From Eubacteriales bacterium (GTDB taxonomy: Bacteria > Bacillota > Clostridia > Oscillospirales > CAG-272): a stretch of 64,000 nucleotides of DNA. The position numbers and the translations under genes were made by a program. Positions within the stretch are counted from its first letter, which is position 1; each line of letters begins with the position of its first letter. The stretch covers positions 25,714 through 89,713 of the forward strand of contig JAZOVD010000030.1 in assembly GCA_045658525.1 (NCBI GenBank), read 5' to 3'. Shown here in pieces: positions 1 to 64,000 of the stretch. The notes under the pieces are model-generated. The model was given only the letters and a program-made list of their open reading frames with translations, did not search any database and was not told the DNA's origin.

Positions 1-6513: not shown

Positions 6514-7744
6514 ACTCTCTGAACATTTTTACTATTTTTTCAGCGGTAGCCTTAACGTCGGAATCCTTGTTGGTCTCGATCTCGAAATCGCATACCGCGC
6601 GGTAAAGCGGGAGCCTTTTTTCGTACATTACCGTAAGGTCGCCGACCGACAACGGTCTTCCCTCGCGGGGCAGTAACGAAACGTCGCGGTTAATAAAGAA
6701 CACGCGTCCGTTCTGACGGAGCAGAGAGTGGTTATCCGGAACTGTGACCGCGCCTCCGCCTGTCGCTATAACTAACCCCGAACGCTTGGTAAGCTCCGCT
6801 ATTGCTTCCGTCTCAACCCTTCTGAACTCTGCTTCACCTTTATTTTTTATCCAGTCTGCGGGAGTTATTCCCGTTTTTTCTGTAATAAACGCGTCACTGT
6901 CGGCAAGCTCGCGTCCCATAAGGCGCGCGATGTGTTTTCCAACCGTGCTTTTACCGCAACCGGGCATACCCACGAGAACTATATTGCGCATTCCGCAATC
7001 GACTCCGCGGTAAACTCTTTCTATATCATCTGCGGAATAAGTGGTTTTTGTGAAGAACTCGGAAGCCTTAGCGCCCTGAGCGACGAGCATATAAAGACCG
7101 CCCGTATGTCGGATACCGCGTTTTTCCGCTTCCAGAATAAGAGCTGTTTTTTCGGGGTTGTATATGAGATCGGCTACCGCCTCGCATTTCGGGAACATAC
7201 CGAGGTCTATGGGAGAAACGCCGTTTTTGGGGTACATTCCAACGGGGGTCGTGTTTACGATAAGGAACGCGTCGGAATGAAGATGGAGATTTTGATAATT
7301 GTTCTCTCCGCTTCTGGAAATAACGACGATCTCGCCTGCTCCGAGGTCGTTCAACGCGCATACCGCGGTCTTTGACGAGCCTCCGCTACCGAGTATGATG
7401 GCTTTTTTGCCTTTTGGATCGATGCCGGCGCGCTTTAACATAAGAGTAAAGCCGAAATGGTCGGTGTTATATCCCGAAAGAGAACCGTCAGCTTCCTTTA
7501 CTATCGTGTTGACGCTTCCTATCCTTTTGGCTTCGTCAGATATTCTGTCGCATAACGGTATTACGGTCTGCTTGTAGGGAATGGTAACGTTTATTCCGTC
7601 AAACTCGCGTTTTTGAAGAAACGGCGCGACCTCGCTTTCCTCCATCGGGAAAAGCTCGTATGTATAATCCCCGAGAAGTGAATGTATCTGCGGAGAGAAG
7701 CTGTGTCCGAGCGGGTTTCCTATAAGTCCGAATGATTTTTTCAT
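6512..7744 (-). CDS. aroE/aroK: bifunctional shikimate dehydrogenase / shikimate kinase fusion
   Basis: The N-terminus FGLIGNPLGHSFSPQIHS plus LGSGGSSKT matches AroE. The C-terminal 170 aa carry the Walker A motif VLVGMPGCGKSTVGK and match AroK. Confidence 0.85.
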   Translation of the reverse strand: MKKSFGLIGNPLGHSFSPQIHSLLGDYTYELFPMEESEVAPFLQKREFDGINVTIPYKQTVIPLCDRISDEAKRIGSVNTIVKEADGSLSGYNTDHFGFTLMLKRAGIDPKGKKAIILGSGGSSKTAVCALNDLGAGEIVVISRSGENNYQNLHLHSDAFLIVNTTPVGMYPKNGVSPIDLGMFPKCEAVADLIYNPEKTALILEAEKRGIRHTGGLYMLVAQGAKASEFFTKTTYSADDIERVYRGVDCGMRNIVLVGMPGCGKSTVGKHIARLMGRELADSDAFITEKTGITPADWIKNKGEAEFRRVETEAIAELTKRSGLVIATGGGAVTVPDNHSLLRQNGRVFFINRDVSLLPREGRPLSVGDLTVMYEKRLPLYRAVCDFEIETNKDSDVKATAEKIVKMFRE

Positions 7745-7764
7745 TTGTTTGTATCCTTTTGGGG

Positions 7765-8946
7765 TTATTTATTGTGACTAACGTAATCTCTGTCCGTTTT
7801 TATAACGCATCTGTAACTCGGATCATATGATGAAACAAATTCGCCTATCATAGCCTTTGCTTCCTTTTCGGGGCATTTGGAGTCAGACGGAAGAACGAGA
7901 TCGAAGATTATATTTGACCGAGATTTGCCCGGTACTATGCGAACGTCGTGGAAAGACGCGCGAGGATCGGCTTTTTTTACCGCTGACGCTATAATGTCGC
8001 GTATTTCGGCAAGACGTTTATCATTTACGTCTGTGGGGTCCATGTGAATAACGGTCTCACATCCAAGCTTACTTGATATTAGTATTTCGAGACGGTCTAT
8101 CATCTCGTGCAGAACGTACACGCTTTCGTTTCCAGACACCTCTGCGTGGAGAGAGACCATAATGCGGCCGGGACCGTAGTCGTGAACTATCATATCGTGT
8201 ATGCCGAGAACTCTTTCGTCAGACATAGCAAGCTCGGAGACTTGGTTTACAAACTCCTCACTTGGGGCTTGACCGAGAAGCGGAGAAACGGTGTCCTTTG
8301 CCGCGCGTATCCCGGCGGTTATGATGAATAGTGAGACCAAAAGTCCGCAGATGCTGTCAAGGTATATAAATCCTGTGAAACGGCAGATAAGACCGACTAT
8401 AAGTACGACCGCGGTTGAAACCGTGTCGCTCAGACTGTCTGCTGCCGTAGCGAGCATAGCGGCGGAGTCTATCTTTTTTCCGTATTTTTTGTTGTAGAAG
8501 CTCATATACAGCTTGCACAGTATCGATAACGCAAGGATGACCGCGGTCAGTATCCCGAAATCGGGCATTGACGGCGCAAATAATTTTTCGACCGAGCTTT
8601 TGGCAAGCTCCGTTCCCATCAGTATTATGATGAGCGCGACTATAAGCCCCGAAACATATTCTATCCTTCCGTGTCCGAACGGGTGGTCAGGGTCGGGCTT
8701 TTTCGCCGCGAGTCTGAACCCCGCAAGAGTTATGACCGAGGAGCCTGCGTCCGAAAGGTTGTTGAAAGCGTCAGCCGTTACCGCAAGCGAGCCGGAGATA
8801 AGACCGGCAAGAAGCTTTACCACGAATAAAACTATATTCAAAAATATTCCGAATATCCCACATACCGTTCCGTATGCGGAGCGAACCTTCGGATCATCGG
8901 TGTTTTCCGAGTTTTTGACCGTTTTTCTGATTATAAATCCTACCAT
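7765..8946 (-). CDS. cation diffusion facilitator family transporter
   Basis: Six TM helices followed by a cytoplasmic domain. Motifs ADAFNNLSD, DSLSD and HPFGHGRIE are typical of the CDF family. ATG 8946 is preferred over GTG 8955. Confidence 0.85.
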   Translation of the reverse strand: MVGFIIRKTVKNSENTDDPKVRSAYGTVCGIFGIFLNIVLFVVKLLAGLISGSLAVTADAFNNLSDAGSSVITLAGFRLAAKKPDPDHPFGHGRIEYVSGLIVALIIILMGTELAKSSVEKLFAPSMPDFGILTAVILALSILCKLYMSFYNKKYGKKIDSAAMLATAADSLSDTVSTAVVLIVGLICRFTGFIYLDSICGLLVSLFIITAGIRAAKDTVSPLLGQAPSEEFVNQVSELAMSDERVLGIHDMIVHDYGPGRIMVSLHAEVSGNESVYVLHEMIDRLEILISSKLGCETVIHMDPTDVNDKRLAEIRDIIASAVKKADPRASFHDVRIVPGKSRSNIIFDLVLPSDSKCPEKEAKAMIGEFVSSYDPSYRCVIKTDRDYVSHNK

Positions 8947-9129
8947 TGTGATCACCGCCTTGTTTTTGTTTGACGATCTTTTTTTATTATGTCACAAAAA
9001 AACGTTCTGCGCAAGACTTATTACGTTAATGAAATGGTTTAAACAAATCAATGTTCGTTTTTTGGCATAGATTTAAAAAGTGACAAAAGATAAATTATAT
9101 TACAGAGAAAATTTTATTCAAAAATGCGA

Positions 9130-9158
9130 TTGATTTTACGGAATAAGCAGAGTATAAT
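9130..9158 (+). promoter_or_regulatory. sigma-A type promoter for the antiporter gene
   Basis: TTGATT, 17-nt spacer, TATAAT. It lies inside the long 9124 ORF, which argues for the downstream GTG start. Confidence 0.5.
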
Positions 9159-9219
9159 TTATAGAGTTATAAAAATAAACAGACGCGTGTTCTGCGCGTT
9201 TTACGGAAAGGTCGATCTT

Positions 9220-10449
9220 GTGAGTATATTTAATACGATAGGCGGATTTTTTTCTAAGGATGTACTGCTTTCTCTCGGTGTTGCGATAGCAGTTGGACTT
9301 GTTTTTAACAGAGTGGTCAAAAGGATTGGACTCCCAAACGTTACGGGTTATCTCGTTGCGGGCGTTTTGATCGGGCCTTGCTTTCTTCAAATAATTCCAT
9401 CGGTCTGGATAGAGGAGCTGACGCTTCTTGTTAACGTCGCTCTCGGATTTATAGCCTTTTCGATAGGCGGAGAATTCAGAATCTCGAAAATAAAGAATAT
9501 AGGAAAAAGCGTGTTTATAATAACCCTTTTTCAGGCTTTGACCACTACTCTTTTGGTTAATATAGGCTTGCTTCTGTTTTTCGAGCCTGCGGTGGCGATA
9601 TGTCTCGGAGCGATAGCGACGGCGACTGCACCTGCCGCAACGCTTATGGTCGTAAGGCAGTATAACGCCAAGGGCCCTGTTACGGATATGCTTATGCCGG
9701 TAGTCGCGCTTGATGACGCCGTAGGACTTGTCGTATTCTCAGTCTCGCTTTCGGTGGCAAAGCTGACGGTCGCATCAAATAACGTAAACGTTCTTCATAT
9801 GCTTCTCGATCCGATAAAGGAGATCGTGCTTTCGCTTAGCGTGGGTGCGCTCATCGGTGCAGTTTTGACGTTTGGAATGGGATTTTTCCATTCTCGTTCA
9901 AACCGACTTACGTCCATTATTTGCGCAGTATTCCTCGGAACCTCTGTTTCTTCTCTTTTCGGACTTTCGTCACTCCTTCTTTGTATGTCGATAGGCGCGG
10001 TCATGGCTAATTTTTATCCGGAAAGCGAGAAGATGCTCGATATTACCGAGCATTGGACTCCTGTCGTATTTTTACTGTTTTTTGTCATATCCGGTGCGGA
10101 GCTTGATCTGTCGATAGTTCCCACGGTGGGAGTTCTCGGGATCCTTTATATCGTTCTTCGCTCAGTGGGCAAATATTTTGGCGCGCGCATAGGATCAACT
10201 GTTGTTCATGAGCATACAAACATAAGAAAATATCTCGGAGTTGCACTTCTTCCGCAGGCGGGAGTTGCGATAGGTATGAGTCAGATAGTGGTTAACGAGC
10301 TTCCTGCTGAATACGGCGGACGCATACGCGCGGTGGTGCTTTGCGCTACGCTCGTCTATGAGCTTATAGGTCCTTTGCTTACCAAGCTTGTTCTTGTAAA
10401 AGCGGGCGAGATAGAAAAAACGAAGAAGGAAAAAACGGTTTCTGCCTAA
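9220..10449 (+). CDS. cation:proton antiporter (CPA2 / Na+/H+ exchanger family)
   Basis: Polytopic membrane protein. The N-terminus GLPNVTGYLVAGVLIGP is typical of Kef/Nap-type exchangers. GTG 9220 lies 8 nt after GGAAAGG. Confidence 0.8.
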   Translation: MSIFNTIGGFFSKDVLLSLGVAIAVGLVFNRVVKRIGLPNVTGYLVAGVLIGPCFLQIIPSVWIEELTLLVNVALGFIAFSIGGEFRISKIKNIGKSVFIITLFQALTTTLLVNIGLLLFFEPAVAICLGAIATATAPAATLMVVRQYNAKGPVTDMLMPVVALDDAVGLVVFSVSLSVAKLTVASNNVNVLHMLLDPIKEIVLSLSVGALIGAVLTFGMGFFHSRSNRLTSIICAVFLGTSVSSLFGLSSLLLCMSIGAVMANFYPESEKMLDITEHWTPVVFLLFFVISGAELDLSIVPTVGVLGILYIVLRSVGKYFGARIGSTVVHEHTNIRKYLGVALLPQAGVAIGMSQIVVNELPAEYGGRIRAVVLCATLVYELIGPLLTKLVLVKAGEIEKTKKEKTVSA

Positions 10450-10520
10450 TAAATAACTTGATTTTCTTAGTTGATTATGCTATAATCGTCTTGAAGCAGC
10501 AGCTTTAAAAGGAGATCATT

Positions 10521-12149
10521 ATGGAAAATAAGTTCGTCAGCATACTGCGCGCACCGGATAACGCGATAGGCGCAACGGAAAGCTCACCCTTTCGATTTGA
10601 GGAGAGAAAGGACGGCTTTAACTGTGACGTTAAATACGAATATACCGTCGGAGAAAGGTCCGCTAAGATAACGGTCTATCCGAGCGGTTCGCCTGTAAAA
10701 TTCCTCAAGCTCAGATTCAGAGGCGATCTCAGCTTTGTTGATAAGGTGTATGGAGACCAGTGGGAGCGTTCCGGCTCGGATGCCTTTCTTGAATGGCGTT
10801 CGGTCATGTCGAGCCGCGTGCTTCCGTGGTTCTGCTACTTAAAGGGAGACGGCGTTACGGCTTGCTACGGAGTAAAGACCTGTCCCGACTGCTTTGCGTT
10901 CTGGCAGGTTGACGTTCACGGTATAACGCTTTTCCTTAATCTTTGTTGCGGAAACGAGGGAACGGATCTTAAAGAGCCGCTCGTGGCTTGCGAGGTGACG
11001 GAGATGCTTGGTGATGAGGGCGAGGATACGTACAAGGTAGCCAAACGCTTTTCCGCGCTCCTCTGTGATTTTCCCGTTTTACCCAAGTCTCCGATCTTCG
11101 GAGTTAATAACTGGTACTGGGCTTACGGACGCATTTCAAAGGATAGCGTTATGCACGAGACAGACTATCTGAAAGAGATGTGCGATGGAACAAAGAACGA
11201 TCCGTATATGATAATAGACGACGGCTGGCAGCTCAACCGTACCTACGGTAACGGTGCTTACATAGGCGGTCCGTGGATCGCAAACGACCGTTTCGGAAGT
11301 ATGGCGGAGACCGCTGACGCTATTCACTCCAAGGGAGCGAAAGCGGGTATATGGTTCAGACCAACGCTTACGCTCGGAGACATACCGTTGGAAGCAAATT
11401 TTGCGCGTCATCAATCGGGGGGGATCATACTCGATCCGTCTCATCCTTATACGCTTGAACGCGTAAGGACGGACGCGGCAACCATACGCTCGTGGGGGTA
11501 TGATCTGATAAAGCACGATTTCTCGACTATTGATACGTTCGGAAGTAACCCTCTCACCTCGGAAAGACATACACATTCTTTTGTTACGGGTGGCAGACGC
11601 TTCTTTGACAGGACGAAAACGTCGGCGACTGTCATTAAGAATTTTTATAAAGCGATACAGGCAGGCGCGGGAGATGCTGATGTTATAGGCTGTAACGTAA
11701 TAGGTCATCTTTGCGCGGGAATACATTCCACTTACAGAACAGGAAACGATACGAGCGGAAGAAGCTTTGAGTGGACGAGACGTCTCGGAATCAATTCTGT
11801 TATGAGACTGCCTCTTAACGATACGTTTTACAGAGCAGACCCCGACTGCGCGGCGTTTACGGAGCGAGTTGACGCTTCGTTGAATCTTGATTATCTTGAA
11901 ATGTGTGCTTATACGGGAATGACAACTCTTGCCTCGGTCACTCCCGGGATACTGACCGATAAGGAGATGAAGCGCATAAACGAGATATACAGGATAGCTG
12001 ACCGAGACGAATACCGTTTCGGAATAAAAAATTACGACAAGACCGCAAATCCCAATGTTTTTGTTTCCGAGGACGGAAGCAAGGAAATGGTTTACGATTG
12101 GGAAAAAGCCTATGACGGAGCAAGAGTCGTTTTTGATTGGTTTAATTAA
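10521..12149 (+). CDS. alpha-galactosidase-like glycoside hydrolase (clan GH-D, GH36-type guess)
   Basis: MIIDDGWQ and YDLIKHDF motifs of melibiase-type TIM barrels behind an N-terminal beta-sandwich region. No signal peptide. Confidence 0.6.
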   Translation: MENKFVSILRAPDNAIGATESSPFRFEERKDGFNCDVKYEYTVGERSAKITVYPSGSPVKFLKLRFRGDLSFVDKVYGDQWERSGSDAFLEWRSVMSSRVLPWFCYLKGDGVTACYGVKTCPDCFAFWQVDVHGITLFLNLCCGNEGTDLKEPLVACEVTEMLGDEGEDTYKVAKRFSALLCDFPVLPKSPIFGVNNWYWAYGRISKDSVMHETDYLKEMCDGTKNDPYMIIDDGWQLNRTYGNGAYIGGPWIANDRFGSMAETADAIHSKGAKAGIWFRPTLTLGDIPLEANFARHQSGGIILDPSHPYTLERVRTDAATIRSWGYDLIKHDFSTIDTFGSNPLTSERHTHSFVTGGRRFFDRTKTSATVIKNFYKAIQAGAGDADVIGCNVIGHLCAGIHSTYRTGNDTSGRSFEWTRRLGINSVMRLPLNDTFYRADPDCAAFTERVDASLNLDYLEMCAYTGMTTLASVTPGILTDKEMKRINEIYRIADRDEYRFGIKNYDKTANPNVFVSEDGSKEMVYDWEKAYDGARVVFDWFN

Positions 12150-12156
12150 AGAACTT

Positions 12157-12203
12157 CCCTCACACGCATATTTATTACGAAGCGTGTGGGGGATTTTGAT
12201 TTG
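12157..12203 (+). terminator. terminator hairpin after the glycosidase gene
   Basis: CCCTCACACGC-N14-GCGTGTGGGGG followed by ATTTTGATTT. Confidence 0.6.
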
Positions 12204-12208
12204 TGGGG

Positions 12209-12255
12209 GAAGCCCTCTCAGTCGCTTACGCGCCAGCTATCCCAAAGGGCGAGCC
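12209..12255 (-). repeat. REP-like double-hairpin unit, inverted and diverged copy
   Basis: GAAGCCCTCTCAGTCGCTTACGCGCCAGCTATCCCAAAGGGCGAGCC aligns with the reverse complement of 3236-3285. Shared blocks are CCCTCAGTC..GCT..CAGCT..C..AAGGG.GAGCC. Confidence 0.6.
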
Positions 12256-12263
12256 TTTCATCA

Positions 12264-12427
12264 AATAAAATACCATCACTCTATGACATGGGATTACGAT
12301 CAAACAAAATACCACCACTCTATGATACGACATCAAATTTTACACAATAGTCCCCATAGAAAAATTCTTTTGCATACTTTTCTTCTAAGAAAAGTATGGT
12401 GCCTACTTTTCTTTGAGAAAAGTAGGT
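12264..12427 (+). repeat. promoter-proximal repeat module, copy A
   Basis: Two AAATACCAYCACTCTATGA motifs, then CACAATAGTCCCCATAGAAAAATTCTTTTG, then palindromes CATACTTTTCTT-CTAA-GAAAAGTATG and CCTACTTTTCTT-TGAG-AAAAGTAGG. The reverse complement is found at 48630-48752. Confidence 0.7.
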
Positions 12428-12428
12428 A

Positions 12429-12457
12429 TTGACAAAATGGAAAAGCCGCTGTATAAT
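12429..12457 (+). promoter_or_regulatory. consensus sigma-A promoter for the Mrr-like gene
   Basis: TTGACA (12429-12434), exactly 17 nt, TATAAT (12452-12457). Confidence 0.65.
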
Positions 12458-12502
12458 TAATCTGTATAAATATCTATTATATTATTGAAAGGATATATTA
12501 AG

Positions 12503-13510
12503 ATGACAGTTGCCGAGCTGAGAAGTAATTACAGTAAGTATCTTTCAAGGATAAAGGGCGATATACGTGAGAGCTTGAACGGGAAAGCGTTGACAAGAAG
12601 ACAGCTTATAGATGCGGTAGCAAAACGTTCGGGAATGACGGATGCTGAGCTTAAAGACCGTTCCGCGGGAAGCGTTCTTACTATGTATCGCAGTATCATC
12701 GGTACGGCAATAGGAAAGATGCAGAAATACGGCGATATAATATCGGACGAAAGCGGATATATTTCGCTTTGCAAGTCAGTGGCGACTATCGTAAAAGAGG
12801 CGGAGCTTGCTCCGTTTATAGTTGACCGTATAAAGGAAAGAGCTTACACCAGACGAGAGATGACCGAGCTTGCGGTATCGTATTTTGGCGCGGACAAGAC
12901 GGAGAGCACAAACGACGATGAGTCGATAGAAACGCTTACCGTCACGCTTCTCGGCGAGCTTACGCGCAGGGGAAAGCTCCGTTGCATAGGCGGACGTTAT
13001 TCGATAGGCTCGGATACGGTAATAATCAAAAAACCGGGTTCGGTGTTGGAGGAGTTCATATCAATGCTGAACTCAAAGGGCGGCGAGTTCTTTGAAAGCT
13101 TTTCGGCAATGCTTCTCGAAAGCTATTACCGTTCTTGCGGAATGACCGTCACCGCCTGTAACGTTATAGGCGGCTCTGATGACGGCGGGATAGACGTTAT
13201 GTTTGACGTTACGGACAGGCTGGGATTCCGCGACGTTATACTTGTACAGTGTAAGCAAAAGACCAACTCAAACGTAACTCCGAAGGAAGTAAAGGAGTTT
13301 GTCGGAGCGTTCTACGTCGATAAAGGAACGCGCGGCATATTTATGACAACGTCACGCTTCCATAAGGACGCGGCGGCTGTAATAAATACGCTTCCGGATA
13401 TAGCGCAGATAGACGGAGCGAGACTTTTTGAGATGGCGAAGCTTTGTCACGTTGGAATAAAAGAGGAGAACGGAGTGTTCTCTGTTGATAGATCGTTTTT
13501 TGGCGCATAA
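12503..13510 (+). CDS. Mrr-like restriction endonuclease with N-terminal winged-helix regions
   Basis: The C-terminus GGSDDGGIDVMFDV...VILVQCKQK is the D-x(n)-(E/Q)-x-K core of Mrr_cat (PF04471). ATG 12503 lies 9 nt after AAAGGA. Confidence 0.75.
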   Translation: MTVAELRSNYSKYLSRIKGDIRESLNGKALTRRQLIDAVAKRSGMTDAELKDRSAGSVLTMYRSIIGTAIGKMQKYGDIISDESGYISLCKSVATIVKEAELAPFIVDRIKERAYTRREMTELAVSYFGADKTESTNDDESIETLTVTLLGELTRRGKLRCIGGRYSIGSDTVIIKKPGSVLEEFISMLNSKGGEFFESFSAMLLESYYRSCGMTVTACNVIGGSDDGGIDVMFDVTDRLGFRDVILVQCKQKTNSNVTPKEVKEFVGAFYVDKGTRGIFMTTSRFHKDAAAVINTLPDIAQIDGARLFEMAKLCHVGIKEENGVFSVDRSFFGA

Positions 13511-13533
13511 ATAAATTTTCAGGAGAAATAGAA

Positions 13534-14379
13534 ATGGAAAACCTTCAACCCCAAAAACAAAAAAGACTTCTCACGGTTCAGGACATATCGTGCGTCGGAC
13601 AGTGCTCGCTTACGGTAGCGCTCCCGATAATATCCGCTTTTGGAATAGAGACGGTAATGCTTCCGTCCGCTGTCCTCTCAACTCATACGGGAAGCTGGAA
13701 AGGGTTTACGTTCCGCGACCTTACCGACGATATTCCTGGAATAGTTTCTCATTGGGAGAAAGAGGGTATAGATTTTGACGCGATATATACGGGATATATA
13801 GGAAACGCGCGTCAGATAGATATGATACTCGGGATGAGGGAAACGCTTCTTGTGCCGAATGCACCTATAATAACCGATCCCGCAATGGCGGATAACGGTG
13901 TACTTTACACAGGCTTTGACAAGGCATTCGTTGAGAGCATGAAAAAGCTGGTCGGAGGCTCCGATTATCTGCTTCCGAATATAACCGAAGCGGCTATGCT
14001 TACGGGAATGGAATATAAAGAAAAATATGACGAGGAGTATATACTTGGACTTTGCCGCGAGCTTTGTGCTATCGGCGCAAAAAACGTTGTACTTACCGGT
14101 GTGTGCTTTGAGCAAGGACAGATAGGCGTTTACGTGTATGACGGTAAGGAAGCGCGTTATTGCTCTCAGGAGAGACTTGCTTACAACAAGCACGGAACGG
14201 GTGACGTTTACGCGTCTGTGTTCTCGGGTTATCTTGTAAGCGGGGAGAGCGCGTTCGATGCCGCAAAGAAGGCGGCGACCTTTACAAAGGACGCTATGAT
14301 AAATACTCCGTCGGATCACGTTTACGGAGTGAATTTTGAGGGAATATTAAATAAAATCACAGATCGGGAGAATATATAA
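13534..14379 (+). CDS. pdxK: pyridoxal/pyridoxamine kinase
   Basis: LLTVQDISCVGQCSLTVALPIISAFGIE at the N-terminus and HGTGDVYASVF near the C-terminus, as in ribokinase-fold PdxK/PdxY. Confidence 0.8.
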   Translation: MENLQPQKQKRLLTVQDISCVGQCSLTVALPIISAFGIETVMLPSAVLSTHTGSWKGFTFRDLTDDIPGIVSHWEKEGIDFDAIYTGYIGNARQIDMILGMRETLLVPNAPIITDPAMADNGVLYTGFDKAFVESMKKLVGGSDYLLPNITEAAMLTGMEYKEKYDEEYILGLCRELCAIGAKNVVLTGVCFEQGQIGVYVYDGKEARYCSQERLAYNKHGTGDVYASVFSGYLVSGESAFDAAKKAATFTKDAMINTPSDHVYGVNFEGILNKITDRENI

Positions 14380-14744
14380 TGGCGGGATACAGACAGACAA
14401 GAATAAACGAGGAACTTACGCACGCGCTTTCCGAGGCGCTTCGCGAGCTTAAAGACCCGAGAATACAGAACAGCGTGGTATCGATCACCGACGTTGACTG
14501 CGCAAAGGATCTTAAAACGGCTAACGTTTACTTTTCCTTTTTCTCGGTAAAATATGAGGAGAAGGACATAAAGACCGCGCTTAAAGGCGCGGCGGGATTC
14601 CTTCGTTCCTATCTCGCGTCAGAGGTCAATCTCCGCGAGACTCCTCAGTTAAACTTTATTTTCGACAACTCCATAGAGCGCGGAAACAGGATCTCCGCGA
14701 TACTTAACGAGGTCCTTCCGTCAAAGTCAGAGGACGAAAAATGA
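14379..14744 (+). CDS. rbfA: ribosome-binding factor A
   Basis: RINEELTHALSEALRELKDPRI...VSITDV and 121 aa. The start overlaps the pdxK stop (ATAATGG). Confidence 0.9.
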   Translation: MAGYRQTRINEELTHALSEALRELKDPRIQNSVVSITDVDCAKDLKTANVYFSFFSVKYEEKDIKTALKGAAGFLRSYLASEVNLRETPQLNFIFDNSIERGNRISAILNEVLPSKSEDEK

Positions 14745-14767
14745 GTTGGAGAAAGGAATAAAAGTAA

Positions 14768-15817
14768 ATGAAAACGCTTGAAGTATCGTGTTCAAGGGAT
14801 TATAAAATATATATCGGGAACGGTCTTTTTTCACGCGCGGGAAATCTCATAAAAGAGAATTTCCCGGGTAAAAGGGTCTGCGTTATAACCGATACGAACG
14901 TTGCGGAGATATATCTGAGTCGTTTTGAAGAGGAGCTTGACTCTGCCGGAATTTCGCATGAGAGCTTTGTTTTTTCTCCGGGTGAGCATAACAAGACTCT
15001 GGCAACTGTCGAGCAGATACTGCTTTTCCTTAATGAAAAGCAGTTTACACGTTCGGATATGCTTATCGCCCTCGGCGGCGGTATAACGGGGGATATAACG
15101 GGATTTGTCGCGTCGATCTATCTTCGCGGACTTGAATTTATACAGATACCCACAACGCTTCTGGCGGCGGTGGATTCGTCAGTCGGTGGGAAAACGGGAG
15201 TAAATCTCGGCGGTCTTAAAAATCAGGTAGGAACGTTCTGGCAGCCGTCGGCAGTTATCTGCGATCCTATGATGTTTGATACGCTTCCAAAGGTGGAGTT
15301 TGCGTCGGGTATGGCGGAGGTAATAAAATACGCCGCGATATGCGATCCGGGTCTTGGAGCAAAGCTCTGCACGGAATGCGATATGATAGATATGATATAC
15401 GAATGCGTAAAGATCAAGCGAGATATTGTTTCCGAGGATGAGCGCGATACAGGAAAGCGCCAGCTTCTCAATCTCGGGCATACGTTCGGACACGGTATAG
15501 AAAAGGTGTCCGAAAACGCATACACCCACGGTCAGGCTGTCGCGATAGGAACGGTAATGGCGTTCAAGGCGGCGGAAAAGATGGGTATATGTGAGGCGGG
15601 AGAGACGGAAAAGGCTGAAAGACTTTTGAACGCCTACTCGCTTCCAACTAAATGTGAGTTTAATCCGTATAATCTTCTGTTTGCTATGCAGAGCGATAAA
15701 AAGCGCGCGGGTGGTAAGATAACTCTTATTCTTCCCCGTTCGTTCGGTGACTGTATCCTTTATCGCACAGATATGAATTCGCTTCCCGAAATACTCGGAT
15801 ACGCTCTGGGGAAATAA
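14768..15817 (+). CDS. aroB: 3-dehydroquinate synthase
   Basis: LGGGITGDITGF, DSSVGGKTGVN and NLGHTFGH motifs. Confidence 0.9.
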   Translation: MKTLEVSCSRDYKIYIGNGLFSRAGNLIKENFPGKRVCVITDTNVAEIYLSRFEEELDSAGISHESFVFSPGEHNKTLATVEQILLFLNEKQFTRSDMLIALGGGITGDITGFVASIYLRGLEFIQIPTTLLAAVDSSVGGKTGVNLGGLKNQVGTFWQPSAVICDPMMFDTLPKVEFASGMAEVIKYAAICDPGLGAKLCTECDMIDMIYECVKIKRDIVSEDERDTGKRQLLNLGHTFGHGIEKVSENAYTHGQAVAIGTVMAFKAAEKMGICEAGETEKAERLLNAYSLPTKCEFNPYNLLFAMQSDKKRAGGKITLILPRSFGDCILYRTDMNSLPEILGYALGK

Positions 15818-15832
15818 GAGGTAAAATACATA

Positions 15833-17089
15833 ATGAATACGACTGTTTTTCCATCGTTGCTCAGGGGAACGGTAAACGCTCCCGTATCAAAGTCAGACCT
15901 TCACAGAGCGCTTATTTGTGCCGCTTTCTGTAACGGGACCACCGTCCTTCCGGTGCTTGCATCAAACTCCGACACGGACGCGACGGCTGAGTGCCTTTCG
16001 GCACTCGGGGCAGGGGTGGAGCGCACCGAAAACGGATTTGTCATAAACGGACCGATGAGCGGAGGCGGAGAGCTTAACTGCCGTGAAAGCGGCTCCACCC
16101 TTCGCTTTCTGCTGCCGGTCGCGGCGGTACTGGGTAAGGAGGCGCATTTTTCCGGCAGCGGAAAGCTGCCGTCGCGTCCGGTGCTTCCGCTGACATCGGA
16201 GCTTCGCCTGAAAGGAAGTAACATAAGCTCGGATTTTCTCCCTATAACCGTAAAAGGTAAAGCACGCGGAGGAGTATATACACTCCCCGGTGACGTAAGC
16301 TCGCAGTTTGTAAGCGGACTTATGCTCGCGCTTCCTTATACGGGAGAATATTCCGCGATACGTCTTACCTCACCGCTCCAATCAAAAATGTACGTCGATA
16401 TGACGGCAAATACACTTTCGAGATTCGGTGTGGTTTGGAGAGGTGTTTCGGAGGGAACACCTGAATTTCCGTTTGGCGGTTATTCTTTAGTAGGCGGCGC
16501 GTATTCAAGTCCCGAAAAGTATGTAGCTGAGGGCGACTGGTCGGGCGCGGCGTTTTTCACCGTTGCCGGAGCGATAGGCGGAGAGATAACGATAAACGGA
16601 CTTGATCCCGATAGCGCACAGCCGGACAGAGCGATAGCCGATATAGTGAAAAGGTTTGGCGCGGATATAGGATTTGAAAACGGAGCGCTGAAAGTGAAAA
16701 CAGCAGAAAAACGTCCGTTTTCCCTTGACGTATCGCAGTTCCCCGATCTTTTTCCCGTGCTTTCAGTGCTTGCCGCGGCGGCGAACGGAGAAAGCCGTCT
16801 CTATAACGCGGGTAGGCTCCGTATAAAGGAGAGTGACAGAATATCAGCAGTCTGTAATATGATAAACTCACTCGGCGGCAAAGCCATAGCGGACGAGGAT
16901 AGCCTGACAGTCTATGGAAACGGAAGACTTGACGGCGGAACTGTAAACGGCGAAAACGACCACAGAATAGTTATGAGCGCGGCGATAGCGTCGCTTATAT
17001 GTGAAAACGAGGTAACGGTACTCGGAAGCGAAGCGGTAAATAAATCTTACCCAGCGTTTTTCGAGGATCTTTCGGGTTTAACGAAATAA
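15833..17089 (+). CDS. aroA: 3-phosphoshikimate 1-carboxyvinyltransferase (EPSP synthase)
   Basis: APVSKSDLHRALI, SGSTLRFLLP, KESDRI and DHRIVMSAAIA motifs. Confidence 0.9.
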   Translation: MNTTVFPSLLRGTVNAPVSKSDLHRALICAAFCNGTTVLPVLASNSDTDATAECLSALGAGVERTENGFVINGPMSGGGELNCRESGSTLRFLLPVAAVLGKEAHFSGSGKLPSRPVLPLTSELRLKGSNISSDFLPITVKGKARGGVYTLPGDVSSQFVSGLMLALPYTGEYSAIRLTSPLQSKMYVDMTANTLSRFGVVWRGVSEGTPEFPFGGYSLVGGAYSSPEKYVAEGDWSGAAFFTVAGAIGGEITINGLDPDSAQPDRAIADIVKRFGADIGFENGALKVKTAEKRPFSLDVSQFPDLFPVLSVLAAAANGESRLYNAGRLRIKESDRISAVCNMINSLGGKAIADEDSLTVYGNGRLDGGTVNGENDHRIVMSAAIASLICENEVTVLGSEAVNKSYPAFFEDLSGLTK

Positions 17090-17178
17090 TATCTCTATGT
17101 GAACCCCTCGGAAGTGAAAAATTGTTCAAGGTGGCAACAAAAGCTCGACTGTAAGTTTCTTTCTTTTTCTTTGGTTCG

Positions 17179-17214
17179 TTTCTTTTTCTTTCTTTGCAAA
17201 GAAGGAAAAAGAAA
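17179..17214. repeat. 18-bp-arm pyrimidine/purine palindrome in the aroA-aroC spacer
   Basis: TTTCTTTTTCTTTCTTTG/CAAAGAAGGAAAAAGAAA. It is self-complementary with one G-T pair. It has the same CTTTTCTT...AAGAAAAG flavour as the palindromes at 12.38-12.43 kb and 48.63 kb. Confidence 0.7.
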
Positions 17215-17264
17215 TGAAGATGAAAATCAAGCTTCATGAAGCATTTTGAAAGGATTGAAAATAA

Positions 17265-18359
17265 ATGTATTCCGAATTCGGAAGAAATATAAAAATAGGC
17301 GTTTCGGGCGGCTCGCACGAGGAGTACGTCTCAGCGGTGGCGTGCGGAGTTCCGTCGGGCTTTAAGTACGATGCCGAAAAGCTTAAAGCGTTTATGAAAC
17401 GCAGACAGGGTGGCAATCTCCCGTTTACAACTCCCAGAAAAGAGGAGGATGAACCTGTTTTCGTTTCAGGTCTTGATGAAAATAGGGTTACAAACGGAGA
17501 ACCGCTTGAAGTAAGAATATATAATAAAAACGTCCGTTCGGGAGATTATAAAGGCTTTACGGATACCCCGAGACCCTCTCACGCGGACTATACCGCGCCG
17601 CTTCGCTTCGGAAGCGATATAGATATGAGAGGCGGCGGACATTTTTCAGCACGTCTTACCGCACCTCTGTGCGTTATCGGTGGAATATTTAAGCAAATGC
17701 TTGAAAAAAAGGGTGTTTACATAGGCACTCACCTTGCGTCAGTCGGACACGTTTCCGATGAACCGTTCTCGCTTACCGAGATAACGGCAGGCGATTTTAA
17801 TAAAGTCCTTTCGTCAGATTTCCCGACGCTTAGTGAAGAAAAAGCCGAGGAAATGAAAAAAGAGCTTGAAGCAGTCGCAAAGGACGCGGACTCGCTCGGC
17901 GGTGTGGTGGAATGTGCGGTCGTAGGTCTTAATGCAGGCTACGGCGACCCACTCTACTACGGAGTTGAAAACGTTATATCGAGCGAAATGTTCGGACTTG
18001 GCGGAGTGCGCGGAATAGAGTTCGGACTCGGATTTGCCGCTACCAAGATGCGCGGAAGCGAGCATAACGACCCGTTTACCGTTAAAGATGGTAAGATTGT
18101 AACTAAAACCAACAACAGCGCTGGCGTTCAGGGCGGAATAACCAACGGTATGCCGATAGTTTTCAGAGTGGCGTTCAAGCCTACCGCGTCAATAGGTATG
18201 AAGCAGGACACGGTCTCTCTTTCGGAGATGACCGATACGGAAATAGCGATAAAAGGCCGTCACGATCCCTGTATCGCGATAAGAGCGCTCCCTTGTGTTG
18301 AGGCGCTTACGGCAATAGCGATCTCCGAGCTTGTGATCTCGAAGGACGGAGCTATATGA
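17265..18359 (+). CDS. aroC: chorismate synthase
   Basis: GGSHEE, RPSHADY, GGGHFSARLTA and GRHDPC motifs. Confidence 0.9.
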   Translation: MYSEFGRNIKIGVSGGSHEEYVSAVACGVPSGFKYDAEKLKAFMKRRQGGNLPFTTPRKEEDEPVFVSGLDENRVTNGEPLEVRIYNKNVRSGDYKGFTDTPRPSHADYTAPLRFGSDIDMRGGGHFSARLTAPLCVIGGIFKQMLEKKGVYIGTHLASVGHVSDEPFSLTEITAGDFNKVLSSDFPTLSEEKAEEMKKELEAVAKDADSLGGVVECAVVGLNAGYGDPLYYGVENVISSEMFGLGGVRGIEFGLGFAATKMRGSEHNDPFTVKDGKIVTKTNNSAGVQGGITNGMPIVFRVAFKPTASIGMKQDTVSLSEMTDTEIAIKGRHDPCIAIRALPCVEALTAIAISELVISKDGAI

Positions 18360-19294
18360 GCGATAGAATAAAGGTGTTGGCTATCGTAGGTCCTACGGCG
18401 TCGGGAAAGACCGCGCTTTCAGTTGAGGTTGCCAAGCGTCTGGACGGTGAGGTAATCTCCTGTGATTCTATGCAGATATATAGAGGGATGACGGTAGGAA
18501 CTGCGGCTGTAACGGAGGAGGAGATGCAGGGTATTCCGCATCACCTTATAGGTTTCGTTTCTCCGTCAGAAAGCTTTTCCTGCGCCGATTACGCGGAAGC
18601 GGCTGGCAGGGTGATAGAGGATATACACAAACGAGGAAAGCTCCCCATACTCTGTGGCGGAACAGGTCTGTACCTTGATACCGTACTGAAAGGTACGCGT
18701 CTTTCGGAGGCAGGAAAGGATGAAGAATACCGAGGGGAGCTTTCGCGGCTTTCTCCCGAGGAGCTTCACCGCAGGCTTTCGGAGATAGATCCAGAGTCAG
18801 CCGCGAAAACTCACGCAAATAACGTAAAAAGAGTTATTCGCGCGCTTGAAATATATCACGTTACGGGTAAGACCAAAACGCAGTGGGATAGTGAATCGAG
18901 AACGGAAGGCTCGGTATATGATGCCAAAATAATAGGCCTTGATTTTCGTGACAGAGAGAAGCTCTACGAGCGTATAAACCGAAGAGTCGATATAATGCTT
19001 GAAAACGGACTTCTTGACGAGGTAAAGGCGCTCGACTGTAAGGAGTTCAGAGCGTCAACGTCGGCGCAGGCAATAGGGTATAAGGAGATACTTCGCTATC
19101 TTGACGGTGACGTAAGCTTGGAGGAAGCTGTCGAGGAGATAAAAAAAGCGTCGCGTAATTACGCTAAGCGCCAGCTTACGTGGTTCAGAGCCAATCCCAA
19201 TATCGGAATGATATATCCCGACGAATGTCCGGAAAACAAGGATAAATTTGAATTTATTGTAAATTCTGCGATAAATATTATAAATATTATATAA
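18356..19294 (+). CDS. miaA: tRNA dimethylallyltransferase
   Basis: IVGPTASGKTALS, DSMQIYRGM.VGTA, GGTGLY. ATGA overlap with aroC. Confidence 0.9.
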   Translation: MSDRIKVLAIVGPTASGKTALSVEVAKRLDGEVISCDSMQIYRGMTVGTAAVTEEEMQGIPHHLIGFVSPSESFSCADYAEAAGRVIEDIHKRGKLPILCGGTGLYLDTVLKGTRLSEAGKDEEYRGELSRLSPEELHRRLSEIDPESAAKTHANNVKRVIRALEIYHVTGKTKTQWDSESRTEGSVYDAKIIGLDFRDREKLYERINRRVDIMLENGLLDEVKALDCKEFRASTSAQAIGYKEILRYLDGDVSLEEAVEEIKKASRNYAKRQLTWFRANPNIGMIYPDECPENKDKFEFIVNSAINIINII

Positions 19295-19340
19295 AATATG
19301 TTATACTTAAAAAAATGGCGCGAAAGGAGGCAGCCCAAGA

Positions 19341-20072
19341 GTGGATGAGGAATACAAACGCTTCATAGAAGAAAAGCTCGGAGGCGTAAGAGCGCGAATA
19401 CGCGAAAGAACACTTAAAAGGGCAGCCGAAACCGCCTTTGCTTCGGAGGACGTGACCTTGCTCGCGGCGACCAAGAACGTCGATGCCGAGGCGATAAATT
19501 ACGCTCACAAAAATCTGGGACTTGATCACATAGGCGAGAATAAGGCACAGGAGCTTGTCTTGAAGTACCCACAACTCGATAAAGACGGATTGCACATACA
19601 CTTTATCGGACATTTGCAGACCAATAAGGTAAGGCAGATAATAGATAAGGTCGAGATGATACATTCCCTTGACAGCATCGGGCTTGCGGAGGAAATAGAT
19701 AAGCGCGCGAGGGCAATAGGAAAACGAATGCCCGTGCTTGTGGAAATAAATATCGCCCGTGAACCGGAAAAAGGCGGCGTGTTTCCCGAAAATGCGGAGG
19801 ACTTTGTAAGAGAAGTCTCCCGTCTTACGTCGATACACGTTAAGGGTCTGATGACTATGGCGCCCGCCGGATGCTCGGAGAGTGAGTACACACGTTATTT
19901 CACCGAGGTAAAAGAGCTGTTTGAGAAAATAAAAGCACTCGGTATCCCCGAGGTATCCGCTGAGGTACTCAGTATGGGTATGTCGGACAGCTATGAATGC
20001 GCGGTCTCGTGCGGCGCGACGCTTGTACGCGTCGGAAGCGCGATATTCGGGAAACGCGCCTATCAAATTTAA
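19341..20072 (+). CDS. yggS: YggS-family pyridoxal-phosphate homeostasis protein
   Basis: LLAATKNV, HIGENKAQE, HFIGHLQTNKV, MGMSDS. GTG start 10 nt after AAAGGAGG. Confidence 0.85.
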   Translation: MDEEYKRFIEEKLGGVRARIRERTLKRAAETAFASEDVTLLAATKNVDAEAINYAHKNLGLDHIGENKAQELVLKYPQLDKDGLHIHFIGHLQTNKVRQIIDKVEMIHSLDSIGLAEEIDKRARAIGKRMPVLVEINIAREPEKGGVFPENAEDFVREVSRLTSIHVKGLMTMAPAGCSESEYTRYFTEVKELFEKIKALGIPEVSAEVLSMGMSDSYECAVSCGATLVRVGSAIFGKRAYQI

Positions 20073-20131
20073 AAATAAAAAATAAAAACACAAGAATCCG
20101 CATAAGAAATGCGGACAAGGAGGTAAAAATC

Positions 20132-20509
20132 ATGGGATTTTGGAATGTTAACAAGAAGGACGATCTGTACGAGGACGATAATTTTGAAAACGAGGATCTC
20201 GAAATAGACGATTTCGAGCAGCCTAAGGAGAAGATAGCTCCCGTAGCGCACGGTACGCTTCAGATGAAGGTGGTACGCCCCAAGAAGCTTAAAGAGGCAA
20301 CCGAGATAGCCGAGAGCCTTCAGAACGGTCAGACGATAGTTCTCAATCTTGACGAGATGGACGATTCCGCGGCAAGAAGAATGATAGACTATATAGCGGG
20401 CGTTATATTCGCTATACGCGGAAAGATAGAGCGCCCCGCCGACAGAACCTTCCTGCTTACTCCCGACGGAATAAGCGTAGCGACGGAAGAAAAGGACCCC
20501 GCTCAGTAA
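20132..20509 (+). CDS. sepF: cell division protein SepF
   Basis: ATG lies 8 nt after AAGGAGG. The C-terminal domain is VVRPKKLKEATEIAESLQNGQTIVLNL...AARRMIDYIAGVIFAIRGKIERPADRTFLLTP. The 19997 extension overlaps yggS and is rejected. Confidence 0.85.
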   Translation: MGFWNVNKKDDLYEDDNFENEDLEIDDFEQPKEKIAPVAHGTLQMKVVRPKKLKEATEIAESLQNGQTIVLNLDEMDDSAARRMIDYIAGVIFAIRGKIERPADRTFLLTPDGISVATEEKDPAQ

Positions 20510-20512
20510 TCT

Positions 20513-20779
20513 ATGGGACTTTTGTTCCTCGCGCTTTCGGGAATACTGAAAGCGATATTGGGATTTCAGATAATCCTGCTTATCCTTTCCACGCTTTTTG
20601 AGCACACGCTTTTGGCGGAGAAAAACTCAGCTGTAAAGCTCCTGCTTATCGAATGCGACGTCTGGACGGCATGGGCGAGATACCTTTTCTCGTCTTTTCA
20701 AAAAAAGCTTGGAGGAGCGATAGACCTACCGCTTCTATTAACGGAAGCTGTGCTTTACGTAATAGCACGATATATTTAA
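20513..20779 (+). CDS. yggT: YggT-family small membrane protein
   Basis: 88 aa with two hydrophobic segments and a GGAIDLPLLL motif (the YggT gg.iD.S motif). Its position between sepF and ileS is conserved. Confidence 0.55.
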   Translation: MGLLFLALSGILKAILGFQIILLILSTLFEHTLLAEKNSAVKLLLIECDVWTAWARYLFSSFQKKLGGAIDLPLLLTEAVLYVIARYI

Positions 20780-20811
20780 AAAACAGTTTCAAACAGGAGA
20801 CATACTTAAAA

Positions 20812-23601
20812 ATGGCAACCGATTATTCAAAAACTCTCAACCTGCCCGCGACAGAATTTGCGATGCGGGCAAATCTCCCCCAGCGCGAGCCTGATATGCT
20901 TGCCGATTGGGAGAATAATGATCTTTATAAGGCTCTTATGGAGAAGAACGCGGACAAGCCTAAGTTCGTTCTTCACGACGGTCCCCCCTACGCTAACGGA
21001 GATATACACATAGGTCACGCGCTCAATAAGACCTTGAAGGACTTTATAGTTCGTTATCAGAATATGAACGGAAAGTGCGCTCCGTACGTTCCCGGCTGGG
21101 ACTGTCACGGACTTCCCGCGGAGAGCGCGATAATCAAGCAGACAAAGCTTGACCGCGGCTCTATGACGGTATCCGCGTTCAGAGATAAGTGTAAGGATTT
21201 CGTTCTTACCTATGTTGACAGACAGAGAGAGGGCTTTAAGCGTCTCGGTGTCATCGGAGACTGGGAGAATCCCTATCTTACGTTAAAGCCTGAGTTTGAG
21301 GCGAAGCAGATAGAGATATTCGGCGAGATGGCGAAAAAGGGCTATATCTATAAGGGAATGAAGCCCGTTTATTGGTGCGCCTACGACGAGACCGCGCTTG
21401 CTGAGGCGGAGATAGAGTACAGCGACGATAAGTGTGACTCTATATACGTCAAGTTCGAGGTAACGGACGATCTCGGCGGAAAGATAAGAAATATCCCGGG
21501 AGTTCCCGAAAAGGTCTATTTCGTTATCTGGACGACTACGACCTGGACTCTTCCCGGCAACCTCGGTATCTGTCTTAACCCCGACTACGAATATTCCGTA
21601 GTCAAGGTCGGAGACGAGGCTTACGTTATGGCTAAGGAGCTTATCGAAAGCGTATTCAAGACAGCGGGAATAGAGGAGTATGAGATACTCGGAAGCTTTA
21701 AGGGCAGAGAAGCCGAGGGAATGAAGGCGGCTCATCCGTTTATGGACAGACCCTCTTACGTTATCTGCGGCGCGCACGTAACGCTCGAAAGCGGTACGGG
21801 CTGCGTTCATACCGCTCCCGGCTTTGGTGCGGAGGACTTTGACGTATGGCGTAAGTATAAGGACCTTCCCGAGCTTATCGTTCCCGTTGACGCAAAGGGT
21901 AAGCTTACCGAGCTTGCGGGCAAGTATAACGGCCTCACTACCGCACAGGCGAACGTTGAGATACTCAAAGATCTCGAAGAAAACGGCTCGCTCCTCGCGG
22001 TACAGAAGATAGTTCACCCCTATCCTCACTGTTGGAGATGTAAGAACCCGATAATCTACCGCGCGACCGAGCAGTGGTTCGCTTCCGTTTCGGATATGAC
22101 AGAGGCGGCTGTAAAGGCTTGTGACGGCATAGAGTGGCTTCCCGCTTGGGGTAAGGACAGAATGATCGCTATGATACGCGAGAGAAACGACTGGTGTATC
22201 TCCCGTCAGCGTAACTGGGGCGTTCCGCTTCCGATCTTCTATTGTGCCGACTGCGGAGAGTACGTTATAAACGACGATACGGTCAAGAGCGTTTCCGCGA
22301 TCTTCCGCGAAAAAGGTTCTAACGCTTGGTACGATATGCCCGCCGAGGAGCTTCTTCCTAACGGCTTTACCTGTCCGAAGTGCGGCGGTAAGAGCTTTAC
22401 CAAGGAAAAGGATATAATGGACGTTTGGTTCGACTCCGGCTCTTCTCACGCATCCGTTCTTGAAGAAAGAGACGACCTCGTATCTCCCGCCGATATATAT
22501 CTTGAAGGCGGAGACCAGTACAGAGGCTGGTTCCAGTCGTCGATGCTTACGTCGATAGCCGCTCGCGGCAGAGCGCCTTATAAGAAGATAATAACCCACG
22601 GCTGGACGGTTGACGGAGAGGGCAAGGCGATGCACAAGAGTGCGGGTAACGCGGTATCCCCTCAGGAGATAATCGACACCTATGGCGCTGATATACTCCG
22701 TCTGTGGGTATCGTCCGTTGACTTTACCGTTGACGCGAGAATTTCCAAGGATATTCTCAAACAGCTTTCAGAGGTTTACAGAAAGATAAGAAATACCGCA
22801 AGAATACTGATGGGTAACCTCGGAACTGCCGAGACGGACTTCAATCCCGACAGAGATATGGTATCCGACGATAAGCTGACCGATCTTGATAAATGGGCGC
22901 TCGCAAAGCTCAATAAGCTCATAAAGAACGTCCGTGCCGGTTACGATGCGTGCCAGTTCCATATAGTATATCACGAGATAAATAACTTCTGCACGATAGA
23001 TATGTCCAAGCTGTATATCGATATAGTCAAGGACAGAACGTACGTTGACGCAAAGGACGGCGAGGGACGCCGCGCGGCACAGACCACTATGTATAAGGTC
23101 CTCTCCGCACTTGCGCGCCTTATTGCTCCGATACTTGCGTTTACTGCCGACGAGATCTGGAAGGCTATGCCTCACCTCTCTACCGACGACGTAAGAAACG
23201 TTCTTCTTAACGACATGCCAGAGTATGACGAGAGCGAGAAGTTCGCGGAGGTCGAGGCTAAGTACGACGCTCTGTTCGCTATGCGTGACGAGGTCCTTTC
23301 CGCGCTTGAAGTAGCGAGAGCCTCCAAGGTAATAGGAAAGTCTCTTGAAGCAAAGGTAGAGTACAGCGTAAACAGTAACGCTTATAAGTGGCTCTCCGAG
23401 CTTGGCGAGGACGTTCTCTCAGATATATTCATAGTATCTCAGACTAAGCTCGTGGACGGTGGCAACGTAACGGAGAACAGCGTTAAGGTAATGCCCGCCG
23501 ACGGCGAGAAGTGCGCGCGCTGCTGGAAGCATTCCGAGGGCGCGATAGAGGTCGATGGAGAGCATATCTGCCCGCGTTGTAAGAGAATACTGGGTCTTTA
23601 A
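20812..23601 (+). CDS. ileS: isoleucine--tRNA ligase
   Basis: PPYANGDIHIGH (HIGH), KMHKSAGN (KMSKS variant), C-terminal Zn-finger CARCW...CPRC. The start MATDYSKTLNLP lies behind AACAGGAGA. Confidence 0.95.
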   Translation: MATDYSKTLNLPATEFAMRANLPQREPDMLADWENNDLYKALMEKNADKPKFVLHDGPPYANGDIHIGHALNKTLKDFIVRYQNMNGKCAPYVPGWDCHGLPAESAIIKQTKLDRGSMTVSAFRDKCKDFVLTYVDRQREGFKRLGVIGDWENPYLTLKPEFEAKQIEIFGEMAKKGYIYKGMKPVYWCAYDETALAEAEIEYSDDKCDSIYVKFEVTDDLGGKIRNIPGVPEKVYFVIWTTTTWTLPGNLGICLNPDYEYSVVKVGDEAYVMAKELIESVFKTAGIEEYEILGSFKGREAEGMKAAHPFMDRPSYVICGAHVTLESGTGCVHTAPGFGAEDFDVWRKYKDLPELIVPVDAKGKLTELAGKYNGLTTAQANVEILKDLEENGSLLAVQKIVHPYPHCWRCKNPIIYRATEQWFASVSDMTEAAVKACDGIEWLPAWGKDRMIAMIRERNDWCISRQRNWGVPLPIFYCADCGEYVINDDTVKSVSAIFREKGSNAWYDMPAEELLPNGFTCPKCGGKSFTKEKDIMDVWFDSGSSHASVLEERDDLVSPADIYLEGGDQYRGWFQSSMLTSIAARGRAPYKKIITHGWTVDGEGKAMHKSAGNAVSPQEIIDTYGADILRLWVSSVDFTVDARISKDILKQLSEVYRKIRNTARILMGNLGTAETDFNPDRDMVSDDKLTDLDKWALAKLNKLIKNVRAGYDACQFHIVYHEINNFCTIDMSKLYIDIVKDRTYVDAKDGEGRRAAQTTMYKVLSALARLIAPILAFTADEIWKAMPHLSTDDVRNVLLNDMPEYDESEKFAEVEAKYDALFAMRDEVLSALEVARASKVIGKSLEAKVEYSVNSNAYKWLSELGEDVLSDIFIVSQTKLVDGGNVTENSVKVMPADGEKCARCWKHSEGAIEVDGEHICPRCKRILGL

Positions 23602-23603
23602 GA

Positions 23604-24128
23604 ATGTTTTTGGAAAAGATAAAAAAGTATATAAAAATTAACGAAAAGGGAGCATTGATCTCCCTTTTCGTTACAATAGCCACAGTTATTATAGATTTTT
23701 TGACCAAGATCATCGTTATGAATACGATGACGCTCGGTCAAAGCATACCCCTGATAAAGGGAGTTCTTCATATAACCTATATAACGAATAAAGGAGCGGC
23801 GTTCGGCTCGTTTTCGGACGCGCGTTGGCTCTTTATGACGCTCTCCTCACTGCTTATCGTGTTTCTCGTCGCGCTTCTTATCGCGTGGGAGGACAGACAC
23901 CCGCTTTTCTACGTTTCGGTGTCGATGGTGCTTGGCGGCGGTATAGGAAATATGATAGACAGGATATTCTACGGCGAGGTCGTTGATTTCATAGACTTCT
24001 GCGCGTTTCCAAGGCTCTGGCAGTGGATATTTAACGGAGCGGACTCCTTCGTGTGCGTTGGGGTAGGACTTCTTATCATCTACTATATAAAAACCGAGAT
24101 AAGGAACGCGAGGGAGAAGAAGGAATAA
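23604..24128 (+). CDS. lspA: lipoprotein signal peptidase II
   Basis: NKGAAFG and GGGIGNMIDRIFYGEVVDFIDF motifs, four TM segments. Confidence 0.9.
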   Translation: MFLEKIKKYIKINEKGALISLFVTIATVIIDFLTKIIVMNTMTLGQSIPLIKGVLHITYITNKGAAFGSFSDARWLFMTLSSLLIVFLVALLIAWEDRHPLFYVSVSMVLGGGIGNMIDRIFYGEVVDFIDFCAFPRLWQWIFNGADSFVCVGVGLLIIYYIKTEIRNAREKKE

Positions 24129-24144
24129 AAAAGGGGGAAGCCTT

Positions 24145-25065
24145 TTGGTCGGAAAAAGACTTGATATATACGTTTCCGAAACGGAAGGAGTGACCCGTTC
24201 CGCCGCTCAGAAGCTGATAGAGGACGGTTACGTTACGGTAAACGGTATCGCGCGGGCAAAGAACTATAAGCTTTCCGACGGCGACGAGGTGGAAACGGAC
24301 TTTCCCGAGCCTGTTCCCGATAAGGCGTTACCTGAGGATATACCGCTTAACGTGCTTTACGAGGACGATGACCTTTTAGTTGTCGATAAGCCGAAGGGAA
24401 TGGTAGTTCACCCGGCGGCGGGAAACCATACGGGAACGCTCGTAAACGCGCTTCTGTATCATTGCAAGGGTAAGCTTTCGGGTATAAACGGAGTAATAAG
24501 ACCGGGAATAGTCCACCGAATAGATAAGGACACGTCGGGACTTCTGGTCGTAGCCAAAAACGACGCGGCACATAACAGTCTTGCGTTGCAGATAAAGGAG
24601 CATAAGGCTGACAGGATATACCGCGCCGTGGTCGTGGGTAACCCAAAAGATGACGAGGGAACGGTAGATAAGCCTATCGCGCGACACCCGACGGATAGAA
24701 AGAAGATGGCGATAGTTACTGGCGGCAGAGAAGCCGTTACGCACTATAAGGTCATAAAAAGATATAAAGGCTTTGCCTACTGCGAGATGCGGCTCGAAAC
24801 GGGAAGAACTCATCAGATAAGAGTTCATATGGCTTCGATAGGTCATCCGCTTCTCGGAGACACCGTTTACGGCGGCGGAAGCTCGCAGTTTGAAAAAAGA
24901 CACCCAAAGCTGTTCGAGGGGGATAAGTCAGGTCAGGCGCTTCTCGCGAGAACGCTCGGCTTTAATCACCCGAGAACGGGAGAATATATGAAATTTGAAG
25001 CCAAAATACCGTTTTGGCTGGTTCTGATACTGGAAACCTTGGCTAGAGAGACCGAAAACGATTAA
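24145..25065 (+). CDS. rluD: RluA-family 23S rRNA pseudouridine synthase
   Basis: S4-like N-terminus and the HRIDKDTSGLLVVAKN catalytic motif. TTG start 6 nt after AAGGGGGA. Confidence 0.85.
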   Translation: MVGKRLDIYVSETEGVTRSAAQKLIEDGYVTVNGIARAKNYKLSDGDEVETDFPEPVPDKALPEDIPLNVLYEDDDLLVVDKPKGMVVHPAAGNHTGTLVNALLYHCKGKLSGINGVIRPGIVHRIDKDTSGLLVVAKNDAAHNSLALQIKEHKADRIYRAVVVGNPKDDEGTVDKPIARHPTDRKKMAIVTGGREAVTHYKVIKRYKGFAYCEMRLETGRTHQIRVHMASIGHPLLGDTVYGGGSSQFEKRHPKLFEGDKSGQALLARTLGFNHPRTGEYMKFEAKIPFWLVLILETLARETEND

Positions 25066-25081
25066 AAAGAAGGACAGACGA

Positions 25082-27043
25082 ATGAAAGAGAAATTTTATC
25101 TTACTACTGCGATACCCTACTGCTCGGGTAAGCCGCATATAGGAAATACCTACGAGGTAATACTTACCGACGCGATAGCCCGTTATAAGAGAAAATGCGG
25201 TTACGACGTTTTCTTCCTTACGGGAACTGACGAGCACGGTATAAAGATAGAGACCAAGGCAAAGGAGCAGGGAATAACTCCGAAGGAGTTCGTTGATGGA
25301 GTTTATGCCAAGGTAAGAGATATGTGGGCGCTCGTCGGAGCGAGCTACGATAAGTTCATAAGAACCACCGACGATTACCACGAGGAAGCCGTAAGCAAAA
25401 TATTCAAAAAGCTCTACGAGCAGGGCGATATATATAAGAGTCAGTATGAGGGACATTACTGCGTTCCGTGCGAGTCGTTCTTTACCGATACTCAGGTAGA
25501 GGACGGAAAATGCCCCGACTGCGGACGCCCTGTTGAAAAGGCTACCGAGGACGCGTACTTTTTCAGAATGAGCAAGTACGCCGATAAGCTCTTAAAGCAT
25601 ATAGAGGAGAACCCCGGATTTGTCGAGCCTGAGGCGAGACTCAAAGAGATGGTAAATAACTTCTTAAAGCCCGGACTTCAAGACCTCTGCGTAACGAGAA
25701 GCTCGTTTACCTGGGGAGTTCCCGTTCCCGGTGACGCAAAGCACGTTATCTACGTCTGGATAGACGCTCTTTCCAACTATATAACGGCGCTTGGATACAG
25801 CGTTGACGAGCAGGGAGAGCTGTTTAAGAAGTACTGGCCCTGTGACGTTCATATTATAGGTAAGGATATAGTCCGTTTCCATACGATATACTGGCCCATA
25901 ATGCTCCTCGCGCTCGGACTTCCGCTCCCGAAGAAGATATACGGTCACGGATGGCTCAACTTCGGTACGGACAAGATGTCCAAGTCCAAGGGCAACGTAA
26001 TGTACGCCGACGAGCTTTCCAAGATGTTCGGAGTTGACGGAGTGCGTTACTATACGCTTTCCGCTATGCCCTATTCCTCTGACGGAAGCATAACCTACGA
26101 CAGCATCATAACCGCGTATAATACCGACCTTGCCAATAACCTCGGAAACCTCGTAAACCGTACCGTAGCGATGAATAAGAAGTATTTTGCAAAGAAGGTA
26201 CAGGCAAGAGGCGAGGCAGAGGGAACTGACGCTGAGCTTATACAGACGGTAAAGGATACCGTAAAGAAGGTCGGGGAGTGTATGGAGAGCTACCACGTTT
26301 CCGACGCTCTTTCGGCGATATTCGATATGCTCCGCCGCGCGAACAAGTATATAGACGAGACTACTCCTTGGACGCTCGCAAAGACCGAGGGAATGGAAGC
26401 GCGTCTCGGAACTGTTCTCTACAACCTGCTTGAAACTATAAGAATAGGTGCGTCGCTCCTTTCTCCGTTCATTCCTTCAACTGCCGAGAAGATACTCAGC
26501 CAGATAGGAACGGACTGTGACAGTACAGAGTTCGGCGGTCTTACGGCAGGTACGGAAACGGGTGAGCCAGAGGTGCTTTTCCAGAGAATAGACGAAAAGG
26601 AATTTTATGAAAAATACGGTCTTAACAAAACAGAGGAGACCGAAGTAAAAGAGGAAAAGAAAATGGAAGAAGTAAAGACTGAAAACGCAGAAGAAGAAGT
26701 AAACGAATACGAGCCTCTCGCTCCTACGATAGAGTTTGAGGATTTCCTTAAACCCGACCTCAGAATAGCAAAGGTTCTTGAATGTGAGCCTATGCCCAAG
26801 TCCAAGAAGCTCCTCAAATTCAAGCTCGACCTCGGATTTGAGACCAGACAGGTGCTTTCGGGTATAGCTAAGTATTATAAGCCCGAGGAGCTTATAGGCA
26901 AGAAGATAGTTATGGTAGCTAACTTACAGCCCAGAATGATGTGCGGTGAGGAGAGCAACGGTATGATAATAGCGTCGGGTCACGATGACGTTAAGGTAGT
27001 CTTTGCTCACGATGACGCTAAGGTAGGCGACAGACTCGGCTGA
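25082..27043 (+). CDS. metG: methionine--tRNA ligase with C-terminal tRNA-binding domain
   Basis: PYCSGKPHIGNTY (HIGH-like), KMSKSKGN, zinc knuckle CVPC...CPDC, and a C-terminal EMAP/Trbp111-like LRIAKVLECEPMPKSKKLLKFKLDLG. Confidence 0.95.
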   Translation: MKEKFYLTTAIPYCSGKPHIGNTYEVILTDAIARYKRKCGYDVFFLTGTDEHGIKIETKAKEQGITPKEFVDGVYAKVRDMWALVGASYDKFIRTTDDYHEEAVSKIFKKLYEQGDIYKSQYEGHYCVPCESFFTDTQVEDGKCPDCGRPVEKATEDAYFFRMSKYADKLLKHIEENPGFVEPEARLKEMVNNFLKPGLQDLCVTRSSFTWGVPVPGDAKHVIYVWIDALSNYITALGYSVDEQGELFKKYWPCDVHIIGKDIVRFHTIYWPIMLLALGLPLPKKIYGHGWLNFGTDKMSKSKGNVMYADELSKMFGVDGVRYYTLSAMPYSSDGSITYDSIITAYNTDLANNLGNLVNRTVAMNKKYFAKKVQARGEAEGTDAELIQTVKDTVKKVGECMESYHVSDALSAIFDMLRRANKYIDETTPWTLAKTEGMEARLGTVLYNLLETIRIGASLLSPFIPSTAEKILSQIGTDCDSTEFGGLTAGTETGEPEVLFQRIDEKEFYEKYGLNKTEETEVKEEKKMEEVKTENAEEEVNEYEPLAPTIEFEDFLKPDLRIAKVLECEPMPKSKKLLKFKLDLGFETRQVLSGIAKYYKPEELIGKKIVMVANLQPRMMCGEESNGMIIASGHDDVKVVFAHDDAKVGDRLG

Positions 27044-27825
27044 TGGAAGAAAAATTCTACCCGCTTTTTGACTCGCACGCGCATTACGACGACGTAAGAT
27101 TTGATGAGGACAGAGACGCGGTAATAGAGGAGATGCACGAAAAGGGAGTAAGCGGAATAGTTGACGTCGGTTGCTCCTTTGACACTCTCCCGAAAGCCGT
27201 TGACTTAGCGGAAAGATACGATTTCGTATATGCAAGCGCGGGACTTCACCCAAACGATGCGCTCGCGGCTGAAAACGAGCCGAAAACTCTTGATATTCTC
27301 CGCTTGTACCTCGCTAACGAAAAAAACGTCGCGCTCGGCGAGATAGGACTTGACTATCATTGGGACGACGTTCCGAGGGATATTCAGAAAAAGTGGTTTG
27401 ACATACAGCTTTCGCTCGCAAAGGAGCTTAAAAAGCCTGTTATCATACACGACAGAGAAGCGCACGGAGACGTTATGGATATGCTCCGCGCCCACAGAGA
27501 CGTTACAGGCATACTCCATAGTTTTAGCGGAAGCCCCGAAATGGCAAGAGAGCTTGTCAAGATGGGCTGGTATATCTCCTTTTCGGGAGTGCTGACGTTC
27601 AAGAATGCCGCAAAGCTTCCCGAGGTGGCAAAGGAAGTTCCGACTGAGCGTATGCTTATCGAAACCGACGCGCCGTATCTTGCCCCGCACCCACACAGAG
27701 GAGAGCGTAACTGCTCGCTCCTTATGAGATACACGGTCGAAAGGCTTGCCGAGATAAAGGGACTTACCGCGGAGCAGGTCTGTATTATGACCGACGAAAA
27801 CGCAAGACGCATTTTTGGGATTTAA
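27043..27825 (+). CDS. tatD: TatD-family metal-dependent hydrolase
   Basis: FDSHAHY, IGEIGLDYHW, PVIIHDREAH and IETDAPYL motifs. Confidence 0.9.
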   Translation: MEEKFYPLFDSHAHYDDVRFDEDRDAVIEEMHEKGVSGIVDVGCSFDTLPKAVDLAERYDFVYASAGLHPNDALAAENEPKTLDILRLYLANEKNVALGEIGLDYHWDDVPRDIQKKWFDIQLSLAKELKKPVIIHDREAHGDVMDMLRAHRDVTGILHSFSGSPEMARELVKMGWYISFSGVLTFKNAAKLPEVAKEVPTERMLIETDAPYLAPHPHRGERNCSLLMRYTVERLAEIKGLTAEQVCIMTDENARRIFGI

Positions 27826-27828
27826 AAA

Positions 27829-27908
27829 GGCTCCCTTGTGCAAAGGGAGCTGTCAAGCATCGCTTGACTGAGGGATTGTTACGCCCCTTCCTTTACACAG
27901 GTGAGGCT
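27829..27908 (+). repeat. REP-like double-hairpin unit plus companion hairpin, copy 2
   Basis: GGCTCCCTTGTGCAAAGGGAGCTGTCAAGCATCGCTTGACTGAGGGATTGTT followed by ACGCCCCTTCCTTTACACAGGTGAGGC. It starts 3 nt after the tatD stop. Confidence 0.7.
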
Positions 27909-27937
27909 TAAACTGTAAGTTTAAAGTTGGTACTGAT

Positions 27938-28921
27938 ATGATGATAACGTTAAAAGAAGCCGCAAAAATGCTCGGAGAAGCGGGAAAGATACTTCTTCTT
28001 ACCCATTCCAGACCCGATGCGGATACTATGGGCTCGGCTTTCGGTCTTGCCCACGCGCTCACAAGTGACGGAATACGCAAGGTAAAGATTGCCTGCGTTG
28101 ATCCTCTGCCGAAGCGTCTTTCTTTCCTTTCCGAGGAAAAGGATCTCAGACTTGAAAATTATAAGGATTTTAAGCCCGATATAGTCTGCGCTATCGACGC
28201 GGCGGAAACGTGGCTCATAAAAGAGCTTCCCGAGGGCAGAGAGATAGATATAAAGATAGACCATCACCCCAGCGGAAGCGAGTACGCGACCTGTAACCAT
28301 ATAGACGGTACAGCGGCGGCTACGGGAGAGCTTGTATTTGAGGTCGTAAGGCATCTTGAAGAAATGGAGCTTGCCCACCTTACAAAGGAAGCGGCTACCG
28401 CACTTTATGCTGCGATAGCGTCCGATACGGGCTGCTTTAAGTACACGAACGTTACCCCGAAAACTCTCCGCATAGCGGCTGAGCTTATGGAAGCGGGCGC
28501 GGACCAGCCGCTCGTAAATCTACGGCTTTTCGGAACTAAAACTCAAAAGGAGATAGTCGCGGAAAAGCTTATGCTTGACGGAATGAAGACCTACCTTGAC
28601 GGACGCGTAAGATTTCTTATGCTTACAAACGAGGTAAAGGACGCAAACGGTCTTATTGACGAGGATCTCGGAGAGATAGTATCGTCTATGCGCGAGATAG
28701 AGGGAACGGAGCTTTCCGTTTTCGTCCGTCAGGAGACGAAGGAGAGCGGGAAATATAAGATCTCGATGCGTTCCGCGGAAAACGTAAACGCAAACGAGCT
28801 TTGCGCGATCTTCGGCGGCGGCGGTCACGAAAGAGCCGCCGGCGCGTCTATGAACGCGGAAGATCCACTTGAAGCGGAAAAGATAATTACCGAAAAGGTG
28901 CTTAACGCATTACAAAATTAA
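27938..28921 (+). CDS. nrnA: DHH/DHHA1 phosphoesterase (NrnA-like oligoribonuclease/pAp phosphatase)
   Basis: THSRPDADTMGSA (DHH motif I), IDHH, GGGGHERAAG (DHHA1). Located upstream of truB, as is usual. Confidence 0.8.
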   Translation: MMITLKEAAKMLGEAGKILLLTHSRPDADTMGSAFGLAHALTSDGIRKVKIACVDPLPKRLSFLSEEKDLRLENYKDFKPDIVCAIDAAETWLIKELPEGREIDIKIDHHPSGSEYATCNHIDGTAAATGELVFEVVRHLEEMELAHLTKEAATALYAAIASDTGCFKYTNVTPKTLRIAAELMEAGADQPLVNLRLFGTKTQKEIVAEKLMLDGMKTYLDGRVRFLMLTNEVKDANGLIDEDLGEIVSSMREIEGTELSVFVRQETKESGKYKISMRSAENVNANELCAIFGGGGHERAAGASMNAEDPLEAEKIITEKVLNALQN

Positions 28922-28941
28922 CGAAAAGGAGATGCGCTCTT

Positions 28942-29850
28942 ATGGCTGAGATAAACGGCGGAGTTCTGTGCTTTAATAAGCCAAAGGGCTGTACCTCTCA
29001 CGATATTATCTACCGAGTGCGCAGGCTTTACGGCACAAAGCAGGTAGGACATACGGGAACTCTTGACCCGATTGCGTCGGGCGTGCTGGTCGTTATGGTC
29101 GGCAGAGCGGTAAAGGCTTCCGAGTTTTTAAGCTCCGATAGCAAGGAATACGTAGCGGAGATAAAGCTCGGAATTACCACCGACACCGAGGATATAACGG
29201 GAACGGTGACAGGTGAATACCAAGGCGAAATGCCGTCTCCCGATGAAGTAAAACGCGTTTGCGAGAGCTTCGTTGGAGATATAATGCAAGTTCCGCCTAT
29301 GTATAGCGCGCTTAAAGTTGACGGCAAAAAGCTGCTCGATATAGCGAGAAGCGGCGGCGAGGTAGAACGGCAGGCAAGACCCGTAAGAGTAGATAGGTTA
29401 GAGGTCTATGAAACGGACGATCCTTCCGTTTACAGATTACTTGCCCGAGTGTCTAAGGGAACTTATATACGCACGCTCTGCGCCGATATAGGAAAAGCGC
29501 TCGGAACGGGCGCGGTAATGAAGGAGCTTACAAGGACTGCGGCAGGCGGCTTCGGTATCGAGGACGCGGTAACGGAGCAGGCACTTGCGGAAATGACCGA
29601 AAGCGAAAGATACGGACTTCTCCGTCCTGTTGAAGCACTTTTCGATGACTGTGAAAGCGTTGAGCTATCCGACTTTTTCGCGAAGCTCGCCTCGTGCGGA
29701 TGCGAGATATACCAAAAGAAGATAAAAACGAACATATCAGATGGAACGCTTGTCCGTTTGTATGATAAAAACGGTTTCTTTGCGCTTGGACGGGTAACCG
29801 AATATCCTGACGGAAGCGCGATAAAGCCGGTAAAGCAATTCAGAATTTAA
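28942..29850 (+). CDS. truB: tRNA pseudouridine(55) synthase
   Basis: KPKGCTSHD and GHTGTLDPIASGVL motifs, plus a PUA-like C-terminus. Confidence 0.9.
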   Translation: MAEINGGVLCFNKPKGCTSHDIIYRVRRLYGTKQVGHTGTLDPIASGVLVVMVGRAVKASEFLSSDSKEYVAEIKLGITTDTEDITGTVTGEYQGEMPSPDEVKRVCESFVGDIMQVPPMYSALKVDGKKLLDIARSGGEVERQARPVRVDRLEVYETDDPSVYRLLARVSKGTYIRTLCADIGKALGTGAVMKELTRTAAGGFGIEDAVTEQALAEMTESERYGLLRPVEALFDDCESVELSDFFAKLASCGCEIYQKKIKTNISDGTLVRLYDKNGFFALGRVTEYPDGSAIKPVKQFRI

Positions 29851-29879
29851 AATTAAATAATTCGAAAGGAAGAAATGTT

Positions 29880-31880
29880 ATGAAACTCAGAGCACCATCA
29901 GTACCTCTTATAACAGTTGATCCCTATTTTTCGGTTTGGTCATCCGCGAACAGACTTACCGATAAGCCTACCTGCCATTGGACTGATAGAAGCAGCCCGA
30001 TTGCAAGAACGGACTATCCTACCGAAGGTCACCGTCCGAACTCTATGCTCGGTCTGGTAACTATCGACGGCACGACCTATCGTTTTATGGGCGTTTCCGA
30101 TCATCCCGTGATAAAGCAGACAGATCTTGATATAGATGCTCTTTCAACTACATATACCTTTGAGACAGATGATGTGACGGTCAAGGCATCCTTCCTTGCA
30201 CCGATGCTTCCCGACGACTTTGAGCTTATCAGCAGACCCGTAAACTACTTAAAGCTTACTTACGCTCCGAGAGACGGCAAAAAGCATAACGTTTCTTTCA
30301 GTGTTTCCGTTTCCGAGGAGATATGCTTGAATAAGGCAGGACAGTCGCCTGTTGTTTGTGAGGACGTTGAGCTTGTAATTCCCTGCAAAAGAATGGGCAA
30401 CTCCGAGCAGAACGTACTTAACCGCTCGGGCGACGACGTTCGTATAGATTGGGGTTACTTCTACCTTGCCGTAAAGGGAGAGGGAGCTTCCGTTAAGACG
30501 GAGAATGTCGATTACTATCGCGCGGCAAAGCCTAAGACCGAGCCTGAAAAGGCAAATCTTACCTCACTTACCGCGACAGCTGACGGAGAGGCACTCGTGC
30601 TTTTCGCTTATGACGATATAAAGAGTCTGCGCTACTTCGGCGCTGACCTTACTTCCTATTGGAACAAGGACGGAATGACCATAGAGATGGCTATGGAAAA
30701 GGCTCTTGCGTCTTACGACAGACTTGTAAAGAAGTGTAAGGAGTTTTCCGATAAGCTCTACCTTGATGCCGTAAAGGCGGGCGGAGAGAAGTATGCTGAT
30801 ATACTTTCTCTTGCGTACCGTCAGGTATTTGCCGCCCATAAGCTCGCCGTTGACACTGAGGGCGAGATAATCTGGGTATCAAAGGAATGTTTCAGTAACG
30901 GCTGTGCGGTCACGGTTGACGTAAGCTATCCGTCTATACCGATATTCCTTCACTATAACCCCGAGCTTGTAAAGGGTATGATGCGTCCGATATTCAAGTA
31001 TGCGGCGATGCCCGAATGGGAGTTCGACTTTGCTCCGCACGACGTAGGACAGTACCCGATAATCGAGGGTCAGGTCTATGGCAAGGATAAGGAGACGGGC
31101 AAGCAGAGACTTCATATGCAGATGCCCGTTGAGGAGTGCGGAAACATGCTCGTTATGGCGGCGGCTACCGCTATTGCTCAGGGCAACACCTCGTTTGTCC
31201 GTGACCATATCGAGATGCTTGAACAGTGGGCTAAGTACCTTATAGAGTTCGGTCAGGATCCCGAAAATCAGCTCTGTACGGACGACTTTGCGGGACACCT
31301 CGCTCACAACTGCAACCTTTCTCTTAAAGCCATTATGGGACTTGCTTCGCTTTCCATCATCTTCAAGATGCTCGGAAGCAAGAGAAAGGCGGCTACGTAT
31401 ATGAAGCTTGCCGAGGATATGGCTGACGTTTGGAGCATCACCGCCGACAACGGCGACGGAAGCTACAAGCTTGCGTTTGACCGCGAGGGAACGTTCTCGA
31501 TGAAGTACAACGCCGTATGGGATAAGCTTTTCGGCACTCAGATATTCGCGCCCGAGCTTATAAGAAGCGAGGTTCTCTCCAATTTCAGTCACTTCGGAAC
31601 GTACGGTATGCCGCTTGACAACCGCGCGCTCTACACCAAATCCGACTGGCTCGTCTGGACTGCGACGATGTGCGAAACGGACGACGAATTCCGCGCGTAC
31701 ATAGATCCGCTTTGGAAAGCGTATCACAACTCTCCCACGAGAGTTCCGCTTACCGACTGGTACGACACGGCGACCTCTCTTATGGTAGGCTTCCAGCATA
31801 GAACCGTTCAGGGCGGACTGTTCATAAAGCTTATGGAAAAGGATTTCAGAGAAAAGAGCAGACGCATACTTTCTAAGTAA
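29880..31880 (+). CDS. glutaminase-A-like putative glycoside hydrolase (DUF4965/DUF1793 type)
   Basis: The N-terminus MKLRAPSVPLITVDPYFSVWS and the overall 666-aa layout resemble the family usually annotated as glutaminase domain protein. Assignment is by recognition only. Confidence 0.65.
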   Translation: MKLRAPSVPLITVDPYFSVWSSANRLTDKPTCHWTDRSSPIARTDYPTEGHRPNSMLGLVTIDGTTYRFMGVSDHPVIKQTDLDIDALSTTYTFETDDVTVKASFLAPMLPDDFELISRPVNYLKLTYAPRDGKKHNVSFSVSVSEEICLNKAGQSPVVCEDVELVIPCKRMGNSEQNVLNRSGDDVRIDWGYFYLAVKGEGASVKTENVDYYRAAKPKTEPEKANLTSLTATADGEALVLFAYDDIKSLRYFGADLTSYWNKDGMTIEMAMEKALASYDRLVKKCKEFSDKLYLDAVKAGGEKYADILSLAYRQVFAAHKLAVDTEGEIIWVSKECFSNGCAVTVDVSYPSIPIFLHYNPELVKGMMRPIFKYAAMPEWEFDFAPHDVGQYPIIEGQVYGKDKETGKQRLHMQMPVEECGNMLVMAAATAIAQGNTSFVRDHIEMLEQWAKYLIEFGQDPENQLCTDDFAGHLAHNCNLSLKAIMGLASLSIIFKMLGSKRKAATYMKLAEDMADVWSITADNGDGSYKLAFDREGTFSMKYNAVWDKLFGTQIFAPELIRSEVLSNFSHFGTYGMPLDNRALYTKSDWLVWTATMCETDDEFRAYIDPLWKAYHNSPTRVPLTDWYDTATSLMVGFQHRTVQGGLFIKLMEKDFREKSRRILSK

Positions 31881-31896
31881 TAAAATAAAATAAAAT

Positions 31897-31938
31897 CTCC
31901 GCATCTGTATGTACAAAGACGGGTGCGGAGTTTTGTTT
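31897..31938 (+). terminator. terminator hairpin
   Basis: CTCCGCATC-N15-GGTGCGGAG followed by TTTTGTTT. Confidence 0.6.
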
Positions 31939-31975
31939 ATTGTGCACAAATCATTCGACTTAACACGATAACTTA

Positions 31976-32004
31976 TTGACATATAAACCCTTTTATAGTA
32001 TAAT
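31976..32004 (+). promoter_or_regulatory. consensus sigma-A promoter of the 32-36 kb island
   Basis: TTGACA (31976-31981), 17 nt, TATAAT (31999-32004). The leader is about 110 nt. Confidence 0.65.
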
Positions 32005-32115
32005 ATAGGTGTAAGGAGGACGAAGAATATTTACGGCAAAGGTAAAAACATAGGCAAATACACAAGTAAACAAAGGTTTTTCATCACTTTTCTGACTACG
32101 AAAGGAGAAAGTAAA

Positions 32116-34839
32116 ATGAAAAAAAGAACTTTAACAAAAATTCTTACACTTCTGCTCACTTTGTGCATTCTGTCAGTATCGGTTATGCCGATATTCGCCG
32201 CAAGTATCACTACCGACAGCGAGGTACTGACAGGCGAGGACATAGTAAAAGAGGATGAAACAAAGCGTGAGCGCTTTTCAAAGCATTTCTTAACGGGTGA
32301 CGGCAGTTATTTTGCCGTTGCGTACGCGTCACCGGTAAATTATATGGACGACGACGGTACTTGGAAAGAAGTCGATAACACTATGACCACGAATATTTTT
32401 ACCGGCGACAAAACAACTAAAAACGATAAATTTAAAGTAAAATTCTCAAACAAAGCAAATAAAGATAAGTTAGTTACCATACAGACAGACGAATTCAAGG
32501 TCTCGTGGGGGCTTAGTATATCGGGTGACGGAGAAAACTACGGTAAATTAAGTTCTGTAAAGGGCGCAGCAAGCTACGACGCGAGTGAGCCAAAGACCAC
32601 CAAAGAGGCGACCAAGCTCGGAAAAGCTGTTTCGTCTATGAAATATGAAAACGTTTACGACGGCAAGGTGGATTTGCAGTATAGCGTTTCTCACGAAAAA
32701 GTAAAAGAGAACGTTGTTTTAAAAGAAAAAACGGATTTCGTTTCGTATCGCGTAACGTATAACATAAAAGATACCGCAACGGAGCTTCTTTCCGACGGAA
32801 GCGTTATCTTCCGTGACACGGATGGAAACGTACTTTTTGAGGTTGGCGCACCCTTGATGTGGGATGAAGCCGGCGAAAGCTCCTCGGATATAGCCGTCAG
32901 CGTTGAGCATACCTCAAAGAAAACGGTGGAGATAACCTATACACCAAGCGCGGAGTGGTTAAACTCCGATGAGAGAGTTTATCCTATCGTGGTTGATCCG
33001 TATATGGAAACCTCACAAGAAACAAGCAATATTATGGACACGAGAGGTTATTATTATTATCCGCTTGATGCACAATATGAGGCTACCGCGCCCGCGCTGA
33101 TAGTTGGTTTTGATTATTTAGTGTATCTTAAAATATTAAATGTTCCGCTACTTCCGGCTGGTATGACGGTACAGAGTGCTAATCTTGTAATATACGGAAG
33201 CGACTTACAAATACCAACGGATGGTGCTGATGACTTGTTTTACGGTTTAGGTAAAGTCACTCAGTCTTGGACGGATGAACTGTTCGTAAGCGATGATGAA
33301 GAATATAATGAGCGTGTAAATCCGGATAACGCCTACGAAATGTTTGGAGCTGGGAATTTCCCCTCTGTTAGCATGTATGCTTATTATGACGTATATGAGG
33401 ATATTGTGTACGATTGGAATGGTATATATTATTCGAATCTTGATATTCCAAGTGATTTTTGGAATACTTCCGGGGGCTATAATCAATATTTTTCCACATA
33501 TAAGGGATTCCAAATTTCCCTCGACTATAGATGTGGCTGGCAGTTGTATTCCGGAGATTTTTATGATGAATATTATCGTCCATCTCTTTCGGTGAGATAT
33601 TCGGTACCTTCCGGACCTAATATTTCAAGCGATAATTTTTACAGAATAAAAAATAAATACACTGGAAAGTATCTTACCATAGGAACTGATAATGCTACGG
33701 GAATTACTAATGTGTATCAATCAAACCTTATACCTGATCCGAGCAGTCAAGTATTTAAATTTGAATATAGCCACGTAAGAGGAGCTTATCAAATAAGAAC
33801 TTATAGCTCTGTTATTTCAAATAGCGACAATGGATATATAAATTTTGACCCATCACAATTTCCATATATGCTACCAAGTAATTATTCAAATGCCGAAATA
33901 GGTCAAGACATATATAACTGGATAATATCTGCAGTGGATAGTACATCTGTTTCAGCGGGATATACCATAACTTATACCAACATGCCTTCTTTTGGACTTC
34001 GCGCTTACGGAGCTAAGAACGGAACTCCGCAAAACACAGGACAGAATAACGGAAATATTGGTGTAGGTTATACCGCAGCTGGTGCCAATGGTAGCGCATG
34101 GGTATTTGAAAGATATGATGTACCTGCTAATTTAGCCCTTAATATGGTTGGAATACGAGAGGAGAATTTTAATAATCATGTTACTAGTGTAACATCAAAT
34201 TTTGTAGGATTGGGTTATGATCCGAATGACGATATGTATATAAATACTGATATGTCATACGATGTAGATGAATTTATATCTATGCTTGAAAATGCTGAGA
34301 TAAGTATAGTTTCTTCGCACGGTGAACAAAACGCAATAAATATTACTTATGAGGGCATACAAATAACCGGTTCGGATTTTAAAACATATGTTCAGACTCA
34401 ATCGGAAGAATATGGTCAGGAAAACTATTATCAATATGTGGATTTAAGTCATGTAGAATTGGTGGTATTATCAACGTGTCTTAATGCGTCAGGGGTTGGT
34501 TATAATGATACTGTTGTAGTTGTTTCGCCAACTTCTTCTCCGCGTAATATGATGGAGATGCTAATAAAATGCGGTGTAAAATGTGTAATAGCATTTGAAG
34601 ATGAGGTGGGTGAAATAGATGGAAGTGAATTTTGTATAGATTTATTTACCCAATTAAACTCCAAAGTTAATAATAAATACTTAACATTGGAGCAAGCATT
34701 GATTGCTATATATGATGAGGGAGGATATTCAACAATTCCTTGGGCTAACGTTGTAGTCGGTGTACGCGAAGCTGGTATGGAGGATAGAACCCTTGAGGAT
34801 ATGTTGTCAGCTTATAGAGAGGATAACTATGGTACATAA
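32116..34839 (+). CDS. secreted multidomain protein: WapA/Rhs-style N-terminal region + DNRLRE-like domain + ricin-type lectin-like domain + CHAT/caspase-like C-terminal domain
   Basis: Signal peptide MKKRTLTKILTLLLTLCILSVSVMPIFA. N-terminal region ERFSKHF...YPIVVDP. LPAGMTVQSANLVIYGS...VTQSWTDE is DNRLRE-like. YRIKNKYTGKYLTI...SQVFKFE...GSAWVFERYD is beta-trefoil-like (nt about 33630-34120). ISIVSSHG (His735, nt 34318) and LVVLSTCLNASG (Cys788, nt 34477) have CHAT-like spacing. Confidence 0.8.
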   Translation: MKKRTLTKILTLLLTLCILSVSVMPIFAASITTDSEVLTGEDIVKEDETKRERFSKHFLTGDGSYFAVAYASPVNYMDDDGTWKEVDNTMTTNIFTGDKTTKNDKFKVKFSNKANKDKLVTIQTDEFKVSWGLSISGDGENYGKLSSVKGAASYDASEPKTTKEATKLGKAVSSMKYENVYDGKVDLQYSVSHEKVKENVVLKEKTDFVSYRVTYNIKDTATELLSDGSVIFRDTDGNVLFEVGAPLMWDEAGESSSDIAVSVEHTSKKTVEITYTPSAEWLNSDERVYPIVVDPYMETSQETSNIMDTRGYYYYPLDAQYEATAPALIVGFDYLVYLKILNVPLLPAGMTVQSANLVIYGSDLQIPTDGADDLFYGLGKVTQSWTDELFVSDDEEYNERVNPDNAYEMFGAGNFPSVSMYAYYDVYEDIVYDWNGIYYSNLDIPSDFWNTSGGYNQYFSTYKGFQISLDYRCGWQLYSGDFYDEYYRPSLSVRYSVPSGPNISSDNFYRIKNKYTGKYLTIGTDNATGITNVYQSNLIPDPSSQVFKFEYSHVRGAYQIRTYSSVISNSDNGYINFDPSQFPYMLPSNYSNAEIGQDIYNWIISAVDSTSVSAGYTITYTNMPSFGLRAYGAKNGTPQNTGQNNGNIGVGYTAAGANGSAWVFERYDVPANLALNMVGIREENFNNHVTSVTSNFVGLGYDPNDDMYINTDMSYDVDEFISMLENAEISIVSSHGEQNAINITYEGIQITGSDFKTYVQTQSEEYGQENYYQYVDLSHVELVVLSTCLNASGVGYNDTVVVVSPTSSPRNMMEMLIKCGVKCVIAFEDEVGEIDGSEFCIDLFTQLNSKVNNKYLTLEQALIAIYDEGGYSTIPWANVVVGVREAGMEDRTLEDMLSAYREDNYGT

Positions 34840-34840
34840 G

Positions 34841-35980
34841 ATGAAACTGATTCATAAAATCTTAATTCCAATAGCCGCGCTTGTTATAGTTTTTTGCAAT
34901 CTTTTTCTGTTATTTGGATATCAATATGATATTTGTTTTGAAACAACAAGCTCGTATTTTGAAAAAAAAGCAAATCAAACATTGGCTGCGGAACATAAGC
35001 TATATCCTAAATACGATGTTTTTTATTCCTCTACGGACTATGATGTTTTTGAAAAAACGTTAGAGCTTGATGGCATAACGTACACCTGTAAGTCAACACA
35101 TTCGGCATTTTATGAGGATTATAGATACCATACAGAATACTATTCGTTCAAGTCGGAATATGGAGAATTTGTAAGCTTCGAGGCTTACGGAGACCAAATA
35201 TATTCTCTTACCTTTCAGCAAAAAAAATCTGATACCGACACCGGAAAACCTTCTCGGGAGCTTGTATATGAGTACGTTGAGAGATATTGCGGAAGCGTTT
35301 TAATGGATTATAGCGGGGATTTATATGAGGATTATAAATATATTAGTTATACTCCGTATGACCTCGCACATAATAATCGAGATTATGTATATTATGATTT
35401 TCTTGATTTAGGAAATTGTCATCTCCTTGTAAAATATGCTGACGGAAAGCCTACGAACGATATAATAAAGGTCACTTTGACAAACACGGGCGATTTGCGC
35501 GAAATACGAATGTTAGGATTCCCAATTTTCCCAGATACGGAAGTGAAAATTCCCGAAAACATCTTGAAAAACGCCGTTTGCAGATATTTTGACAATCATT
35601 CAAAGAAATATATAGAACTTGCCCACTCCGATGATGTTATAGACGAATTTGAATTGGGCGATTTTGAGAGCATACGTATATTTAAAACTCCGCTTGGAGA
35701 ATACGGAGCAAGAGGTTGGATAAAAGTTACCTACAACAAATATAACGGGTACGTTTATGACAAAGAAACGGATAGCTTTGTTCTCGGAGAGCCGACCACG
35801 GTAACCGACAATATTTTTATATCAACCATGCTTACCTCACCTGACGTTATTGTAAAGACAGTTATAGCGATAGCGTTTGAAACATTGTGTCTCGGATATA
35901 TAGTGACCGTTATAGTTATGTATATTATCAGACGCAAAAAATCCACCATTCCCACCGAACAGGAAGAACAAACCGAATAA
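34841..35980 (+). CDS. Tyr/Asp-rich membrane protein with TM helices at both ends, unknown family
   Basis: ATG 34841 begins 1 nt after the upstream TAA (34837-34839), which suggests translational coupling. N-terminal TM ILIPIAALVIVFCNLFLLFGY, C-terminal TM VIAIAFETLCLGYIVTVIVMYII followed by RRKK. The 34760 start overlaps the upstream gene and is rejected. Confidence 0.75.
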   Translation: MKLIHKILIPIAALVIVFCNLFLLFGYQYDICFETTSSYFEKKANQTLAAEHKLYPKYDVFYSSTDYDVFEKTLELDGITYTCKSTHSAFYEDYRYHTEYYSFKSEYGEFVSFEAYGDQIYSLTFQQKKSDTDTGKPSRELVYEYVERYCGSVLMDYSGDLYEDYKYISYTPYDLAHNNRDYVYYDFLDLGNCHLLVKYADGKPTNDIIKVTLTNTGDLREIRMLGFPIFPDTEVKIPENILKNAVCRYFDNHSKKYIELAHSDDVIDEFELGDFESIRIFKTPLGEYGARGWIKVTYNKYNGYVYDKETDSFVLGEPTTVTDNIFISTMLTSPDVIVKTVIAIAFETLCLGYIVTVIVMYIIRRKKSTIPTEQEEQTE

Positions 35981-36020
35981 ACCCAAAGCCGTCGCGAAAG
36001 CGCCGGCTTTGGGTTTTATC
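35981..36020. terminator. bidirectional terminator between convergent genes
   Basis: ACCCAAAGCCG-N12-CGGCTTTGGGT followed by TTTTATC. Confidence 0.7.
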
Positions 36021-36990
36021 ATTTATCTTGCATTATTTCAGGAAAATCAATAAGGAACTGCGTATAAAGTGCCTTTGCGCCAAGCTCTGTGGGGTGAACG
36101 TTGTCAGAAGCTAACATTCCGTCATACCACGGGCTTCTTAAAGCATCTCCGCCAACTGCGTGAGAAAAGTCAACGTAACGGCAACCCACTGCCTTTACCC
36201 AATCGTTTTTAAATCCGTTTATCCTTTCGGGAACGTTAGGTATAGTGGAAAGCACGGGGATTATATCCTTTTCGCCGCAGATACGCAAAAATTCCGCAGT
36301 CGCTTCAAGATATGTTGAATTTATCGCATCAGTAGTATCGGCGTTGTTCATGCCCATACACCATACGGCGTATTTCGGAACTGCGTGAGAAAGCGCAAGC
36401 TTGAAATCGCGTATCGCAGTTTGAGCACCCATTCCGGGAAAACCGCTCATGAGGTGATTGGTATAACCGTTTTTTATGAGATATGATGTCCAACGGGCAG
36501 GCGAAACGGGGTTGAAATACGAGTCTCCGAAAAGCCATATCGCTTTGCCGTAATCGTCGCAGAACCAACGCATCTTTACGTTTTTCAGTTCGGACGTTTT
36601 ACTGTAAGCAAATATTTTTCCGTTTCTTCCAGACCAAGGAAAAGCCGCGCTTTCGTACATTCCCGTTGAAGTTCCGATAGTTATGCGAGCATCTCCGAAG
36701 CCTGTATCGAGGTTTACGTTTATGAAATCCTTTAAATCAAGTCCGTGCTCGAATTCCGCACGCTTGAAATCATCGGTCGTATGCTCGTAAACACAAACGC
36801 GAGTGGCACTTATCTCTAAGTAAGAAGCGGAATATTCCGCTTCTCCGTGACCGAGAACTATAACGTCTGAGCCGTTTATATCACAGGCGAACGTAAGATG
36901 CTTGTTATTGATTACGGTGTTTTCTTCAAGCGTTATACGCTCTCCCGCCGCAAGGCTCTCGGAGCTCACTGCTATGCTCTTGGGTAACAT
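36019..36990 (-). CDS. SGNH/GDSL-family hydrolase (esterase) with N-terminal beta-rich domain
   Basis: IWLFGDSYF (block I GDS) and SDNVHPTELG (block V DxxH). It lies in the fucose block. Confidence 0.7.
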   Translation of the reverse strand: MLPKSIAVSSESLAAGERITLEENTVINNKHLTFACDINGSDVIVLGHGEAEYSASYLEISATRVCVYEHTTDDFKRAEFEHGLDLKDFINVNLDTGFGDARITIGTSTGMYESAAFPWSGRNGKIFAYSKTSELKNVKMRWFCDDYGKAIWLFGDSYFNPVSPARWTSYLIKNGYTNHLMSGFPGMGAQTAIRDFKLALSHAVPKYAVWCMGMNNADTTDAINSTYLEATAEFLRICGEKDIIPVLSTIPNVPERINGFKNDWVKAVGCRYVDFSHAVGGDALRSPWYDGMLASDNVHPTELGAKALYTQFLIDFPEIMQDK

Positions 36991-37005
36991 ATCCGTGTTC
37001 CTTCC

Positions 37006-38316
37006 TTATTTAAGAAATAGCTCGATAACGGGAACGATAACGTTCGGCTTGACCTCTGGCAGAGTTATTACCAAAAGGTCATCTCCCGTGCTCTGTGCCT
37101 CGCTGAAATGTCCTGGGCCGCCCTCTCTCATCAGAAGCTCGCTTCCGTCGTGCAGGAACTGAGCGTAATCTACCTTGCCCGCAAAGCCTTTCAGTTCAAG
37201 GAACGCGTAAGGATATTCGCACAGATGGACGTACAAACGCTTTCCGTCAACGCTCTGCGTAAGACGGCAGCCGCGGGGAGCAACGAACTCAGGCTCAGCC
37301 ATAGTGCAGTTGTAGATAGAACGGCTGTTGTACTTCATCCACTCGGCGTAAACGTCAAGAGCTTTATTTGCGCGATCGTCGAAATAACCGCGAGAGGTCG
37401 GACCTACGTTCATCAGCAGGTTTCCGCCGATACAGACCGTGTTTACCAGCATCTGAATAAGCATTTCGGGAGATTTCCAGGTGCTTTCATCGCGGTGGTA
37501 GCCCCAAGAACCGGAGAACGTCTGACAGGCTTCCCAAACGGTAAGCTCTCCCGTTTCGGGATGCTTTACCCACTCCTGCGGTTGATACTGCTCGGGAGTG
37601 CGGATGTCCTGATCTATCTCGGTACGGTTGTCTATTATGATTTCGGGTTGAAGCGAACGGGCAGTCTTTATAAGCTCTTCAGCTTCCCAGTCGTCCTTGC
37701 CCTTTCCCTTCATCCAATCGGGGAACGCAGGGTCTTTTTTGTAGGAAAAGTCGAACCACAGAATATCTATCTTGCCGTAGTTTGTGAGCAGCTCTGTGAC
37801 CTGATCGCGCATATACTTTGCGTATTTGCGCATATCTCTGTCCTTGCTCTGCTCGTAAGCGTCGGGATCGCCTCTGCGCGGATGTATCTGGTCTATCGGG
37901 AAATCGGGATGATGCCAGTCGATGAGCGAATAGTAGAAACCGACTTTCAGTCCCTCGGCACGGAATGCATCTACGTATTCTTTTACAAGGTCGCGGCCCG
38001 CAGGGGTGTTCGTGCATTTGTAATCGGTGTACTTGGTGTCGAACATACAGAAGCCCTCGTGGTGCTTCGTGGTAAAGACGGCGTATTTCATTCCTGCGGC
38101 TTTCGCCTTTCTCGCCCATTCCTTAGCGTCGAACATATCGGGATCGAAGTACTTAAAATACTTATCGTACTTTTCTTCCGTTATCTTTTCTCTCGATTTG
38201 ATCCACTCGTGACGTGCGGGCATTGAATAAAGTCCCCAGTGAATGAACATTCCGAAACGGTCGGCTACGAACCATTCTGTGTTTCCGGAAGTCCTTCTTG
38301 TTACGTAAGATGACAT
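37006..38316 (-). CDS. alpha-L-fucosidase (GH29)
   Basis: RFGMFIHWGLYS and TTKHHEGF motifs. No signal peptide. Confidence 0.9.
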   Translation of the reverse strand: MSSYVTRRTSGNTEWFVADRFGMFIHWGLYSMPARHEWIKSREKITEEKYDKYFKYFDPDMFDAKEWARKAKAAGMKYAVFTTKHHEGFCMFDTKYTDYKCTNTPAGRDLVKEYVDAFRAEGLKVGFYYSLIDWHHPDFPIDQIHPRRGDPDAYEQSKDRDMRKYAKYMRDQVTELLTNYGKIDILWFDFSYKKDPAFPDWMKGKGKDDWEAEELIKTARSLQPEIIIDNRTEIDQDIRTPEQYQPQEWVKHPETGELTVWEACQTFSGSWGYHRDESTWKSPEMLIQMLVNTVCIGGNLLMNVGPTSRGYFDDRANKALDVYAEWMKYNSRSIYNCTMAEPEFVAPRGCRLTQSVDGKRLYVHLCEYPYAFLELKGFAGKVDYAQFLHDGSELLMREGGPGHFSEAQSTGDDLLVITLPEVKPNVIVPVIELFLK

Positions 38317-38341
38317 TCCTCCTGCCTCCTATTGTAATTGA

Positions 38342-40138
38342 TTATTTCTTGTACATAGGGCCGTAGGCGGCGCAGGCACGGTAGTCCTGACCCTCCTTAT
38401 CCATTCCGAACGCGTTAAAGGACGCGGGACGGAAGATGTCCTTTTCGTCAACGTTGTGCATTGCTACGGGGATACGGAGAATGGAGCAGAGCGTTATAAG
38501 GTCAGCACCTATGTGTCCGTAGCTTATAGCGCCGTGGTTAGCGCCCCAGTTGTTCATTACGTCGTATGCGGAAGCAAACGCACCCTTGCCCGTAAGTCTC
38601 GGAGCAAACCAAGTGCAGGGCCAGGTGTAGTCTGTGCGCTTCCAGAGCTTATCGCTTACCTCATAGGGAAGCTTTACCGTCCAACCCTCGGCTATTTGCA
38701 GCATCGGGCCAAGACCGTCAACAAGGTTAAGTCTTATCATAGTGCAGGGCATCTCGGCTTCCGTAAGGAAACGTGAGGAATAACCGCCGCCTCTGAAATA
38801 ACCGAGGTCCGCATAGTTCCAGGTGGTGGAATCAAGGATCTTTTCGCAGTCGGCATCGGTCATCTCGAACCACTTTTTCATAACCGCGTTTCCGTTTTCG
38901 TCCGTGACAGCACCGCAAGCGTCAAGACAAGCCGCGCCGGAGTTGATAAGGTGGATAAATCCGCCCGCGTCCTTTGCCTTGCCCTCTATCTGATAGCCCG
39001 TGCAACGCTTTACCGCGTCCTCGGACCAATAAGTACGAACGTCAGCGAATATCTGCGCTCTGTTGGTAAGAAGCTTCATAAAGAGCATACCGAGACCGTT
39101 AAGTACGTCGTTTTCGGTAGCGAGAATGTAAGGCTCTCTTGCGCCGTTCCAGTCGAACGAGGTGTTGAGCATAGCCTCGGGGAAGTCGCAGTTGGGGTAG
39201 AAGTCGGTCCACTGACGCTGACCCTGGAAGCCTGCGGCGATGGCGTTATGACCGACCATCTCCTCCTCGCAGCCCTTGGGAAGATTCTTATTTCCGTTCA
39301 TAAGGTCTTTTATAATGACCATCATCTTGACAACGAACTCCCAGTCGCTGTCCTTCTGCTCTCTGGAACGCTGAAGCTCCTCGGGGTTCTTATCAAAGCC
39401 TTCCTTGCATTTTGCTTTTGTCCACGCAAGAGCCTTTTCGTATTCCGCCTTGTCATAGACCCCCTCGGTCATACGGCGAATGACCTCGACCTCATCGACC
39501 GACTCGACTCTCATTCCGAGGTATTCCTCGATGAACTTAGTGTCTATTATAGAACCGCCGATACCCATACATACCGATCCGATCTGGAGATAAGACTTAC
39601 CTCTCATCGTTGCGGCGGCGACAGCTGCGCGTCCGAAGCGGAGAAGCTTTTCCTTTACGTCCGCGGGTATCTCGGTGTCATCGCAGTCCTGAACGTCGTG
39701 ACCGTAGATACCGAACGCGGGAAGACCCTTCTGAGCGTGGGTAGCAAGAACCGAAGCGAGATAGACAGCACCGGGACGCTCGGTTCCGTTGAAGCCCCAT
39801 ACAGCCTTTATGGTGTTTCTGTCCATATCCATAGTTTCCGCGCCGTAGCACCAGCAGGGGGTTACGGTGAGGGTTATCGCAACGCCCTCGCGGCGGAACT
39901 TCTCCTCGCAGGCGGCGCTTTCACCGACGCGTCCGATAGTCGTATCGGCTATTATTACCTTGACCGGCTCTCCGTTTGAATAGCAAAGATTTTCCGTGAA
40001 AAGCTTTGCGGCTGCCTTTGCCATATTCATAGTCTGATCTTCAAGTGATTCTCTTACTTTGAGGACACCTCTGCGTCCGTCGATTGTCGGGCGTATTCCG
40101 ATAACGGGATATTCGCCTACGTATCTGTTTTCTGCCAT
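38342..40138 (-). CDS. fucI: L-fucose isomerase
   Basis: 598 aa. The N-terminus [11 protein letters not shown] and overall similarity to FucI were recognised by eye. Confidence 0.9.
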
Positions 40139-40217
40139 TTGTTTTTCCTGCCTTTCTTTTTGTTGGATTTGTACAAAAGTGTTGATCGTAAATTTACATC
40201 GGAAAATATAAATTTAC

Positions 40218-40246
40218 TTGAAAAATATGAAATGTTGTGTTATAAT
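40218..40246 (+). promoter_or_regulatory. sigma-A type promoter, probably for the AraC-family gene
   Basis: TTGAAA, 17 nt, TATAAT. The inverted repeat GAGCAGG-N11-CCTGCTC (40249-40273) overlaps the expected transcription start and could be an operator. Confidence 0.45.
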
Positions 40247-40435
40247 TGGAGCAGGAGGCAGATACCCCTGCTCTTTAACTTAATTATAACTAATGCTTTA
40301 AATATTTTCTTGAATTATAAGCGATTTTTTTATAACGATATTCACCTTTTAAAACTTTGTATGAAATATGAAAAAAATCATATACGTTTGTGATATATGC
40401 ACAAAAAACAGTTAAGATCCAAACGGTGAAGGGCT

Positions 40436-41296
40436 ATGAGAACACTTAAAAACTTTGAAAAAAAACAGAGGGGAACTCCCGAGTTTCCCTGTACGGTATA
40501 TCGTGTGACAAAGGGCGACCCCGATTATTGTATGCCGTTTCACTGGCACGCGGAATATGAGATAGTTCTTATGCGTAAGGGGAAAATGGAGCTTTCGGTC
40601 AACGACGTTACATATACGCTTTCCGAGGGAGACGTTCTGTTTATCTCGGACGGCTGTCTGCACGGTGGCACTCCAAGTGACGGAAAATGTATTTACGACT
40701 GCGTGGTATTTGGCGGAGAGGTGCTTTCAAAGGTATCGTCAGTACCTGAGATAAAAAGCATATTATGCCATGGACGCGCGGTGAGGACTTTTATGTCGGC
40801 GTCTGAATTTCCGAAAATATCGGATGCGGCGTCAAGGCTTGCCGACTCGCTCCTTTCTGAAAACGTTACCGCAAGAGAGCTTATATGCCTCGGAACGCTT
40901 TTGGAGTTTTTCGGAGAGGTTGTAAACGCGGGCTGCTGTACGGACGTTTACAGCGAAACGAACAGACACATACAACGCCTCAAAAACGTTCTGACTTATA
41001 TGGAGGAGCATTATTCCGATAAGGTGACGTTAAACGCGCTCGCGATATCCGCGGGGCTTACTCCGAAATATCTTTGCCGTTCGTTTTTTTCGCTTACGGG
41101 AAAGACCCCTATGTCATATCTGAACGAATACAGAATAGAGTGTGCTTGCGAGATGCTGCGCGGAACGGATAAAACTATGCTTGATATAGCGGTATCGTGC
41201 GGTTTTTCGGATCAAAGCTATTTTGTCAAATGGTTTCGCAGGTTGAAGGGCTCTACACCAAGAGAATACCGTCTTGGCGCAAACATAAAAAAGTAG
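40436..41296 (+). CDS. AraC-family transcriptional regulator (cupin + HTH)
   Basis: N-terminal cupin HWHAEYEIVLM. The C-terminal double HTH includes FSDQSYFVKWFRRLKGSTPREYR. Confidence 0.85.
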   Translation: MRTLKNFEKKQRGTPEFPCTVYRVTKGDPDYCMPFHWHAEYEIVLMRKGKMELSVNDVTYTLSEGDVLFISDGCLHGGTPSDGKCIYDCVVFGGEVLSKVSSVPEIKSILCHGRAVRTFMSASEFPKISDAASRLADSLLSENVTARELICLGTLLEFFGEVVNAGCCTDVYSETNRHIQRLKNVLTYMEEHYSDKVTLNALAISAGLTPKYLCRSFFSLTGKTPMSYLNEYRIECACEMLRGTDKTMLDIAVSCGFSDQSYFVKWFRRLKGSTPREYRLGANIKK

Positions 41297-41321
41297 AAAA
41301 ACATAAAAGGAGTTATTGCTT

Positions 41322-42857
41322 ATGAAAAGAAGGATAGCGTTTATACTCGCGTTAGCCCTGCTCGTTATTTTCACAGTGACAGCGTGCGCAAAGAAAGAGG
41401 ACGACGATGACGGCGATAATGAATGGGAGCTTTCCACTGAGGGAGGACGAAAGTCCGAGCCGGACGATCTGCCGGACGATATAAACCTGAAAGGCTATAA
41501 GTTTACCGTTTTTTACAGACAGGGAGACAGTGTCAAGCTCTATGAGTGCGACGGAGACGACGTTGAGTCGGAGGGCGTAAACGCGATATACGAGTCTGTA
41601 TATCTGCGTAACGAGAGAGTAAAAGCGAGACTTAAATGTGATATAAAATGGATACCGTCAACCTCCGGAGAACTTTCCGAAACCAAGATGGAGATAGGTC
41701 AGATACTCAGACGAATGGAGTATTATGACGTTATACTTTCCACAAACAACACGCAGATAGCTCTCGGAGAAAACAGTATGCTGTGTGAGCTTTCTTCCAC
41801 ACCGTATCTTGATTTTTCAAAGCCGTGGTGGTGGGAGGATGTGATGCGGGAGCTTTCCTTTAACGGAGATGATATACATTTTCTCGTGGGAGATATGAAC
41901 CTCATAAATATCACGAAAATGAGCGCGTTCTACTTTAATTTCAAGCTCGTAGAGCAGTATCTTCGTATGACGCCCGAGGATATGTATGATCTGGTCGATG
42001 AAAAGAAATGGACGATAGAAAAGCTGAGAACGTTATCAAACGACCTTTGGATAGATACGGGAGCAAATCCCAACGAAAGAGGTAAAAAGGATCAGGGCGA
42101 TATATTCGCGTTTCCGTACGTTTCGGGCGAAACGGTAAATCAGTTCGTTTACTCTACCCGTATAGCGGATCAGCTTTACACAAGACGCGAAAACGGACTC
42201 GTCAATTTCGATTGGCGAGGAAATCAGGATATGGAGGACGTTGTCACTGAGCTGAGAAAGCTCATACATAATACCGGCGGTGCTTGGAACCGTACTCCGA
42301 AATCGGGTCAGGCAAGTCCGTATGACTCCGGAATAATAAAGGAGTTTTCCGAAGGAAACTACGTATTCCTGCCTCAGCGACTTACCGCGGCGACCACTGC
42401 GTATATGATGGCTATGGAGGACGATTACGGAATAATCCCCTACCCTACTCTTACCGCGGGTGACGATTATTACTCATATATTCAGGACTCCTCTACGAGT
42501 ATGTGTGTTCCGCTCGTTGTACGTGTAACGTCGGAGGATAATCTTGACAGGGTATCTATGATGTTGGAGGCTATCTGTGCCGAATCATACCGTTACGTTA
42601 CGGAGACGTTCTACGAGGCGGCTCTTAAAGGCAGATACGCCCGTGACGATAACGCCGCGAGAATGATAGATCTTATCTACAATACCGCGCATAAGAGCTT
42701 TATATGCGAGTACAGCAGCGTTGCGAATAGTATAGCGGGTAAATTCTATACAGCGATATGGGCGGACAAAGCGCTTGCGGGTTATCTTGATAAGGAGATG
42801 GACGGAGCTAAAAACACACTTAACGATTGGATAGCTGATCTTATAAAAAAACAATAA
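41322..42857 (+). CDS. extracellular solute-binding lipoprotein (ABC-type, sugar-binding guess), no permease genes adjacent
   Basis: Lipobox VTA-C followed by an acidic linker. The size and composition fit large family-1 binding proteins. ATG 41322 lies 9 nt after AAAGGAG. Confidence 0.6.
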   Translation: MKRRIAFILALALLVIFTVTACAKKEDDDDGDNEWELSTEGGRKSEPDDLPDDINLKGYKFTVFYRQGDSVKLYECDGDDVESEGVNAIYESVYLRNERVKARLKCDIKWIPSTSGELSETKMEIGQILRRMEYYDVILSTNNTQIALGENSMLCELSSTPYLDFSKPWWWEDVMRELSFNGDDIHFLVGDMNLINITKMSAFYFNFKLVEQYLRMTPEDMYDLVDEKKWTIEKLRTLSNDLWIDTGANPNERGKKDQGDIFAFPYVSGETVNQFVYSTRIADQLYTRRENGLVNFDWRGNQDMEDVVTELRKLIHNTGGAWNRTPKSGQASPYDSGIIKEFSEGNYVFLPQRLTAATTAYMMAMEDDYGIIPYPTLTAGDDYYSYIQDSSTSMCVPLVVRVTSEDNLDRVSMMLEAICAESYRYVTETFYEAALKGRYARDDNAARMIDLIYNTAHKSFICEYSSVANSIAGKFYTAIWADKALAGYLDKEMDGAKNTLNDWIADLIKKQ

Positions 42858-42859
42858 CA

Positions 42860-42896
42860 AAAAATATGCTGTTGCGTTGCAACAGCATATTTTTTA
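42860..42896. terminator. bidirectional terminator
   Basis: ATATGCTGTTGC-GTT-GCAACAGCATAT flanked by an A-run and a T-run. Confidence 0.8.
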
Positions 42897-43502
42897 TTCA
42901 TAATATCTTATACTTGCCGTCACAGTTCCGAGGATATATACCTCGTCCGTGATTATAGGCTCTAATTTACTGTTTTCGGGTTGGAGACGGTAGTGCCCGT
43001 TTTCCTTATAGAAACGCTTTACCGTCGCCTCGTCGCCTATTCCAGCGACTACGATCGTGCCGTTTTCGGCGTAGTCCGTCTTTTTTACTATCAGTATATC
43101 GCCGTTCAGTATTCCGGCGTTTATCATACTTTCGCCCTTTACCCTTAAAGCGAAATACTTGTTGTATCTGTAATCCTTATCGGGTATCGGAAATTCGATA
43201 AAGCCCTCGGTGTTTTCGTCAGCAAATATCGGGAGTCCCGCCGCGACTCGTCCTACTATCGGGATCCTTCTGTTCTCCCCGAAGCCTTCGCGTTGATCTA
43301 CTCTCAAAGCTCTGCTCTTTCCGTGATCCTTGTGTATAAGCCCCCTTTTTTCGAGACGGGCAAGCGACGCGTGGACGGTAGAGGTGCTCTTTATATCAAA
43401 AGCGGACTGTATATCGCGCACGCTCGGCGCGTAACCGTTTTTCTCAAAGCAGTCCGAAATATATGCAAGTATATTGTTGTCCTTTTCAGATGTTTTCGAC
43501 AT
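42894..43502 (-). CDS. lexA: LexA repressor
   Basis: N-terminal wHTH GYAPSVRDIQ...STSTVHASLARLEKRGLI. Cleavage site VAAGLP. S24 peptidase GESM...K. Confidence 0.9.
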   Translation of the reverse strand: MSKTSEKDNNILAYISDCFEKNGYAPSVRDIQSAFDIKSTSTVHASLARLEKRGLIHKDHGKSRALRVDQREGFGENRRIPIVGRVAAGLPIFADENTEGFIEFPIPDKDYRYNKYFALRVKGESMINAGILNGDILIVKKTDYAENGTIVVAGIGDEATVKRFYKENGHYRLQPENSKLEPIITDEVYILGTVTASIRYYE

Positions 43503-43555
43503 ATTCCAAGTTTTTCCCTCCTTTTTCAACTTATATTTACATTATACCAATAAAA

Positions 43556-43569
43556 CGAACAAAGGTTCT
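43556..43569 (-). promoter_or_regulatory. SOS (Cheo) box upstream of lexA
   Basis: CGAACAAAGGTTCT versus the Firmicutes consensus CGAAC-N4-GTTCG. It lies about 54 nt upstream of the lexA ATG and overlaps the region before TGGTATAAT. Confidence 0.65.
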
Positions 43570-43632
43570 TAATTTTCTGTGAACAATCAAGTACGCTTTT
43601 TTAAAATATATTATTCTTTTACCTGTTTTATG

Positions 43633-43666
43633 AAAAAACGGACAGAACCGAATGTTCTGTCCGTTT
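43633..43666 (-). terminator. terminator after the glycosyltransferase gene
   Basis: AACGGACAGAAC-N5-GTTCTGTCCGTT. On the minus strand it is followed by TTTTTT. Confidence 0.7.
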
Positions 43667-43673
43667 AAATTTA

Positions 43674-44960
43674 TTAAGCGTTTAATTCTTCTTTTTCTTC
43701 GCCGCTATCTACAAGTGCTTCTATTTTTATCGCGCGGTCGTGTTTTATACGTTTCCATTTGACCTTGATAAAAAGAGAGACTATCGCTATCGGTAGCCCC
43801 GTCATATCAAACCACGGGAACGCGAATATATAAAGTATAAGCTTGCCCGTCGAGCATCGTATATGCCGTCTTTCGCGTATGACGGTTATCGCTCCGAGTA
43901 GCAGAAGTCCGACGTACATTGAGCATAAAGATCTAAGCATGGTCAACGGTAACGAGAAAAGAGAGGAAACGTCAAATATTCCCGCGAATATCTGTGCAAG
44001 AGGATATATCATTGAAAGAACCGCCACGAACAGTCCTTTCGGAAAGAAATATACGAACATATCGTATGTCGAGATAATGTTCAGTCTGTTTTTGAATGCA
44101 CCGGTTATAAGCCTGCCTATGTATCTGAAAAAGCATAAAAGACGTCCCTTTTCCCAACGTAGCCGCTGTCTGAGCATTACCTTTATGTTGTGGGGCTGCT
44201 CGTCAAAGAACTCGGCGGCTTCGCAGAACGTGGCTTTTTTGCCCTTGGCGAAGCTGGTTATCGTAAATTCAGTATCCTCGGTAAGTGAAAAGTGATTCCA
44301 GCCGTCCTTTAATATCTCTGAGCGAATGGCATATCCCGTTCCCGCTATGTGAGAGGAAAAGCCGAGCTTGGTTCTGGGGCGGTGCATAAACGCGCTGCTT
44401 CTTAAAAAATGTATGCCATACGCGGCGGATATAACGTTCTCGTCGAAATTTTTAGTATTTCGATAACCGATGGCAATATCGCAACCGGTGTCGAGAGCCT
44501 TGTTTATTTCGGTAAGATAATTCGGGGAAAGAACGTTGTCCGCGTCAAACACGACGTAAGCGTCGAGAGCTTCTATGCCGTGATCCTTTTTTATGTTATC
44601 AAAAAGGAAGTTCATCGCGTAGCCCTTACGCATTTTGGTTTTATCAAAGCGTTCATATACGCTTGCGCCGTAGCTTCTGCATATCTCCGCGGTATCGTCT
44701 GAGCAGTTGTCCGCGACAGCGAATATCTTTATAAGCTCTTTTGGATAATTTTGCCTTTCGATGCTTTCAAGCAGATTTCCGATGACCGCGCTCTCGTCCC
44801 TTGCGCAAACGATTATGCCAAAGGAACGGAGCTTTTGCGCGCAAGGGAACTTTTTTTCCTTTCCGAAAAAGCCTATAAGTCCGTAAATTATCTTATATGT
44901 CATCATTACCGTTATTACGGTTATGATGATATTAGTTACAGTATTTATAGTCTCTATTAT
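43674..44960 (-). CDS. membrane family-2 glycosyltransferase (processive synthase type); start uncertain
   Basis: IIVCARDESAVIGNLLESIERQNYP, VADNCSDDT, VVFDADN and QRLRWEKG (QxxRW) motifs, plus C-terminal TM helices. The first in-frame ATG is at 44906. GGAGG (44974-44970) is followed 9 nt later by ATA ATA (44960). Confidence 0.7.
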   Translation of the reverse strand: MIETINTVTNIIITVITVMMTYKIIYGLIGFFGKEKKFPCAQKLRSFGIIVCARDESAVIGNLLESIERQNYPKELIKIFAVADNCSDDTAEICRSYGASVYERFDKTKMRKGYAMNFLFDNIKKDHGIEALDAYVVFDADNVLSPNYLTEINKALDTGCDIAIGYRNTKNFDENVISAAYGIHFLRSSAFMHRPRTKLGFSSHIAGTGYAIRSEILKDGWNHFSLTEDTEFTITSFAKGKKATFCEAAEFFDEQPHNIKVMLRQRLRWEKGRLLCFFRYIGRLITGAFKNRLNIISTYDMFVYFFPKGLFVAVLSMIYPLAQIFAGIFDVSSLFSLPLTMLRSLCSMYVGLLLLGAITVIRERRHIRCSTGKLILYIFAFPWFDMTGLPIAIVSLFIKVKWKRIKHDRAIKIEALVDSGEEKEELNA

Positions 44961-44980
44961 CGTTTTGTACCTCCGAGGTG

Positions 44981-46249
44981 TTATTTTTTTCTGCGCGCGG
45001 AAATAAACGCTGCGCACTTTTCGGCAGAGCCATATACCACGAACGGGAAAAAGCATATACCGAGAAACGCGGGAATGAGTATCCATCTTGAATTTGCCGT
45101 TCCCACGGTGAAGTAAACGTAGCAGAATATCACGCAAGCGGCAAATACTGCGCAGGATATGACTATGGCGAGAACGTTAAAGATAAAGCCTGTTATGCCT
45201 ATGTCGTTTCCGTATTCCGCACCCTTGACAGAGAACGCTCCCATATCAGGAGCCGCGTTTTCGTCGGTTTGGGGTTCGGTGTAAAGCGTAGTGTTTTCTT
45301 GTGTGTGGGGCGATTCTTGGTCGGGGGTGTTACGCTCTGCCGTCATTTCCGCTATTCGGAGCAGACGCGCTCCCCTCTTTCGGCGCGCTTCCAGCCTTTT
45401 TGAGAATATAGCGGAGAAGATCATATACGCTATGCCGAATATAAACGTACCGATAACACCTATGATAAAGAGCCATTCGGGTCTTACTCCGTCGGTAACT
45501 ATCCTTTTCGGATCGAATGCTCCGTTAAAGAACATACTCCTTATTACCGAGAACACGATGCCGCCGAGTGAGGCGAACATAAATATAAGAGAGAACGTAG
45601 CTCCGAGAAACGCCGTGGCGACCTCAGTGACAGTTCCCCTTGATCCTGGGGTCTCGCTTTCCGCTCTGAAAAAGTAATATCTTCTTCCGTTGTCCGAGGC
45701 GAAAAGAAATTTCCAACCGTGCTTTGTGAGGTCGATGAGCTTTTTGTTCTCGTTTTCGGTAAGCTCTCTACTGACGGAAAACACCTTGTATTCGCCCGGC
45801 TCTGTCTCAAAGCCGTATTCTATCGAGTCATCAAAGACGTATTCGCCCGCCGTGAACGCGACGAGACGCTCACCCTCAGCGCGTTTGGATTTTAACCATT
45901 CGCTTTCGGCTTTGTCCGAGTTCTTTTCTCTTATGAAGCTTTTTTTCTCTGTTGAAAGCTCCGACGGAAGCTGTTTTCTGTAAAAACGCACGTCCTTGAA
46001 CGTGAATACGTATCTCCATTCACTGTTTAGGGTTTCGTATATGCCGCCGTCCGAACGGTTAGAGGTTGCGTAGAGATAACGCGCTCCTTCATCGCGGGAG
46101 AAAAAGCAGGTCGAGCCCTCGGCTTTTTCTATGTGAAGTCCCTTTGATGACATAGAGTTTATATATGATAGCAGACCCTCCGTTTTTTTACCGTTGAACA
46201 TCATCAAACGGAACGGCTTGCGTTTTTTAATGTTTATTTCTGTTATCAA
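44981..46249 (-). CDS. DUF2812-like membrane protein
   Basis: Two N-terminal repeats of the ..WL....A..G..L......Y.F type (LLSYINSMSSKGLHIEK, WLKSKRAEGERLVAF, LTKHGWKFLFASDNGRRYYFF), followed by several TM helices. TTG start 8 nt after GGAGG. Confidence 0.5.
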   Translation of the reverse strand: MITEINIKKRKPFRLMMFNGKKTEGLLSYINSMSSKGLHIEKAEGSTCFFSRDEGARYLYATSNRSDGGIYETLNSEWRYVFTFKDVRFYRKQLPSELSTEKKSFIREKNSDKAESEWLKSKRAEGERLVAFTAGEYVFDDSIEYGFETEPGEYKVFSVSRELTENENKKLIDLTKHGWKFLFASDNGRRYYFFRAESETPGSRGTVTEVATAFLGATFSLIFMFASLGGIVFSVIRSMFFNGAFDPKRIVTDGVRPEWLFIIGVIGTFIFGIAYMIFSAIFSKRLEARRKRGARLLRIAEMTAERNTPDQESPHTQENTTLYTEPQTDENAAPDMGAFSVKGAEYGNDIGITGFIFNVLAIVISCAVFAACVIFCYVYFTVGTANSRWILIPAFLGICFFPFVVYGSAEKCAAFISARRKK

Positions 46250-46279
46250 ATGAAATTCCTCCGAATTTTTGGGGGATGT

Positions 46280-46762
46280 TCAGAGTCGTGAAGAGATCTC
46301 CCTTAACTCGATTCCCGACGAAAGAGCGTAATCCACCGTATATCGTGTTCCGCCCGTGCTTCGTGTACAGTAGCTTATACATATACAGCTTCTGTCGATC
46401 ATATATCGGTTTCTTTTGAACATACAGCCCTGATGGTAGCTTTCAGAGACGTATGTTATTTCGTCCGCGTTTTTCTTTATTTCCGCAAACTCGCTTTTGG
46501 CTGAATTGCTCCATTTCGCGTCGTGATCCCTGCAAGGGATCGCCAGCGTAAGCGTTATATCGGGATAGCTGTTTTTTAAAGATAACACCGCCTGCGCCGC
46601 CATCATATCAAATCCGATCGCGCCGCCCGCGATAAAGGTCCGTATCCCTAAACCGTACGCGGAAATTATCTCATTTTTAAGAGCATGATCTATTTTTTGT
46701 CGAAGCGCGGATGGTATATCCCTATGACCTGTAAAGCAACAGGTTTCGTTCTTATTATACAT
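46280..46762 (-). CDS. SLOG-fold DUF1273 (YpsA-like) protein
   Basis: CCFTGHRDIP...FIAGGAIGFDMMAAQAVL...LTLAIPC...YVS signature. 160 aa. Confidence 0.7.
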   Translation of the reverse strand: MYNKNETCCFTGHRDIPSALRQKIDHALKNEIISAYGLGIRTFIAGGAIGFDMMAAQAVLSLKNSYPDITLTLAIPCRDHDAKWSNSAKSEFAEIKKNADEITYVSESYHQGCMFKRNRYMIDRSCICISYCTRSTGGTRYTVDYALSSGIELREISSRL

Positions 46763-46854
46763 TTATCTAACCAACGTTTTTTTCTGTCATAATGAATTAT
46801 TTGTGTCAATATTCGGTTGTATTCGGTATTTAACCGTCGTTATTTGCAAGCGGG

Positions 46855-47019
46855 TTTTCAACACAAACCCACAGAGTTTTCCACAGGTTGTGTGTTTTTC
46901 CACACCCAAGACCCTATGAAATCACTATATTTTGGGGCTTTTTGGGGGAGTTTTCCACAGGGGCGTCAGCCGAAATCGGGTGATTTATCCACAATCGACT
47001 CTATGCGACATTATTCACA
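46855..47019 (+). promoter_or_regulatory. cluster of six co-oriented DnaA boxes
   Basis: TTTTCAACA 46855, TTTTCCACA 46877, TTTTCCACA 46896, TTTTCCACA 46951, TTATCCACA 46985 (perfect match), TTATTCACA 47011. All are on the plus strand. Confidence 0.6.
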
Positions 47020-48547
47020 TATAGTCACGGTCAAGGGTGCGTAGCTGTATCGCCTCAGCCATATGAATGGCTGTTATTTTTTCGCTTTGATCAAGGTCGG
47101 CGACGGTCCTCGCGACTTTAAGTATGCGGTCGTATCCGCGCGCGGAAAGACCGATATTTTCAAACGCCGCGGTTATTAATTTTTCCGCATCGGGTTCAAG
47201 AACGCAGAATGTCCTTATCTGCGCGGGTGTCATTTTAGCGTTTGAGTAAACTCCGCCGTTCTTGAATCTTGGGGCAGCGAATCTCCTTGCGTTGTTTACG
47301 CGCTCGCGTATCGTCTCGGAGCTTTCTCCCACGGTCATTCCCGAGATCTCCTCTTTGGTAAGAGAGGGCATTTCTACCTGTATATCTATTCTGTCCAAAA
47401 GCGGCCCGCTTATCCTTGAAAGATAACGCTTGACGTCATCGGGCTTGCAGGTGCATTTATGTGTAGGATGACCCCTGTAACCGCATTTGCACGGGTTCAT
47501 CGCGCAAAGCAGCATAAATGAGCTTGGGAAACGGAGCTTACCGTTGGCTCTGGTTATGGTTATCTCGCCGTCCTCTATCGGTTGACGGAGGACCTCGGTA
47601 ACTTGTCTTGTAAACTCGGGAAGCTCGTCGAGGAAAAGGACTCCGTTATGAGCGAGAGATATTTCACCCGGAACGGGTATCGCGCCGCCGCCCGCGAGCG
47701 AGGCGGACGACATCGTGTGGTGAGGAGAGCGTATAGGGCGTGAGGTTATAAGCGAGACTCCCTCGGGGAGCATACCTGCTATCGAGTATATCTTTGTTAC
47801 CTCAACAGCCTCGTCAAACGACATATCGGGCAGTATTGACGGCAAACGCTTAGCGAGCATACTTTTTCCCGTTCCGGGAGGTCCTATGAGCAGGAGATTG
47901 TGACCGCCTGCCGCGGCTATCTCCATTGCCCGTTTGGCTCGCGCCTGACCCTTTACGTCAGAAAAATCAGCGTTTATATGAGTCCTTACAGTCTTTAACA
48001 TATCCGGGTCGAACTCAGTAGGCTCTATCGGCTTTTTTCCGTTGAGGTGGGAGACGAGCTGTTTTACGTTCTCTACTCCGTATATGTTTACTCCGCTTAC
48101 GACAGATGCTTCCTTTGCGTTTATAGCGGGAACGAATATCTCGCGTATTCCGCGTTCCTTTAACGCCAGCACCATACACAGTACCCCGCGTACTCCGCGC
48201 ACGCTTCCCGATAGGGAAAGCTCGCCGAGAAAGCACTTTTTATCAAACGGGACTTTGGGGTCTATGTAACCTGAGGAACGCAGTATTCCTACGAGCATAG
48301 CGAGGTCGAACGCAGTTCCGCTTTTCTTTGTGTCCGCGGGAGCCATATTTATGACTATCGCGGCATCGGGAAAGGTTATACCGCTGTTCTCTATTGCCGT
48401 GCGGATACGCTCCTTTGCCTCTTTTACGGCGGCGTCGGGAAGTCCGACCACCTCAAAGCTGGCGAGCTTATCCTGTACGTTACATTCAACGGTTACCGCG
48501 TAACCGTCAACTCCGCTTATTCCCGCGCTATATACAGTAGAAAGCAT
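47015..48547 (-). CDS. comM: YifB/ComM-family Mg-chelatase-like AAA+ ATPase
   Basis: Lon-protease-like N-terminus, Walker A LLIGPPGTGKSML, C-rich insert CKCGYRGHPTHKCTC, and a C-terminal ChlI tail. Confidence 0.9.
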   Translation of the reverse strand: MLSTVYSAGISGVDGYAVTVECNVQDKLASFEVVGLPDAAVKEAKERIRTAIENSGITFPDAAIVINMAPADTKKSGTAFDLAMLVGILRSSGYIDPKVPFDKKCFLGELSLSGSVRGVRGVLCMVLALKERGIREIFVPAINAKEASVVSGVNIYGVENVKQLVSHLNGKKPIEPTEFDPDMLKTVRTHINADFSDVKGQARAKRAMEIAAAGGHNLLLIGPPGTGKSMLAKRLPSILPDMSFDEAVEVTKIYSIAGMLPEGVSLITSRPIRSPHHTMSSASLAGGGAIPVPGEISLAHNGVLFLDELPEFTRQVTEVLRQPIEDGEITITRANGKLRFPSSFMLLCAMNPCKCGYRGHPTHKCTCKPDDVKRYLSRISGPLLDRIDIQVEMPSLTKEEISGMTVGESSETIRERVNNARRFAAPRFKNGGVYSNAKMTPAQIRTFCVLEPDAEKLITAAFENIGLSARGYDRILKVARTVADLDQSEKITAIHMAEAIQLRTLDRDYM

Positions 48548-48594
48548 AGTGTTCTCCGTTCGTTTTTTTGAATATTTTCCTGTATGTAAATAGT

Positions 48595-48623
48595 ATTATA
48601 CTACAAAATATAATATTTTTCAA
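48595..48623 (-). promoter_or_regulatory. sigma-A type promoter for comM
   Basis: The minus strand reads TTGAAA (48623-48618), 17 nt, TATAAT (48600-48595). Confidence 0.6.
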
Positions 48624-48629
48624 TAGTTT

Positions 48630-48752
48630 CCCCATACTTTCTTGAAAGAAAGTATGCAAAGAACTTCTCTATGGGTACTATTGTGGAAGAATGATGTTTA
48701 ATCATAGAGTGATGGGGTTTTATAATAGAGTGATGGTGTTTTGTTTGATCGT
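48630..48752 (-). repeat. promoter-proximal repeat module, copy B (inverted relative to 12264-12427)
   Basis: The reverse complement reads TTACGATCAAACAAAACACCATCACTCTAT...CCCCATCACTCTATGA...CACAATAGTACCCATAGAGAAGTTCTTTGCATACTTTCTTTCAAGAAAGTATGGGG. Confidence 0.7.
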
Positions 48753-48758
48753 AAAAAG

Positions 48759-48782
48759 GCTGAGTCAAAATCTCGACTCAGC
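48759..48782 (-). terminator. terminator after the deacetylase gene
   Basis: GCTGAGTC-N8-GACTCAGC. On the minus strand it is followed by CTTTTT. Confidence 0.65.
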
Positions 48783-48792
48783 TCTTATTAAA

Positions 48793-49500
48793 TCAAGTGT
48801 TGGCTTTCTGCTTCTGGCAGTATCTGTAAACCTCGCCATTTGTCATATAGGTTATATCGCGGTTTCCGGATATTTTTTCACAGAAACGCTCGAACGTATC
48901 CCAGCTTTCATATTTATCGAACTCAAAGGAATGTCCCCAGAGGTAGAAAAGCATATCCTCGGTAGGCTCGGCGTTTATAAATTTGTCGGCAAGCTCGAAT
49001 ATTTCCGCGTCGTTCTGATGACAGGTAGGGTGCCACTCCATAAAGTTTTCGGGAATGGCGAAGGTCTTATGAGAGTTTGTGGTTCTTGCGTATCTTATGG
49101 GAGTGTTTTCCGTTATAAGTCTTATAACTCTCTCATCGTAGCAGTCACCGCCGCAGGGGTACGCCATACCGATTATCTCCTTACCGCCAAGCTCGGAGAG
49201 GGCTTTGTGATCCTCGCTGACTTCCTTTATGACTCTTTCATCGTCGCATCTTTTGAGATTCGGGTGAGTCGAGGTATGTACGGCGATCTCGTGGTTGCGG
49301 TAAAGCTGCTTTACTTCTTCCGCATCTATTTCATCGTGACATACGTTTATTCCTGTATGGACTATGTTGTGCTTCTGTCCGAAAAATCCTGAGTTGAGAT
49401 TAAAGGTGGCGCGCAGATTGTACCTGTCTATAAGCTCGATGAAGCGTTTGTCCTGCACAGTTCCGTCATCAAAGCTGAGAGTAAACATTTTTCTGAACAT
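48793..49500 (-). CDS. polysaccharide deacetylase (NodB/CE4 family)
   Basis: FTLSFDDGTVQD motif and HT.TH-type His motif (AVHTSTHP). ATG 49500 lies behind AAGGAG. The longer 49632 start is rejected. Confidence 0.8.
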   Translation of the reverse strand: MFRKMFTLSFDDGTVQDKRFIELIDRYNLRATFNLNSGFFGQKHNIVHTGINVCHDEIDAEEVKQLYRNHEIAVHTSTHPNLKRCDDERVIKEVSEDHKALSELGGKEIIGMAYPCGGDCYDERVIRLITENTPIRYARTTNSHKTFAIPENFMEWHPTCHQNDAEIFELADKFINAEPTEDMLFYLWGHSFEFDKYESWDTFERFCEKISGNRDITYMTNGEVYRYCQKQKANT

Positions 49501-49549
49501 AACCGTTCTCCTTATCAATATAAATCCGTTGTGTTGTTGTAATGAGCAA

Positions 49550-50356
49550 TTATTGCCCAAATACCGTTTTTGAGATCTCGGTGGTGTTTTCATATATAAG
49601 GTCGGGAAGCTCGGCTTCCGAAAGACCTTCAAGATCGCTTTTTTTAGTCTCGCCGGTAAGAACGAGTATCGCGGTAACTCCGCTTCGCTTTCCTATCGCA
49701 ATATCGGTATATAAACGGTCTCCGATGACCGCCGCGTCGTTTTTGTCCACTCCCGTGACCGAGCATATCATCTCCATCGTGTCGGCGTAGGGCTTTCCGA
49801 AATATCTCGGAGTTACGCCTGTCGATGCGGTAACGAAAGCGGAGATCGCGCCGCTGTCGGGAATGAAGCCGTCCTCTGTCGGACAGTTAAAATCGGGGTG
49901 AGTGCTGAGGTATTCAGCTCCGTTCATTATCAAGCGGCAGGCGTTTGACAGCTTTTCATAGGTTAGCGAGGTGTCGAAGCTGGTCACTACGATGTCAGCG
50001 CTCTTTCCGTCGGTAAGAGCGATACCGCTTTTTTCAAACGACGAAATAAGATCGGTCGTACCGACTAAATAAACGCGTTTTCCCGCGCGTTCCTTTTTCA
50101 AAAACGCTATCGTAACGTCACCTGATGTCATTATCTCGCCATCTCTCGGCTCAAAACCGAGACGCGCGAGCTTTTCGGCGTAGAACTCCGGACTGTGCGA
50201 GGCGTTGTTGGTGAAAAAGAGGACTCGTTTTCCCTCTTTTCTTAACCGTTTTATAAACTCCACCGCCTCGGGAAACACCCGTTCTCCGAGGTATATAGTG
50301 CCGTCCATATCGAAAACGAACAGCTTTTTGTTCTTTAAATTATTCATAGTCAGCAT
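49550..50356 (-). CDS. HAD-IIA family hydrolase (NagD-like)
   Basis: FVFDMDGTIY, FFTNNAS, and GDRLYTDIAIG motifs. Confidence 0.8.
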   Translation of the reverse strand: MLTMNNLKNKKLFVFDMDGTIYLGERVFPEAVEFIKRLRKEGKRVLFFTNNASHSPEFYAEKLARLGFEPRDGEIMTSGDVTIAFLKKERAGKRVYLVGTTDLISSFEKSGIALTDGKSADIVVTSFDTSLTYEKLSNACRLIMNGAEYLSTHPDFNCPTEDGFIPDSGAISAFVTASTGVTPRYFGKPYADTMEMICSVTGVDKNDAAVIGDRLYTDIAIGKRSGVTAILVLTGETKKSDLEGLSEAELPDLIYENTTEISKTVFGQ

Positions 50357-50512
50357 CCCTTCGGGTTAGTTGATACTATTTTACTCCTATTTTTACGATA
50401 TTTGTTTAATGTAATGTAAATTTCCTTAATTTACGATATATTAACTAAATTTTAATATATATATGCTAATATAAAAATACAAAAATGAATTTAAAGAGGG
50501 ATGTTACATAAA

Positions 50513-51331
50513 ATGAAGACCGTGATTGGAATAGACGTTGGCGGAAGCACGACGAAAATAGTTGGATTTGATGAGAATAAAAATCTTATCGAGCCTATGT
50601 TCATACACGCGAACGACCAGATAACGTCGATATACGGTGCGTTTGGAAAGTTCATAGACGAGAACAACCTTACTCTTGACGATATTTCGGGAATACGAAT
50701 GACGGGAGTGGGAGCTTCCTTTTTGGAAAAGGGGATATACGGACTTAAATGCGACCACGTTTCGGAGTTTAAGAGCATAGGTGCGGGCGGACTTTACCTT
50801 TCTGGACTTGACCGCGCGCTTATAGCGAGTCTCGGAACGGGAAGTGCGTGCGTTTACGCTGAAAAGGGTAAAAAAGCCGAATATCTCGGCGGAACGGGCG
50901 TAGGCGGCGGAACGCTTATGGGACTCAGTAAGCTGCTTCTCGGAATGGATAACATAAATCATATATACAAGCTTGCCGCGGAGGGCGATCTTTCGCGTAT
51001 AGATCTGCGTATAAAGAATATCACGAAAAAAGCGGATCTTTCAGAGCTTTCCTCAGAGTTGACCGTTGCTAACTTCGGTAAGCTCAGTGACCTTGCTTCA
51101 AAGAGCGATATAGCTCTCGGTATAATCAATATGGTGTTTGAGACCGTTGGAACGACCGCCGTTTTTGCCGCGAGAACACATAACGTAAAGGATATAGTTC
51201 TTACGGGTAATCTTACTACCGTGCCTCAGGCAGCCCAGATATTTAAGAATGTAGGTGAGCTGCTCGGTGCTAACTTTATAATCCCGAAGTACGCGCAGTA
51301 CGGAACTGTCATAGGTGCGGCATTGCAGTAA
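50513..51331 (+). CDS. coaW: type II pantothenate kinase
   Basis: IGIDVGGSTTKIVGF and LGGTGVGGGTLMGLSKLLLG are signatures of the eukaryote-like/Staphylococcus-type PanK. The start could be 50501 or 50513. Confidence 0.7.
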   Translation: MKTVIGIDVGGSTTKIVGFDENKNLIEPMFIHANDQITSIYGAFGKFIDENNLTLDDISGIRMTGVGASFLEKGIYGLKCDHVSEFKSIGAGGLYLSGLDRALIASLGTGSACVYAEKGKKAEYLGGTGVGGGTLMGLSKLLLGMDNINHIYKLAAEGDLSRIDLRIKNITKKADLSELSSELTVANFGKLSDLASKSDIALGIINMVFETVGTTAVFAARTHNVKDIVLTGNLTTVPQAAQIFKNVGELLGANFIIPKYAQYGTVIGAALQ

Positions 51332-51349
51332 TAAAGATAGGTTGAGGAT

Positions 51350-52461
51350 ATGACGGAAGCGAATAACAGCTATAAGGAATATATATTGGCCAAAAAACAC
51401 CACGCGTTCAGAACCGAAAAGAGCCTGATAACGTTCTTTTTACGAACGGCGAGTATCACGAAAGAATGGCGAAACGCTTCAAGGCGCTTCTTGAGCTTCA
51501 AGATGCTGTGTTCATTCCGAACGATATGTTCGTGCCTACACGGACTACCGTCTGCGCGCCGGATATACTTACGAAAAATGACCCCGAAAGCGCCGAAAAC
51601 ACAAAAATGCATGAGTGTGGGTGGCTTTCAAATATAAATCCCGATTACGGAAAGATAATCTCAAAGGGATTTTTAAAGGTAAAAGAGGAGATAGCCGAAG
51701 CATCGGAAAAAACCGACGACGCCGGCAAAAAGGCATACGCTCAGTCGCTTCTGACTATCGTTGACGCTATTATTGAGTTTGCTGACAGATATAAAAGGGC
51801 GGCTCGTGAGGCGGGCGAAAACGAGATAGCGGACGTTCTTGAAAACGTTCCGAAATACGGAGCGAGAAGCTACCGTGAGGCTCTCCAAGCGTTCAGGATA
51901 GTGCATTTCTGTCTGTGGCTTGAAGGAGATTATCACGTTACGGTAGGTAGATTCGATCAGTATATGTATCCGTATCTTTTGGCGGATATGGAAAAGGGAG
52001 CGTTGACCTACGACGAGGCTCTCGCTATGACCGAGAACTTCTTTATAAGCTTTAATAAGGACAGCGACCTTTACAGAGGAATGCAGCAGGGTGATAACGG
52101 TCAGAGTATGATGCTCGGCGGTTATGACGAGAACGGAAACGATACTTACAATACTCTTTCCGAGATATGCCTTAAAGCATCTCTTAACGTTCGTCTCATC
52201 GACCCGAAGATAAATTTGAGAGTCAATAAAACGACCCCGATGGACAGATTGGTTTTTGCTTCCGAGCTTACCGCGGCGGGACTTGGGTTTCCGCAGTATT
52301 CAAACGACGATATAGTCGTTCCGGGACTTATCGCTCTTGGGTATGATAAAGAGGACGCGGTGAATTATACCGTTGCCGCCTGCTGGGAATTTATCATACC
52401 GGGAGTCGGAATGGATATACCGAACGTAGGCGCGCTTTCGTTTGCGGACTGTGTAAGATAG
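51350..52461 (+). pseudogene. glycyl-radical enzyme (PFL2-type) gene remnant: frameshifted N-terminus, C-terminal half deleted
   Basis: Frame 2 (MTEANNSYKEYILAKKHHAFRTEK) continues in frame 1 (EPDNVLFTNGEYHERMAKRFKALLE...) across the A-run near 51415-51421. The sequence runs through GRFDQYMYPYL...GDNGQSMMLGG...VAACWEF and stops at 52461. The roughly 400 aa that should carry the glycine-radical motif are absent. Confidence 0.7.
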
Positions 52462-53144
52462 ACGGCTGTACGGTCAGCGGCGGCAAAACCGCGCTTCAAA
52501 ATGCCGATACGGGTCTTTGTAACGGTTGCGAGAGATGCGTTTCAAAATGCCCGGAAAACCTCAGACGTGTTTCGGGTAAGGTCTATACCGCCGAGGAGCT
52601 GAAAACCAAGATAATGAAAAACAGTGTGTTTCTTGCTGACGGTGGGGTGACGTTTTCGGGCGGAGAACCGACTATGCAGGCTGACTTTCTTTGTGAGATG
52701 CTCGATATTCTTCCGCTTCACCGCGCGGTCCAGACCTGTGGTTTTTGCTCCGAAGAAACGTTTAAGCGCGTTCTTTCTAAGATAGATCTTATGCTGTTCG
52801 ATATAAAACATACGGATAGAGAAAAGCATAAGCTATACACGGGCGTTGATAATGCCACTATTCTACGAAATCTTGATACTCTTATTGCTTCCGAAAAGCC
52901 TTTTATAGCTCGGATACCGCTTATAGCGGGCGTAAACGACGACCCTGAAAACCTTGGAAACGTCGCGGCACTTTTGAAAAACGCTGAAAATCTTATAAGA
53001 GTCGAGCTTCTTCCGTATAACGGAGCAGCGGGCGCGAAATATGCGATGGTCGGACGGGAATACGAGGGAGCGTCATTTGAAGCTCCGTTAAGACCTGATA
53101 CGTCGCGTTTTGCGGCTTTGGGGATAGATTGTAAGGTGATGTGA
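52452..53144 (+). pseudogene. glycyl-radical enzyme activase remnant lacking the radical-SAM CxxxCxxC N-terminus
   Basis: The reading frame gives CKIDGC...CNGCERCVSKCPENL...GGVTFSGGEPTMQ...DIKHTD...RIPLIAGVNDD. It starts directly at the deletion junction with the GRE remnant. The first Met is only at 52614. Confidence 0.65.
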
Positions 53145-53147
53145 GGT

Positions 53148-53588
53148 ATGAATATAAGGAAAACGCTTTTAACTGCCGCGATAAGTGTTGCTTTGTTTGC
53201 GGTAATGTGCGGAACGTATATATTCGGGCTTCCGGACAAGGTATTTAAAGAGGTAAAAGTGACCCCGAATGGAGAATGTTCGTTTTACGAGTCCGAAAAC
53301 GTTGATCTTATAGGCTTTTCTGAAAATGATATTGCTTTTTCCGACACCGCGTTTCGGGGAGGAAGTGTTTACGTCAACGTCAAGGGCGAGGCGGGTAAGG
53401 CGTATAGTATAAAGGTTTTTACTCCATCGGGAAAGAGCGGATCGTCTGTTTTTGAAAGCAAAAGGGCTGATGAAAACGGAAACGTGCATTGGACGTGGAA
53501 GGTCTCGGACAATATCTCGGACGGTTATATACGGGTGATAGTTTTCGGTGAAAATGAGTACGCGCAGATAAAAATGAAGATACGTTGA
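53148..53588 (+). CDS. membrane-anchored or secreted small beta-rich protein, unknown function
   Basis: The N-terminal hydrophobic segment LLTAAISVALFAVMCGTYIF. RBS GTGAGG. The start is 4 nt after the upstream stop. Confidence 0.55.
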   Translation: MNIRKTLLTAAISVALFAVMCGTYIFGLPDKVFKEVKVTPNGECSFYESENVDLIGFSENDIAFSDTAFRGGSVYVNVKGEAGKAYSIKVFTPSGKSGSSVFESKRADENGNVHWTWKVSDNISDGYIRVIVFGENEYAQIKMKIR

Positions 53589-53646
53589 CGATATTCGATT
53601 TCATTTTCATTTGGTTTACAAAAAATACAAAAAATTCATAATAAAA

Positions 53647-53692
53647 AGCCGTGTTTTGTGGGTAAAAAACTCGAAAACGCGGCTTTTATTTC
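53647..53692 (+). terminator. terminator hairpin
   Basis: AGCCGTGTTTT-N16-AAAACGCGGCT followed by TTTATTT. Confidence 0.5.
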
Positions 53693-53867
53693 GTTGTTTT
53701 TGCTCAATTATGGAATATATATACACTTATAATGCAATTATAAAGCCTTTACAATTTAGAAAAAGTGTGTTAAAATATTAACAGAAAAATAATTAATATC
53801 GAAAAAGAAATTAATTAAAACTAAATTTTTTAAAAACCGAAGTATTAAGTGAAGGAGAGTGAGGGCG

Positions 53868-54119
53868 TTGAAAATAAATAAGAAGTATATACTTGCGATA
53901 ATGTGGACGCTCTGTGTAGCTATGTGCGTAACTACGGTAGCCGCTCTCTGCCTTTTTGTTTTGGCAAGGGTGCAGCACGGAGCGCTTCGTGACGGGCTTG
54001 CGCTTACCAGATATATAATCAATATTTCCATACCGCTTCTCGGAATATGCGCTATGCTTTCGTTTATAGCATATCGAAGATTAAAGGAAAACGAAAAAAT
54101 CGGATCGATAAAAAAATGA
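53868..54119 (+). CDS. small two-TM membrane protein
   Basis: TTG 53868 lies 10 nt after GAAGGAG. Two hydrophobic helices. A strong terminator overlaps the stop. Confidence 0.45.
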   Translation: MKINKKYILAIMWTLCVAMCVTTVAALCLFVLARVQHGALRDGLALTRYIINISIPLLGICAMLSFIAYRRLKENEKIGSIKK

Positions 54120-54144
54120 GGCTTTAAAAGCCTCATTTTTTTAT
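54113..54144 (+). terminator. rho-independent terminator
   Basis: AATGAGGC-TTTAAAA-GCCTCATT followed by TTTTTTATTT. Confidence 0.75.
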
Positions 54145-54205
54145 TTGCTGTAAGCTCCGACCATCATTTTAGTGAGATTTATACGTTTGCCCGCGGTCTC
54201 GGCGG

Positions 54206-54271
54206 TTATTTAGTAACGGATGAGCCTTCGAGTCTCAGGCTTCCCTTGTCGCTGTATATGGCTGTTTTCAT
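54206..54271 (-). pseudogene. possible stub of a zinc-type alcohol/polyol dehydrogenase gene
   Basis: AAGGAG RBS, then ATG 54271 giving MKTAIYSDKGSLRLEGSSVTK and a stop. This resembles the MKA.V....G.L.LE.VP N-terminus of MDR dehydrogenases. Only 21 codons are present. Confidence 0.2.
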
Positions 54272-54386
54272 TATATCGTCTCCTTGCGGCATTTTCAATA
54301 CTTTGATATAATAGATACGCTTGACATTTTTGATAAATGAGGGTATAATCAAAATACCGATATACGCTTGAAAGGAAACATGTTAT

Positions 54387-55136
54387 ATGAAATTTGGAAT
54401 ATGTAATTCAAGTAAAAAAGTTAAAGAGCTTGGGGCTGATTATTCCGAGCTTTGCGCCTACGTTGTATCATCTATGGAAAACGGCGAGTACGCCAAGCTT
54501 CTCAGGTCTGTCAATGACGGAGAGATAGTTGCTTACAGCTGTAACGGTCTGCTTCCCGCTGACGTTCGTGTCACGGGAGAGGTGAACGAGGAGCGTGTAC
54601 GCGAGTACGTTGACAAGACTCTTTACAGACTTAAAGAGCTTGGAATAAATATGATAGTTTTCGGTTCGAGTGCGGCTAAAAAAGTGCCCGACGGCTTCCC
54701 GATGGAAAAGGCTTGGGATCAGCTTTTTGAGTTTGGGCATCTTCTTTCGGACTATGCCGACAAAAACGGTCAGACGATAGCTGTCGAGCCGCTGAACTAT
54801 GATGAGGTAAACATAGTAAATACCATTGAGGACGGCGCGTATTACGTCAATACCGTAAACAGAAGCTCGTTTAAGCTTCTTGCGGATTTTTATCACATAA
54901 CTCGGAACAAAGAGGATCTGTCCGTGCTTGATAAATATAAGGATATGCTCGTTCACATACATATAGCGGGACTTGAACGCTGTATTCCCGTTACCGCTGA
55001 GGATAAGGCTCACGTCGTTTCTTGTATCCGTAAGCTTAAAGAGATAGGCTATCAGGGGAACGTAAGCTACGAGGGCGCTATGTCTGCAGAGCTTGATGGC
55101 GTTTCGGAGATGCTTGAGCTTTTCAGAAGCGTTTGA
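54387..55136 (+). CDS. sugar phosphate isomerase/epimerase (xylose-isomerase-like TIM barrel)
   Basis: 249 aa. IAVEPLN and DFYH/HIHIA motifs are typical of the AP-endonuclease-2/TIM family. Confidence 0.65.
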   Translation: MKFGICNSSKKVKELGADYSELCAYVVSSMENGEYAKLLRSVNDGEIVAYSCNGLLPADVRVTGEVNEERVREYVDKTLYRLKELGINMIVFGSSAAKKVPDGFPMEKAWDQLFEFGHLLSDYADKNGQTIAVEPLNYDEVNIVNTIEDGAYYVNTVNRSSFKLLADFYHITRNKEDLSVLDKYKDMLVHIHIAGLERCIPVTAEDKAHVVSCIRKLKEIGYQGNVSYEGAMSAELDGVSEMLELFRSV

Positions 55137-55145
55137 TATTAAAAA

Positions 55146-55176
55146 CAAAAAACTGCCGAAACGGCAGTTTTTTGTT
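55146..55176. terminator. bidirectional terminator
   Basis: A-run, CTGCCG-AAA-CGGCAG, T-run. Confidence 0.8.
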
Positions 55177-55181
55177 TTTAA

Positions 55182-55598
55182 TTACGCGTTTTTGAATATG
55201 TTGATCATATCAGCCGCTTTGGTAATGGAAAGCGGAATAAGAACGCAGTTCTTATTTACAAGATCAGACTCCTGCATATCCTTTACAAATCCGGTGAGGG
55301 TGTTGTTCTCGGAGAGAGCCTTGGCGGCTTCCTTGTCGGACTTGAATTCAAGTACAACTGCGTAAACGTCGATGCCCGCAACTCCGTCAGTCTTGAAGAG
55401 GTGAACTGTGCAGGAAACCTCGCCGTCCTCGTAGCTGGCTGCGATTGTCTTTGCTGATGCGTTCTCGTCAACATCTACGTACTCATAGCCGGCATCCTTG
55501 AATGCGCTCTTTATCTTTCCAAAAGAGGAGCAGGATACAAGGGTGAATATCGATACTACTGCGAGAACTACAAGCAGAGCTCTTTTAAGGTTTTTCAT
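55182..55598 (-). CDS. small lipoprotein, unknown function
   Basis: MKNLKRALLVVLAVVSIFTLVS-C lipobox. 138 aa. Confidence 0.7.
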   Translation of the reverse strand: MKNLKRALLVVLAVVSIFTLVSCSSFGKIKSAFKDAGYEYVDVDENASAKTIAASYEDGEVSCTVHLFKTDGVAGIDVYAVVLEFKSDKEAAKALSENNTLTGFVKDMQESDLVNKNCVLIPLSITKAADMINIFKNA

Positions 55599-55725
55599 AG
55601 TAATACTCCTTTCCTACATTTTTGGTTTAGGGGGTATCCCTGATATAAATTATAGCACTTGTTTGAAAAAAGTCAAGGATTTGACGTGATTTAATATATT
55701 TTAAGGCTTGATTTTATCAATGCTA

Positions 55726-55754
55726 TTGCAATAAATTAGATAATATGTTATAAT
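55726..55754 (+). promoter_or_regulatory. sigma-A type promoter for rapZ
   Basis: TTGCAA, 17 nt, TATAAT (55749-55754). This excludes the ATG at 55755 as the start. Confidence 0.6.
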
Positions 55755-55790
55755 ATGGTTGATTTTTACCGAGAAAGGTTTTCAGAGGTT

Positions 55791-56657
55791 ATGAGATACG
55801 TTATAGTGACGGGTATGAGTGGCGCGGGAAAAAGTTCCGCGGCGAGTACTTTGGAGGATATGGGATTTTACTGTATAGACAATATGCCTGTGGCTCTTAT
55901 TCCGAAATTTGCTGAGCTTTATTCACAGACCGGCGCGAGACGCTCGGACGTAGCGTTTATAATAGACGTTCGCGGCGAAACGGATTTTGCTCCGCTTATA
56001 AACGAAATAACCGCGCTTAAAAATGCGGGCTATGACTGTAAGGTCCTTGTGCTTGACTGCTCCGATAACGTTCTTATAAACAGATATAAGGAGACGAGAC
56101 GTATCCATCCGTTGTCGGCTCTTTATAATCTCACGATCTCCGATGCGCTTTCTGAGGAGCGTGAGCGTCTGCGCGGTATATTCGAAGTGGCGGACTACCG
56201 TGTTGATACCACCTATCAGTCTCCTGTGCAGTCAAGAGAACAGATACAGAACATATTCAGTCCCGAAACCAAGCGTTCGATGACTATAAACGTTATCTCG
56301 TTCGGCTTTAAATACGGAAGCGTTGCGGAGGCGGATATGGTATTCGACGTCAGATGCTTTCCGAATCCTTTCTGGGTGGCGGAGCTTAAAGAGCTTACGG
56401 GACTTGATGCTCCGGTAAGAGAATACGTTATGGATAAGCCTCGGACGGTGATCTTTCTTGAAAAGCTTTATGATATGATAGAGTATCTGCTCCCGTTATA
56501 TGCCGCCGAGGGTAAAAAACAGCTTACCGTCGCTATCGGATGTACGGGCGGAAAGCACCGTTCGGTAGCGATCGCTGAGGCTCTTTCTACTAATTTAAAG
56601 GAACGCGGAGAAAACGTTTCGGTAACTCATAGGGATATTAAAACAAAAAGCATATAA
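55791..56657 (+). CDS. rapZ: RNase adapter / nucleotide-binding protein RapZ (YvcJ)
   Basis: MRYVIVTGMSGAGKSSA Walker A, and GCTGGKHRSVAIAE near the C-terminus. Confidence 0.9.
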   Translation: MRYVIVTGMSGAGKSSAASTLEDMGFYCIDNMPVALIPKFAELYSQTGARRSDVAFIIDVRGETDFAPLINEITALKNAGYDCKVLVLDCSDNVLINRYKETRRIHPLSALYNLTISDALSEERERLRGIFEVADYRVDTTYQSPVQSREQIQNIFSPETKRSMTINVISFGFKYGSVAEADMVFDVRCFPNPFWVAELKELTGLDAPVREYVMDKPRTVIFLEKLYDMIEYLLPLYAAEGKKQLTVAIGCTGGKHRSVAIAEALSTNLKERGENVSVTHRDIKTKSI

Positions 56658-56692
56658 GACACATATTGCTTGTAATCATAATAAAAAGGTTA

Positions 56693-57424
56693 TTAGGTGA
56701 AGTGTATCGGTGATGGCTGCTTTTTGCAGCTCTTTATGCAGCTTGCCGCGAGTATGGAAAGGGAGTCCGCGATCCTCTCTGAAAAACGTGACGTCTTTAA
56801 CTCCCGATTGTTTATTATCGAAATGGAAAGCTCGGTGCAACCGGTGATAACTCCATCGGAAACGCACAGAGCTTTTTCTATAAGTCGTTTGATGTTTCGG
56901 CTTTGACCGCTTTTTATGTATTTTATCTCATCACATACTTCCTTTATAACGTTTTCGTCTGGATAGATACAGGTCATTCCAAGGGAGCGAAGCCTTTTTT
57001 CGTATATTCCCGAACGGTACGTGCCGCTTGTGGCAAGGAGAGTGACGGTGTTAAAGCTGCGTCTTTTGCAGCTCTGGCATACCTCGTTTACCATATCTAT
57101 TACGGTAACGCCCGGCTTTGCGGAGGCTTTCAGCTCGCGTGCGAAGCAATGCGCGGTGTTGCAGGGTATTGCTATTATATTCGCTCCCGCGGTTTCGAGC
57201 TTGTGAAGCGAGGATAGTATCGAGGGTAGCGGACTTTCGCCGTCTCCGCATAAGTACCTGCTTCTGTCGGGGCGGGAGCAGTTCCCGTCGAGAATGATCG
57301 GGATATGCTCGCTGTCTTCTGTTGCTGACGTGTGATTATGAATGAGCGTTATCAGCTCCCCGTCAACGCGCGGACCCATTCCGCCTATTATCCCGAGGGT
57401 GTTTTTGTCAATAATTGAGTTCAT
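56693..57424 (-). CDS. aspartate/glutamate racemase family protein
   Basis: LGIIGGMGP, AIPCNTAH and GCTEL motifs, which contain the two catalytic Cys. Confidence 0.8.
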   Translation of the reverse strand: MNSIIDKNTLGIIGGMGPRVDGELITLIHNHTSATEDSEHIPIILDGNCSRPDRSRYLCGDGESPLPSILSSLHKLETAGANIIAIPCNTAHCFARELKASAKPGVTVIDMVNEVCQSCKRRSFNTVTLLATSGTYRSGIYEKRLRSLGMTCIYPDENVIKEVCDEIKYIKSGQSRNIKRLIEKALCVSDGVITGCTELSISIINNRELKTSRFSERIADSLSILAASCIKSCKKQPSPIHFT

Positions 57425-57456
57425 GTAACATTAAATAACCATATACGGTGAATGAA

Positions 57457-59793
57457 ATGAGTTTTCTTTCAAAGCTTTCCGATCCGCTGAAAAACAGTCC
57501 GTTTTACGCGCGTCCGCTGTGCCTTTTCTGTTCGGTATTTCTTCTGACGGTTTTGGCTGTTAAACTGAGCTATGCGTGGTTTCTGGTGATCGCGGTGTTG
57601 GTGTGTCTGTATTCTGCTGTTCTTTTTGTGTCGAACAGAGAAAGGTTCGGATTTAAAAATCCACTCGCGTGGCTCGTTCTTGTGTCGATGCTTTGCGGAA
57701 CGGCAGTCTCTTTTCCCGGCGAGCTGGCGGAAAGGCGTGCCGAAAGTATGTGCGGTGAGTCAAAAACGGTAAGGGTTACTGTTACCGAGACGCTTTATAG
57801 CGAAGTATTCGGAAGCGCGCACTACGTTAAAATAACCGAAATAGACGGTGATGCCGTCAACGTAAACGGTATTTTGGAAATTCCCGAGCAGTACGAGGTC
57901 TTTCCTTTTGATACGGTTACTGTTTCCGGTGAAGTCAGTTCCGCTGTTTTGGGACTTTCGGGTGCTGAGTTGTATAACGCCAAGGCAAAAGGTACTTGCC
58001 TTACTGTTGTATCAAATAATATAGAAAATGTAACTCACGAGGAGCATAGGACCGTAGGGTATCTGATATACAGAATCAGGACGGCTCTTTGCGAGCGCTT
58101 TGACAGATTGATAGGAACGGAAGCCTCGGCGTACGCAAAGGCGTTGCTTATCGGTGAAAAGAGTGGACTTCCCGATGATTTCAGGAAGGATATGTCCGCG
58201 CTCGGTGTGTCTCATATACTTGCGGTAAGCGGTATGCACATGTCGATAATAGCCGCCATCGTTGCTTTCTTAGCCGATAGGATACGCACGGCGAGGAAGC
58301 TAAAAAGCGTTCTGATAACTGTTGGCGCGGTCCTCTTTATGACGGTCGCGGGATTTTCTCCGTCGGTAGTGAGAGCGGCGATAATGCTTGTGTTATCCGT
58401 TCTTTCGGTCTTTTTCGGCAGAAAGGGTGATTCGCTTACCGCTTTGTTTCTTTCGGGAGCGATAATTTGCGCTGTTTCGCCTCGTACAGCTCTTTCGTGT
58501 AGCTTTCTGCTTTCGTTTTTCGCAACGCTTGGGCTTGTTTTATGCGCGTCGGCAGTGTCAAGGGGACTGGCGAAACGTTTTTATGTCTCGCGTGCGGGCG
58601 ATATGAAGCTTGGTATGAGGGCTTTGAGAGGCTTTCTTAGTTCCGTTGCCGTTAGCTTGTGCGCGACTCTGTTTACCGCGCCAATACTCTCGATATATTT
58701 CTCTGAAATATCTTATTTTGCTGTTCTTGCAAATTTATTCGCCGTTCCTTGCGCTTTTGTATCGGTCGTTCTTGCGGTCGTGCTAATGCTTCTTGGAGAT
58801 ATACCGCTTCTTGGCGGAGGTGCTGCCGCGGCGTTTCGCGCGGTCTATTCTATGCTCAAAGCGTTCGCTTCGTTCTGTTCGGATAATTTAGAAACCTCAC
58901 TCTCGCTTGGATACCGATTCTTTTTGCCGATACTGATGCTCGTTATATGCGTTCTTGTTTTTATGAGACTGAACGGAATAAGGAGCGTTTCGGCATTGCT
59001 TGCCGTAATGATAGTGGCTTCATTGGTGTTCGTGACCTGCGTGCAGATATATTCCGTATCTGTTTCGGAAAGAAACGAGGTAGTCTATCTTTCCGATAAA
59101 AGCTCCGAGGCTCTGCTCGTTTCATCGGGTAGCGAAACTATGCTGATCGACATAGGAAAGGGCGGTAAGTCTGTACCTACTTTCGGTACGGAAATGATGC
59201 AGAGCGAGTATTACGAGACACGTCCCGACGCGTTTATGCTGACTCACTATCACAGTCTGCACATAAGTACGGTTCGTCACCTTATTCGTAATTACAGAAT
59301 AAAACGTATCTACCTTCCAACGCCCGAAAGCGAAAACGACGAAAAGATATACAGAAGTATTCAAAAGTATCTTTCAGAGACCGAGACCGTCGTATATACT
59401 CGCGGTGAGGACGTGGAGTTTGGTTCTCTTAGTGTTTCGACTGCCCAATATTCACTTCTCGAACGCTCTACCCATCCCGTTTCGGCTCTCCGTATTTCGG
59501 ACGGAAAACGCTCGCTTTTGTGGGTCGGCTCGTCTGTTACCGAATCTGAGGTGGCATTATCCGTTAACCGATGGCTTTCTGAAAGCTCGGTCGTGATAGT
59601 CGGAAGTCACGGTCCAAAGGAAAAAGAAAATATTCCCTACTATACTGTTATTCCGAGCGTGACGGAGATATTCCTTTCGCCTTACGTTACCTGTGACGGA
59701 GTAAAGCTGTTTGGCGGTATTTATTTTGAGAGTCTTGAAGCGGACTCCGAGGGCGTAGTCGAAAAACGGTTCAGACTCGGCGCGGTCAGTTAA
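57457..59793 (+). CDS. comEC: DNA internalization-related competence protein ComEC/Rec2
   Basis: GVSHILAVSGMHMSIIA competence-domain motif, many TM helices, and a C-terminal metallo-beta-lactamase-like region (LTHYHSLH). The start is ATG 57457 or GTG 57448. Confidence 0.85.
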   Translation: MSFLSKLSDPLKNSPFYARPLCLFCSVFLLTVLAVKLSYAWFLVIAVLVCLYSAVLFVSNRERFGFKNPLAWLVLVSMLCGTAVSFPGELAERRAESMCGESKTVRVTVTETLYSEVFGSAHYVKITEIDGDAVNVNGILEIPEQYEVFPFDTVTVSGEVSSAVLGLSGAELYNAKAKGTCLTVVSNNIENVTHEEHRTVGYLIYRIRTALCERFDRLIGTEASAYAKALLIGEKSGLPDDFRKDMSALGVSHILAVSGMHMSIIAAIVAFLADRIRTARKLKSVLITVGAVLFMTVAGFSPSVVRAAIMLVLSVLSVFFGRKGDSLTALFLSGAIICAVSPRTALSCSFLLSFFATLGLVLCASAVSRGLAKRFYVSRAGDMKLGMRALRGFLSSVAVSLCATLFTAPILSIYFSEISYFAVLANLFAVPCAFVSVVLAVVLMLLGDIPLLGGGAAAAFRAVYSMLKAFASFCSDNLETSLSLGYRFFLPILMLVICVLVFMRLNGIRSVSALLAVMIVASLVFVTCVQIYSVSVSERNEVVYLSDKSSEALLVSSGSETMLIDIGKGGKSVPTFGTEMMQSEYYETRPDAFMLTHYHSLHISTVRHLIRNYRIKRIYLPTPESENDEKIYRSIQKYLSETETVVYTRGEDVEFGSLSVSTAQYSLLERSTHPVSALRISDGKRSLLWVGSSVTESEVALSVNRWLSESSVVIVGSHGPKEKENIPYYTVIPSVTEIFLSPYVTCDGVKLFGGIYFESLEADSEGVVEKRFRLGAVS

Positions 59794-60781
59794 GCATTTT
59801 TTCGCAAAGGGTGTCGAAATCTATACCGCGCGCCGCCGCGCCCATAGGTAAAAGACTTGTTTTGGTCATTCCGGGTAACGTATTAGTCTCTAAAACGTAC
59901 ATTTTTCCGCTGATGCTTTCGAGGATCATATCGGTGCGGCTGAAATTTTTGAGACCGAGAGCGTTATGAGCCGAGAGCGCGAGCCTGAGTGCCTGCTCTG
60001 TCTGGACGTCGGATATTTCCGCGGGGGTCACTTCTTCTGTGCGCCCTGAAACGTACTTGTTCTCGTAATCGTAAAAACCGCACTTGGGTATTATCTCAGT
60101 GACGGCGAGTGGGGCATCACAAAGCACGCCGACCGTAAATTCTCTGCCCGTTATTTTACGCTCTATTATGAGCGTTTCGGCGGTTTGGGGTGCGTTTGTT
60201 TGACGTTTTTTAAGCTCGGAAATAAGCTCGTTTTCATTTTCCGCAAATGTTACCCCGACACTTGAACCGCCGTTTGCGGGCTTGATAACGCACGGAAAGA
60301 ACGGTATAACGGGAAATTCTTTTTCGTCGGTCCTGAAAACAACGTATTCGGGAGTCGGTATGCCGTGCGCGGAATATATGCGCTTTGAGGTTATCTTATC
60401 CATAGCGGCGGACGAGGCGTGCGCGCCGCTTCCGATATATTTTACCCCGAAAGCGTCGAAAAGTGACTGCATACGTCCGTTTTCGCCGTCTCCGCCGTGG
60501 AGAGCGAGAAATACTCTGTCCGCTTTTTCACAAACGCCGAACGCTCCATTTGATATTATTTCTCGCTCCGAAAATGGTGTATTGTTTTTAACGCTTCCGT
60601 GCTTCTCTGCGCTTTCAATATCCGAGTGAAAATAGGGTTCGGAGGGGGTTATCTCCTTTGCGGGATCGATCATTGCTATCCTGTGACCTCGCCTGAGGAG
60701 AGCTTCCGCGACGTTTCTGCCCGATAAAAGAGAGACCTCTCTTTCGGAGCTTTTTCCGCCCATAAGTAACGCTATATTCAA
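59786..60781 (-). CDS. ddl: D-alanine--D-alanine ligase
   Basis: NIALLMGGKSSEREVSLLSG, HGGDGENG and ATP-grasp motifs. TTG 60781 lies 9 nt after AAAGGAG and is preferred over 60814. Confidence 0.9.
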   Translation of the reverse strand: MNIALLMGGKSSEREVSLLSGRNVAEALLRRGHRIAMIDPAKEITPSEPYFHSDIESAEKHGSVKNNTPFSEREIISNGAFGVCEKADRVFLALHGGDGENGRMQSLFDAFGVKYIGSGAHASSAAMDKITSKRIYSAHGIPTPEYVVFRTDEKEFPVIPFFPCVIKPANGGSSVGVTFAENENELISELKKRQTNAPQTAETLIIERKITGREFTVGVLCDAPLAVTEIIPKCGFYDYENKYVSGRTEEVTPAEISDVQTEQALRLALSAHNALGLKNFSRTDMILESISGKMYVLETNTLPGMTKTSLLPMGAAARGIDFDTLCEKMLN

Positions 60782-60816
60782 GTTATAATTCTCCTTTTGT
60801 GAGTTTGGGGTCAAGT

Positions 60817-60857
60817 AAAAACAGTCGGCAAGATGTTTACCGACTGTTTTGTTTTTA
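60817..60857. terminator. hairpin with T-runs on both strands
   Basis: ACAGTCGG-N11-CCGACTGT, followed by TTTGTTTTT on the plus strand and TTTTTAC on the minus strand. It sits only about 25 nt upstream of the ddl RBS. Confidence 0.5.
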
Positions 60858-60981
60858 CTGATTTTTTGACTTCTTTATGCCAAATACCGTGCGCAAAACG
60901 GGTTTAAGTATGCTTGGAGCCTTGACTACCACGATCTTCAACGCTAGCTCAGTCCTTTCGTTGTGGATTATGTGTTTGGGG

Positions 60982-61173
60982 TCAGTCCGAGAGCAGACAG
61001 AGTATGCCGAAGGCAACGGCTGCCGCGGCGCAAACACCCACTAATACGCACGCGGGGAGAAATACCGTGAGCAGTATTCCCGCCCCGAACGCGGGGAACG
61101 CTATTGCCGCTATATTTCCGATACCGGATCTCGGAGAACAGCAAAAATTGATGCAACGCTTCGTCTTGAACAC
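60982..61173 (-). CDS. possible 63-aa hydrophobic peptide
   Basis: Hydrophobic stretch IAAIAFPAFGAGILLTVFLPACVLVGVCAAAAVAFGILCLL. The start is GTG with almost no spacing to its SD. The segment is open in several frames. Confidence 0.25.
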   Translation of the reverse strand: MFKTKRCINFCCSPRSGIGNIAAIAFPAFGAGILLTVFLPACVLVGVCAAAAVAFGILCLLSD

Positions 61174-61230
61174 TTCCTTTCAATGGCATTATATGCCGAT
61201 AGGGCGCGAAAGTTGTGAGGATTTTGCCAC

Positions 61231-61262
61231 AAAATAAAAAAGCTCTCCCTACGGAAGAGCTT
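61231..61262 (-). terminator. terminator after rsgA
   Basis: The minus strand reads AGCTCTTCC-GTAG-GGAGAGCT followed by TTTTTATTTT. Confidence 0.7.
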
Positions 61263-61287
61263 TCGTGCAGCGCTCGAAAGGCTTGAT

Positions 61288-62247
61288 CTACTTTTTTGTT
61301 TTACTCGTCTGCCACGGGCGGAGCTTTTTGATCTCCTCGTAAACCGTTACGTAGCTTTCGTGGCGTTGCTTCGGTATCTTTTTCGCTTCGATTGCTTCTA
61401 TTACAGCGCACCCCTCCTCGCGCAGATGCGTGCATTTACGGTATCTGCATTCGGAGACGTAAGGCTGAAACTCCGGGAAAAGTGCCGAAACGTCGTCCTT
61501 GGTGAGCGTGTCTATCGTGGAAAGATCGAATATACCAAAGCCGGGCGTGTCAGCTAAAAACGCGCCATCGGAGTTTATGTCGTTGGAAATGGGGTATAAC
61601 GTTACCGCTCGAGTGGTGTGTTTACCGCGCGAGATCTTGCGGCTGACCGCACCCGTAGTGAGCGAAAGCGACGGAAACAGAGCGTTCATTACAGATGATT
61701 TACCAACTCCGCTCTCGCCCGCGAATACCGCGGTACAGCCCTTTATCTCCCCCGCAATGAAGTTTTTTAAAGCCTCTATGCCGATTCCCTCGGCAGACGA
61801 TGTAAGAAAAACGCTGTATCCACTCTTTTCATAAACTTCCTTTATCTCGTTGGCTTTTTGCGGGTCAAGCTCGCATTTGGTCACCACTATAACGGATCTC
61901 GTCCCGTAGTATTCCGCCGCGCAGATAAGCTTGTCTATCGTTATGTGCGATGGAGCGGGGCTTGCCGCGGCGACTGTTATAAAAAGCTTGTCTATGTTTG
62001 CCGCGGGCGGCTTTCCGAAGAAGTTTTTGCGCGGCAGTATGCTTTCGATGGCGTGTCTGCCGTTATCCTCCTCCGTAACCGTTACCGTATCGCCGGGATA
62101 CGGGGATATTTTTGCGAATCTCAGGCTTCCTCGCGCTGAACAGGAAAGCGTCCTTCCGTCATCGGTCAGAACCTTGTACAGACCTCCGACTCCAGAAAGC
62201 ACGCGTCCGGTTACACAGGCGCGTTCGTTTTTTTCTCCGTTTTCCAA
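61288..62247 (-). CDS. rsgA: ribosome small-subunit-dependent GTPase A
   Basis: Circularly permuted GTPase: VVTKCEL (NKxD-like), GESGVGKSSVMNAL, and the zinc knuckle CRYRKCTHLREEGCAV. Confidence 0.9.
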   Translation of the reverse strand: MENGEKNERACVTGRVLSGVGGLYKVLTDDGRTLSCSARGSLRFAKISPYPGDTVTVTEEDNGRHAIESILPRKNFFGKPPAANIDKLFITVAAASPAPSHITIDKLICAAEYYGTRSVIVVTKCELDPQKANEIKEVYEKSGYSVFLTSSAEGIGIEALKNFIAGEIKGCTAVFAGESGVGKSSVMNALFPSLSLTTGAVSRKISRGKHTTRAVTLYPISNDINSDGAFLADTPGFGIFDLSTIDTLTKDDVSALFPEFQPYVSECRYRKCTHLREEGCAVIEAIEAKKIPKQRHESYVTVYEEIKKLRPWQTSKTKK

Positions 62248-62493
62248 AAGACGTTCCCCTTTCTTTTCAGCTTTATTTCATTATACCTCAAATCGCAACG
62301 GAAATCAAGAGTTTTTTTCGTAATTTCGACGCTTTGATTTATTTTGTATATTATATGTTTACAAATTAAAGTTAAAATCGTTATTAAATTATGATAAAAT
62401 TATAGCACAGCTACCAATGTGATAAAACCGAAAACGTCTCTTTTTCAGGCTCGGTGCCGCGAGACGCTTTCGTATGACTTATACGGAGGGATT

Positions 62494-64000
62494 ATGCCAA
62501 AAAGAAATCAGACAGACAACAAAGGCACGGAACGCGGAAGCCTTGGGCTTCTCGGAATACTTGCGATGGCTCTTGCGCCTGTGATAGCCATTGTTTTTGC
62601 CGTGTTCTGTTATGTTGAAAAAAATCTCGTAGGTGTAAAGCTCAGCTTGTTGCTCGTAGTAGCGTACGTATGTATTATGGCAATAGTGGGAGTAGTTACT
62701 TACATCTACAAGAAAAGCAACCATTTAAAGGCGCTTGAAAGCAGGCGCGTAAAACAGACCGATGATTTCCCGTTGGGAGTTCTGGCGAGGTTTGAACAGC
62801 CTATCGCGGTCTGTGACGACGAGGGAAAGATAGTCTGGATGAACTGGAAGTTCGCCAACCGCTCGCCAAGACAGGTGCTTATAGGAGATGACGTCAATAT
62901 CCTCAACGTGCTCAACTTCAAGGACAGTGAATACGTTGGCGACAGCGATATGCTCGAACCTCCGTCCGCGCTTTCGGCAAACGCGCTTCTCACGAAGCTT
63001 GCGGAAAAGCGTATTGGAGCGACGGCTAAGGGAGTTAAGGGCTTTGGCGGTGAATGGACAGTGTATTCCTACTACCATCCGTCGAATGCCGCGGACTTCT
63101 ATATCATTGTTCTGACCGAGGATACCGTTCGTAACGACTGGATAAACCGTTATCACGATAACCTCGTCCATATAGCGTATATAGCGATAGATAACCTTGA
63201 AGAGCTTGCGCAGTCCGAGCAGGAAAGCTACAGAAACGCGTCAACTCAGGTAGATGCTATAATCAAGGAATGGGCAAGCGAATACGAGGCGTTTATAAAA
63301 GAGTACGAGCGTGAGAAATACGTCGTTATGGTGACGCATAAGGCTCTTGCCGCTATCGAAAAGAAACGCTTCGATATACTCGAAAGAGTCAGCCGCATAC
63401 ACATAGGCTCGGAAAATCTTTCCGTAACCGTTTCGATGGGAGTTTCGCCCGAAACGGGAACGCTTGAAGAAAAGGATAAGTCAGCTCAGGGCGCGCTTGA
63501 GACCGCGCTTCAACGAGGCGGAAATCAGGTCGTCGTTATGGGCGAGACGACTCGCTTCTACGGCGCGAAGGCTATAACCTCTCTTAAACGCTCGGGAGTT
63601 CGTCACAGAGTGTTTGCAGATAAGCTTATGCACCGTATGAACGCCTGCTCTAACGTCATAATAATGGGTCACAGAAACCCCGACTTTGACGCTATCGGCT
63701 CTTGCGCGGGTATCGCGAGACTCGCGCTTTCAGTAGGCAAGCCGACCAATATAATAGCGAATAAGGACGACCCGACGTTAAGAGATTGCTTTGCTAAGCT
63801 CCTTACCATTCCCGAATATGAAAATATATTCGTTGATGCGACCGATGCTCAGGAAAAGCTCACCTCGGACACGCTCGTTATATGCTCTGACGTAAATAAT
63901 CCCGATAACTTCGAGGCGATAAACGTCGCTAAGAACGCGGATTATCTCTTTATAATCGACCACCACAGACAGAGCGAGAAAACGTGGGAGGCTATACACG
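62494..64000 (+). CDS. gdpP: c-di-AMP phosphodiesterase GdpP (5' part, runs off the window); absent from the ORF track
   Basis: I translated 502 codons without a stop. There are two N-terminal TM helices, a PAS-like region and a degenerate GGDEF region (VTVSMGVS...RGGNQVVV). The DHH motifs are MGHRNPDFDAIGS and FIIDHH. RBS ACGGAGGG. Confidence 0.85.
   Translation, partial: MPKRNQTDNKGTERGSLGLLGILAMALAPVIAIVFAVFCYVEKNLVGVKLSLLLVVAYVCIMAIVGVVTYIYKKSNHLKALESRRVKQTDDFPLGVLARFEQPIAVCDDEGKIVWMNWKFANRSPRQVLIGDDVNILNVLNFKDSEYVGDSDMLEPPSALSANALLTKLAEKRIGATAKGVKGFGGEWTVYSYYHPSNAADFYIIVLTEDTVRNDWINRYHDNLVHIAYIAIDNLEELAQSEQESYRNASTQVDAIIKEWASEYEAFIKEYEREKYVVMVTHKALAAIEKKRFDILERVSRIHIGSENLSVTVSMGVSPETGTLEEKDKSAQGALETALQRGGNQVVVMGETTRFYGAKAITSLKRSGVRHRVFADKLMHRMNACSNVIIMGHRNPDFDAIGSCAGIARLALSVGKPTNIIANKDDPTLRDCFAKLLTIPEYENIFVDATDAQEKLTSDTLVICSDVNNPDNFEAINVAKNADYLFIIDHHRQSEKTWEAIH

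Follow-up and report, generated by a model that had tools for sequence, protein, structure and literature searches.

Why would a gut Clostridia cell encode a probably exported protein that joins lectin-like domains to a caspase-like peptidase, and what is the gene that follows it so closely? The question is raised by an open reading frame at 32116..34839 on the forward strand of the window, by which we mean the whole 64,000-nucleotide stretch analyzed. This low-GC frame runs from ATG to TAA and encodes 907 amino acids; an identical protein, P0001, is present in NCBI-derived data. The earlier note on this DNA had read from the letters a signal peptide, a WapA/Rhs-style N-terminal region, a DNRLRE-like block, a ricin-lectin-like segment with beta-trefoil-like repeats and a CHAT/caspase-like module. 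The reading frame and every motif quoted were found where it had placed them, and all of the named modules are present, in that order. Each copy is divergent: the query alone falls under the curated threshold for every domain, and the domain calls rest on homologs, profiles and structure. A PDB sequence search with the full-length protein returned no match. CFA/I fimbrial subunits, a repeat-driven and spurious match of the first shallow PDB profile (A1), were dropped. The modules and the predicted catalytic codons lie as follows.

32116..32199, forward strand: predicted Sec signal peptide, residues 1-28, cleavage IFA/AS (hydrophobicity, n/h/c layout)
32233..33000, forward strand: constant N-terminal module (~260 aa), residues ~40-295
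32971..33000, forward strand: ERVYPIVVDP junction motif, residues 286-295, the constant/variable boundary of the family
33025..33606, forward strand: divergent DNRLRE/CBM96-like domain, residues ~304-497 (hhalign, relatives' scores)
33622..34119, forward strand: ricin-type beta-trefoil lectin-like domain, residues ~503-668 (profiles)
34126..34806, forward strand: predicted CHAT/caspase-like clan-CD cysteine peptidase domain, residues 671-897
34318..34320, forward strand: CAC codon of His735, predicted catalytic His (conservation, model, DdvA alignment)
34477..34479, forward strand: TGT codon of Cys788, predicted catalytic Cys (conservation, model, DdvA alignment)

The quoted motifs are placed in the 907-aa protein at these residues.

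52-58: ERFSKHF
289-295: YPIVVDP
346-362: LPAGMTVQSANLVIYGS
381-388: VTQSWTDE
509-522: YRIKNKYTGKYLTI
544-550: SQVFKFE
558-565: YQIRTYSS
659-668: GSAWVFERYD
729-736: ISIVSSHG, which contains His735
782-793: LVVLSTCLNASG, which contains Cys788
820-831: GVKCVIAFEDEV

We do not regard these motifs as chance, because E46, D47, R51, H57, R287, Y289, P290, D294, P295 and W385 are invariant among 15 homologs, and His735 (149/150), Cys788 (150/150) and Gly820 (150/150) are kept among 150 relatives of the C-terminal domain.

By hydropathy and inspection by eye, a basic n-region (KKR..K), a hydrophobic core of ~20 residues and an AxA-like I-F-A/A site can be made out at the N-terminus. Homologs read PVFA/VTI at the position equivalent to this cleavage site, and the N-terminus is hydrophobic in 26 of the 30 relatives that have the N-module together with a C-terminal CHAT-like architecture. 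The N-module itself is 40-45% identical to that of P0002-P0012 and has no Pfam family and no PDB sequence match. It had been described as a WapA/Rhs-style region, a description borne out by its HMM, which matches the Rhs proteins L015, L016 and P0016; these Rhs/WapA-type toxins are headed by this same N-module. Unlike them, in which YD, RHS and DUF6531 matches were found, the query matched none of YD, RHS, DUF6531 or LysM in domain profile searches. Assignment to Rhs/WapA proper was rejected, as the query is without YD repeats and the N-terminal prefix alone is held in common.

The middle of the protein is identified largely through its relatives. The DNRLRE model (NCBIfam NF033679, used together with CBM96, PF24517) gave 10.3 bits on the query (E 0.54, cutoff 34 not reached), and 51-73 bits at the equivalent position in P0014, P0015, P0026, P0036, P0041, P0078 and P0104. 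In hhalign, query-family residues 296-500 matched bona fide DNRLRE regions with 95% probability (E 4e-8) over 157 columns, spanning 3-174 of 176. The DNRLRE-like block is thus upheld by profile-profile homology, though the query scores below the cutoff. For the following segment, lectin models (PF14200 / PF00652, CBM13) were used with a gathering threshold of 25.6 bits; RicinB_lectin_2 gave 17.3-19.5 bits on the query, with a segment E of 0.0017. Orthologous segments gave E values of 2e-11 to 7e-4, with P0002 at 44.7 bits and three others at 20.7-23.7. The family profile matches HA33 (profile positions 523-632), mosquitocidal toxin (9e-14) and ThreeFoil (7.5e-19), and three QxW-like lobes are visible by sequence (SQVFKF, YNWII and SAWVF). 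The proposed three-lobed beta-trefoil is probably correct, given the matches of orthologs and family profile to ricin-type lectins, with the query itself under threshold.

The C-terminal domain carries the enzymatic prediction. Its AF2 model (pLDDT 83.7, pTM 0.85) has a caspase-like alpha/beta/alpha fold, in which His735 is predicted to follow strand 727-733 and Cys788 strand 782-786; a loop lying between these two strands is of low confidence. The top Foldseek matches are all clan CD, comprising SAVED-CHAT (8tl0, 2e-6), Csx29, separase, DdvA and caspase-4/11, with probability 1.0 and TMq 0.46-0.57. A secreted Bacteroides C11 protease is also matched, at rank 37. At the profile level, 8tl0 is matched with E 4.8e-4, and alignment to 8rot places His735 on DdvA H862 and Cys788 on DdvA C907. 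The His/Cys dyad of the DdvA CHAT domain has been experimentally defined (PMC11506125). Fold match, conserved dyad and DdvA alignment all point to a CHAT/caspase-like C-terminus with His735 and Cys788, as had been predicted, and the conservation of the His, the Cys and the Gly argues for retained catalysis.

Pfam CHAT (PF12770) gave a divided answer. The query missed the threshold of 24 (14.7 bits full length, 18.1 as domain) but its closest homologs, P0002 (28.2 bits) and P0010 (24.1), reached the cutoff, and we therefore treat the domain as divergent and CHAT-like, not as a model-defined member. Among 35 domain relatives, the best Pfam family was CHAT in 25 and C25 in four; membership in C11 or C25 was rejected, the matches being weak or minority only. 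A word-index search for homologs, given only the C-terminal domain, returned nothing, the query itself included, and the relatives of the domain were gathered by exhaustive HMMER search. Forty relatives carry nothing besides the CHAT-like domain except a signal peptide and a short tail.

Comparison within the family locates the point at which these proteins diverge. In the pairs P0002/P0005, P0006/P0007, P0004/P0009 and P0008/P0010, identity is ~86-100% across residues ~50-250 and 54-96% in 251-300, and beyond the junction it drops to ~20% in all four. The break in pairwise identity falls exactly after the ERVYPxxxDP motif, and the C-terminal modules found in the family include CHAT-like, M10 (matrixin), GHSMGG lipase, others and Rhs. 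As this comparison shows at the sequence level, whatever lies past the invariant ERVYPxxxDP is exchanged by recombination. A constant N-terminus with recombining, unrelated ends is the criterion of Zhang et al. 2012 for polymorphic toxins, and this family has both. Related loci carry an array of six genes (L023), two extra type A genes (defined below; L001) and an orphan lectin-lipase module, truncated N-terminally (L013); orphan modules or a second copy are absent within the window. A metagenome scan with one family alignment found no relative. A viral-contig scan found a single distant relative with a different end, and phage origin is therefore not supported.

The 907-aa gene forms a low-GC operon with a 379-aa gene, set between two terminators.

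31888..31938, forward strand: terminator-like hairpin and U-run closing the upstream GtaA-like gene, the left boundary of the cassette
31976..32004, forward strand: predicted sigma-70-type promoter, TTGACA-17 nt-TATAAT (12/12 consensus matches)
32103..32107, forward strand: AGGAG ribosome-binding site, 8 nt 5' of the ATG (sequence reading)
34841..35980, forward strand: 379-aa gene, candidate immunity/inhibitor partner ("type A"), after a 1-nt gap past the stop
35979..36016, no strand assigned: 17-bp inverted repeat and U-run, terminator, the right boundary of the cassette (repeat search, fold)

The left hairpin folds as RNA at -24.3 kcal/mol (z -7.1), and GC content drops at this boundary from ~0.53 to 0.31. 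The right terminator (-29.1 kcal/mol, z -6.6) separates the operon from a convergent GDSL-like gene. The flanking genes encode a fucosidase, a fucose isomerase and a GtaA-like hydrolase, and in base composition the cassette does not belong with them. A search of the cassette flanks for insertion scars gave neither direct repeats nor attachment-site-like sequences of a convincing kind, and the operon contains no sigma factor or regulator.

The 379-aa protein has an N-terminal transmembrane segment (residues 1-20), a ~310-aa external domain, a C-terminal transmembrane segment (~336-355) and a basic cytoplasmic tail of ~15 residues; domain searches found no recognizable signaling domain. Among 5.8 billion sequences it has only one other homolog. 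Its link to the type A family comes from profile-profile comparison only, with shallow alignments (hhalign 95.1%, E 3.4e-8; type B control 0.9%), and a type A HMM search did not match it. A type A gene lies immediately downstream in all three close CHAT-type loci (the window, L017 and L018) and a type B gene in all four matrixin (M10) loci, a co-variation over seven loci that are a small and non-independent sample. Matrixin loci also hold type A genes, never as the first downstream gene, and lipase-type proteins are followed by a homologous lipoprotein family of their own (3/3). When the loci are compared by sequence, then, the first downstream gene changes with the C-terminal type.

The best reading we can offer is that the locus probably encodes a secreted protease effector of a polymorphic kind, together with an immunity protein tethered to the membrane. 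The 907-aa modular effector would leave the gut Clostridia cell by Sec export, and its N-module and lectin domains may hold it on a glycan-bearing cell surface. There, the cysteine peptidase could cut exposed envelope proteins of competitors, or some other glycan-coated target. The co-transcribed 379-aa partner, with a transmembrane helix at each end, would sit on the outside of the producing cell's membrane, where it may bind and neutralize the peptidase as an immunity protein. Both genes appear to have been acquired together, as a low-GC cassette with its own promoter and terminator.

The strongest rival is an ordinary secreted exoenzyme, a lectin-targeted cysteine protease that degrades host or dietary glycoproteins, such as mucins, for nutrition or colonization. 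The varied ends would then reflect different substrates, and the downstream protein would be a self-protecting inhibitor or unrelated. Glycan-directed enzymes typically carry ricin-type (CBM13-like) and DNRLRE/CBM96 domains, and lectin- or CBM-like domains joined to proteases or lipases are usual in nutritional and host-directed exoenzymes. Gut anaerobes secrete clan-CD proteases, the Bacteroides C11 protease being among the fold matches, and the neighboring fucosidase, fucose isomerase and GtaA-like hydrolase would suit such a role. However, the cassette differs in composition from these flanks, it brings a predicted promoter and terminators of its own, and its N-module is common to Rhs toxins. 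Moreover, the sharp recombination break, co-varying neighbors, arrays and orphan modules are unexpected for nutritional enzymes, and we consider this explanation rather unlikely.

We find it improbable that the CHAT-like domain is an autoprocessing peptidase that cuts its own protein, for instance near ERVYPxxxDP, and frees the lectin part from a wall-bound N-module. It is true that caspase-like domains of polymorphic toxins are mostly thought to be releasing peptidases (PMC3482391), that self-cleavage has been proposed for the DdvA CHAT domain (PMC11506125) and that an Asp-Pro bond lies within the junction motif. But the CHAT-like domain comes last, the position that Zhang et al. describe for toxin versions, with nothing after it to release. 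In other members the slot is filled by matrixins and lipases, neither of which act as releasing peptidases, and 40 relatives have only a signal peptide and short tail around the domain.

A surface signaling pair, in which the exported peptidase cleaves the tethered downstream protein on an external glycan cue, has a precedent in the extracytoplasmic CHAT domain of DdvA, and the partner is indeed membrane-anchored with an external domain. Yet the ~15 cytoplasmic residues of the partner's tail hold no recognizable signaling domain, the operon lacks a sigma factor or regulator, and the swapping of protease, lipase and Rhs ends is left unexplained, making this highly improbable. Least credible of all is a surface adhesin whose caspase-fold module has lost catalysis and serves for binding; this would fit the query's score under the CHAT gathering threshold and the low-confidence loop that separates the two dyad strands, but not the retention of His, Cys and following-strand Gly in essentially all 150 relatives.

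The novelty lies elsewhere than the earlier note had placed it. It held that characterized prokaryotic CHAT proteins are cytoplasmic; DdvA, which is characterized, carries a periplasmic CHAT domain (PMC11506125). Its view of an exported, lectin-targeted version as undescribed was overstated, as periplasmic CHAT, secreted clan-CD proteases and Tox-Caspase all precede it, the last described for Sec-exported toxins in 2012 (PMC3482391). In the database survey, the N-module with a CHAT-like C-terminus recurs in at least 30 of the 150 nearest relatives and is not unique; the same architecture is found in dozens of uncharacterized Clostridia proteins. The note had also overlooked that the family swaps cassettes and that the downstream gene co-varies.

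Returning to the effector with its tethered immunity protein, it is tempting to speculate, tentatively, that these proteins form an unrecognized class of Sec-exported polymorphic effectors that lack an Rhs cage, with ~300-aa heads, swappable lectin and surface-enzyme ends and immunity tethered to the outer face. If so, they would be contact-independent or wall-associated weapons that act on the Gram-positive envelope from outside, and a CHAT-family protease would serve as an antibacterial toxin, outside known CRISPR/CBASS signaling roles. Competition among the abundant and mostly uncultured gut Clostridia is little understood; to it would be added a Sec-dependent effector system with lectin targeting, surface-acting proteases and lipases, and membrane-tethered immunity. 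The sharp junction at ERVYPxxxDP offers a convenient landmark for locating further cassettes. Were the nutritional explanation true instead, this would be another secreted clan-CD protease, of modest interest.

Among known systems, Tox-Caspase of Zhang et al. 2012 is a caspase-like toxin domain at the C-terminus of polymorphic toxins that leave the cell by Sec (PMC3482391). As in our family, the C-terminal-most domain is an H/C peptidase of the caspase fold, the protein is exported (a prediction in our case) and its N-terminus stays constant while the ends vary. Zhang et al. list both Sec ("T2SS") export and Firmicutes, and the adjoining gene is in the immunity position. Tox-Caspase is a computational prediction only, with Rhs or filamentous repeats and cytoplasmic immunity (Imm36, Imm57). 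In contrast, the stalk here is built of DNRLRE-like and ricin-type lectin domains, and the downstream partner has two TM segments and faces outward. WapA of Streptococcus suis carries a DNRLRE domain in its N-terminal region (PMC12704120). Like WapA/Rhs of Firmicutes, the window protein has a predicted Sec signal peptide, an N-domain of unknown kind and then DNRLRE, a polymorphic C-terminus and a downstream immunity gene (here a candidate), with orphan modules in related loci only. Unlike them, it is without YD/Rhs repeats, DUF6531 or LysM and ends in an extracellular-type peptidase, not an encapsulated nuclease, and its recombination break follows ERVYPxxxDP whereas that of Rhs is at the DPxGL core end.

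Csx29/TPR-CHAT (Craspase), SAVED-CHAT and DdvA share the caspase-like fold and His-Cys dyad and are the best structural matches, at only ~12-15% identity; the CHAT domain of DdvA is extracytoplasmic, as is predicted here. Those proteins are regulated TPR- or SAVED-fused forms (CRISPR/CBASS defense), whereas this one is predicted to be freely exported and is lectin-fused, with no TPR or SAVED. Clostripain (C11) and gingipain (C25) are likewise exported caspase-fold cysteine peptidases, often with adhesin- or lectin-like domains and in reduced gut or oral settings, but by sequence our domain is nearer CHAT than C25 (25/35 against 4/35 relatives), and C11 is a weak fold match. In staphopain-staphostatin operons, the gene for a secreted cysteine protease is directly followed by that of its specific inhibitor; staphopains are papain-like and staphostatins are small cytoplasmic beta-barrels. 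The partner here is, in contrast, large, membrane-tethered and extracytoplasmic, and the family to which its neighbor belongs is polymorphic.

Several lines of evidence strongly support a CHAT-like peptidase, its predicted catalytic dyad intact, as the last domain of an exported modular protein. The ORF named in the earlier note is present, the motifs quoted there fall at the residues it gave, His735 and Cys788 included, and an identical protein (P0001) exists in NCBI-derived data. The locus is laid out as follows.

31976-32004: putative promoter (12/12 consensus match), upstream of the gene for the 907-aa protein
AGGAG site, upstream of the same gene
32116-34839 (+): ORF of the 907-aa protein, ATG start, TAA stop
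32971-33000: ERVYPIVVDP, residues 286-295
34841-35980: next ORF, 379 aa, after a gap of 1 nt
Flanks: ordinary genes (DHH phosphoesterase, TruB, GtaA-like, GDSL-like, GH29 fucosidase, fucose isomerase)

Exhaustive HMMER searching, seeded by a profile of five sequences, recovered 1016 relatives of the C-terminal domain at E ≤ 1e-3 and 139 at E ≤ 1e-10; among the top 150, His735 is kept in 149, and Cys788 and Gly820 each in 150. CHAT was the Pfam match of 25 of 35 representative domains (best 4.9e-8), with Peptidase_C25 matched by 4/35 and C50 by 1/35. The closest homologs P0002 and P0010, which align to residues 616-891 and 715-847, pass the CHAT cutoff. A 35-sequence profile matched the solved SAVED-CHAT protein 8tl0 (E 4.8e-4) and, in a weaker alignment to 8rot, brought the two invariant residues, His and Cys, onto H862 and C907, which experiments had identified as the DdvA dyad (PMC11506125). 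His735 and Cys788 directly follow adjacent strands in an AF2 model (pLDDT 83.7, pTM 0.85), whose top Foldseek matches are all clan-CD proteases (SAVED-CHAT, Csx29, separase, DdvA, caspase-4/11). Conservation, dyad alignment, model and fold matches thus bear out the CHAT/caspase-like module proposed around these two residues, and we are highly confident in reading the protein as a secreted CHAT-like peptidase. Its Sec signal peptide is a prediction: inspection and hydropathy recover the layout of n-region (MKKRTLTK), 20-residue hydrophobic core and site (IFA/AS), the last having PVFA/VTI as its counterpart in homologs.

Taken alone, the protein scores under every curated threshold (CHAT 14.7-18.1 bits, cutoff 24; RicinB_lectin_2 17.3-19.5 bits, cutoff 25.6; DNRLRE 10.3 bits, cutoff 34) and is not a threshold-level member of Pfam CHAT. 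Each domain call was therefore tested via relatives, and through them all three are backed. Relatives with the same N-terminus give DNRLRE 51-73 bits at the equivalent position, some also matching CBM96, and profile-profile comparison of family residues 296-500 with their DNRLRE regions gave 95% probability (E 4e-8, 157 columns). RicinB_lectin_2 was among the top matches of all five orthologous first-lectin segments (E 2e-11 to 2e-3), and the family profile matched solved ricin-type lectins. The DNRLRE-like and ricin-lectin-like modules described from the sequence are supported accordingly. Searches of the N-terminal ~260 residues found no Pfam or PDB match, and this head is common to the genuine Rhs/YD proteins P0016, L015 and L016, which upholds its description as WapA/Rhs-style. 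The order in P0016 (N-module, DNRLRE at 91 bits, YD repeats) agrees with the Streptococcus suis WapA prefix (PMC12704120). In the Rhs protein at L015:9977-16228, the Rhs-associated core is followed by a Gly/Ala-rich hydrophobic segment and a terminal ~130-aa domain; this end could act as a toxin on membranes.

That the protein belongs to a recombining family is likewise strongly supported. The 15 closest homologs, from uncultured gut Clostridia, Oscillospiraceae and Eubacteriales MAGs, have the N-terminal part in common and differ in the remainder.

CHAT-like ends: window protein, P0002, P0008, P0010, P0015, L013
Matrixin/M10 ends: P0003, P0004, P0009, P0012, P0013
GHSMGG lipase ends: L004, L009, L011
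Remaining members: other ends, Rhs cages

In four pairs of members with different ends, identity is ~86-100% across residues ~50-250 and 54-96% across 251-300, then drops to only ~20%. The break comes exactly after an invariant ERVYPxxxDP motif, which includes the YPIVVDP noted earlier. This is the polymorphic-toxin layout of constant head and variable ends, with a demarcating motif between them. ERVYPIVVDP terminates in an Asp-Pro bond and, besides marking where recombination occurs, may be a site of processing or cleavage.

Sorted by architecture, the 150 nearest relatives of the CHAT-like domain comprise 30 that share the N-module, 40 of ~400 aa (signal peptide, CHAT-like domain, ~180-aa tail), 41 that join other N-termini to a C-terminal CHAT-like domain and 39 short or fragmentary sequences. 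By this census the clade is largely exported, and the architecture described in the note is common in unannotated proteins. The tailed layout (P0017, P0018, P0022 and about 37 more; overall length about 400-430 aa), with the domain directly after the signal peptide and a conserved tail, is a second exported architecture, and P0015 joins N-module and DNRLRE to this unit. The C-terminal ~300 aa of P0005 and P0007 (residues ~850-1146) form a shared module without a Pfam match, which occupies the CHAT/matrixin/lipase slot and may be an unrecognised effector domain. An 893-aa protein on a contig classified viral (IMG/VR; L025:5420-8098) has the N-module (HMM E 4e-77), a DNRLRE-like region and an unrelated C-terminus without the CHAT-like domain.

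Strong terminator hairpins (z -7.1 and -6.6) enclose the two-gene operon, and GC is 0.32-0.47 within the cassette vs ~0.5 outside, lowest over the lectin/CHAT half and second gene. At 33300-36000, the values of 0.32-0.39 in that half and the partner gene, vs 0.42-0.47 in the constant N-terminal module, fit acquisition of variable end and partner together, separately from the head.

The 379-aa partner consists of an external domain of ~310 aa between two terminal TM helices, plus a basic tail, and has one homolog among 5.8 billion sequences. Mutually homologous two-TM proteins (type A, E ~1e-13) directly follow the CHAT-type P0002 and P0010; a lipoprotein with a C-terminal TM (type B) follows four matrixin-type proteins, and a third lipoprotein family three lipase-type ones. 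The type A HMM did not match the window partner; in hhalign, with shallow alignments, the partner reached 95.1% against type A (E 3.4e-8, 213 columns) and 0.9% against type B. There is strong support for a membrane partner that is transcribed with the peptidase gene and faces outward; in a small sample of seven non-independent loci, the partner family tracks the end type. Six consecutive unannotated membrane-protein or lipoprotein genes follow a matrixin-type member at L023:3643-9646; with its duplicated type B-like genes and the type A genes that belong with CHAT-type proteins, this array resembles a poly-immunity array, as do two extra type A paralogs at L001:13118-17000. At L013:1986-9363, a lipoprotein of 352 aa comes next after the main protein (CHAT-like end, THG...LSC...NVIGF), and after it an 873-aa ORF. 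This ORF has no N-module, matches the lectin region of the main protein at 56% identity and carries a GHSMGG lipase at its end; by analogy, it looks like an orphan module of Rhs/CDI loci. Neither extra arrays nor orphan modules were found in this window. WYL, Peptidase_S24, M78 and PemK-toxin genes adjoin the matrixin-type P0003 and its lipoprotein (L020:6951-11953), suggesting a mobile or defence-island neighbourhood.

We propose a model, on balance probable, where the protein is an exported effector of this recombining family. The head and lectin domains would retain or target it on glycan-bearing surfaces, the putative peptidase would cut exposed envelope proteins of competitors, and the partner would neutralise the peptidase at the producer's surface. 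A nutritional or host-directed glycoprotein protease is a less likely reading that still deserves consideration, and a self-releasing peptidase is unlikely. We give little credence to protein and partner as a DdvA-like signalling pair, and least of all to a dead binding module at the C-terminus.

Lacking YD repeats, the protein is not a member of Rhs/WapA, and this assignment was rejected. In the literature searched, four features appear undescribed: a stalk built on lectins and lacking an Rhs cage, the ERVYPxxxDP junction, the range of ends that act at the surface, and the partner families tethered to the membrane. Secreted clan-CD proteases are well known. Caspase-like domains have been predicted as C-terminal toxins of polymorphic toxins, including Sec-exported ones of Firmicutes (Zhang et al. 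2012, PMC3482391), and the CHAT domain of DdvA is periplasmic (PMC11506125). The concept is therefore not new, and the exported, lectin-targeted CHAT protein that had seemed to stand out is preceded by such toxin ends and by DdvA, and has many unannotated counterparts.

What the first reader, a model, noticed from the sequence alone, without database searches (positions are those of the whole stretch)
33000..35980. Compositional break inside the ORF: C-terminal modules and the downstream gene look like a swapped-in cassette
- **G+C drop.** Single 60-nt lines upstream of about 33.0 kb count near 47-50% G+C (for example 32941-33000). Lines at 33601-33660 and 35341-35400 count near 28-30%.
- **Codon habit.** It shifts from the host style (ACG/GCG/CCG/TCG, GAC, GGC) to NCA/NCT, GAT, AAT and TAT codons. 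The change starts inside the 907-aa ORF, just after the conserved YPIVVDP region, and continues through the coupled downstream gene to the terminator at 35981.
- **Interpretation.** A conserved N-terminal trunk with a compositionally foreign C-terminal payload and an adjacent small partner gene is the layout of polymorphic toxin/immunity loci such as Rhs, WapA and CdiA. If that holds here, the lectin plus CHAT-like payload and the membrane partner would be a new effector/partner pair.
Basis: partly seen in the sequence, partly recalled or inferred. Interest (0 to 1): 0.68.

Follow-up and report, generated by a model that had tools for sequence, protein, structure and literature searches.

The report
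Swappable secreted protease with membrane partner
The composition break is real and falls at the joint where a family of secreted gut-Clostridia proteins keeps a constant front end but swaps its enzyme-bearing back end together with a matching downstream membrane-protein gene, which is the layout of bacterial toxin/immunity loci, although toxicity and protection have not been tested.

Summary
**Observation: confirmed.**
- GC3 in the 907-aa ORF falls from 0.47 to 0.26. The best change point is codon 328; the support interval (codons 281-485) includes the YPIVVDP motif at codons 289-295. No permutation out of 1000 reached this score.
- The first 295 codons ("trunk") use host-like codons. The remainder (GC3 0.27) and the coupled downstream gene (0.34) lie below every host-gene window.

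**Interpretation: supported as a layout.**
- Relatives share the trunk but diverge right after the R[VA]YP..DP motif. P0002 and P0005 are 95% identical in the trunk, 26% just after it, and end in unrelated domains.
- C-termini across the family are CHAT/caspase-like, M10 metalloprotease, lipase, M23 peptidase, RHS or an unknown type.
- The immediately downstream gene follows the C-terminal type, not the trunk. Some relatives carry extra partner genes in arrays.
- The trunk-above-rest GC3 step recurs in 11 of 13 lineages.

**Best reading.** This is a two-gene operon for a Sec-secreted, lectin-bearing CHAT-like protease and its cognate membrane-tethered partner. It is an RHS-less variant of WapA-type polymorphic effector/immunity systems.

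**Not shown.** Toxicity, immunity, and a swap in this particular genome are inferred. The window holds no orphan cassettes.

The parts
31897..31938 (+). Putative terminator of the upstream glutaminase-A-like gene: inverted repeat CTCCGCA...TGCGGAG followed by TTTTGTTT
   Evidence: Read by eye from the sequence. The consensus terminator scan did not flag it because the loop is long.
31976..32004 (+). Promoter-like site for the two-gene operon: TTGACA, 17 nt, TATAAT (12 of 12 matches)
   Evidence: This is a consensus match only.
32102..32107 (+). Ribosome-binding site AAGGAG, 8 nt before the ATG
   Evidence: Sequence.
32116..34839 (+). ORF907, the secreted multidomain effector (907 aa)
   Evidence: ORF list. 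A 100% identical database protein, P0001, exists, and 15 homologues were found.
32116..32199 (+). Sec signal peptide, aa 1-28 (MKKR..., hydrophobic core, IFA then AS)
   Evidence: Read from the sequence. A28 is invariant in the trunk alignment.
32200..33000 (+). Conserved trunk, aa 29-295, with host-like codon use. No Pfam, NCBIfam or PDB sequence match.
   Evidence: It is 55-63% identical to relatives, whose trunks are up to 97% identical to each other. GC3 is 0.478. No domain hits were found. The trunk also heads the RHS protein P0016.
32980..33000 (+). Junction motif YPIVVDP (aa 289-295). In the family it reads R[VA]YP[IV]x[VIL]DP, and identity between relatives collapses just after it.
   Evidence: G+C falls from 0.50 to 0.30 between the 60-nt lines on either side.
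33001..33606 (+). Variable post-trunk domain, aa 296-~497: a divergent DNRLRE/CBM96-like module, and the first low-GC3 segment
   Evidence: It occupies the same position as the DNRLRE_dom and CBM96 hits in distant relatives. hhalign against those regions gives probability 85.5%, E = 5.6e-6. ORF907 itself gets no direct HMM hit.
33607..34116 (+). Ricin-type beta-trefoil lectin domain, aa ~498-667
   Evidence: Pfam RicinB_lectin_2 scores 17.3 bits, below the 25.6 cut-off. The aligned region in relatives scores 50-64 bits.
34117..34836 (+). C-terminal CHAT/caspase-like (clan CD) cysteine protease domain, aa ~668-907, with His735-Gly736 and Cys788
   Evidence: Pfam CHAT scores 14.7 bits here, below the cut-off of 24. 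Its homologues P0002 (28.2) and P0010 (24.1) pass and align with it at about 30% identity. H, G and C are invariant in the domain alignment. The top 17 Foldseek PDB hits of the AlphaFold model are all separase or CHAT proteases, although the model is weak: pLDDT 58.9, TM 0.32-0.42.
34841..35980 (+). Partner gene (379 aa; alternative start at 34829 overlaps the ORF907 stop). It has an N-terminal TM helix, an extracytoplasmic domain of about 310 aa, a C-terminal TM helix and an RRKK tail.
   Evidence: ORF and sequence. Hydropathy shows TM helices at residues ~1 and ~336. It matches P0017 exactly. It is a distant member of partner family c (hhalign 94.9%, E = 4.3e-8). No known domain was found. 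GC3 is 0.34.
35979..36016 (.). Hairpin (17-nt arms, 94% complementary, 4-nt loop) between the convergent partner and GDSL genes; a likely bidirectional terminator and the end of the low-GC block
   Evidence: (I3) and the sequence.

Best explanation
**What it is.** Positions 31976-36016 form a self-contained two-gene operon in an uncultured Oscillospiraceae-like gut Clostridium.

**Gene 1.** It encodes a Sec-secreted effector built in modules:
- a signal peptide;
- a conserved trunk of about 270 aa;
- a divergent DNRLRE/CBM96-like domain;
- a ricin-type lectin;
- a C-terminal CHAT/caspase-like cysteine protease (His735/Cys788).

**Gene 2.** It is translationally coupled to gene 1. It encodes a membrane protein with two TM helices whose large central domain faces outward.

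**Family behaviour.** The pair belongs to a polymorphic family.
- The trunk is retained and tracks host codon usage.
- Everything 3' of the R[VA]YP..DP joint, or in some pairs of a second joint about 120 codons later, is replaced by recombination together with the downstream gene(s).
- The replaced part comes from an AT-richer, horizontally circulating pool. That is why GC3 steps down at nt ~33000 and stays low to the terminator.

**Inferred mechanism.**
1. The effector is exported.
2. The lectin and CBM modules bind cell-surface glycans of neighbouring bacteria.
3. The protease attacks exposed envelope proteins.
4. The partner, displayed on the producer's own membrane surface, binds and neutralises the cognate C-terminal domain, acting as an immunity protein or self-protective inhibitor.

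**Shown:** the composition break, the mosaicism and its junction, the co-variation of partner with C-terminal type, and the domain assignments (the last at moderate strength).

**Inferred:** export, the target, toxicity, the partner's protective role, and the direction and timing of the swap in this genome.
For: **Composition.** The GC3 and codon-use step is real and sits at the motif.

**Operon anatomy.** There is a perfect promoter match, an RBS, 1 nt between the stop and the next ATG, and a terminal hairpin.

**Mosaicism (identity in trunk / next 200 aa / last 230 aa).**

| Pair | Trunk | Next 200 aa | Last 230 aa |
|---|---|---|---|
| P0002 vs P0005 | 95% | 26% | 14% |
| P0002 vs L016 | 97% | 54% | 13% |
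| P0004 vs P0009 | 89% | 20% | 20% |
| P0006 vs P0007 | 93% | 26% | P0006 is only 677 aa, not comparable |

**DNA-level breakpoints.**
- L003 vs L045: 87% identity over codons 40-302, then no similarity until the shared downstream gene (96.8%).
- L001 vs L005/L016: 89% identity from -248 to codon ~418, then nothing.

**Payload diversity on the same trunk.**
- CHAT and M10.
- LCAT/PGAP1-like lipase and Peptidase_M23.
- RHS.
- An unknown type X.

**Partner co-variation.**
- The three CHAT-type effectors of the close clade (window, L001, L002) are followed by family c, two-TM proteins.
- Three of the four M10-type effectors (L003, L044, L048) are followed directly by family d lipoprotein-like proteins. 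In L045 a family-e gene comes first and the family-d gene second.
- Most lipase-type effectors are followed by ~250-aa lipoproteins sharing a motif.
- Type X is followed by two small polytopic membrane proteins.
- All 29 locus pairs with similar partners also have similar C-termini. None of the 178 pairs with dissimilar C-termini has similar partners.
- L001's trunk is closer to M10-type P0003 (82%) and P0004 (75%) than to CHAT-type P0010 (64%) or the window protein (62%), yet its partner groups with the CHAT loci.

**Orphan partner genes.** L003 and L045 (M10-type) carry extra family-c genes further downstream.

**GC3 step in relatives.** Trunk GC3 exceeds the rest in 11 of 13 dereplicated lineages, mean +0.117, Wilcoxon p = 0.005.

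**Link to known toxins.**
- S. suis WapA has the layout Sec signal, unknown N-terminal domain, DNRLRE domain (PMC12704120).
- Caspase-like and metallopeptidase toxin domains with Sec-type export are catalogued in polymorphic toxin systems (PMC3482391).
Against: - No experiment or direct computation shows toxicity or protection.
- The closest full-length relative is only 44% identical. A swap in this lineage, or an empty site, therefore could not be shown. The neighbourhood of a related genome's FucI gene is not syntenic.
- The window holds no orphan cassettes or extra partner genes.
- The payload (lectin plus protease, about 600 aa) and the partner (379 aa, membrane-bound) are much larger than typical toxin tips and cytoplasmic immunity proteins.
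- There is no RHS cage or other known translocation device. That fits only an extracellular mode of action.
- The CHAT assignment for ORF907 itself is below Pfam's cut-off, and the structure model is low-confidence.
- The partner model failed (pLDDT 43), so nothing is known about how it might bind.
- In some distant relatives trunk GC3 (0.67-0.76) exceeds what the flanks suggest. Part of the step may therefore be trunk enrichment rather than foreign origin of the rest.
- Loci are few and partly related, so the co-variation counts are not independent events.
Confidence: 0.6

Rival explanations
1. Non-antagonistic secreted glycoprotein protease. The lectin-protease acts on host or dietary glycoproteins, or remodels the producer's own surface. 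Its variable modules reflect substrate diversity. The downstream membrane protein is an anchor, maturation factor or self-protective inhibitor, as in protease-inhibitor operons, rather than an immunity protein in bacterial warfare.
For: - Ricin and CBM96-like modules are typical of secreted glycan-directed enzymes.
- M10 and CHAT domains are general proteases.
- The window neighbours are glycan-use genes: glutaminase-A-like six-hairpin protein, GDSL esterase, fucosidase and fucose isomerase.
- There is no translocation device.
- From my own knowledge: operons pairing a secreted protease with a cognate extracytoplasmic inhibitor exist, for example AprA-AprI and serralysin-Inh.
Against: - The operon has its own promoter, terminator and composition. 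The neighbours differ in every related locus, so it is not part of a conserved glycan-utilisation cluster.
- The same trunk carries a peptidoglycan-type M23 peptidase, lipases and an RHS toxin cage.
- Arrays of extra, non-cognate partner genes (L003, L045) are hard to explain for a housekeeping anchor.
- The cassette-like replacement with sharp junctions is typical of conflict systems.
Confidence: 0.25
2. The composition step arose in place rather than by import. The conserved trunk keeps, or gains through recombination-linked GC-biased conversion, GC-ending codons. The fast-evolving remainder and the partner gene drift towards A/T under weak constraint. On this reading the break marks different evolutionary regimes, not a recently swapped cassette in this genome.
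For: - The step recurs in 11 of 13 lineages whatever the payload.
- In several distant members trunk GC3 (0.67-0.76) is above what flanks of 0.48-0.50 G+C suggest.
- No close relative documents a swap in this lineage.
- The decline may be graded, 0.47 to 0.34 to 0.24.
Against: - In the window the trunk is host-like (z = -1.1). The remainder is the part that deviates, lying below every host window (z = -4.7).
- Family members demonstrably replaced the 3' part with non-homologous domains, so import does occur.
- In L003 the whole gene is low in GC3 (0.32 / 0.27), which fits whole-locus transfer.
- The two explanations are not mutually exclusive.
Confidence: 0.3
3. Intracellular CHAT-protease defence or signalling module, like Craspase, SAVED-CHAT or the DdvA anti-sigma factor, rather than a secreted effector.
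For: The Foldseek hits of the C-terminal model are to separase, SAVED-CHAT, Csx29 and DdvA.
Against: - The N-terminal signal peptide is conserved across the family.
- Lectin, Big_2 and CBM modules are extracytoplasmic types.
- There are no PADLOC or PHROG hits.
- No sensor domains or CRISPR/CBASS neighbours are present.
Confidence: 0.03
4. Assembly artefact: the break is a chimeric join in a metagenome-assembled contig.
For: The source is probably a MAG, to judge from the cluster names. MAG contigs can be chimeric.
Against: - The reading frame runs straight through the junction.
- BLAST alignments to independent relatives span it without interruption, for example window aa 3-631 with P0003.
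- The same step appears in independently assembled loci L001, L002 and L016.
Confidence: 0.02

Closest known systems
WapA/Rhs-type Sec-dependent polymorphic toxins of Firmicutes (B. subtilis WapA; S. suis WapA, PMC12704120)
   Same: - Both have a Sec signal, an unnamed N-terminal domain and a DNRLRE domain at the front.
- A true RHS protein (P0016) carries this same trunk.
- Both have variable C-terminal payloads and a coupled downstream gene.
- From my own knowledge: a compositionally distinct, AT-richer 3' end is a known trait of E. coli Rhs tips.
   Different: - ORF907 has no RHS/YD repeats, DUF6531 or LysM.
- Its payload is a lectin plus a large protease rather than a small nuclease-type tip.
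- The partner is a 379-aa membrane protein facing outward, not a small cytoplasmic immunity protein.
CdiA/CdiI contact-dependent inhibition
   Same: - Both have a conserved N-terminal part and a short junction motif after which sequences diverge. From my own knowledge that motif is VENN in CdiA; here it is R[VA]YP..DP.
- Both have a cognate downstream gene.
- Extra orphan partner genes occur in some loci.
   Different: - CdiA is a Gram-negative two-partner-secretion protein with filamentous haemagglutinin repeats, and none are present here.
- CdiA toxins act in the cytoplasm.
Streptomyces umbrella toxin particles (PMC11062931, PMC13274773)
   Same: Diversified lectins direct a polymorphic antibacterial toxin to species-specific cell-surface glycans (abstracts).
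   Different: - Umbrella toxins are multi-protein particles (UmbA/B/C) with separate lectin subunits.
- They are found in actinobacteria, not Clostridia.
- Here lectin and enzyme sit in one chain.
Envelope-acting effectors with extracytoplasmic immunity: T7SS TelC/TipC (PMC5555719, PMC6193138); T6SS Tle lipases with Tli (my own knowledge)
   Same: - The toxin acts outside the cytoplasmic membrane, and the immunity protein is membrane-tethered on the outer face.
- The lipase-bearing relatives here pair with lipoproteins in the same way.
   Different: - Those effectors use a different secretion route (T7SS or T6SS) and different enzyme families.
- They have no lectin modules.
CHAT / clan CD proteases (separase, Csx29 Craspase, SAVED-CHAT, DdvA)
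   Same: - The predicted fold and the His-Gly...Cys catalytic dyad match.
- Pfam CHAT passes its cut-off in the homologues P0002 and P0010.
   Different: - Those proteases are intracellular and regulated.
- This one is secreted and fused to lectins.
- Its sequence family is very small: 10 hits among 1.84 billion representatives.
ABP diffusible polymorphic toxins of Gram-positives (PMC13460014)
   Same: Both are Sec-secreted, diffusible polymorphic toxins of Gram-positive bacteria.
   Different: - ABP systems need a co-secreted serine protease and use a cytoplasmic immunity protein (abstract).
- Neither is present here.

Membership tests
Polymorphic toxin system (sensu Zhang et al. 2012, PMC3482391) | Conserved N-terminal trafficking or presentation region shared among family members | tested here: met
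   The trunk is 52-97% identical among 13 close members. It is recognisable at about 30% identity in roughly 30 further loci.
Polymorphic toxin system (sensu Zhang et al. 2012, PMC3482391) | C-terminal domains replaced by recombination, with non-homologous alternatives behind near-identical N-termini | tested here: met
   - P0002/P0005: 95% identity falls to 26%, and the C-termini are unrelated.
- P0004/P0009: the DNA breakpoint is at codon 302.
- L001/L005: the breakpoint is at codon ~418.

This is shown for relatives, not for the window gene's own lineage.
Polymorphic toxin system (sensu Zhang et al. 2012, PMC3482391) | Immediately downstream gene that co-varies with the C-terminal domain (cognate immunity) | tested here: met
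   Co-variation was found: 29 of 29 partner-similar pairs are also similar at the C-terminus, against 0 of 178 pairs otherwise. The partner follows the payload type, not trunk relatedness. The protective function itself is untested.
Polymorphic toxin system (sensu Zhang et al. 2012, PMC3482391) | Orphan toxin or immunity cassettes nearby | tested here: inconclusive
   None occur in the 64-kb window. Extra partner genes do occur in L003 and L045. No trunk-less toxin cassettes were seen.
Polymorphic toxin system (sensu Zhang et al. 2012, PMC3482391) | Toxicity to target cells, neutralised by the partner | not testable with these tools
   This needs experiments.
Rhs / WapA | RHS/YD repeat shell (with DUF6531 and a C-terminal cleavage motif) | tested here: not met
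   ORF907 has no RHS, YD or DUF6531 hit in Pfam or NCBIfam. Only the distant relative P0016 has them.
CdiA | TPS domain, filamentous haemagglutinin repeats and a VENN junction | tested here: not met
   No such Pfam or NCBIfam hits were found. The junction motif is different.
CHAT domain (PF12770) / clan CD peptidase | Score above the Pfam gathering threshold | tested here: not met
   ORF907 scores 14.7 bits against a cut-off of 24. Its homologues P0002 (28.2) and P0010 (24.1) pass, and ORF907 aligns to them at 29-34% identity.
CHAT domain (PF12770) / clan CD peptidase | Conserved His-Gly and Cys catalytic dyad on a caspase-like fold | tested here: met
   H, G and C are invariant in alignment A5; they are His735 and Cys788 in ORF907. 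The top 17 Foldseek PDB hits are separase or CHAT proteases, E from 2.6e-4, but TM is only 0.32-0.42 and model pLDDT is 58.9.
Ricin-type beta-trefoil lectin (PF14200) | Score above the Pfam gathering threshold | tested here: not met
   ORF907 scores 17.3 bits against a cut-off of 25.6 at aa 505-564. The aligned region of relatives scores 50-64 bits, so it is probably a divergent member.
DNRLRE domain (NF033679) / CBM96 (PF24517) | HMM match in the post-trunk region | tested here: inconclusive
   ORF907 and its close family get no direct hit. Distant relatives hit at the same position. Profile-profile comparison gives 85.5% probability, E = 5.6e-6, over 83 columns.

The most novel reading that the evidence does not exclude
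This would be a previously undescribed, RHS-less, Sec-dependent polymorphic effector system of gut Clostridia.
- A WapA-type trunk carries lectin and CBM modules.
- These modules aim interchangeable envelope-attacking enzymes at the surface glycans of competitors. The enzymes are a CHAT protease, an M10 protease, a lipase and an M23 peptidase.
- Each enzyme type is matched by its own new family of membrane-tethered, outward-facing immunity proteins.
- The R[VA]YP..DP motif serves as the recombination joint, as VENN does in CdiA.
- The window pair would be a new CHAT-effector/immunity pair, and an extracellular antibacterial role for a CHAT protease would be new.
Probability: 0.4. Interest if true: 0.7.

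Novelty: new variant of a known kind. Interest (0 to 1): 0.56.

Why it matters
- **A gap in known toxin systems.** Polymorphic toxin/immunity systems are well mapped in Proteobacteria and in T7SS-bearing Firmicutes. Sec-secreted ones in the dominant gut Clostridia are barely known.
- **A tractable family.** It has a defined junction motif and at least six payload types.
- **New protein families.** Several partner families and the trunk itself have no Pfam, NCBIfam or PDB relative.
- **What it would give if the inferred function holds:**
  - lectin-guided, envelope-acting antibacterial enzymes, each with a matched inhibitor;
  - an extracellular role for a CHAT protease;
  - a simple genomic marker (conserved trunk, motif, GC3 step, coupled membrane-protein gene) for finding such loci in metagenomes.
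- **Methodological point.** A within-gene GC3 step found by eye correctly located a recombination joint.

Tried and rejected
**Look-ups that failed**
- The window's own genome or strain relatives could not be found. Exact-protein look-ups of ORF907, the glutaminase and the GDSL gene all failed.
- The neighbour of P0044, the only close partner homologue, could not be fetched.
- A related genome found through FucI (L050) is not syntenic, so an empty site could not be tested.

**Structure**
- AlphaFold of the partner failed (pLDDT 43.4, pTM 0.34), so no fold search was attempted.

**Database searches with no result**
- Sequence searches of PDB with the trunk profile, ORF907 and the partner profile found nothing.
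- PADLOC and PHROGs gave no hits.
- Rfam on 31-37 kb found nothing, and there are no tRNAs in the window. There is therefore no riboswitch or tRNA integration site.
- The repeat search found no flanking direct or inverted repeats that suggest a mobile element.

**Analyses that were uninformative**
- A codon-likelihood index against host genes did not separate trunk from rest (z = -1.2 vs -1.7), because host codon bias is weak. GC3 and per-amino-acid codon ratios were used instead.
- Partner families b and c could not be linked (hhalign 12.8%).

**Readings considered and dropped**
- A PepSY-like or propeptide-like reading of the partner motif (KY.DGKPT) came from memory and has no tool support, so it was dropped.
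- The idea that the CHAT domain is only a releasing peptidase was rejected by position: nothing lies C-terminal to it.

Full report
**1.

The line just after the motif, 33001-33060, is already 0.30.
- Sliding windows show a low-GC block from about 31.9 to 36.0 kb (0.32-0.42), against flanks near 0.50.
- Raw G+C is partly a matter of amino-acid content, so I used third codon positions.
  - In the 907-codon ORF (32116-34839) the maximum-likelihood change point is codon 328 (nt ~33100), LLR 19.4. None of 1000 permutations reached it (largest 10.5).
  - GC3 is 0.47 to the left and 0.264 to the right.
  - The support interval is codons 281-485. Codon 295, the last residue of YPIVVDP at nt 33000, scores 18.6, nearly the maximum.
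- Against 214 host-gene windows of equal size (mean 0.541, minimum 0.447), the trunk is ordinary (0.478, z = -1.1). The remainder (0.271, z = -4.7) and the downstream gene (0.340, z = -3.5) lie below every host window.
  - GAC per Asp: 0.52 / 0.52 / 0.21
  - AAC per Asn: 0.67 / 0.75 / 0.24
  - GGC per Gly: 0.30 / 0.44 / 0.06
  - NCG share: 0.37 / 0.30 / 0.19
- The block ends at a 17-bp-arm hairpin at 35979-36016.

**2. Anatomy of the locus**

- Upstream are TruB and a glutaminase-A-like six-hairpin protein on the + strand. Downstream, and convergent, are a GDSL esterase, an alpha-L-fucosidase and L-fucose isomerase.
- Between them lies a self-contained unit:
  - a perfect TTGACA-17-TATAAT match at 31976-32004;
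  - AAGGAG 8 nt before the ATG at 32116;
  - ORF907;
  - 1 nt between its TAA and the ATG of the next gene at 34841, with an alternative ATG at 34829 that overlaps the stop;
  - the terminal hairpin.
- ORF907 starts with a typical Sec signal peptide (MKKR..., hydrophobic core, IFA then AS).
- The partner (379 aa) has TM helices at both ends and an RRKK tail after the second. By the positive-inside rule this places its ~310-aa middle outside the cell.
- No Rfam family, tRNA or flanking repeat suggests a riboswitch or a mobile-element border.
- FucI cluster names point to an uncultured Oscillospiraceae/Ruminococcaceae-like Clostridium.

**3. Domains**

- Pfam and NCBIfam give ORF907 only two sub-threshold hits: RicinB_lectin_2 at aa 505-564 and CHAT at aa 775-878.
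- Homologues make the picture firmer.
  - The aligned lectin region scores 50-64 bits in relatives.
  - The C-terminal domain aligns at about 30% with those of P0002 and P0010, which pass Pfam's CHAT cut-off.
  - His-Gly and Cys are invariant across five caspase-like C-termini; these are His735 and Cys788 here.
- An AlphaFold model of aa 661-907 is weak (pLDDT 58.9, pTM 0.66). Even so, its top 17 Foldseek PDB hits are all separase or CHAT proteases (E from 2.6e-4, TM 0.32-0.42).
- The domain family is tiny. An exhaustive HMMER scan of 1.84 billion representatives found 10 proteins at E <= 1e-3, and those whose sequences were read (P0002, P0010, P0045-P0048, P0050, P0051) carry a caspase-like His-Gly...Cys domain, most with an upstream ricin-type lectin.
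- The post-trunk region (aa 296-~497) sits where distant relatives have DNRLRE_dom/CBM96. It matches those regions profile-to-profile at 85.5% probability, E = 5.6e-6.
- The trunk (aa 29-295) matches nothing in Pfam, NCBIfam or PDB.

**4. The family is mosaic, and the joint is the motif**

- Sixteen database proteins and about 40 loci carry the trunk.
- All end the trunk with R[VA]YP[IV]x[VIL]DP.
- Segment-wise identities show sharp discontinuities (trunk / next 200 aa / last 230 aa):

| Pair | Trunk | Next 200 aa | Last 230 aa |
|---|---|---|---|
| P0002 vs P0005 | 95% | 26% | 14% |
| P0002 vs L016 | 97% | 54% | 13% |
| P0004 vs P0009 | 89% | 20% | 20% |
| P0006 vs P0007 | 93% | 26% | P0006 is only 677 aa, not comparable |

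- At DNA level, L003 (P0004) and L045 (P0009) share 87% identity over codons 40-302 and then nothing. Similarity resumes only at a shared downstream gene, at 96.8%.
- L001 (P0002) and L005/L016 share 89% identity from 248 nt upstream to codon ~418 and then nothing.
- There are thus at least two joints, the commoner one being the motif.
- Payloads on this trunk include:
  - CHAT/caspase-like domains;
  - M10-type metalloprotease (HEIGHALxLxH);
  - an unknown type X;
  - in more distant members, LCAT/PGAP1-like lipase, Peptidase_M23 and a full RHS protein.
- The window protein lacks the Big_2 and second ricin segment that P0002 and P0010 have.

**5. The downstream gene follows the payload**

- In most complete loci a gene for a signal-anchored, lipoprotein-like or membrane protein follows within about 0-30 nt (L001: 70 nt); exceptions are L012, L013, L015 and L017.
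- In the close clade:
  - The three CHAT-type effectors (window, L001, L002) are followed by family c, which are two-TM proteins of 379-415 aa. L001 and L002 are linked by BLAST. The window partner joins by hhalign at 94.9%, E = 4.3e-8.
  - The M10-type effectors (L003, L044, L048, L045) are followed by family d lipoprotein-like proteins. In L045 a family-e gene comes first.
  - Type X (L005/L016) is followed by two small polytopic membrane proteins.
- In the distant clade:
  - Most lipase-type effectors (L007, L008, L010, L021, L031) pair with ~250-aa lipoproteins that share a motif; L030's partner is instead a 167-aa polytopic membrane protein.
  - Caspase-like effectors pair with 347-377-aa lipoproteins.
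- Across 22 loci, all 29 pairs with BLAST-similar partners also have similar C-termini. None of the 178 pairs with dissimilar C-termini has similar partners.
- This is not just overall relatedness. L001's trunk is nearer to the M10-type P0003 (82%) and P0004 (75%) than to the CHAT-type P0010 (64%) or the window protein (62%), yet its partner groups with the CHAT loci.
- L003 and L045 (M10-type) also carry extra family-c genes further downstream. These are orphan partners, as in toxin/immunity islands.
- The window itself has no further trunk, payload or partner copies.

**6. The GC3 step is a family trait**

- Trunk GC3 exceeds the rest in 11 of 13 dereplicated lineages, with a mean difference of +0.117 (Wilcoxon p = 0.005).

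| Locus | Trunk GC3 | Rest GC3 |
|---|---|---|
| Window | 0.48 | 0.27 |
| L001 | 0.55 | 0.31 |
| L002 | 0.49 | 0.32 |
| L016 | 0.55 | 0.28 |

- In these four the trunk resembles the host and the rest does not, which fits a resident trunk and an imported remainder.
- In some distant members the trunk is richer than the flanks suggest. Trunk enrichment, for example through recombination-linked biased conversion, may therefore contribute.
- Either way the step marks the recombination joint. By itself it does not date a swap here.

**7. How it most likely works**

Shown:
- a secreted-type multidomain protein with lectin modules and a clan-CD protease dyad;
- a translationally coupled, outward-facing membrane partner;
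- modular replacement 3' of the trunk;
- co-variation of partner and payload.

Inferred:
1. The protein is exported by Sec.
2. The lectin and CBM modules bind surface glycans of neighbouring bacteria.
3. The protease cuts exposed envelope proteins.
4. The partner on the producer's surface binds and blocks its cognate domain.

Support for the inference:
- The payload spectrum of the wider family (lipase, M23 peptidoglycan peptidase, proteases) consists of enzymes that can act on a Gram-positive envelope from outside without translocation. This explains why ORF907 has no RHS cage (its relative P0016 has one) and why partners are membrane-tethered rather than cytoplasmic.
- Analogues exist:
  - TelC/TipC, where the toxin acts in the inner wall zone and the immunity protein is membrane-anchored;
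  - T6SS lipases with periplasmic immunity (my own knowledge);
  - lectin-guided umbrella toxins;
  - caspase-like and metallopeptidase toxin domains with Sec-type export, catalogued by Zhang et al. 2012.
- S. suis WapA has the same layout of Sec signal, unnamed N-terminal domain and DNRLRE domain; sequence relatedness was not tested.

I put 0.6 on this overall reading. The polymorphic layout is much more certain (about 0.9) than the antagonistic function (about 0.5).

**8. Rivals**

- **Non-antagonistic glycoprotein protease with an inhibitor or anchor partner (0.25).** It fits the lectins and the glycan-use neighbours. It fits poorly with the changing neighbourhoods, with M23, lipase and RHS payloads on the same trunk, and with orphan partner arrays.
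- **In-place compositional divergence (0.3).** This is not exclusive of the main reading and cannot be excluded for this genome.
- **Intracellular CHAT defence module (0.03).** The signal peptide, the extracytoplasmic domains and the lack of PADLOC hits argue against it.
- **Chimeric assembly (0.02).** Alignments to independent relatives span the junction, and the same step occurs in independent assemblies.

**9. Membership and novelty**

- ORF907 is not an Rhs/WapA or CdiA member, because the defining repeats are absent.
- It meets the structural criteria of a polymorphic toxin system: a constant N-terminus, recombining C-termini and a co-varying downstream gene. It lacks functional proof, and orphan cassettes are absent from the window.
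- The trunk and all partner families have no curated model or solved relative.
- I rate it a new variant of a known kind, with interest 0.56.

**10. Dead ends**

- Exact look-ups for the window's genome and for P0044's neighbour failed.
- The FucI-based relative is not syntenic.
- The partner structure model failed.
- Two fold libraries were unavailable.
- A codon-likelihood index was uninformative.
- Partner families b and c could not be linked.

Noticed in passing
window 34841-35980 (partner) versus P0044: The partner's only close homologue (65% overall) shows patchy identity. Residues 1-21, 140-169 and 285-344 are 90-97% identical, while residues 22-79, 110-139 and 170-257 are 43-54%. This suggests local diversification or a mosaic within the partner. 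P0044's own neighbouring gene could not be retrieved.
   Followed up: partly
L005 10001-10320: The trunk of this MAG copy has an in-frame stop after ...TDKE. The 95%-identical copy in L016 is intact. This is either a pseudogene or an assembly error.
   Followed up: partly
L016 7-525, minus strand: A second, diverged trunk-like fragment (34% identity to window trunk aa 50-230) lies upstream of the main gene in the opposite orientation.
   Followed up: no
L044 6951-13700; L003 2744-6569: The P0003 locus is followed by WYL, Peptidase_S24, M78 and PemK-toxin genes, a mobile-element or prophage-like neighbourhood. The P0004 locus has TIR- and SIR2-domain genes just upstream.
   Followed up: no
L003 7125-16260 and L045 3643-9835: Two related strains share nearly identical partner genes (95-97%) in a different order around different effector variants. 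They also share a third small two-TM family ('e', 254-279 aa, KKRKRK tail), which lies upstream of the effector in L003 and downstream in L045.
   Followed up: partly
window 5618-6277, minus strand: This is the only other clearly low-GC ORF in the window (219 aa, G+C 0.37, GC3 0.37). It was not annotated.
   Followed up: no
window 30879-31982, minus strand: A 367-aa ORF runs antisense inside the glutaminase-A-like gene. It is almost certainly spurious, because the + strand gene has strong Pfam hits.
   Followed up: partly
L014, L024, L026, L031 trunk regions: Trunk GC3 of 0.67-0.74 is well above what flanks of 0.48-0.50 G+C suggest (flank G+C was measured for L014, L026 and L031 only). The trunk may be GC3-enriched, possibly through biased gene conversion at a recombination anchor.
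   Followed up: no

Follow-up and report, generated by a model that had tools for sequence, protein, structure and literature searches.

The spacer between comM and a DUF1273 gene in an uncultured gut Clostridia bacterium carries a conserved cluster of putative DnaA boxes, which we describe here within a 64-kb stretch of DNA (hereafter, the window). The boxes are present and distributed in a highly non-random manner, their position is conserved amid diverging flanking sequence, and their types match those found at the origins and replication genes of related bacteria. With moderate confidence, we propose that this is a DnaA-box cluster outside the replication origin that selection has retained between comM and DUF1273 in one gut Clostridia clade, where it would modulate transcription of DUF1273 and the following DUF2812 gene and sequester some DnaA. 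Non-origin clusters of DnaA boxes have so far been characterized mainly in B. subtilis and E. coli, and a comparable selected cluster in uncultured gut Clostridia would carry the view that DnaA is both a transcription factor and an initiator subject to titration into a large, little-studied group of bacteria. Similar clusters that sister lineages carry before a helicase-loader operon broaden this view likewise. The cluster opens no new class of mechanism, and an appealing link to cell division depends on a family-level annotation that fails as orthology; the result does supply concrete targets for DnaA ChIP and reporter work.

Anatomy and density of the box cluster

The features of the locus, in order along the window, are as follows.

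44981..46249, minus strand: DUF2812-domain gene (Pfam PF11193), after DUF1273
46280..46762, minus strand: DUF1273 gene of the YpsA-family SLOG type (Pfam PF06908), 160 aa, directly downstream of the cluster
46763..46854, minus strand: AT-rich gap of 92 bp without boxes, from the DUF1273 start codon to the proximal box
46855..46863, plus strand: box 1, TTTTCAACA, promoter-proximal; two mismatches to TTATCCACA and one to TT(A/T)TNCACA
46865..46873, plus strand: degenerate middle box, AAACCCACA, three mismatches
46877..46885, plus strand: box 2, TTTTCCACA, within the exact 14-nt repeat GAGTTTTCCACAGG
46896..46904, plus strand: box 3, TTTTCCACA, read from the sequence
46951..46959, plus strand: box 4, TTTTCCACA, within the second copy of GAGTTTTCCACAGG; position conserved
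46985..46993, plus strand: box 5, TTATCCACA, perfect consensus and the sole perfect match in the 64-kb window
47011..47019, plus strand: box 6, TTATTCACA, running over the stop codon of comM
47015..48547, minus strand: comM/yifB, Mg-chelatase-like AAA+ protein of 510 aa (Pfam; TIGR00368, 594.7 bits), upstream of the cluster

The initial annotation of this locus had listed six same-strand boxes between 46855 and 47019, and we found all six 9-mers at their plus-strand coordinates, where they form direct repeats on one strand with no palindrome among them. Its count of four boxes within one mismatch of TTATCCACA was too low, as there are five, all of which are perfect matches to the general consensus TT(A/T)TNCACA. 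It had also placed the cluster across the 3' end of comM and the whole upstream region of the DUF1273 gene. The first of these descriptions applies to box 6 only, which covers the comM stop codon (47015-47017) and two bases of the last sense codon; as to the second, the distal 165 bp of the spacer are indeed filled, and the 92 bp nearest the gene (46763-46854) are free of boxes. Based on our spacer alignment and the box maps of relatives, AAACCCACA seems to be what remains of the middle box in a promoter-proximal triplet with 10-12 bp spacing. Some of the boxes carry an extended AG flank. When exact copies of TTTTCCACA are compared, the AGTTTTCCACA flank is present on 9 of the 15 boxes downstream of comM and on none of the 38 located elsewhere (Fisher P about 1e-6), a bias for which DnaA specificity gives no obvious reason.

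The suggestion that these boxes lie far closer together than expected by chance is borne out by every simulation and shuffle that we performed, none of which reached the observed density. The window contains 21 sites with at most one mismatch (10.6 expected), five of which fall in 143 bp, and no 200-bp interval held more than three such sites in any of 200 simulations of the window under a second-order Markov model. Dinucleotide shuffling of the spacer (n=3000) gave a mean of 0.15 sites and a maximum of 2 (5 observed). Perfect TTWTNCACA sites number 12 in the window as a whole (3.6 expected), and 5 of them are in the cluster. Similar densities elsewhere, which would have spoken against a specific element, occur at only a few specific places in the window and about 1.0 Mb of related DNA. 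TTTTCCACA occurs 53 times as an exact match in 1.07 Mb, and 29 of these occurrences fall in nine clusters. A second apparent cluster in the window, at 31.8-32.0 kb, consists of a palindrome and a promoter-like TTGACA and not of DnaA boxes.

Candidate function and comparison with known clusters

The most likely function of the cluster is that of a DnaA-binding cis-element for DUF1273-DUF2812 transcription that also holds some DnaA. DnaA would bind the perfect box and the TT(A/T)TNCACA boxes cooperatively, aided by their shared orientation, and would then spread onto the promoter-proximal triplet, whose boxes lie one helical turn apart. From the triplet it would modulate transcription into the DUF1273-DUF2812 unit, either by acting on a weak promoter located in the box-free stretch, conserved at about 95 bp, or by hindering read-through from comM. 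As a side effect, some DnaA would be kept from oriC, as is the case for the Bacillus clusters. DnaA occupancy, the direction of regulation and any effect on initiation are what we infer in this proposal.

DnaA-regulated promoters, such as those of sda, dnaA, ywlC and yydA in B. subtilis, have their boxes over the promoter or a little way upstream, at a conserved site. The box-free gap presumably houses the promoter and 5' UTR of DUF1273. It contains a TTGACA motif (46809-46804, minus strand) and a direct repeat of TATTCGGT with 10-bp spacing (46810 and 46820). A consensus scan of the spacers of the window and of three relatives that retain the cluster (L001, L002 and L003) found no sigma-70 consensus promoter on the sense strand, and no sense-strand terminator follows comM in the window, L001 or L003, with one weak terminator-like match in L002. 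The DUF2812 gene, which keeps its place after DUF1273 in L002, L003 and a further relative, L009, probably shares a transcription unit with it. A structured RNA or riboswitch in the spacer was ruled out, given no Rfam match in the window and a fold no better than that of shuffled sequences (z = -0.59).

In its anatomy, the cluster matches the non-origin DnaA-box clusters of Bacillus, as had been suggested. The clusters of B. subtilis are found at sda, ywlC, yydA, ywcI-vpr, gcp-ydiF and thdF-jag, according to Ishikawa 2007 (PMC2533591), Okumura 2012 (PMC3245932) and Smith and Grossman 2015 (PMC4447404), and were defined in the first of these studies as four or more close boxes within one mismatch of TTATNCACA. 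By this definition the window has five boxes in 143 bp; as in B. subtilis, they are intergenic and lie outside oriC, with no dnaA, dnaN, DnaD-like gene or skew turn in the window, and recur at the equivalent locus in relatives (L001, L002 and L003, with L009 lacking them). The cluster lies upstream of a gene, as do those at sda, ywlC and yydA, and its box variants are ones bound by B. subtilis DnaA, since TTTTCCACA, TTTTCAACA and TTATTCACA are among the bound boxes listed with PMC4447404. It scores 0.25 on the density and affinity measure A of Ishikawa, just below a cut-off of 0.3 that is calibrated on B. subtilis only, where values above it marked stable DnaA binding in vivo (PMC2533591). This lower score reflects the wider spacing of the window boxes; elsewhere in the window no site scores above 0.09, and the spacer clusters of the relatives score 0.12-0.16. 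The cluster differs further from its B. subtilis counterparts in its host and flanking genes (an uncultured gut Clostridia bacterium, comM and DUF1273), in the dominance of T at box position 3 and in the extended AG flank of its boxes.

The regulatory system formed by datA and the DARS sites was characterized in E. coli, and these elements, which have defined box geometries, depend on IHF to stimulate either ATP hydrolysis or nucleotide exchange. In common with the window cluster, datA, DARS1 and DARS2 are non-origin clusters of few boxes, and they affect DnaA activity (PMC4585315 and PMC5742627).

A fairly unlikely alternative to a regulatory element is that the cluster is purely a DnaA sink, serving in titration or chromosome organization like gcp-ydiF of B. 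subtilis, with no role in the expression of neighboring genes. Deletion of six non-origin clusters from B. subtilis caused early initiation, as reported in PMC3245932, and one B. subtilis cluster sits between convergent genes and has no known regulatory role (PMC2533591). The outcome of our sigma-70 consensus scan, which recognized no promoter in the spacer, would suit a sink, as would a similar cluster downstream of comM in the distant relative L063, where the gene that follows is instead fhs. Moreover, comM is near dnaA in the relatives L048, L066 and L033, so a location beside comM may be origin-near in this order. However, five or six boxes at the A value found here would hold little DnaA, and the geometry of the spacer suits a promoter-linked role better: the distance from start codon to proximal box is nearly fixed, at 92 bp in the window, 97 bp in L001, 96 bp in L002 and 101 bp in L003, and orientation relative to the gene is mostly fixed as well, being uniform in the window and L002 and mixed in L001 and L003. 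The clusters that precede the dnaB-dnaI-like operons of other relatives, described below, are likewise positioned relative to a gene.

We consider it unlikely, to a slightly greater degree, that the cluster is a lineage-specific DnaA target in which a helically phased TGTGGAAAACT array ties a domesticated SLOG gene (YpsA/DprA-like) and its DUF2812 partner to DnaA-ATP and the state of replication. If so, the locus would encode a checkpoint effector with a logic like that of Bacillus Sda, acting via a nucleotide-binding SLOG protein beside the recombination helicase ComM, and together with the dnaB-dnaI-like clusters of sister lineages it would outline a previously undescribed Clostridia DnaA regulon.

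The downstream gene had been described as YpsA-like. At the level of the family this holds, as the protein matches PF06908 with 77.3 bits (E = 1.7e-21; cut-off 27.7), has YpsA (2NX2) as its closest PDB match (E = 1.1e-10) and carries the GxD/E signature motif (defined in PMC6459960), here G50-F51-D52, which is invariant across our DUF1273 alignment A1. At the level of orthology it does not: the protein scores 57.6 bits against the NCBIfam YpsA equivalog PRK13660, below the cut-off of 165, and its gene has comM and the DUF2812 gene as neighbors, with no gpsB beside it. The family has four branches, and ypsA is coupled to gpsB in just one of them (PMC6459960). From these comparisons we read the gene as a YpsA family member and not a YpsA orthologue. 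A connection between replication status and cell division, as proposed in the initial annotation, rests on the gene being YpsA and is therefore weak. SOS control of DUF1273 was also rejected, as the sole GAAC-N4-GTTC site in the window precedes lexA.

DnaA as the candidate binding protein

Occupancy of the cluster by DnaA is suggested by where the same box types are found in related genomes. In four relatives (L008, L011, L022 and L026), clusters of 4-5 TTTTCCACA or TTATCCACA boxes closely precede a DnaD-domain gene, confirmed by Pfam in all four, which is followed by a DnaC/DnaI-like ATPase gene, confirmed by NCBIfam in L026 only. These dnaB-dnaI-like clusters consist of three or four copies of TTTTCCACA, mostly with one TTATCCACA, and 13 of their 19 boxes are oriented to the downstream gene as those of the window are. 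They resemble the window cluster in box types, box number and bacterial order, but lie about 50 bp from the ORF (about 95 bp in the window) and lack the AG flank. Since the genes downstream of them encode replication proteins, control by DnaA is easier to rationalize there. In L048, L066 and L033, the spacer after dnaA is packed with TTTTCAACA, TTTTCCAAA and TTTTCAAAA boxes, including CCTGTTGAAAACTC; of the ORFs on its far side, Pfam confirmed only that of L048 as dnaN. TTTTCAACA, the promoter-proximal box of the window, is the dominant repeat of the L048 dnaA-dnaN spacer and is present in L066 too, and TTTTCCACA has been described in the literature as a cyanobacterial DnaA box. That the window's box types recur before the dnaB-dnaI-like operons and, as TTTTCAACA-type boxes, at the dnaA-dnaN origins of relatives supports DnaA as the binder, the native box preference being taken from relatives with about 58-60% identity in ComM.

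It is distinctly improbable that the repeats are instead sites for a protein other than DnaA that recognizes the longer motif CTGTGGAAAACTC, their likeness to DnaA boxes being partly coincidence. Such a protein would fit the skewed distribution of the AG flank, found only on TTTTCCACA copies that follow comM, and the exact 14-nt repeat GAGTTTTCCACAGG. It would also fit the palindromic operators with DnaA-box-like halves (TTGTTGA-N6-TCAACAA or TTGTTGA-N6-TCCACAA) of metagenomic cassettes in which DUF1273 faces a divergent gene upstream. Several metagenomic DUF1273 homologues adjoin a divergent gene of this kind, and in the two loci checked by Pfam it encodes an XRE-type (HTH_3) regulator, with CHAP and BrxA genes near; these two loci look like mobile-element contexts. 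The six window boxes, by contrast, are direct repeats that form no palindrome, and no regulator gene adjoins them; the one-strand arrangement and the lack of an adjacent HTH gene rule out a palindromic operator of an XRE-type repressor. Further points against a different protein are that the perfect TTATCCACA and TTATTCACA stand in the cluster without the extended flank, that an AAAACT flank is also found on boxes after dnaA in L048 and L066, and that identical 9-mers are clustered at the replication genes of relatives.

Conservation of the spacer and the origin question

The window groups with L001, L002, L003 and L009 in a single clade of the comM tree, which comprises five species that keep comM followed by the DUF1273 gene and whose records are labelled Oscillospiraceae or Eubacteriales. 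Conservation of the cluster upstream of DUF1273 genes, raised as a check in the initial annotation, held for three of the window's four relatives in this clade: boxes with at most one mismatch number 4 in the equivalent spacer of L001, 4 in L002 and 3 in L003 (local shuffle P <=3e-4 each), and L009 keeps the DUF1273 gene behind a spacer without boxes. It did not extend to 80 metagenomic DUF1273 homologues, none of which has a box cluster or comM as a neighbor, ruling out the cluster as a general trait of DUF1273 genes. An alignment of the four box-bearing spacers (A2; mean column identity 52%) contains only two invariant blocks, both of which include a box, namely CTGTGGAAAAC.CTGTG at box 2, identical in all four species, and CTGTGGA...AAAC at box 4, unchanged across the same sequences. 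The proximal triplets share their register as well, with boxes at 5703, 5715 and 5727 in L001, 5796, 5808 and 5818 in L002, and 5827, 5839 and 5849 in L003. On this alignment, two boxes and the promoter-proximal triplet are positionally orthologous while the remaining spacer has diverged.

A chance or neutral feature without function, for instance one that arose when a short unit was duplicated locally within a variable spacer, is very improbable as an explanation of this pattern. Two of the boxes do fall within an identical 14-nt unit, the boxes were lost in L009 with the gene retained, and the 3' flank of comM is strongly variable across the order. The genes downstream of comM include those for an aminotransferase, a NYN protein, a carbonic anhydrase, a rhomboid, an LRR protein and fhs, a heterogeneity that also rules out the idea that dprA usually follows comM in this order and was replaced by DUF1273. 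Nevertheless, the four species that retain boxes share only 47-55% identity in the DUF1273 protein and have spacers that can otherwise hardly be aligned; every one of these spacers is significant by itself, and two boxes and the triplet occupy orthologous positions.

The initial annotation held that the cluster is not a canonical oriC, and our data agree. DnaA probes and a DnaD-like protein gave no tblastn match within the 64-kb window, the same DnaA probes having matched L033, L048 and L066; dnaN is absent from the window as well. Cumulative GC skew climbs up to 42 kb, stays level to 50 kb and then climbs again, with no minimum. The missing skew switch and the absence of dnaA, dnaN and a DnaD-like gene from the window together rule out a replication origin. 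Co-oriented box arrays, some with boxes one helical turn apart, are shared with Firmicute oriC regions, as are the box variants common to the dnaA-dnaN spacers of relatives; unlike these regions, the window cluster has no divergent gene pair, its flanking genes sharing one direction, and no DnaA-trio array could be seen by eye in the AT-rich segment beside the proximal box (46763-46860). Least probable of all is that the cluster is a relic or accessory part of an origin, derived from an ancestral comM-dnaA adjacency or belonging to a second origin: Firmicute origins are typically bipartite box arrays and comM lies directly beside dnaA, in divergent orientation, in L048 and L066 and 1.7 kb upstream of it in L033, but at our site the skew is positive on both sides, 64 kb of sequence lack dnaA, dnaN and a DnaD-like gene, inspection revealed no trio array, the genes on either side are co-directional, and the cluster sits at the 3' end of comM whereas dnaA adjoins its 5' end in L048 and L066. 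An iteron-type origin of a plasmid or other element was rejected as well, because only 9-14 nt are common to the copies (iterons being direct repeats of 17-22 bp), because there is no rep gene and also because the chromosomal synteny HAD-deacetylase-comM-DUF1273-DUF2812 is conserved.

A conserved, oriented array of DnaA-type boxes

We confirmed on the plus strand all six 9-mers that the initial annotation had placed between comM and the gene that follows it, and which form an oriented, partly helically phased and conserved array whose distance from a gene start is fixed.

47015-48547, minus strand: comM/yifB (Pfam Mg_chelatase, ChlI and Mg_chelatase_C; TIGR00368, 594.7 bits)
46855-47019, plus strand: boxes 1 to 6, starting at 46855, 46877, 46896, 46951, 46985 and 47011
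46280-46762, minus strand: DUF1273 gene of the YpsA-family SLOG type, 160 aa (PF06908, E = 1.7e-21)

Because both genes are on the minus strand, the spacer follows comM and precedes DUF1273. Five boxes, rather than the four originally counted, have at most one mismatch to TTATCCACA, and these same five match TT(A/T)TNCACA, the general DnaA-box consensus (PMC4674748), perfectly. The array had also been described as spanning the 3′ end of comM and the whole DUF1273 upstream region; it does touch comM, solely through the last box (47011-47019) at the stop codon, but the 92 bp adjoining the DUF1273 start codon (46763-46854) are box-free. Within this gap (46810-46827) are two direct copies of TATTCGGT, starting at 46810 and 46820 and one helical turn apart; reading along the strand of the gene, a TTGACA hexamer comes just after them. 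The repeat is not conserved in the related loci L001-L003.

The description of the cluster as far denser than chance was borne out, as its five sites with at most one mismatch fall within 143 bp, a density unmatched by simulations or shuffles. The window holds 21 such sites against 10.6 expected, 200 second-order Markov simulations produced at most three per 200-bp interval, and 3000 dinucleotide shuffles of the spacer gave a mean of 0.15 and a maximum of 2. Of the 12 perfect TTWTNCACA matches in the window, five belong to the cluster. By the density/affinity score A of Ishikawa et al., for which a threshold of 0.3 separated stably bound B. subtilis sites (PMC2533591), the cluster reaches 0.25, the highest value in the window (next site, 0.09) and just under a threshold set for B. 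subtilis. DnaA-box clusters of such density are rare: 29 of the 53 exact TTTTCCACA copies in 1.07 Mb (the window and 160 loci) sit in nine clusters and, as far as the partial sample of 1.0 Mb of ranked loci allows, similar densities do not recur at many random intergenic sites. Examined by eye, L005 (A = 0.24) and L128 (A = 0.22) were rejected as DnaA clusters because both are another kind of repeat, the former consisting of TTATGCATA palindromes and the latter of TTCTGCACA repeats at a contig end.

Top Ishikawa A scores of clusters in the ranked loci
0.64, L011:9062-9214, upstream of dnaB-dnaI-like operon
0.41, L063:5704-5765, downstream of comM, upstream of fhs
0.29, L026:8151-8267, upstream of dnaB-dnaI-like operon
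0.25, L008:5256-5409, upstream of dnaB-dnaI-like operon
0.17, L022:8603-8757, upstream of dnaB-dnaI-like operon
0.12-0.16, L001, L002 and L003, comM-DUF1273 spacer

A ComM scan, taking one genome per species, returned 80 loci, every one from a metagenome-assembled gut or rumen genome with the label Oscillospiraceae, Eubacteriales or Clostridia. In a neighbour-joining tree of ComM, the window groups with L001, L002, L009 and L003 (78-86% ComM identity), with L004 as outgroup; these four are the only relatives in which DUF1273 directly follows comM, and the gene order HAD hydrolase, deacetylase, comM, DUF1273, DUF2812 is common to the clade. Boxes with at most one mismatch number four, four and three in the spacers of L001, L002 and L003, respectively, together with several two-mismatch boxes, and shuffling of the spacer concerned shows each count to be significant (P <= 3e-4); the L009 spacer has zero. 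The clade's DUF1273 proteins are just 47-55% identical to that of the window, and the spacers are barely alignable (mean column identity 52%). Two blocks are invariant, namely box 46951 (CTGTGGA..AAAC) and box 46877 with the CTGTG after it, the latter beginning a promoter-proximal triplet whose boxes share one orientation and follow each other every 10-12 bp.

Promoter-proximal triplets
Window: 46877/46865/46855, middle copy decayed
L001: 5703/5715/5727
L002: 5796/5808/5818
L003: 5827/5839/5849

The proximal box lies 92, 97, 96 and 101 bp from the start codon in the four species. Fixed-register boxes kept within diverging DNA are the pattern that selection on the boxes would produce.

Beyond the clade, metagenomes scanned with the aligned set of six DUF1273 proteins yielded 80 homologues (41-50% identity), none with comM upstream and none with a cluster (0-3 boxes each, mostly 0). 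Conservation of the cluster upstream of DUF1273 genes thus extends to L001, L002 and L003 but not to L009 or these homologues, and the tie between cluster and gene holds only within the window's clade. At least eight of the homologues adjoin a divergent upstream gene (L094:2531-3483, L120:2524-3474, also L097, L122, L128, L144, L146 and L154), which in the two loci checked with Pfam, L094 and L120, encodes an XRE-type HTH_3 regulator. A neighbouring CHAP-domain gene in both and BrxA downstream in L120 suggest a mobile-element context. The single box-like sequence at such a locus is one half of a palindromic operator (TTGTTGA-N6-TCAACAA or TCCACAA type) that overlaps the promoter, and these halves resemble DnaA boxes. 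Across ComM loci L004-L080, the gene after comM varies widely, encoding a BspA-type LRR protein, class IV aminotransferase, NYN-domain protein, PLP enzyme, carbonic anhydrase, rhomboid or fhs; the comM 3′ flank is a rearrangement hot spot in the order.

DnaA as the candidate binding protein

Three lines of evidence from the same order point to DnaA as the probable binder. Four to five TTTTCCACA, TTATCCACA or TTATCAACA boxes stand just upstream of a DnaD/DnaB_2-domain gene in L008, L011, L022 and L026, and since this gene is followed by one for a DnaC/DnaI-like ATPase, the pair resembles a dnaB-dnaI-type helicase-loader operon. The DnaD-like gene has Pfam support in all four loci; the ATPase was recognized by NCBIfam in L026 only and elsewhere by weak tblastn similarity to a DnaA AAA+ probe. 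Relative to the gene, 13 of the 19 boxes (about two thirds) are oriented as those of the window are, and one dnaB-dnaI-like operon (L016) has no cluster. This arrangement suggests that DnaA may control helicase-loader genes in these gut Clostridia.

A genuine dnaA lies close to comM in L048:559-5527, L066:563-5527 and L033:3989-9529, identified together with dnaN by Pfam in L048 and by tblastn and the same gene order in the others. It is the divergent neighbour of comM in L048 and L066, where the dnaA-comM spacer is almost without recognisable boxes, and lies 1.7 kb downstream in L033. In all three, the spacer after dnaA is packed with TTTTCAACA, TTTTCCAAA and TTTTCAAAA boxes in place of TTATCCACA; among them are tandem copies with a spacing of about 11 bp, as well as the string CCTGTTGAAAACTC. 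These box types indicate that T at position 3 is normal in the order, and that box 1 of the window (TTTTCAACA), with its two mismatches, belongs there to the origin type. The cyanobacterial DnaA box has been described as TTTTCCACA. The Smith and Grossman 2015 supplement (PMC4447404) places TTTTCCACA, TTTTCAACA and TTATTCACA among the boxes of DnaA-bound B. subtilis regions.

In post-comM clusters (those of the window, L001, L002, L003 and the distant L063), AG precedes nine of 15 exact TTTTCCACA boxes, reading TGTGGAAAACT on the other strand, compared to none of the 38 other copies, 14 of them upstream of dnaB-like genes (Fisher P about 1e-6). All nine copies of the extended motif AGTTTTCCACA in 1.07 Mb fall in post-comM clusters, two of them in the window (46874-46887 and 46948-46961). 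The AG flank may extend the DnaA site in a lineage-specific way or may reflect a second binding protein; the same AAAACT flank is carried by some origin boxes of L048 and L066. The L063 cluster comprises four co-oriented boxes in 62 bp (TGTGGAAAACTC, TGTGCAAAA, TGTGGAAAACTC, TGTGAAAAACTC), 180 bp after comM and about 200 bp before fhs (formate-tetrahydrofolate ligase), in a locus without a DUF1273 gene. L063 belongs to a distant ComM lineage, in a clade near the one with comM beside dnaA, and this one case hints that DnaA boxes may long have been located in the comM 3′ flank.

Possible functions of the array

A structured RNA in the spacer was rejected, as the window has no Rfam match and the spacer folds no better than shuffles (z = -0.59). 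That the site is not a canonical oriC, as initially proposed, agrees with cumulative GC skew, which climbs on both sides of it and is flat only across the minus-strand gene block at 42-50 kb. By tblastn, DnaA probes and a DnaD-like protein had no match in the window, although these probes did detect the dnaA genes of three related loci. The 30 Pfam-annotated window ORFs include no replication genes, the genes flanking the cluster on both sides run in the same direction, and inspection revealed no DnaA-trio-like array beside the proximal box.

Sequence statistics and comparative evidence together support a non-origin DnaA-box cluster, for which we infer regulatory and titration roles. DnaA would bind the array cooperatively and either raise or lower transcription into DUF1273-DUF2812. 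We recognised no sigma-70-type promoter on the spacer sense strand in the four species and no sense-strand terminator after comM in the window, L001 or L003; two arrangements are therefore possible. The array could be centred upstream of a weak, activator-dependent promoter lying in the gap of about 95 bp, a layout like that at sda, or it could act as a roadblock to comM read-through transcription. Some sequestration of DnaA would follow automatically from binding, but is unlikely to be the main function given A = 0.25 and five or six boxes. The cluster is a known kind of element newly found in an understudied lineage and, together with the clusters upstream of dnaB-dnaI-like operons, suggests a DnaA regulon in gut Clostridia.

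The proposed link to cell division is weak. The DUF1273 protein does belong to the YpsA family as annotated, with a Pfam score over threshold, an invariant GxD motif (defined in PMC6459960) and YpsA as its best PDB match (2NX2, E = 1.1e-10), but its score for the NCBIfam equivalog is 57.6 bits, short of the required 165. Since it misses this score, gpsB is not a neighbour, and ypsA-gpsB coupling and the division phenotype are confined to one of four YpsA-family branches (PMC6459960), replication-division coupling is unsupported. Given the ComM neighbour and a weak DprA-domain match (E = 3.7e-4), a DNA-processing role, although speculative, is at least as plausible.

Additional features of the window

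A window scan found a single GAAC-N4-GTTC site, with none near DUF1273; it lies at 43557-43568 (GAACAAAGGTTC), 28 bp upstream of the start codon of lexA (42894-43529, minus strand), and fits ordinary LexA autoregulation. The stretch at 32000-36000, with 36-40% GC versus about 47% elsewhere and two large ORFs without Pfam match (32116-34839, 907 aa; 34760-35980, 406 aa), may have been horizontally acquired. At 51466-53144, a 331-aa ORF aligns with the 647-position PFL-like glycyl-radical enzyme profile over positions 157-445 alone, and a short radical-SAM ORF (176 aa) comes after it; the two may represent a truncated or decaying enzyme-activase pair.
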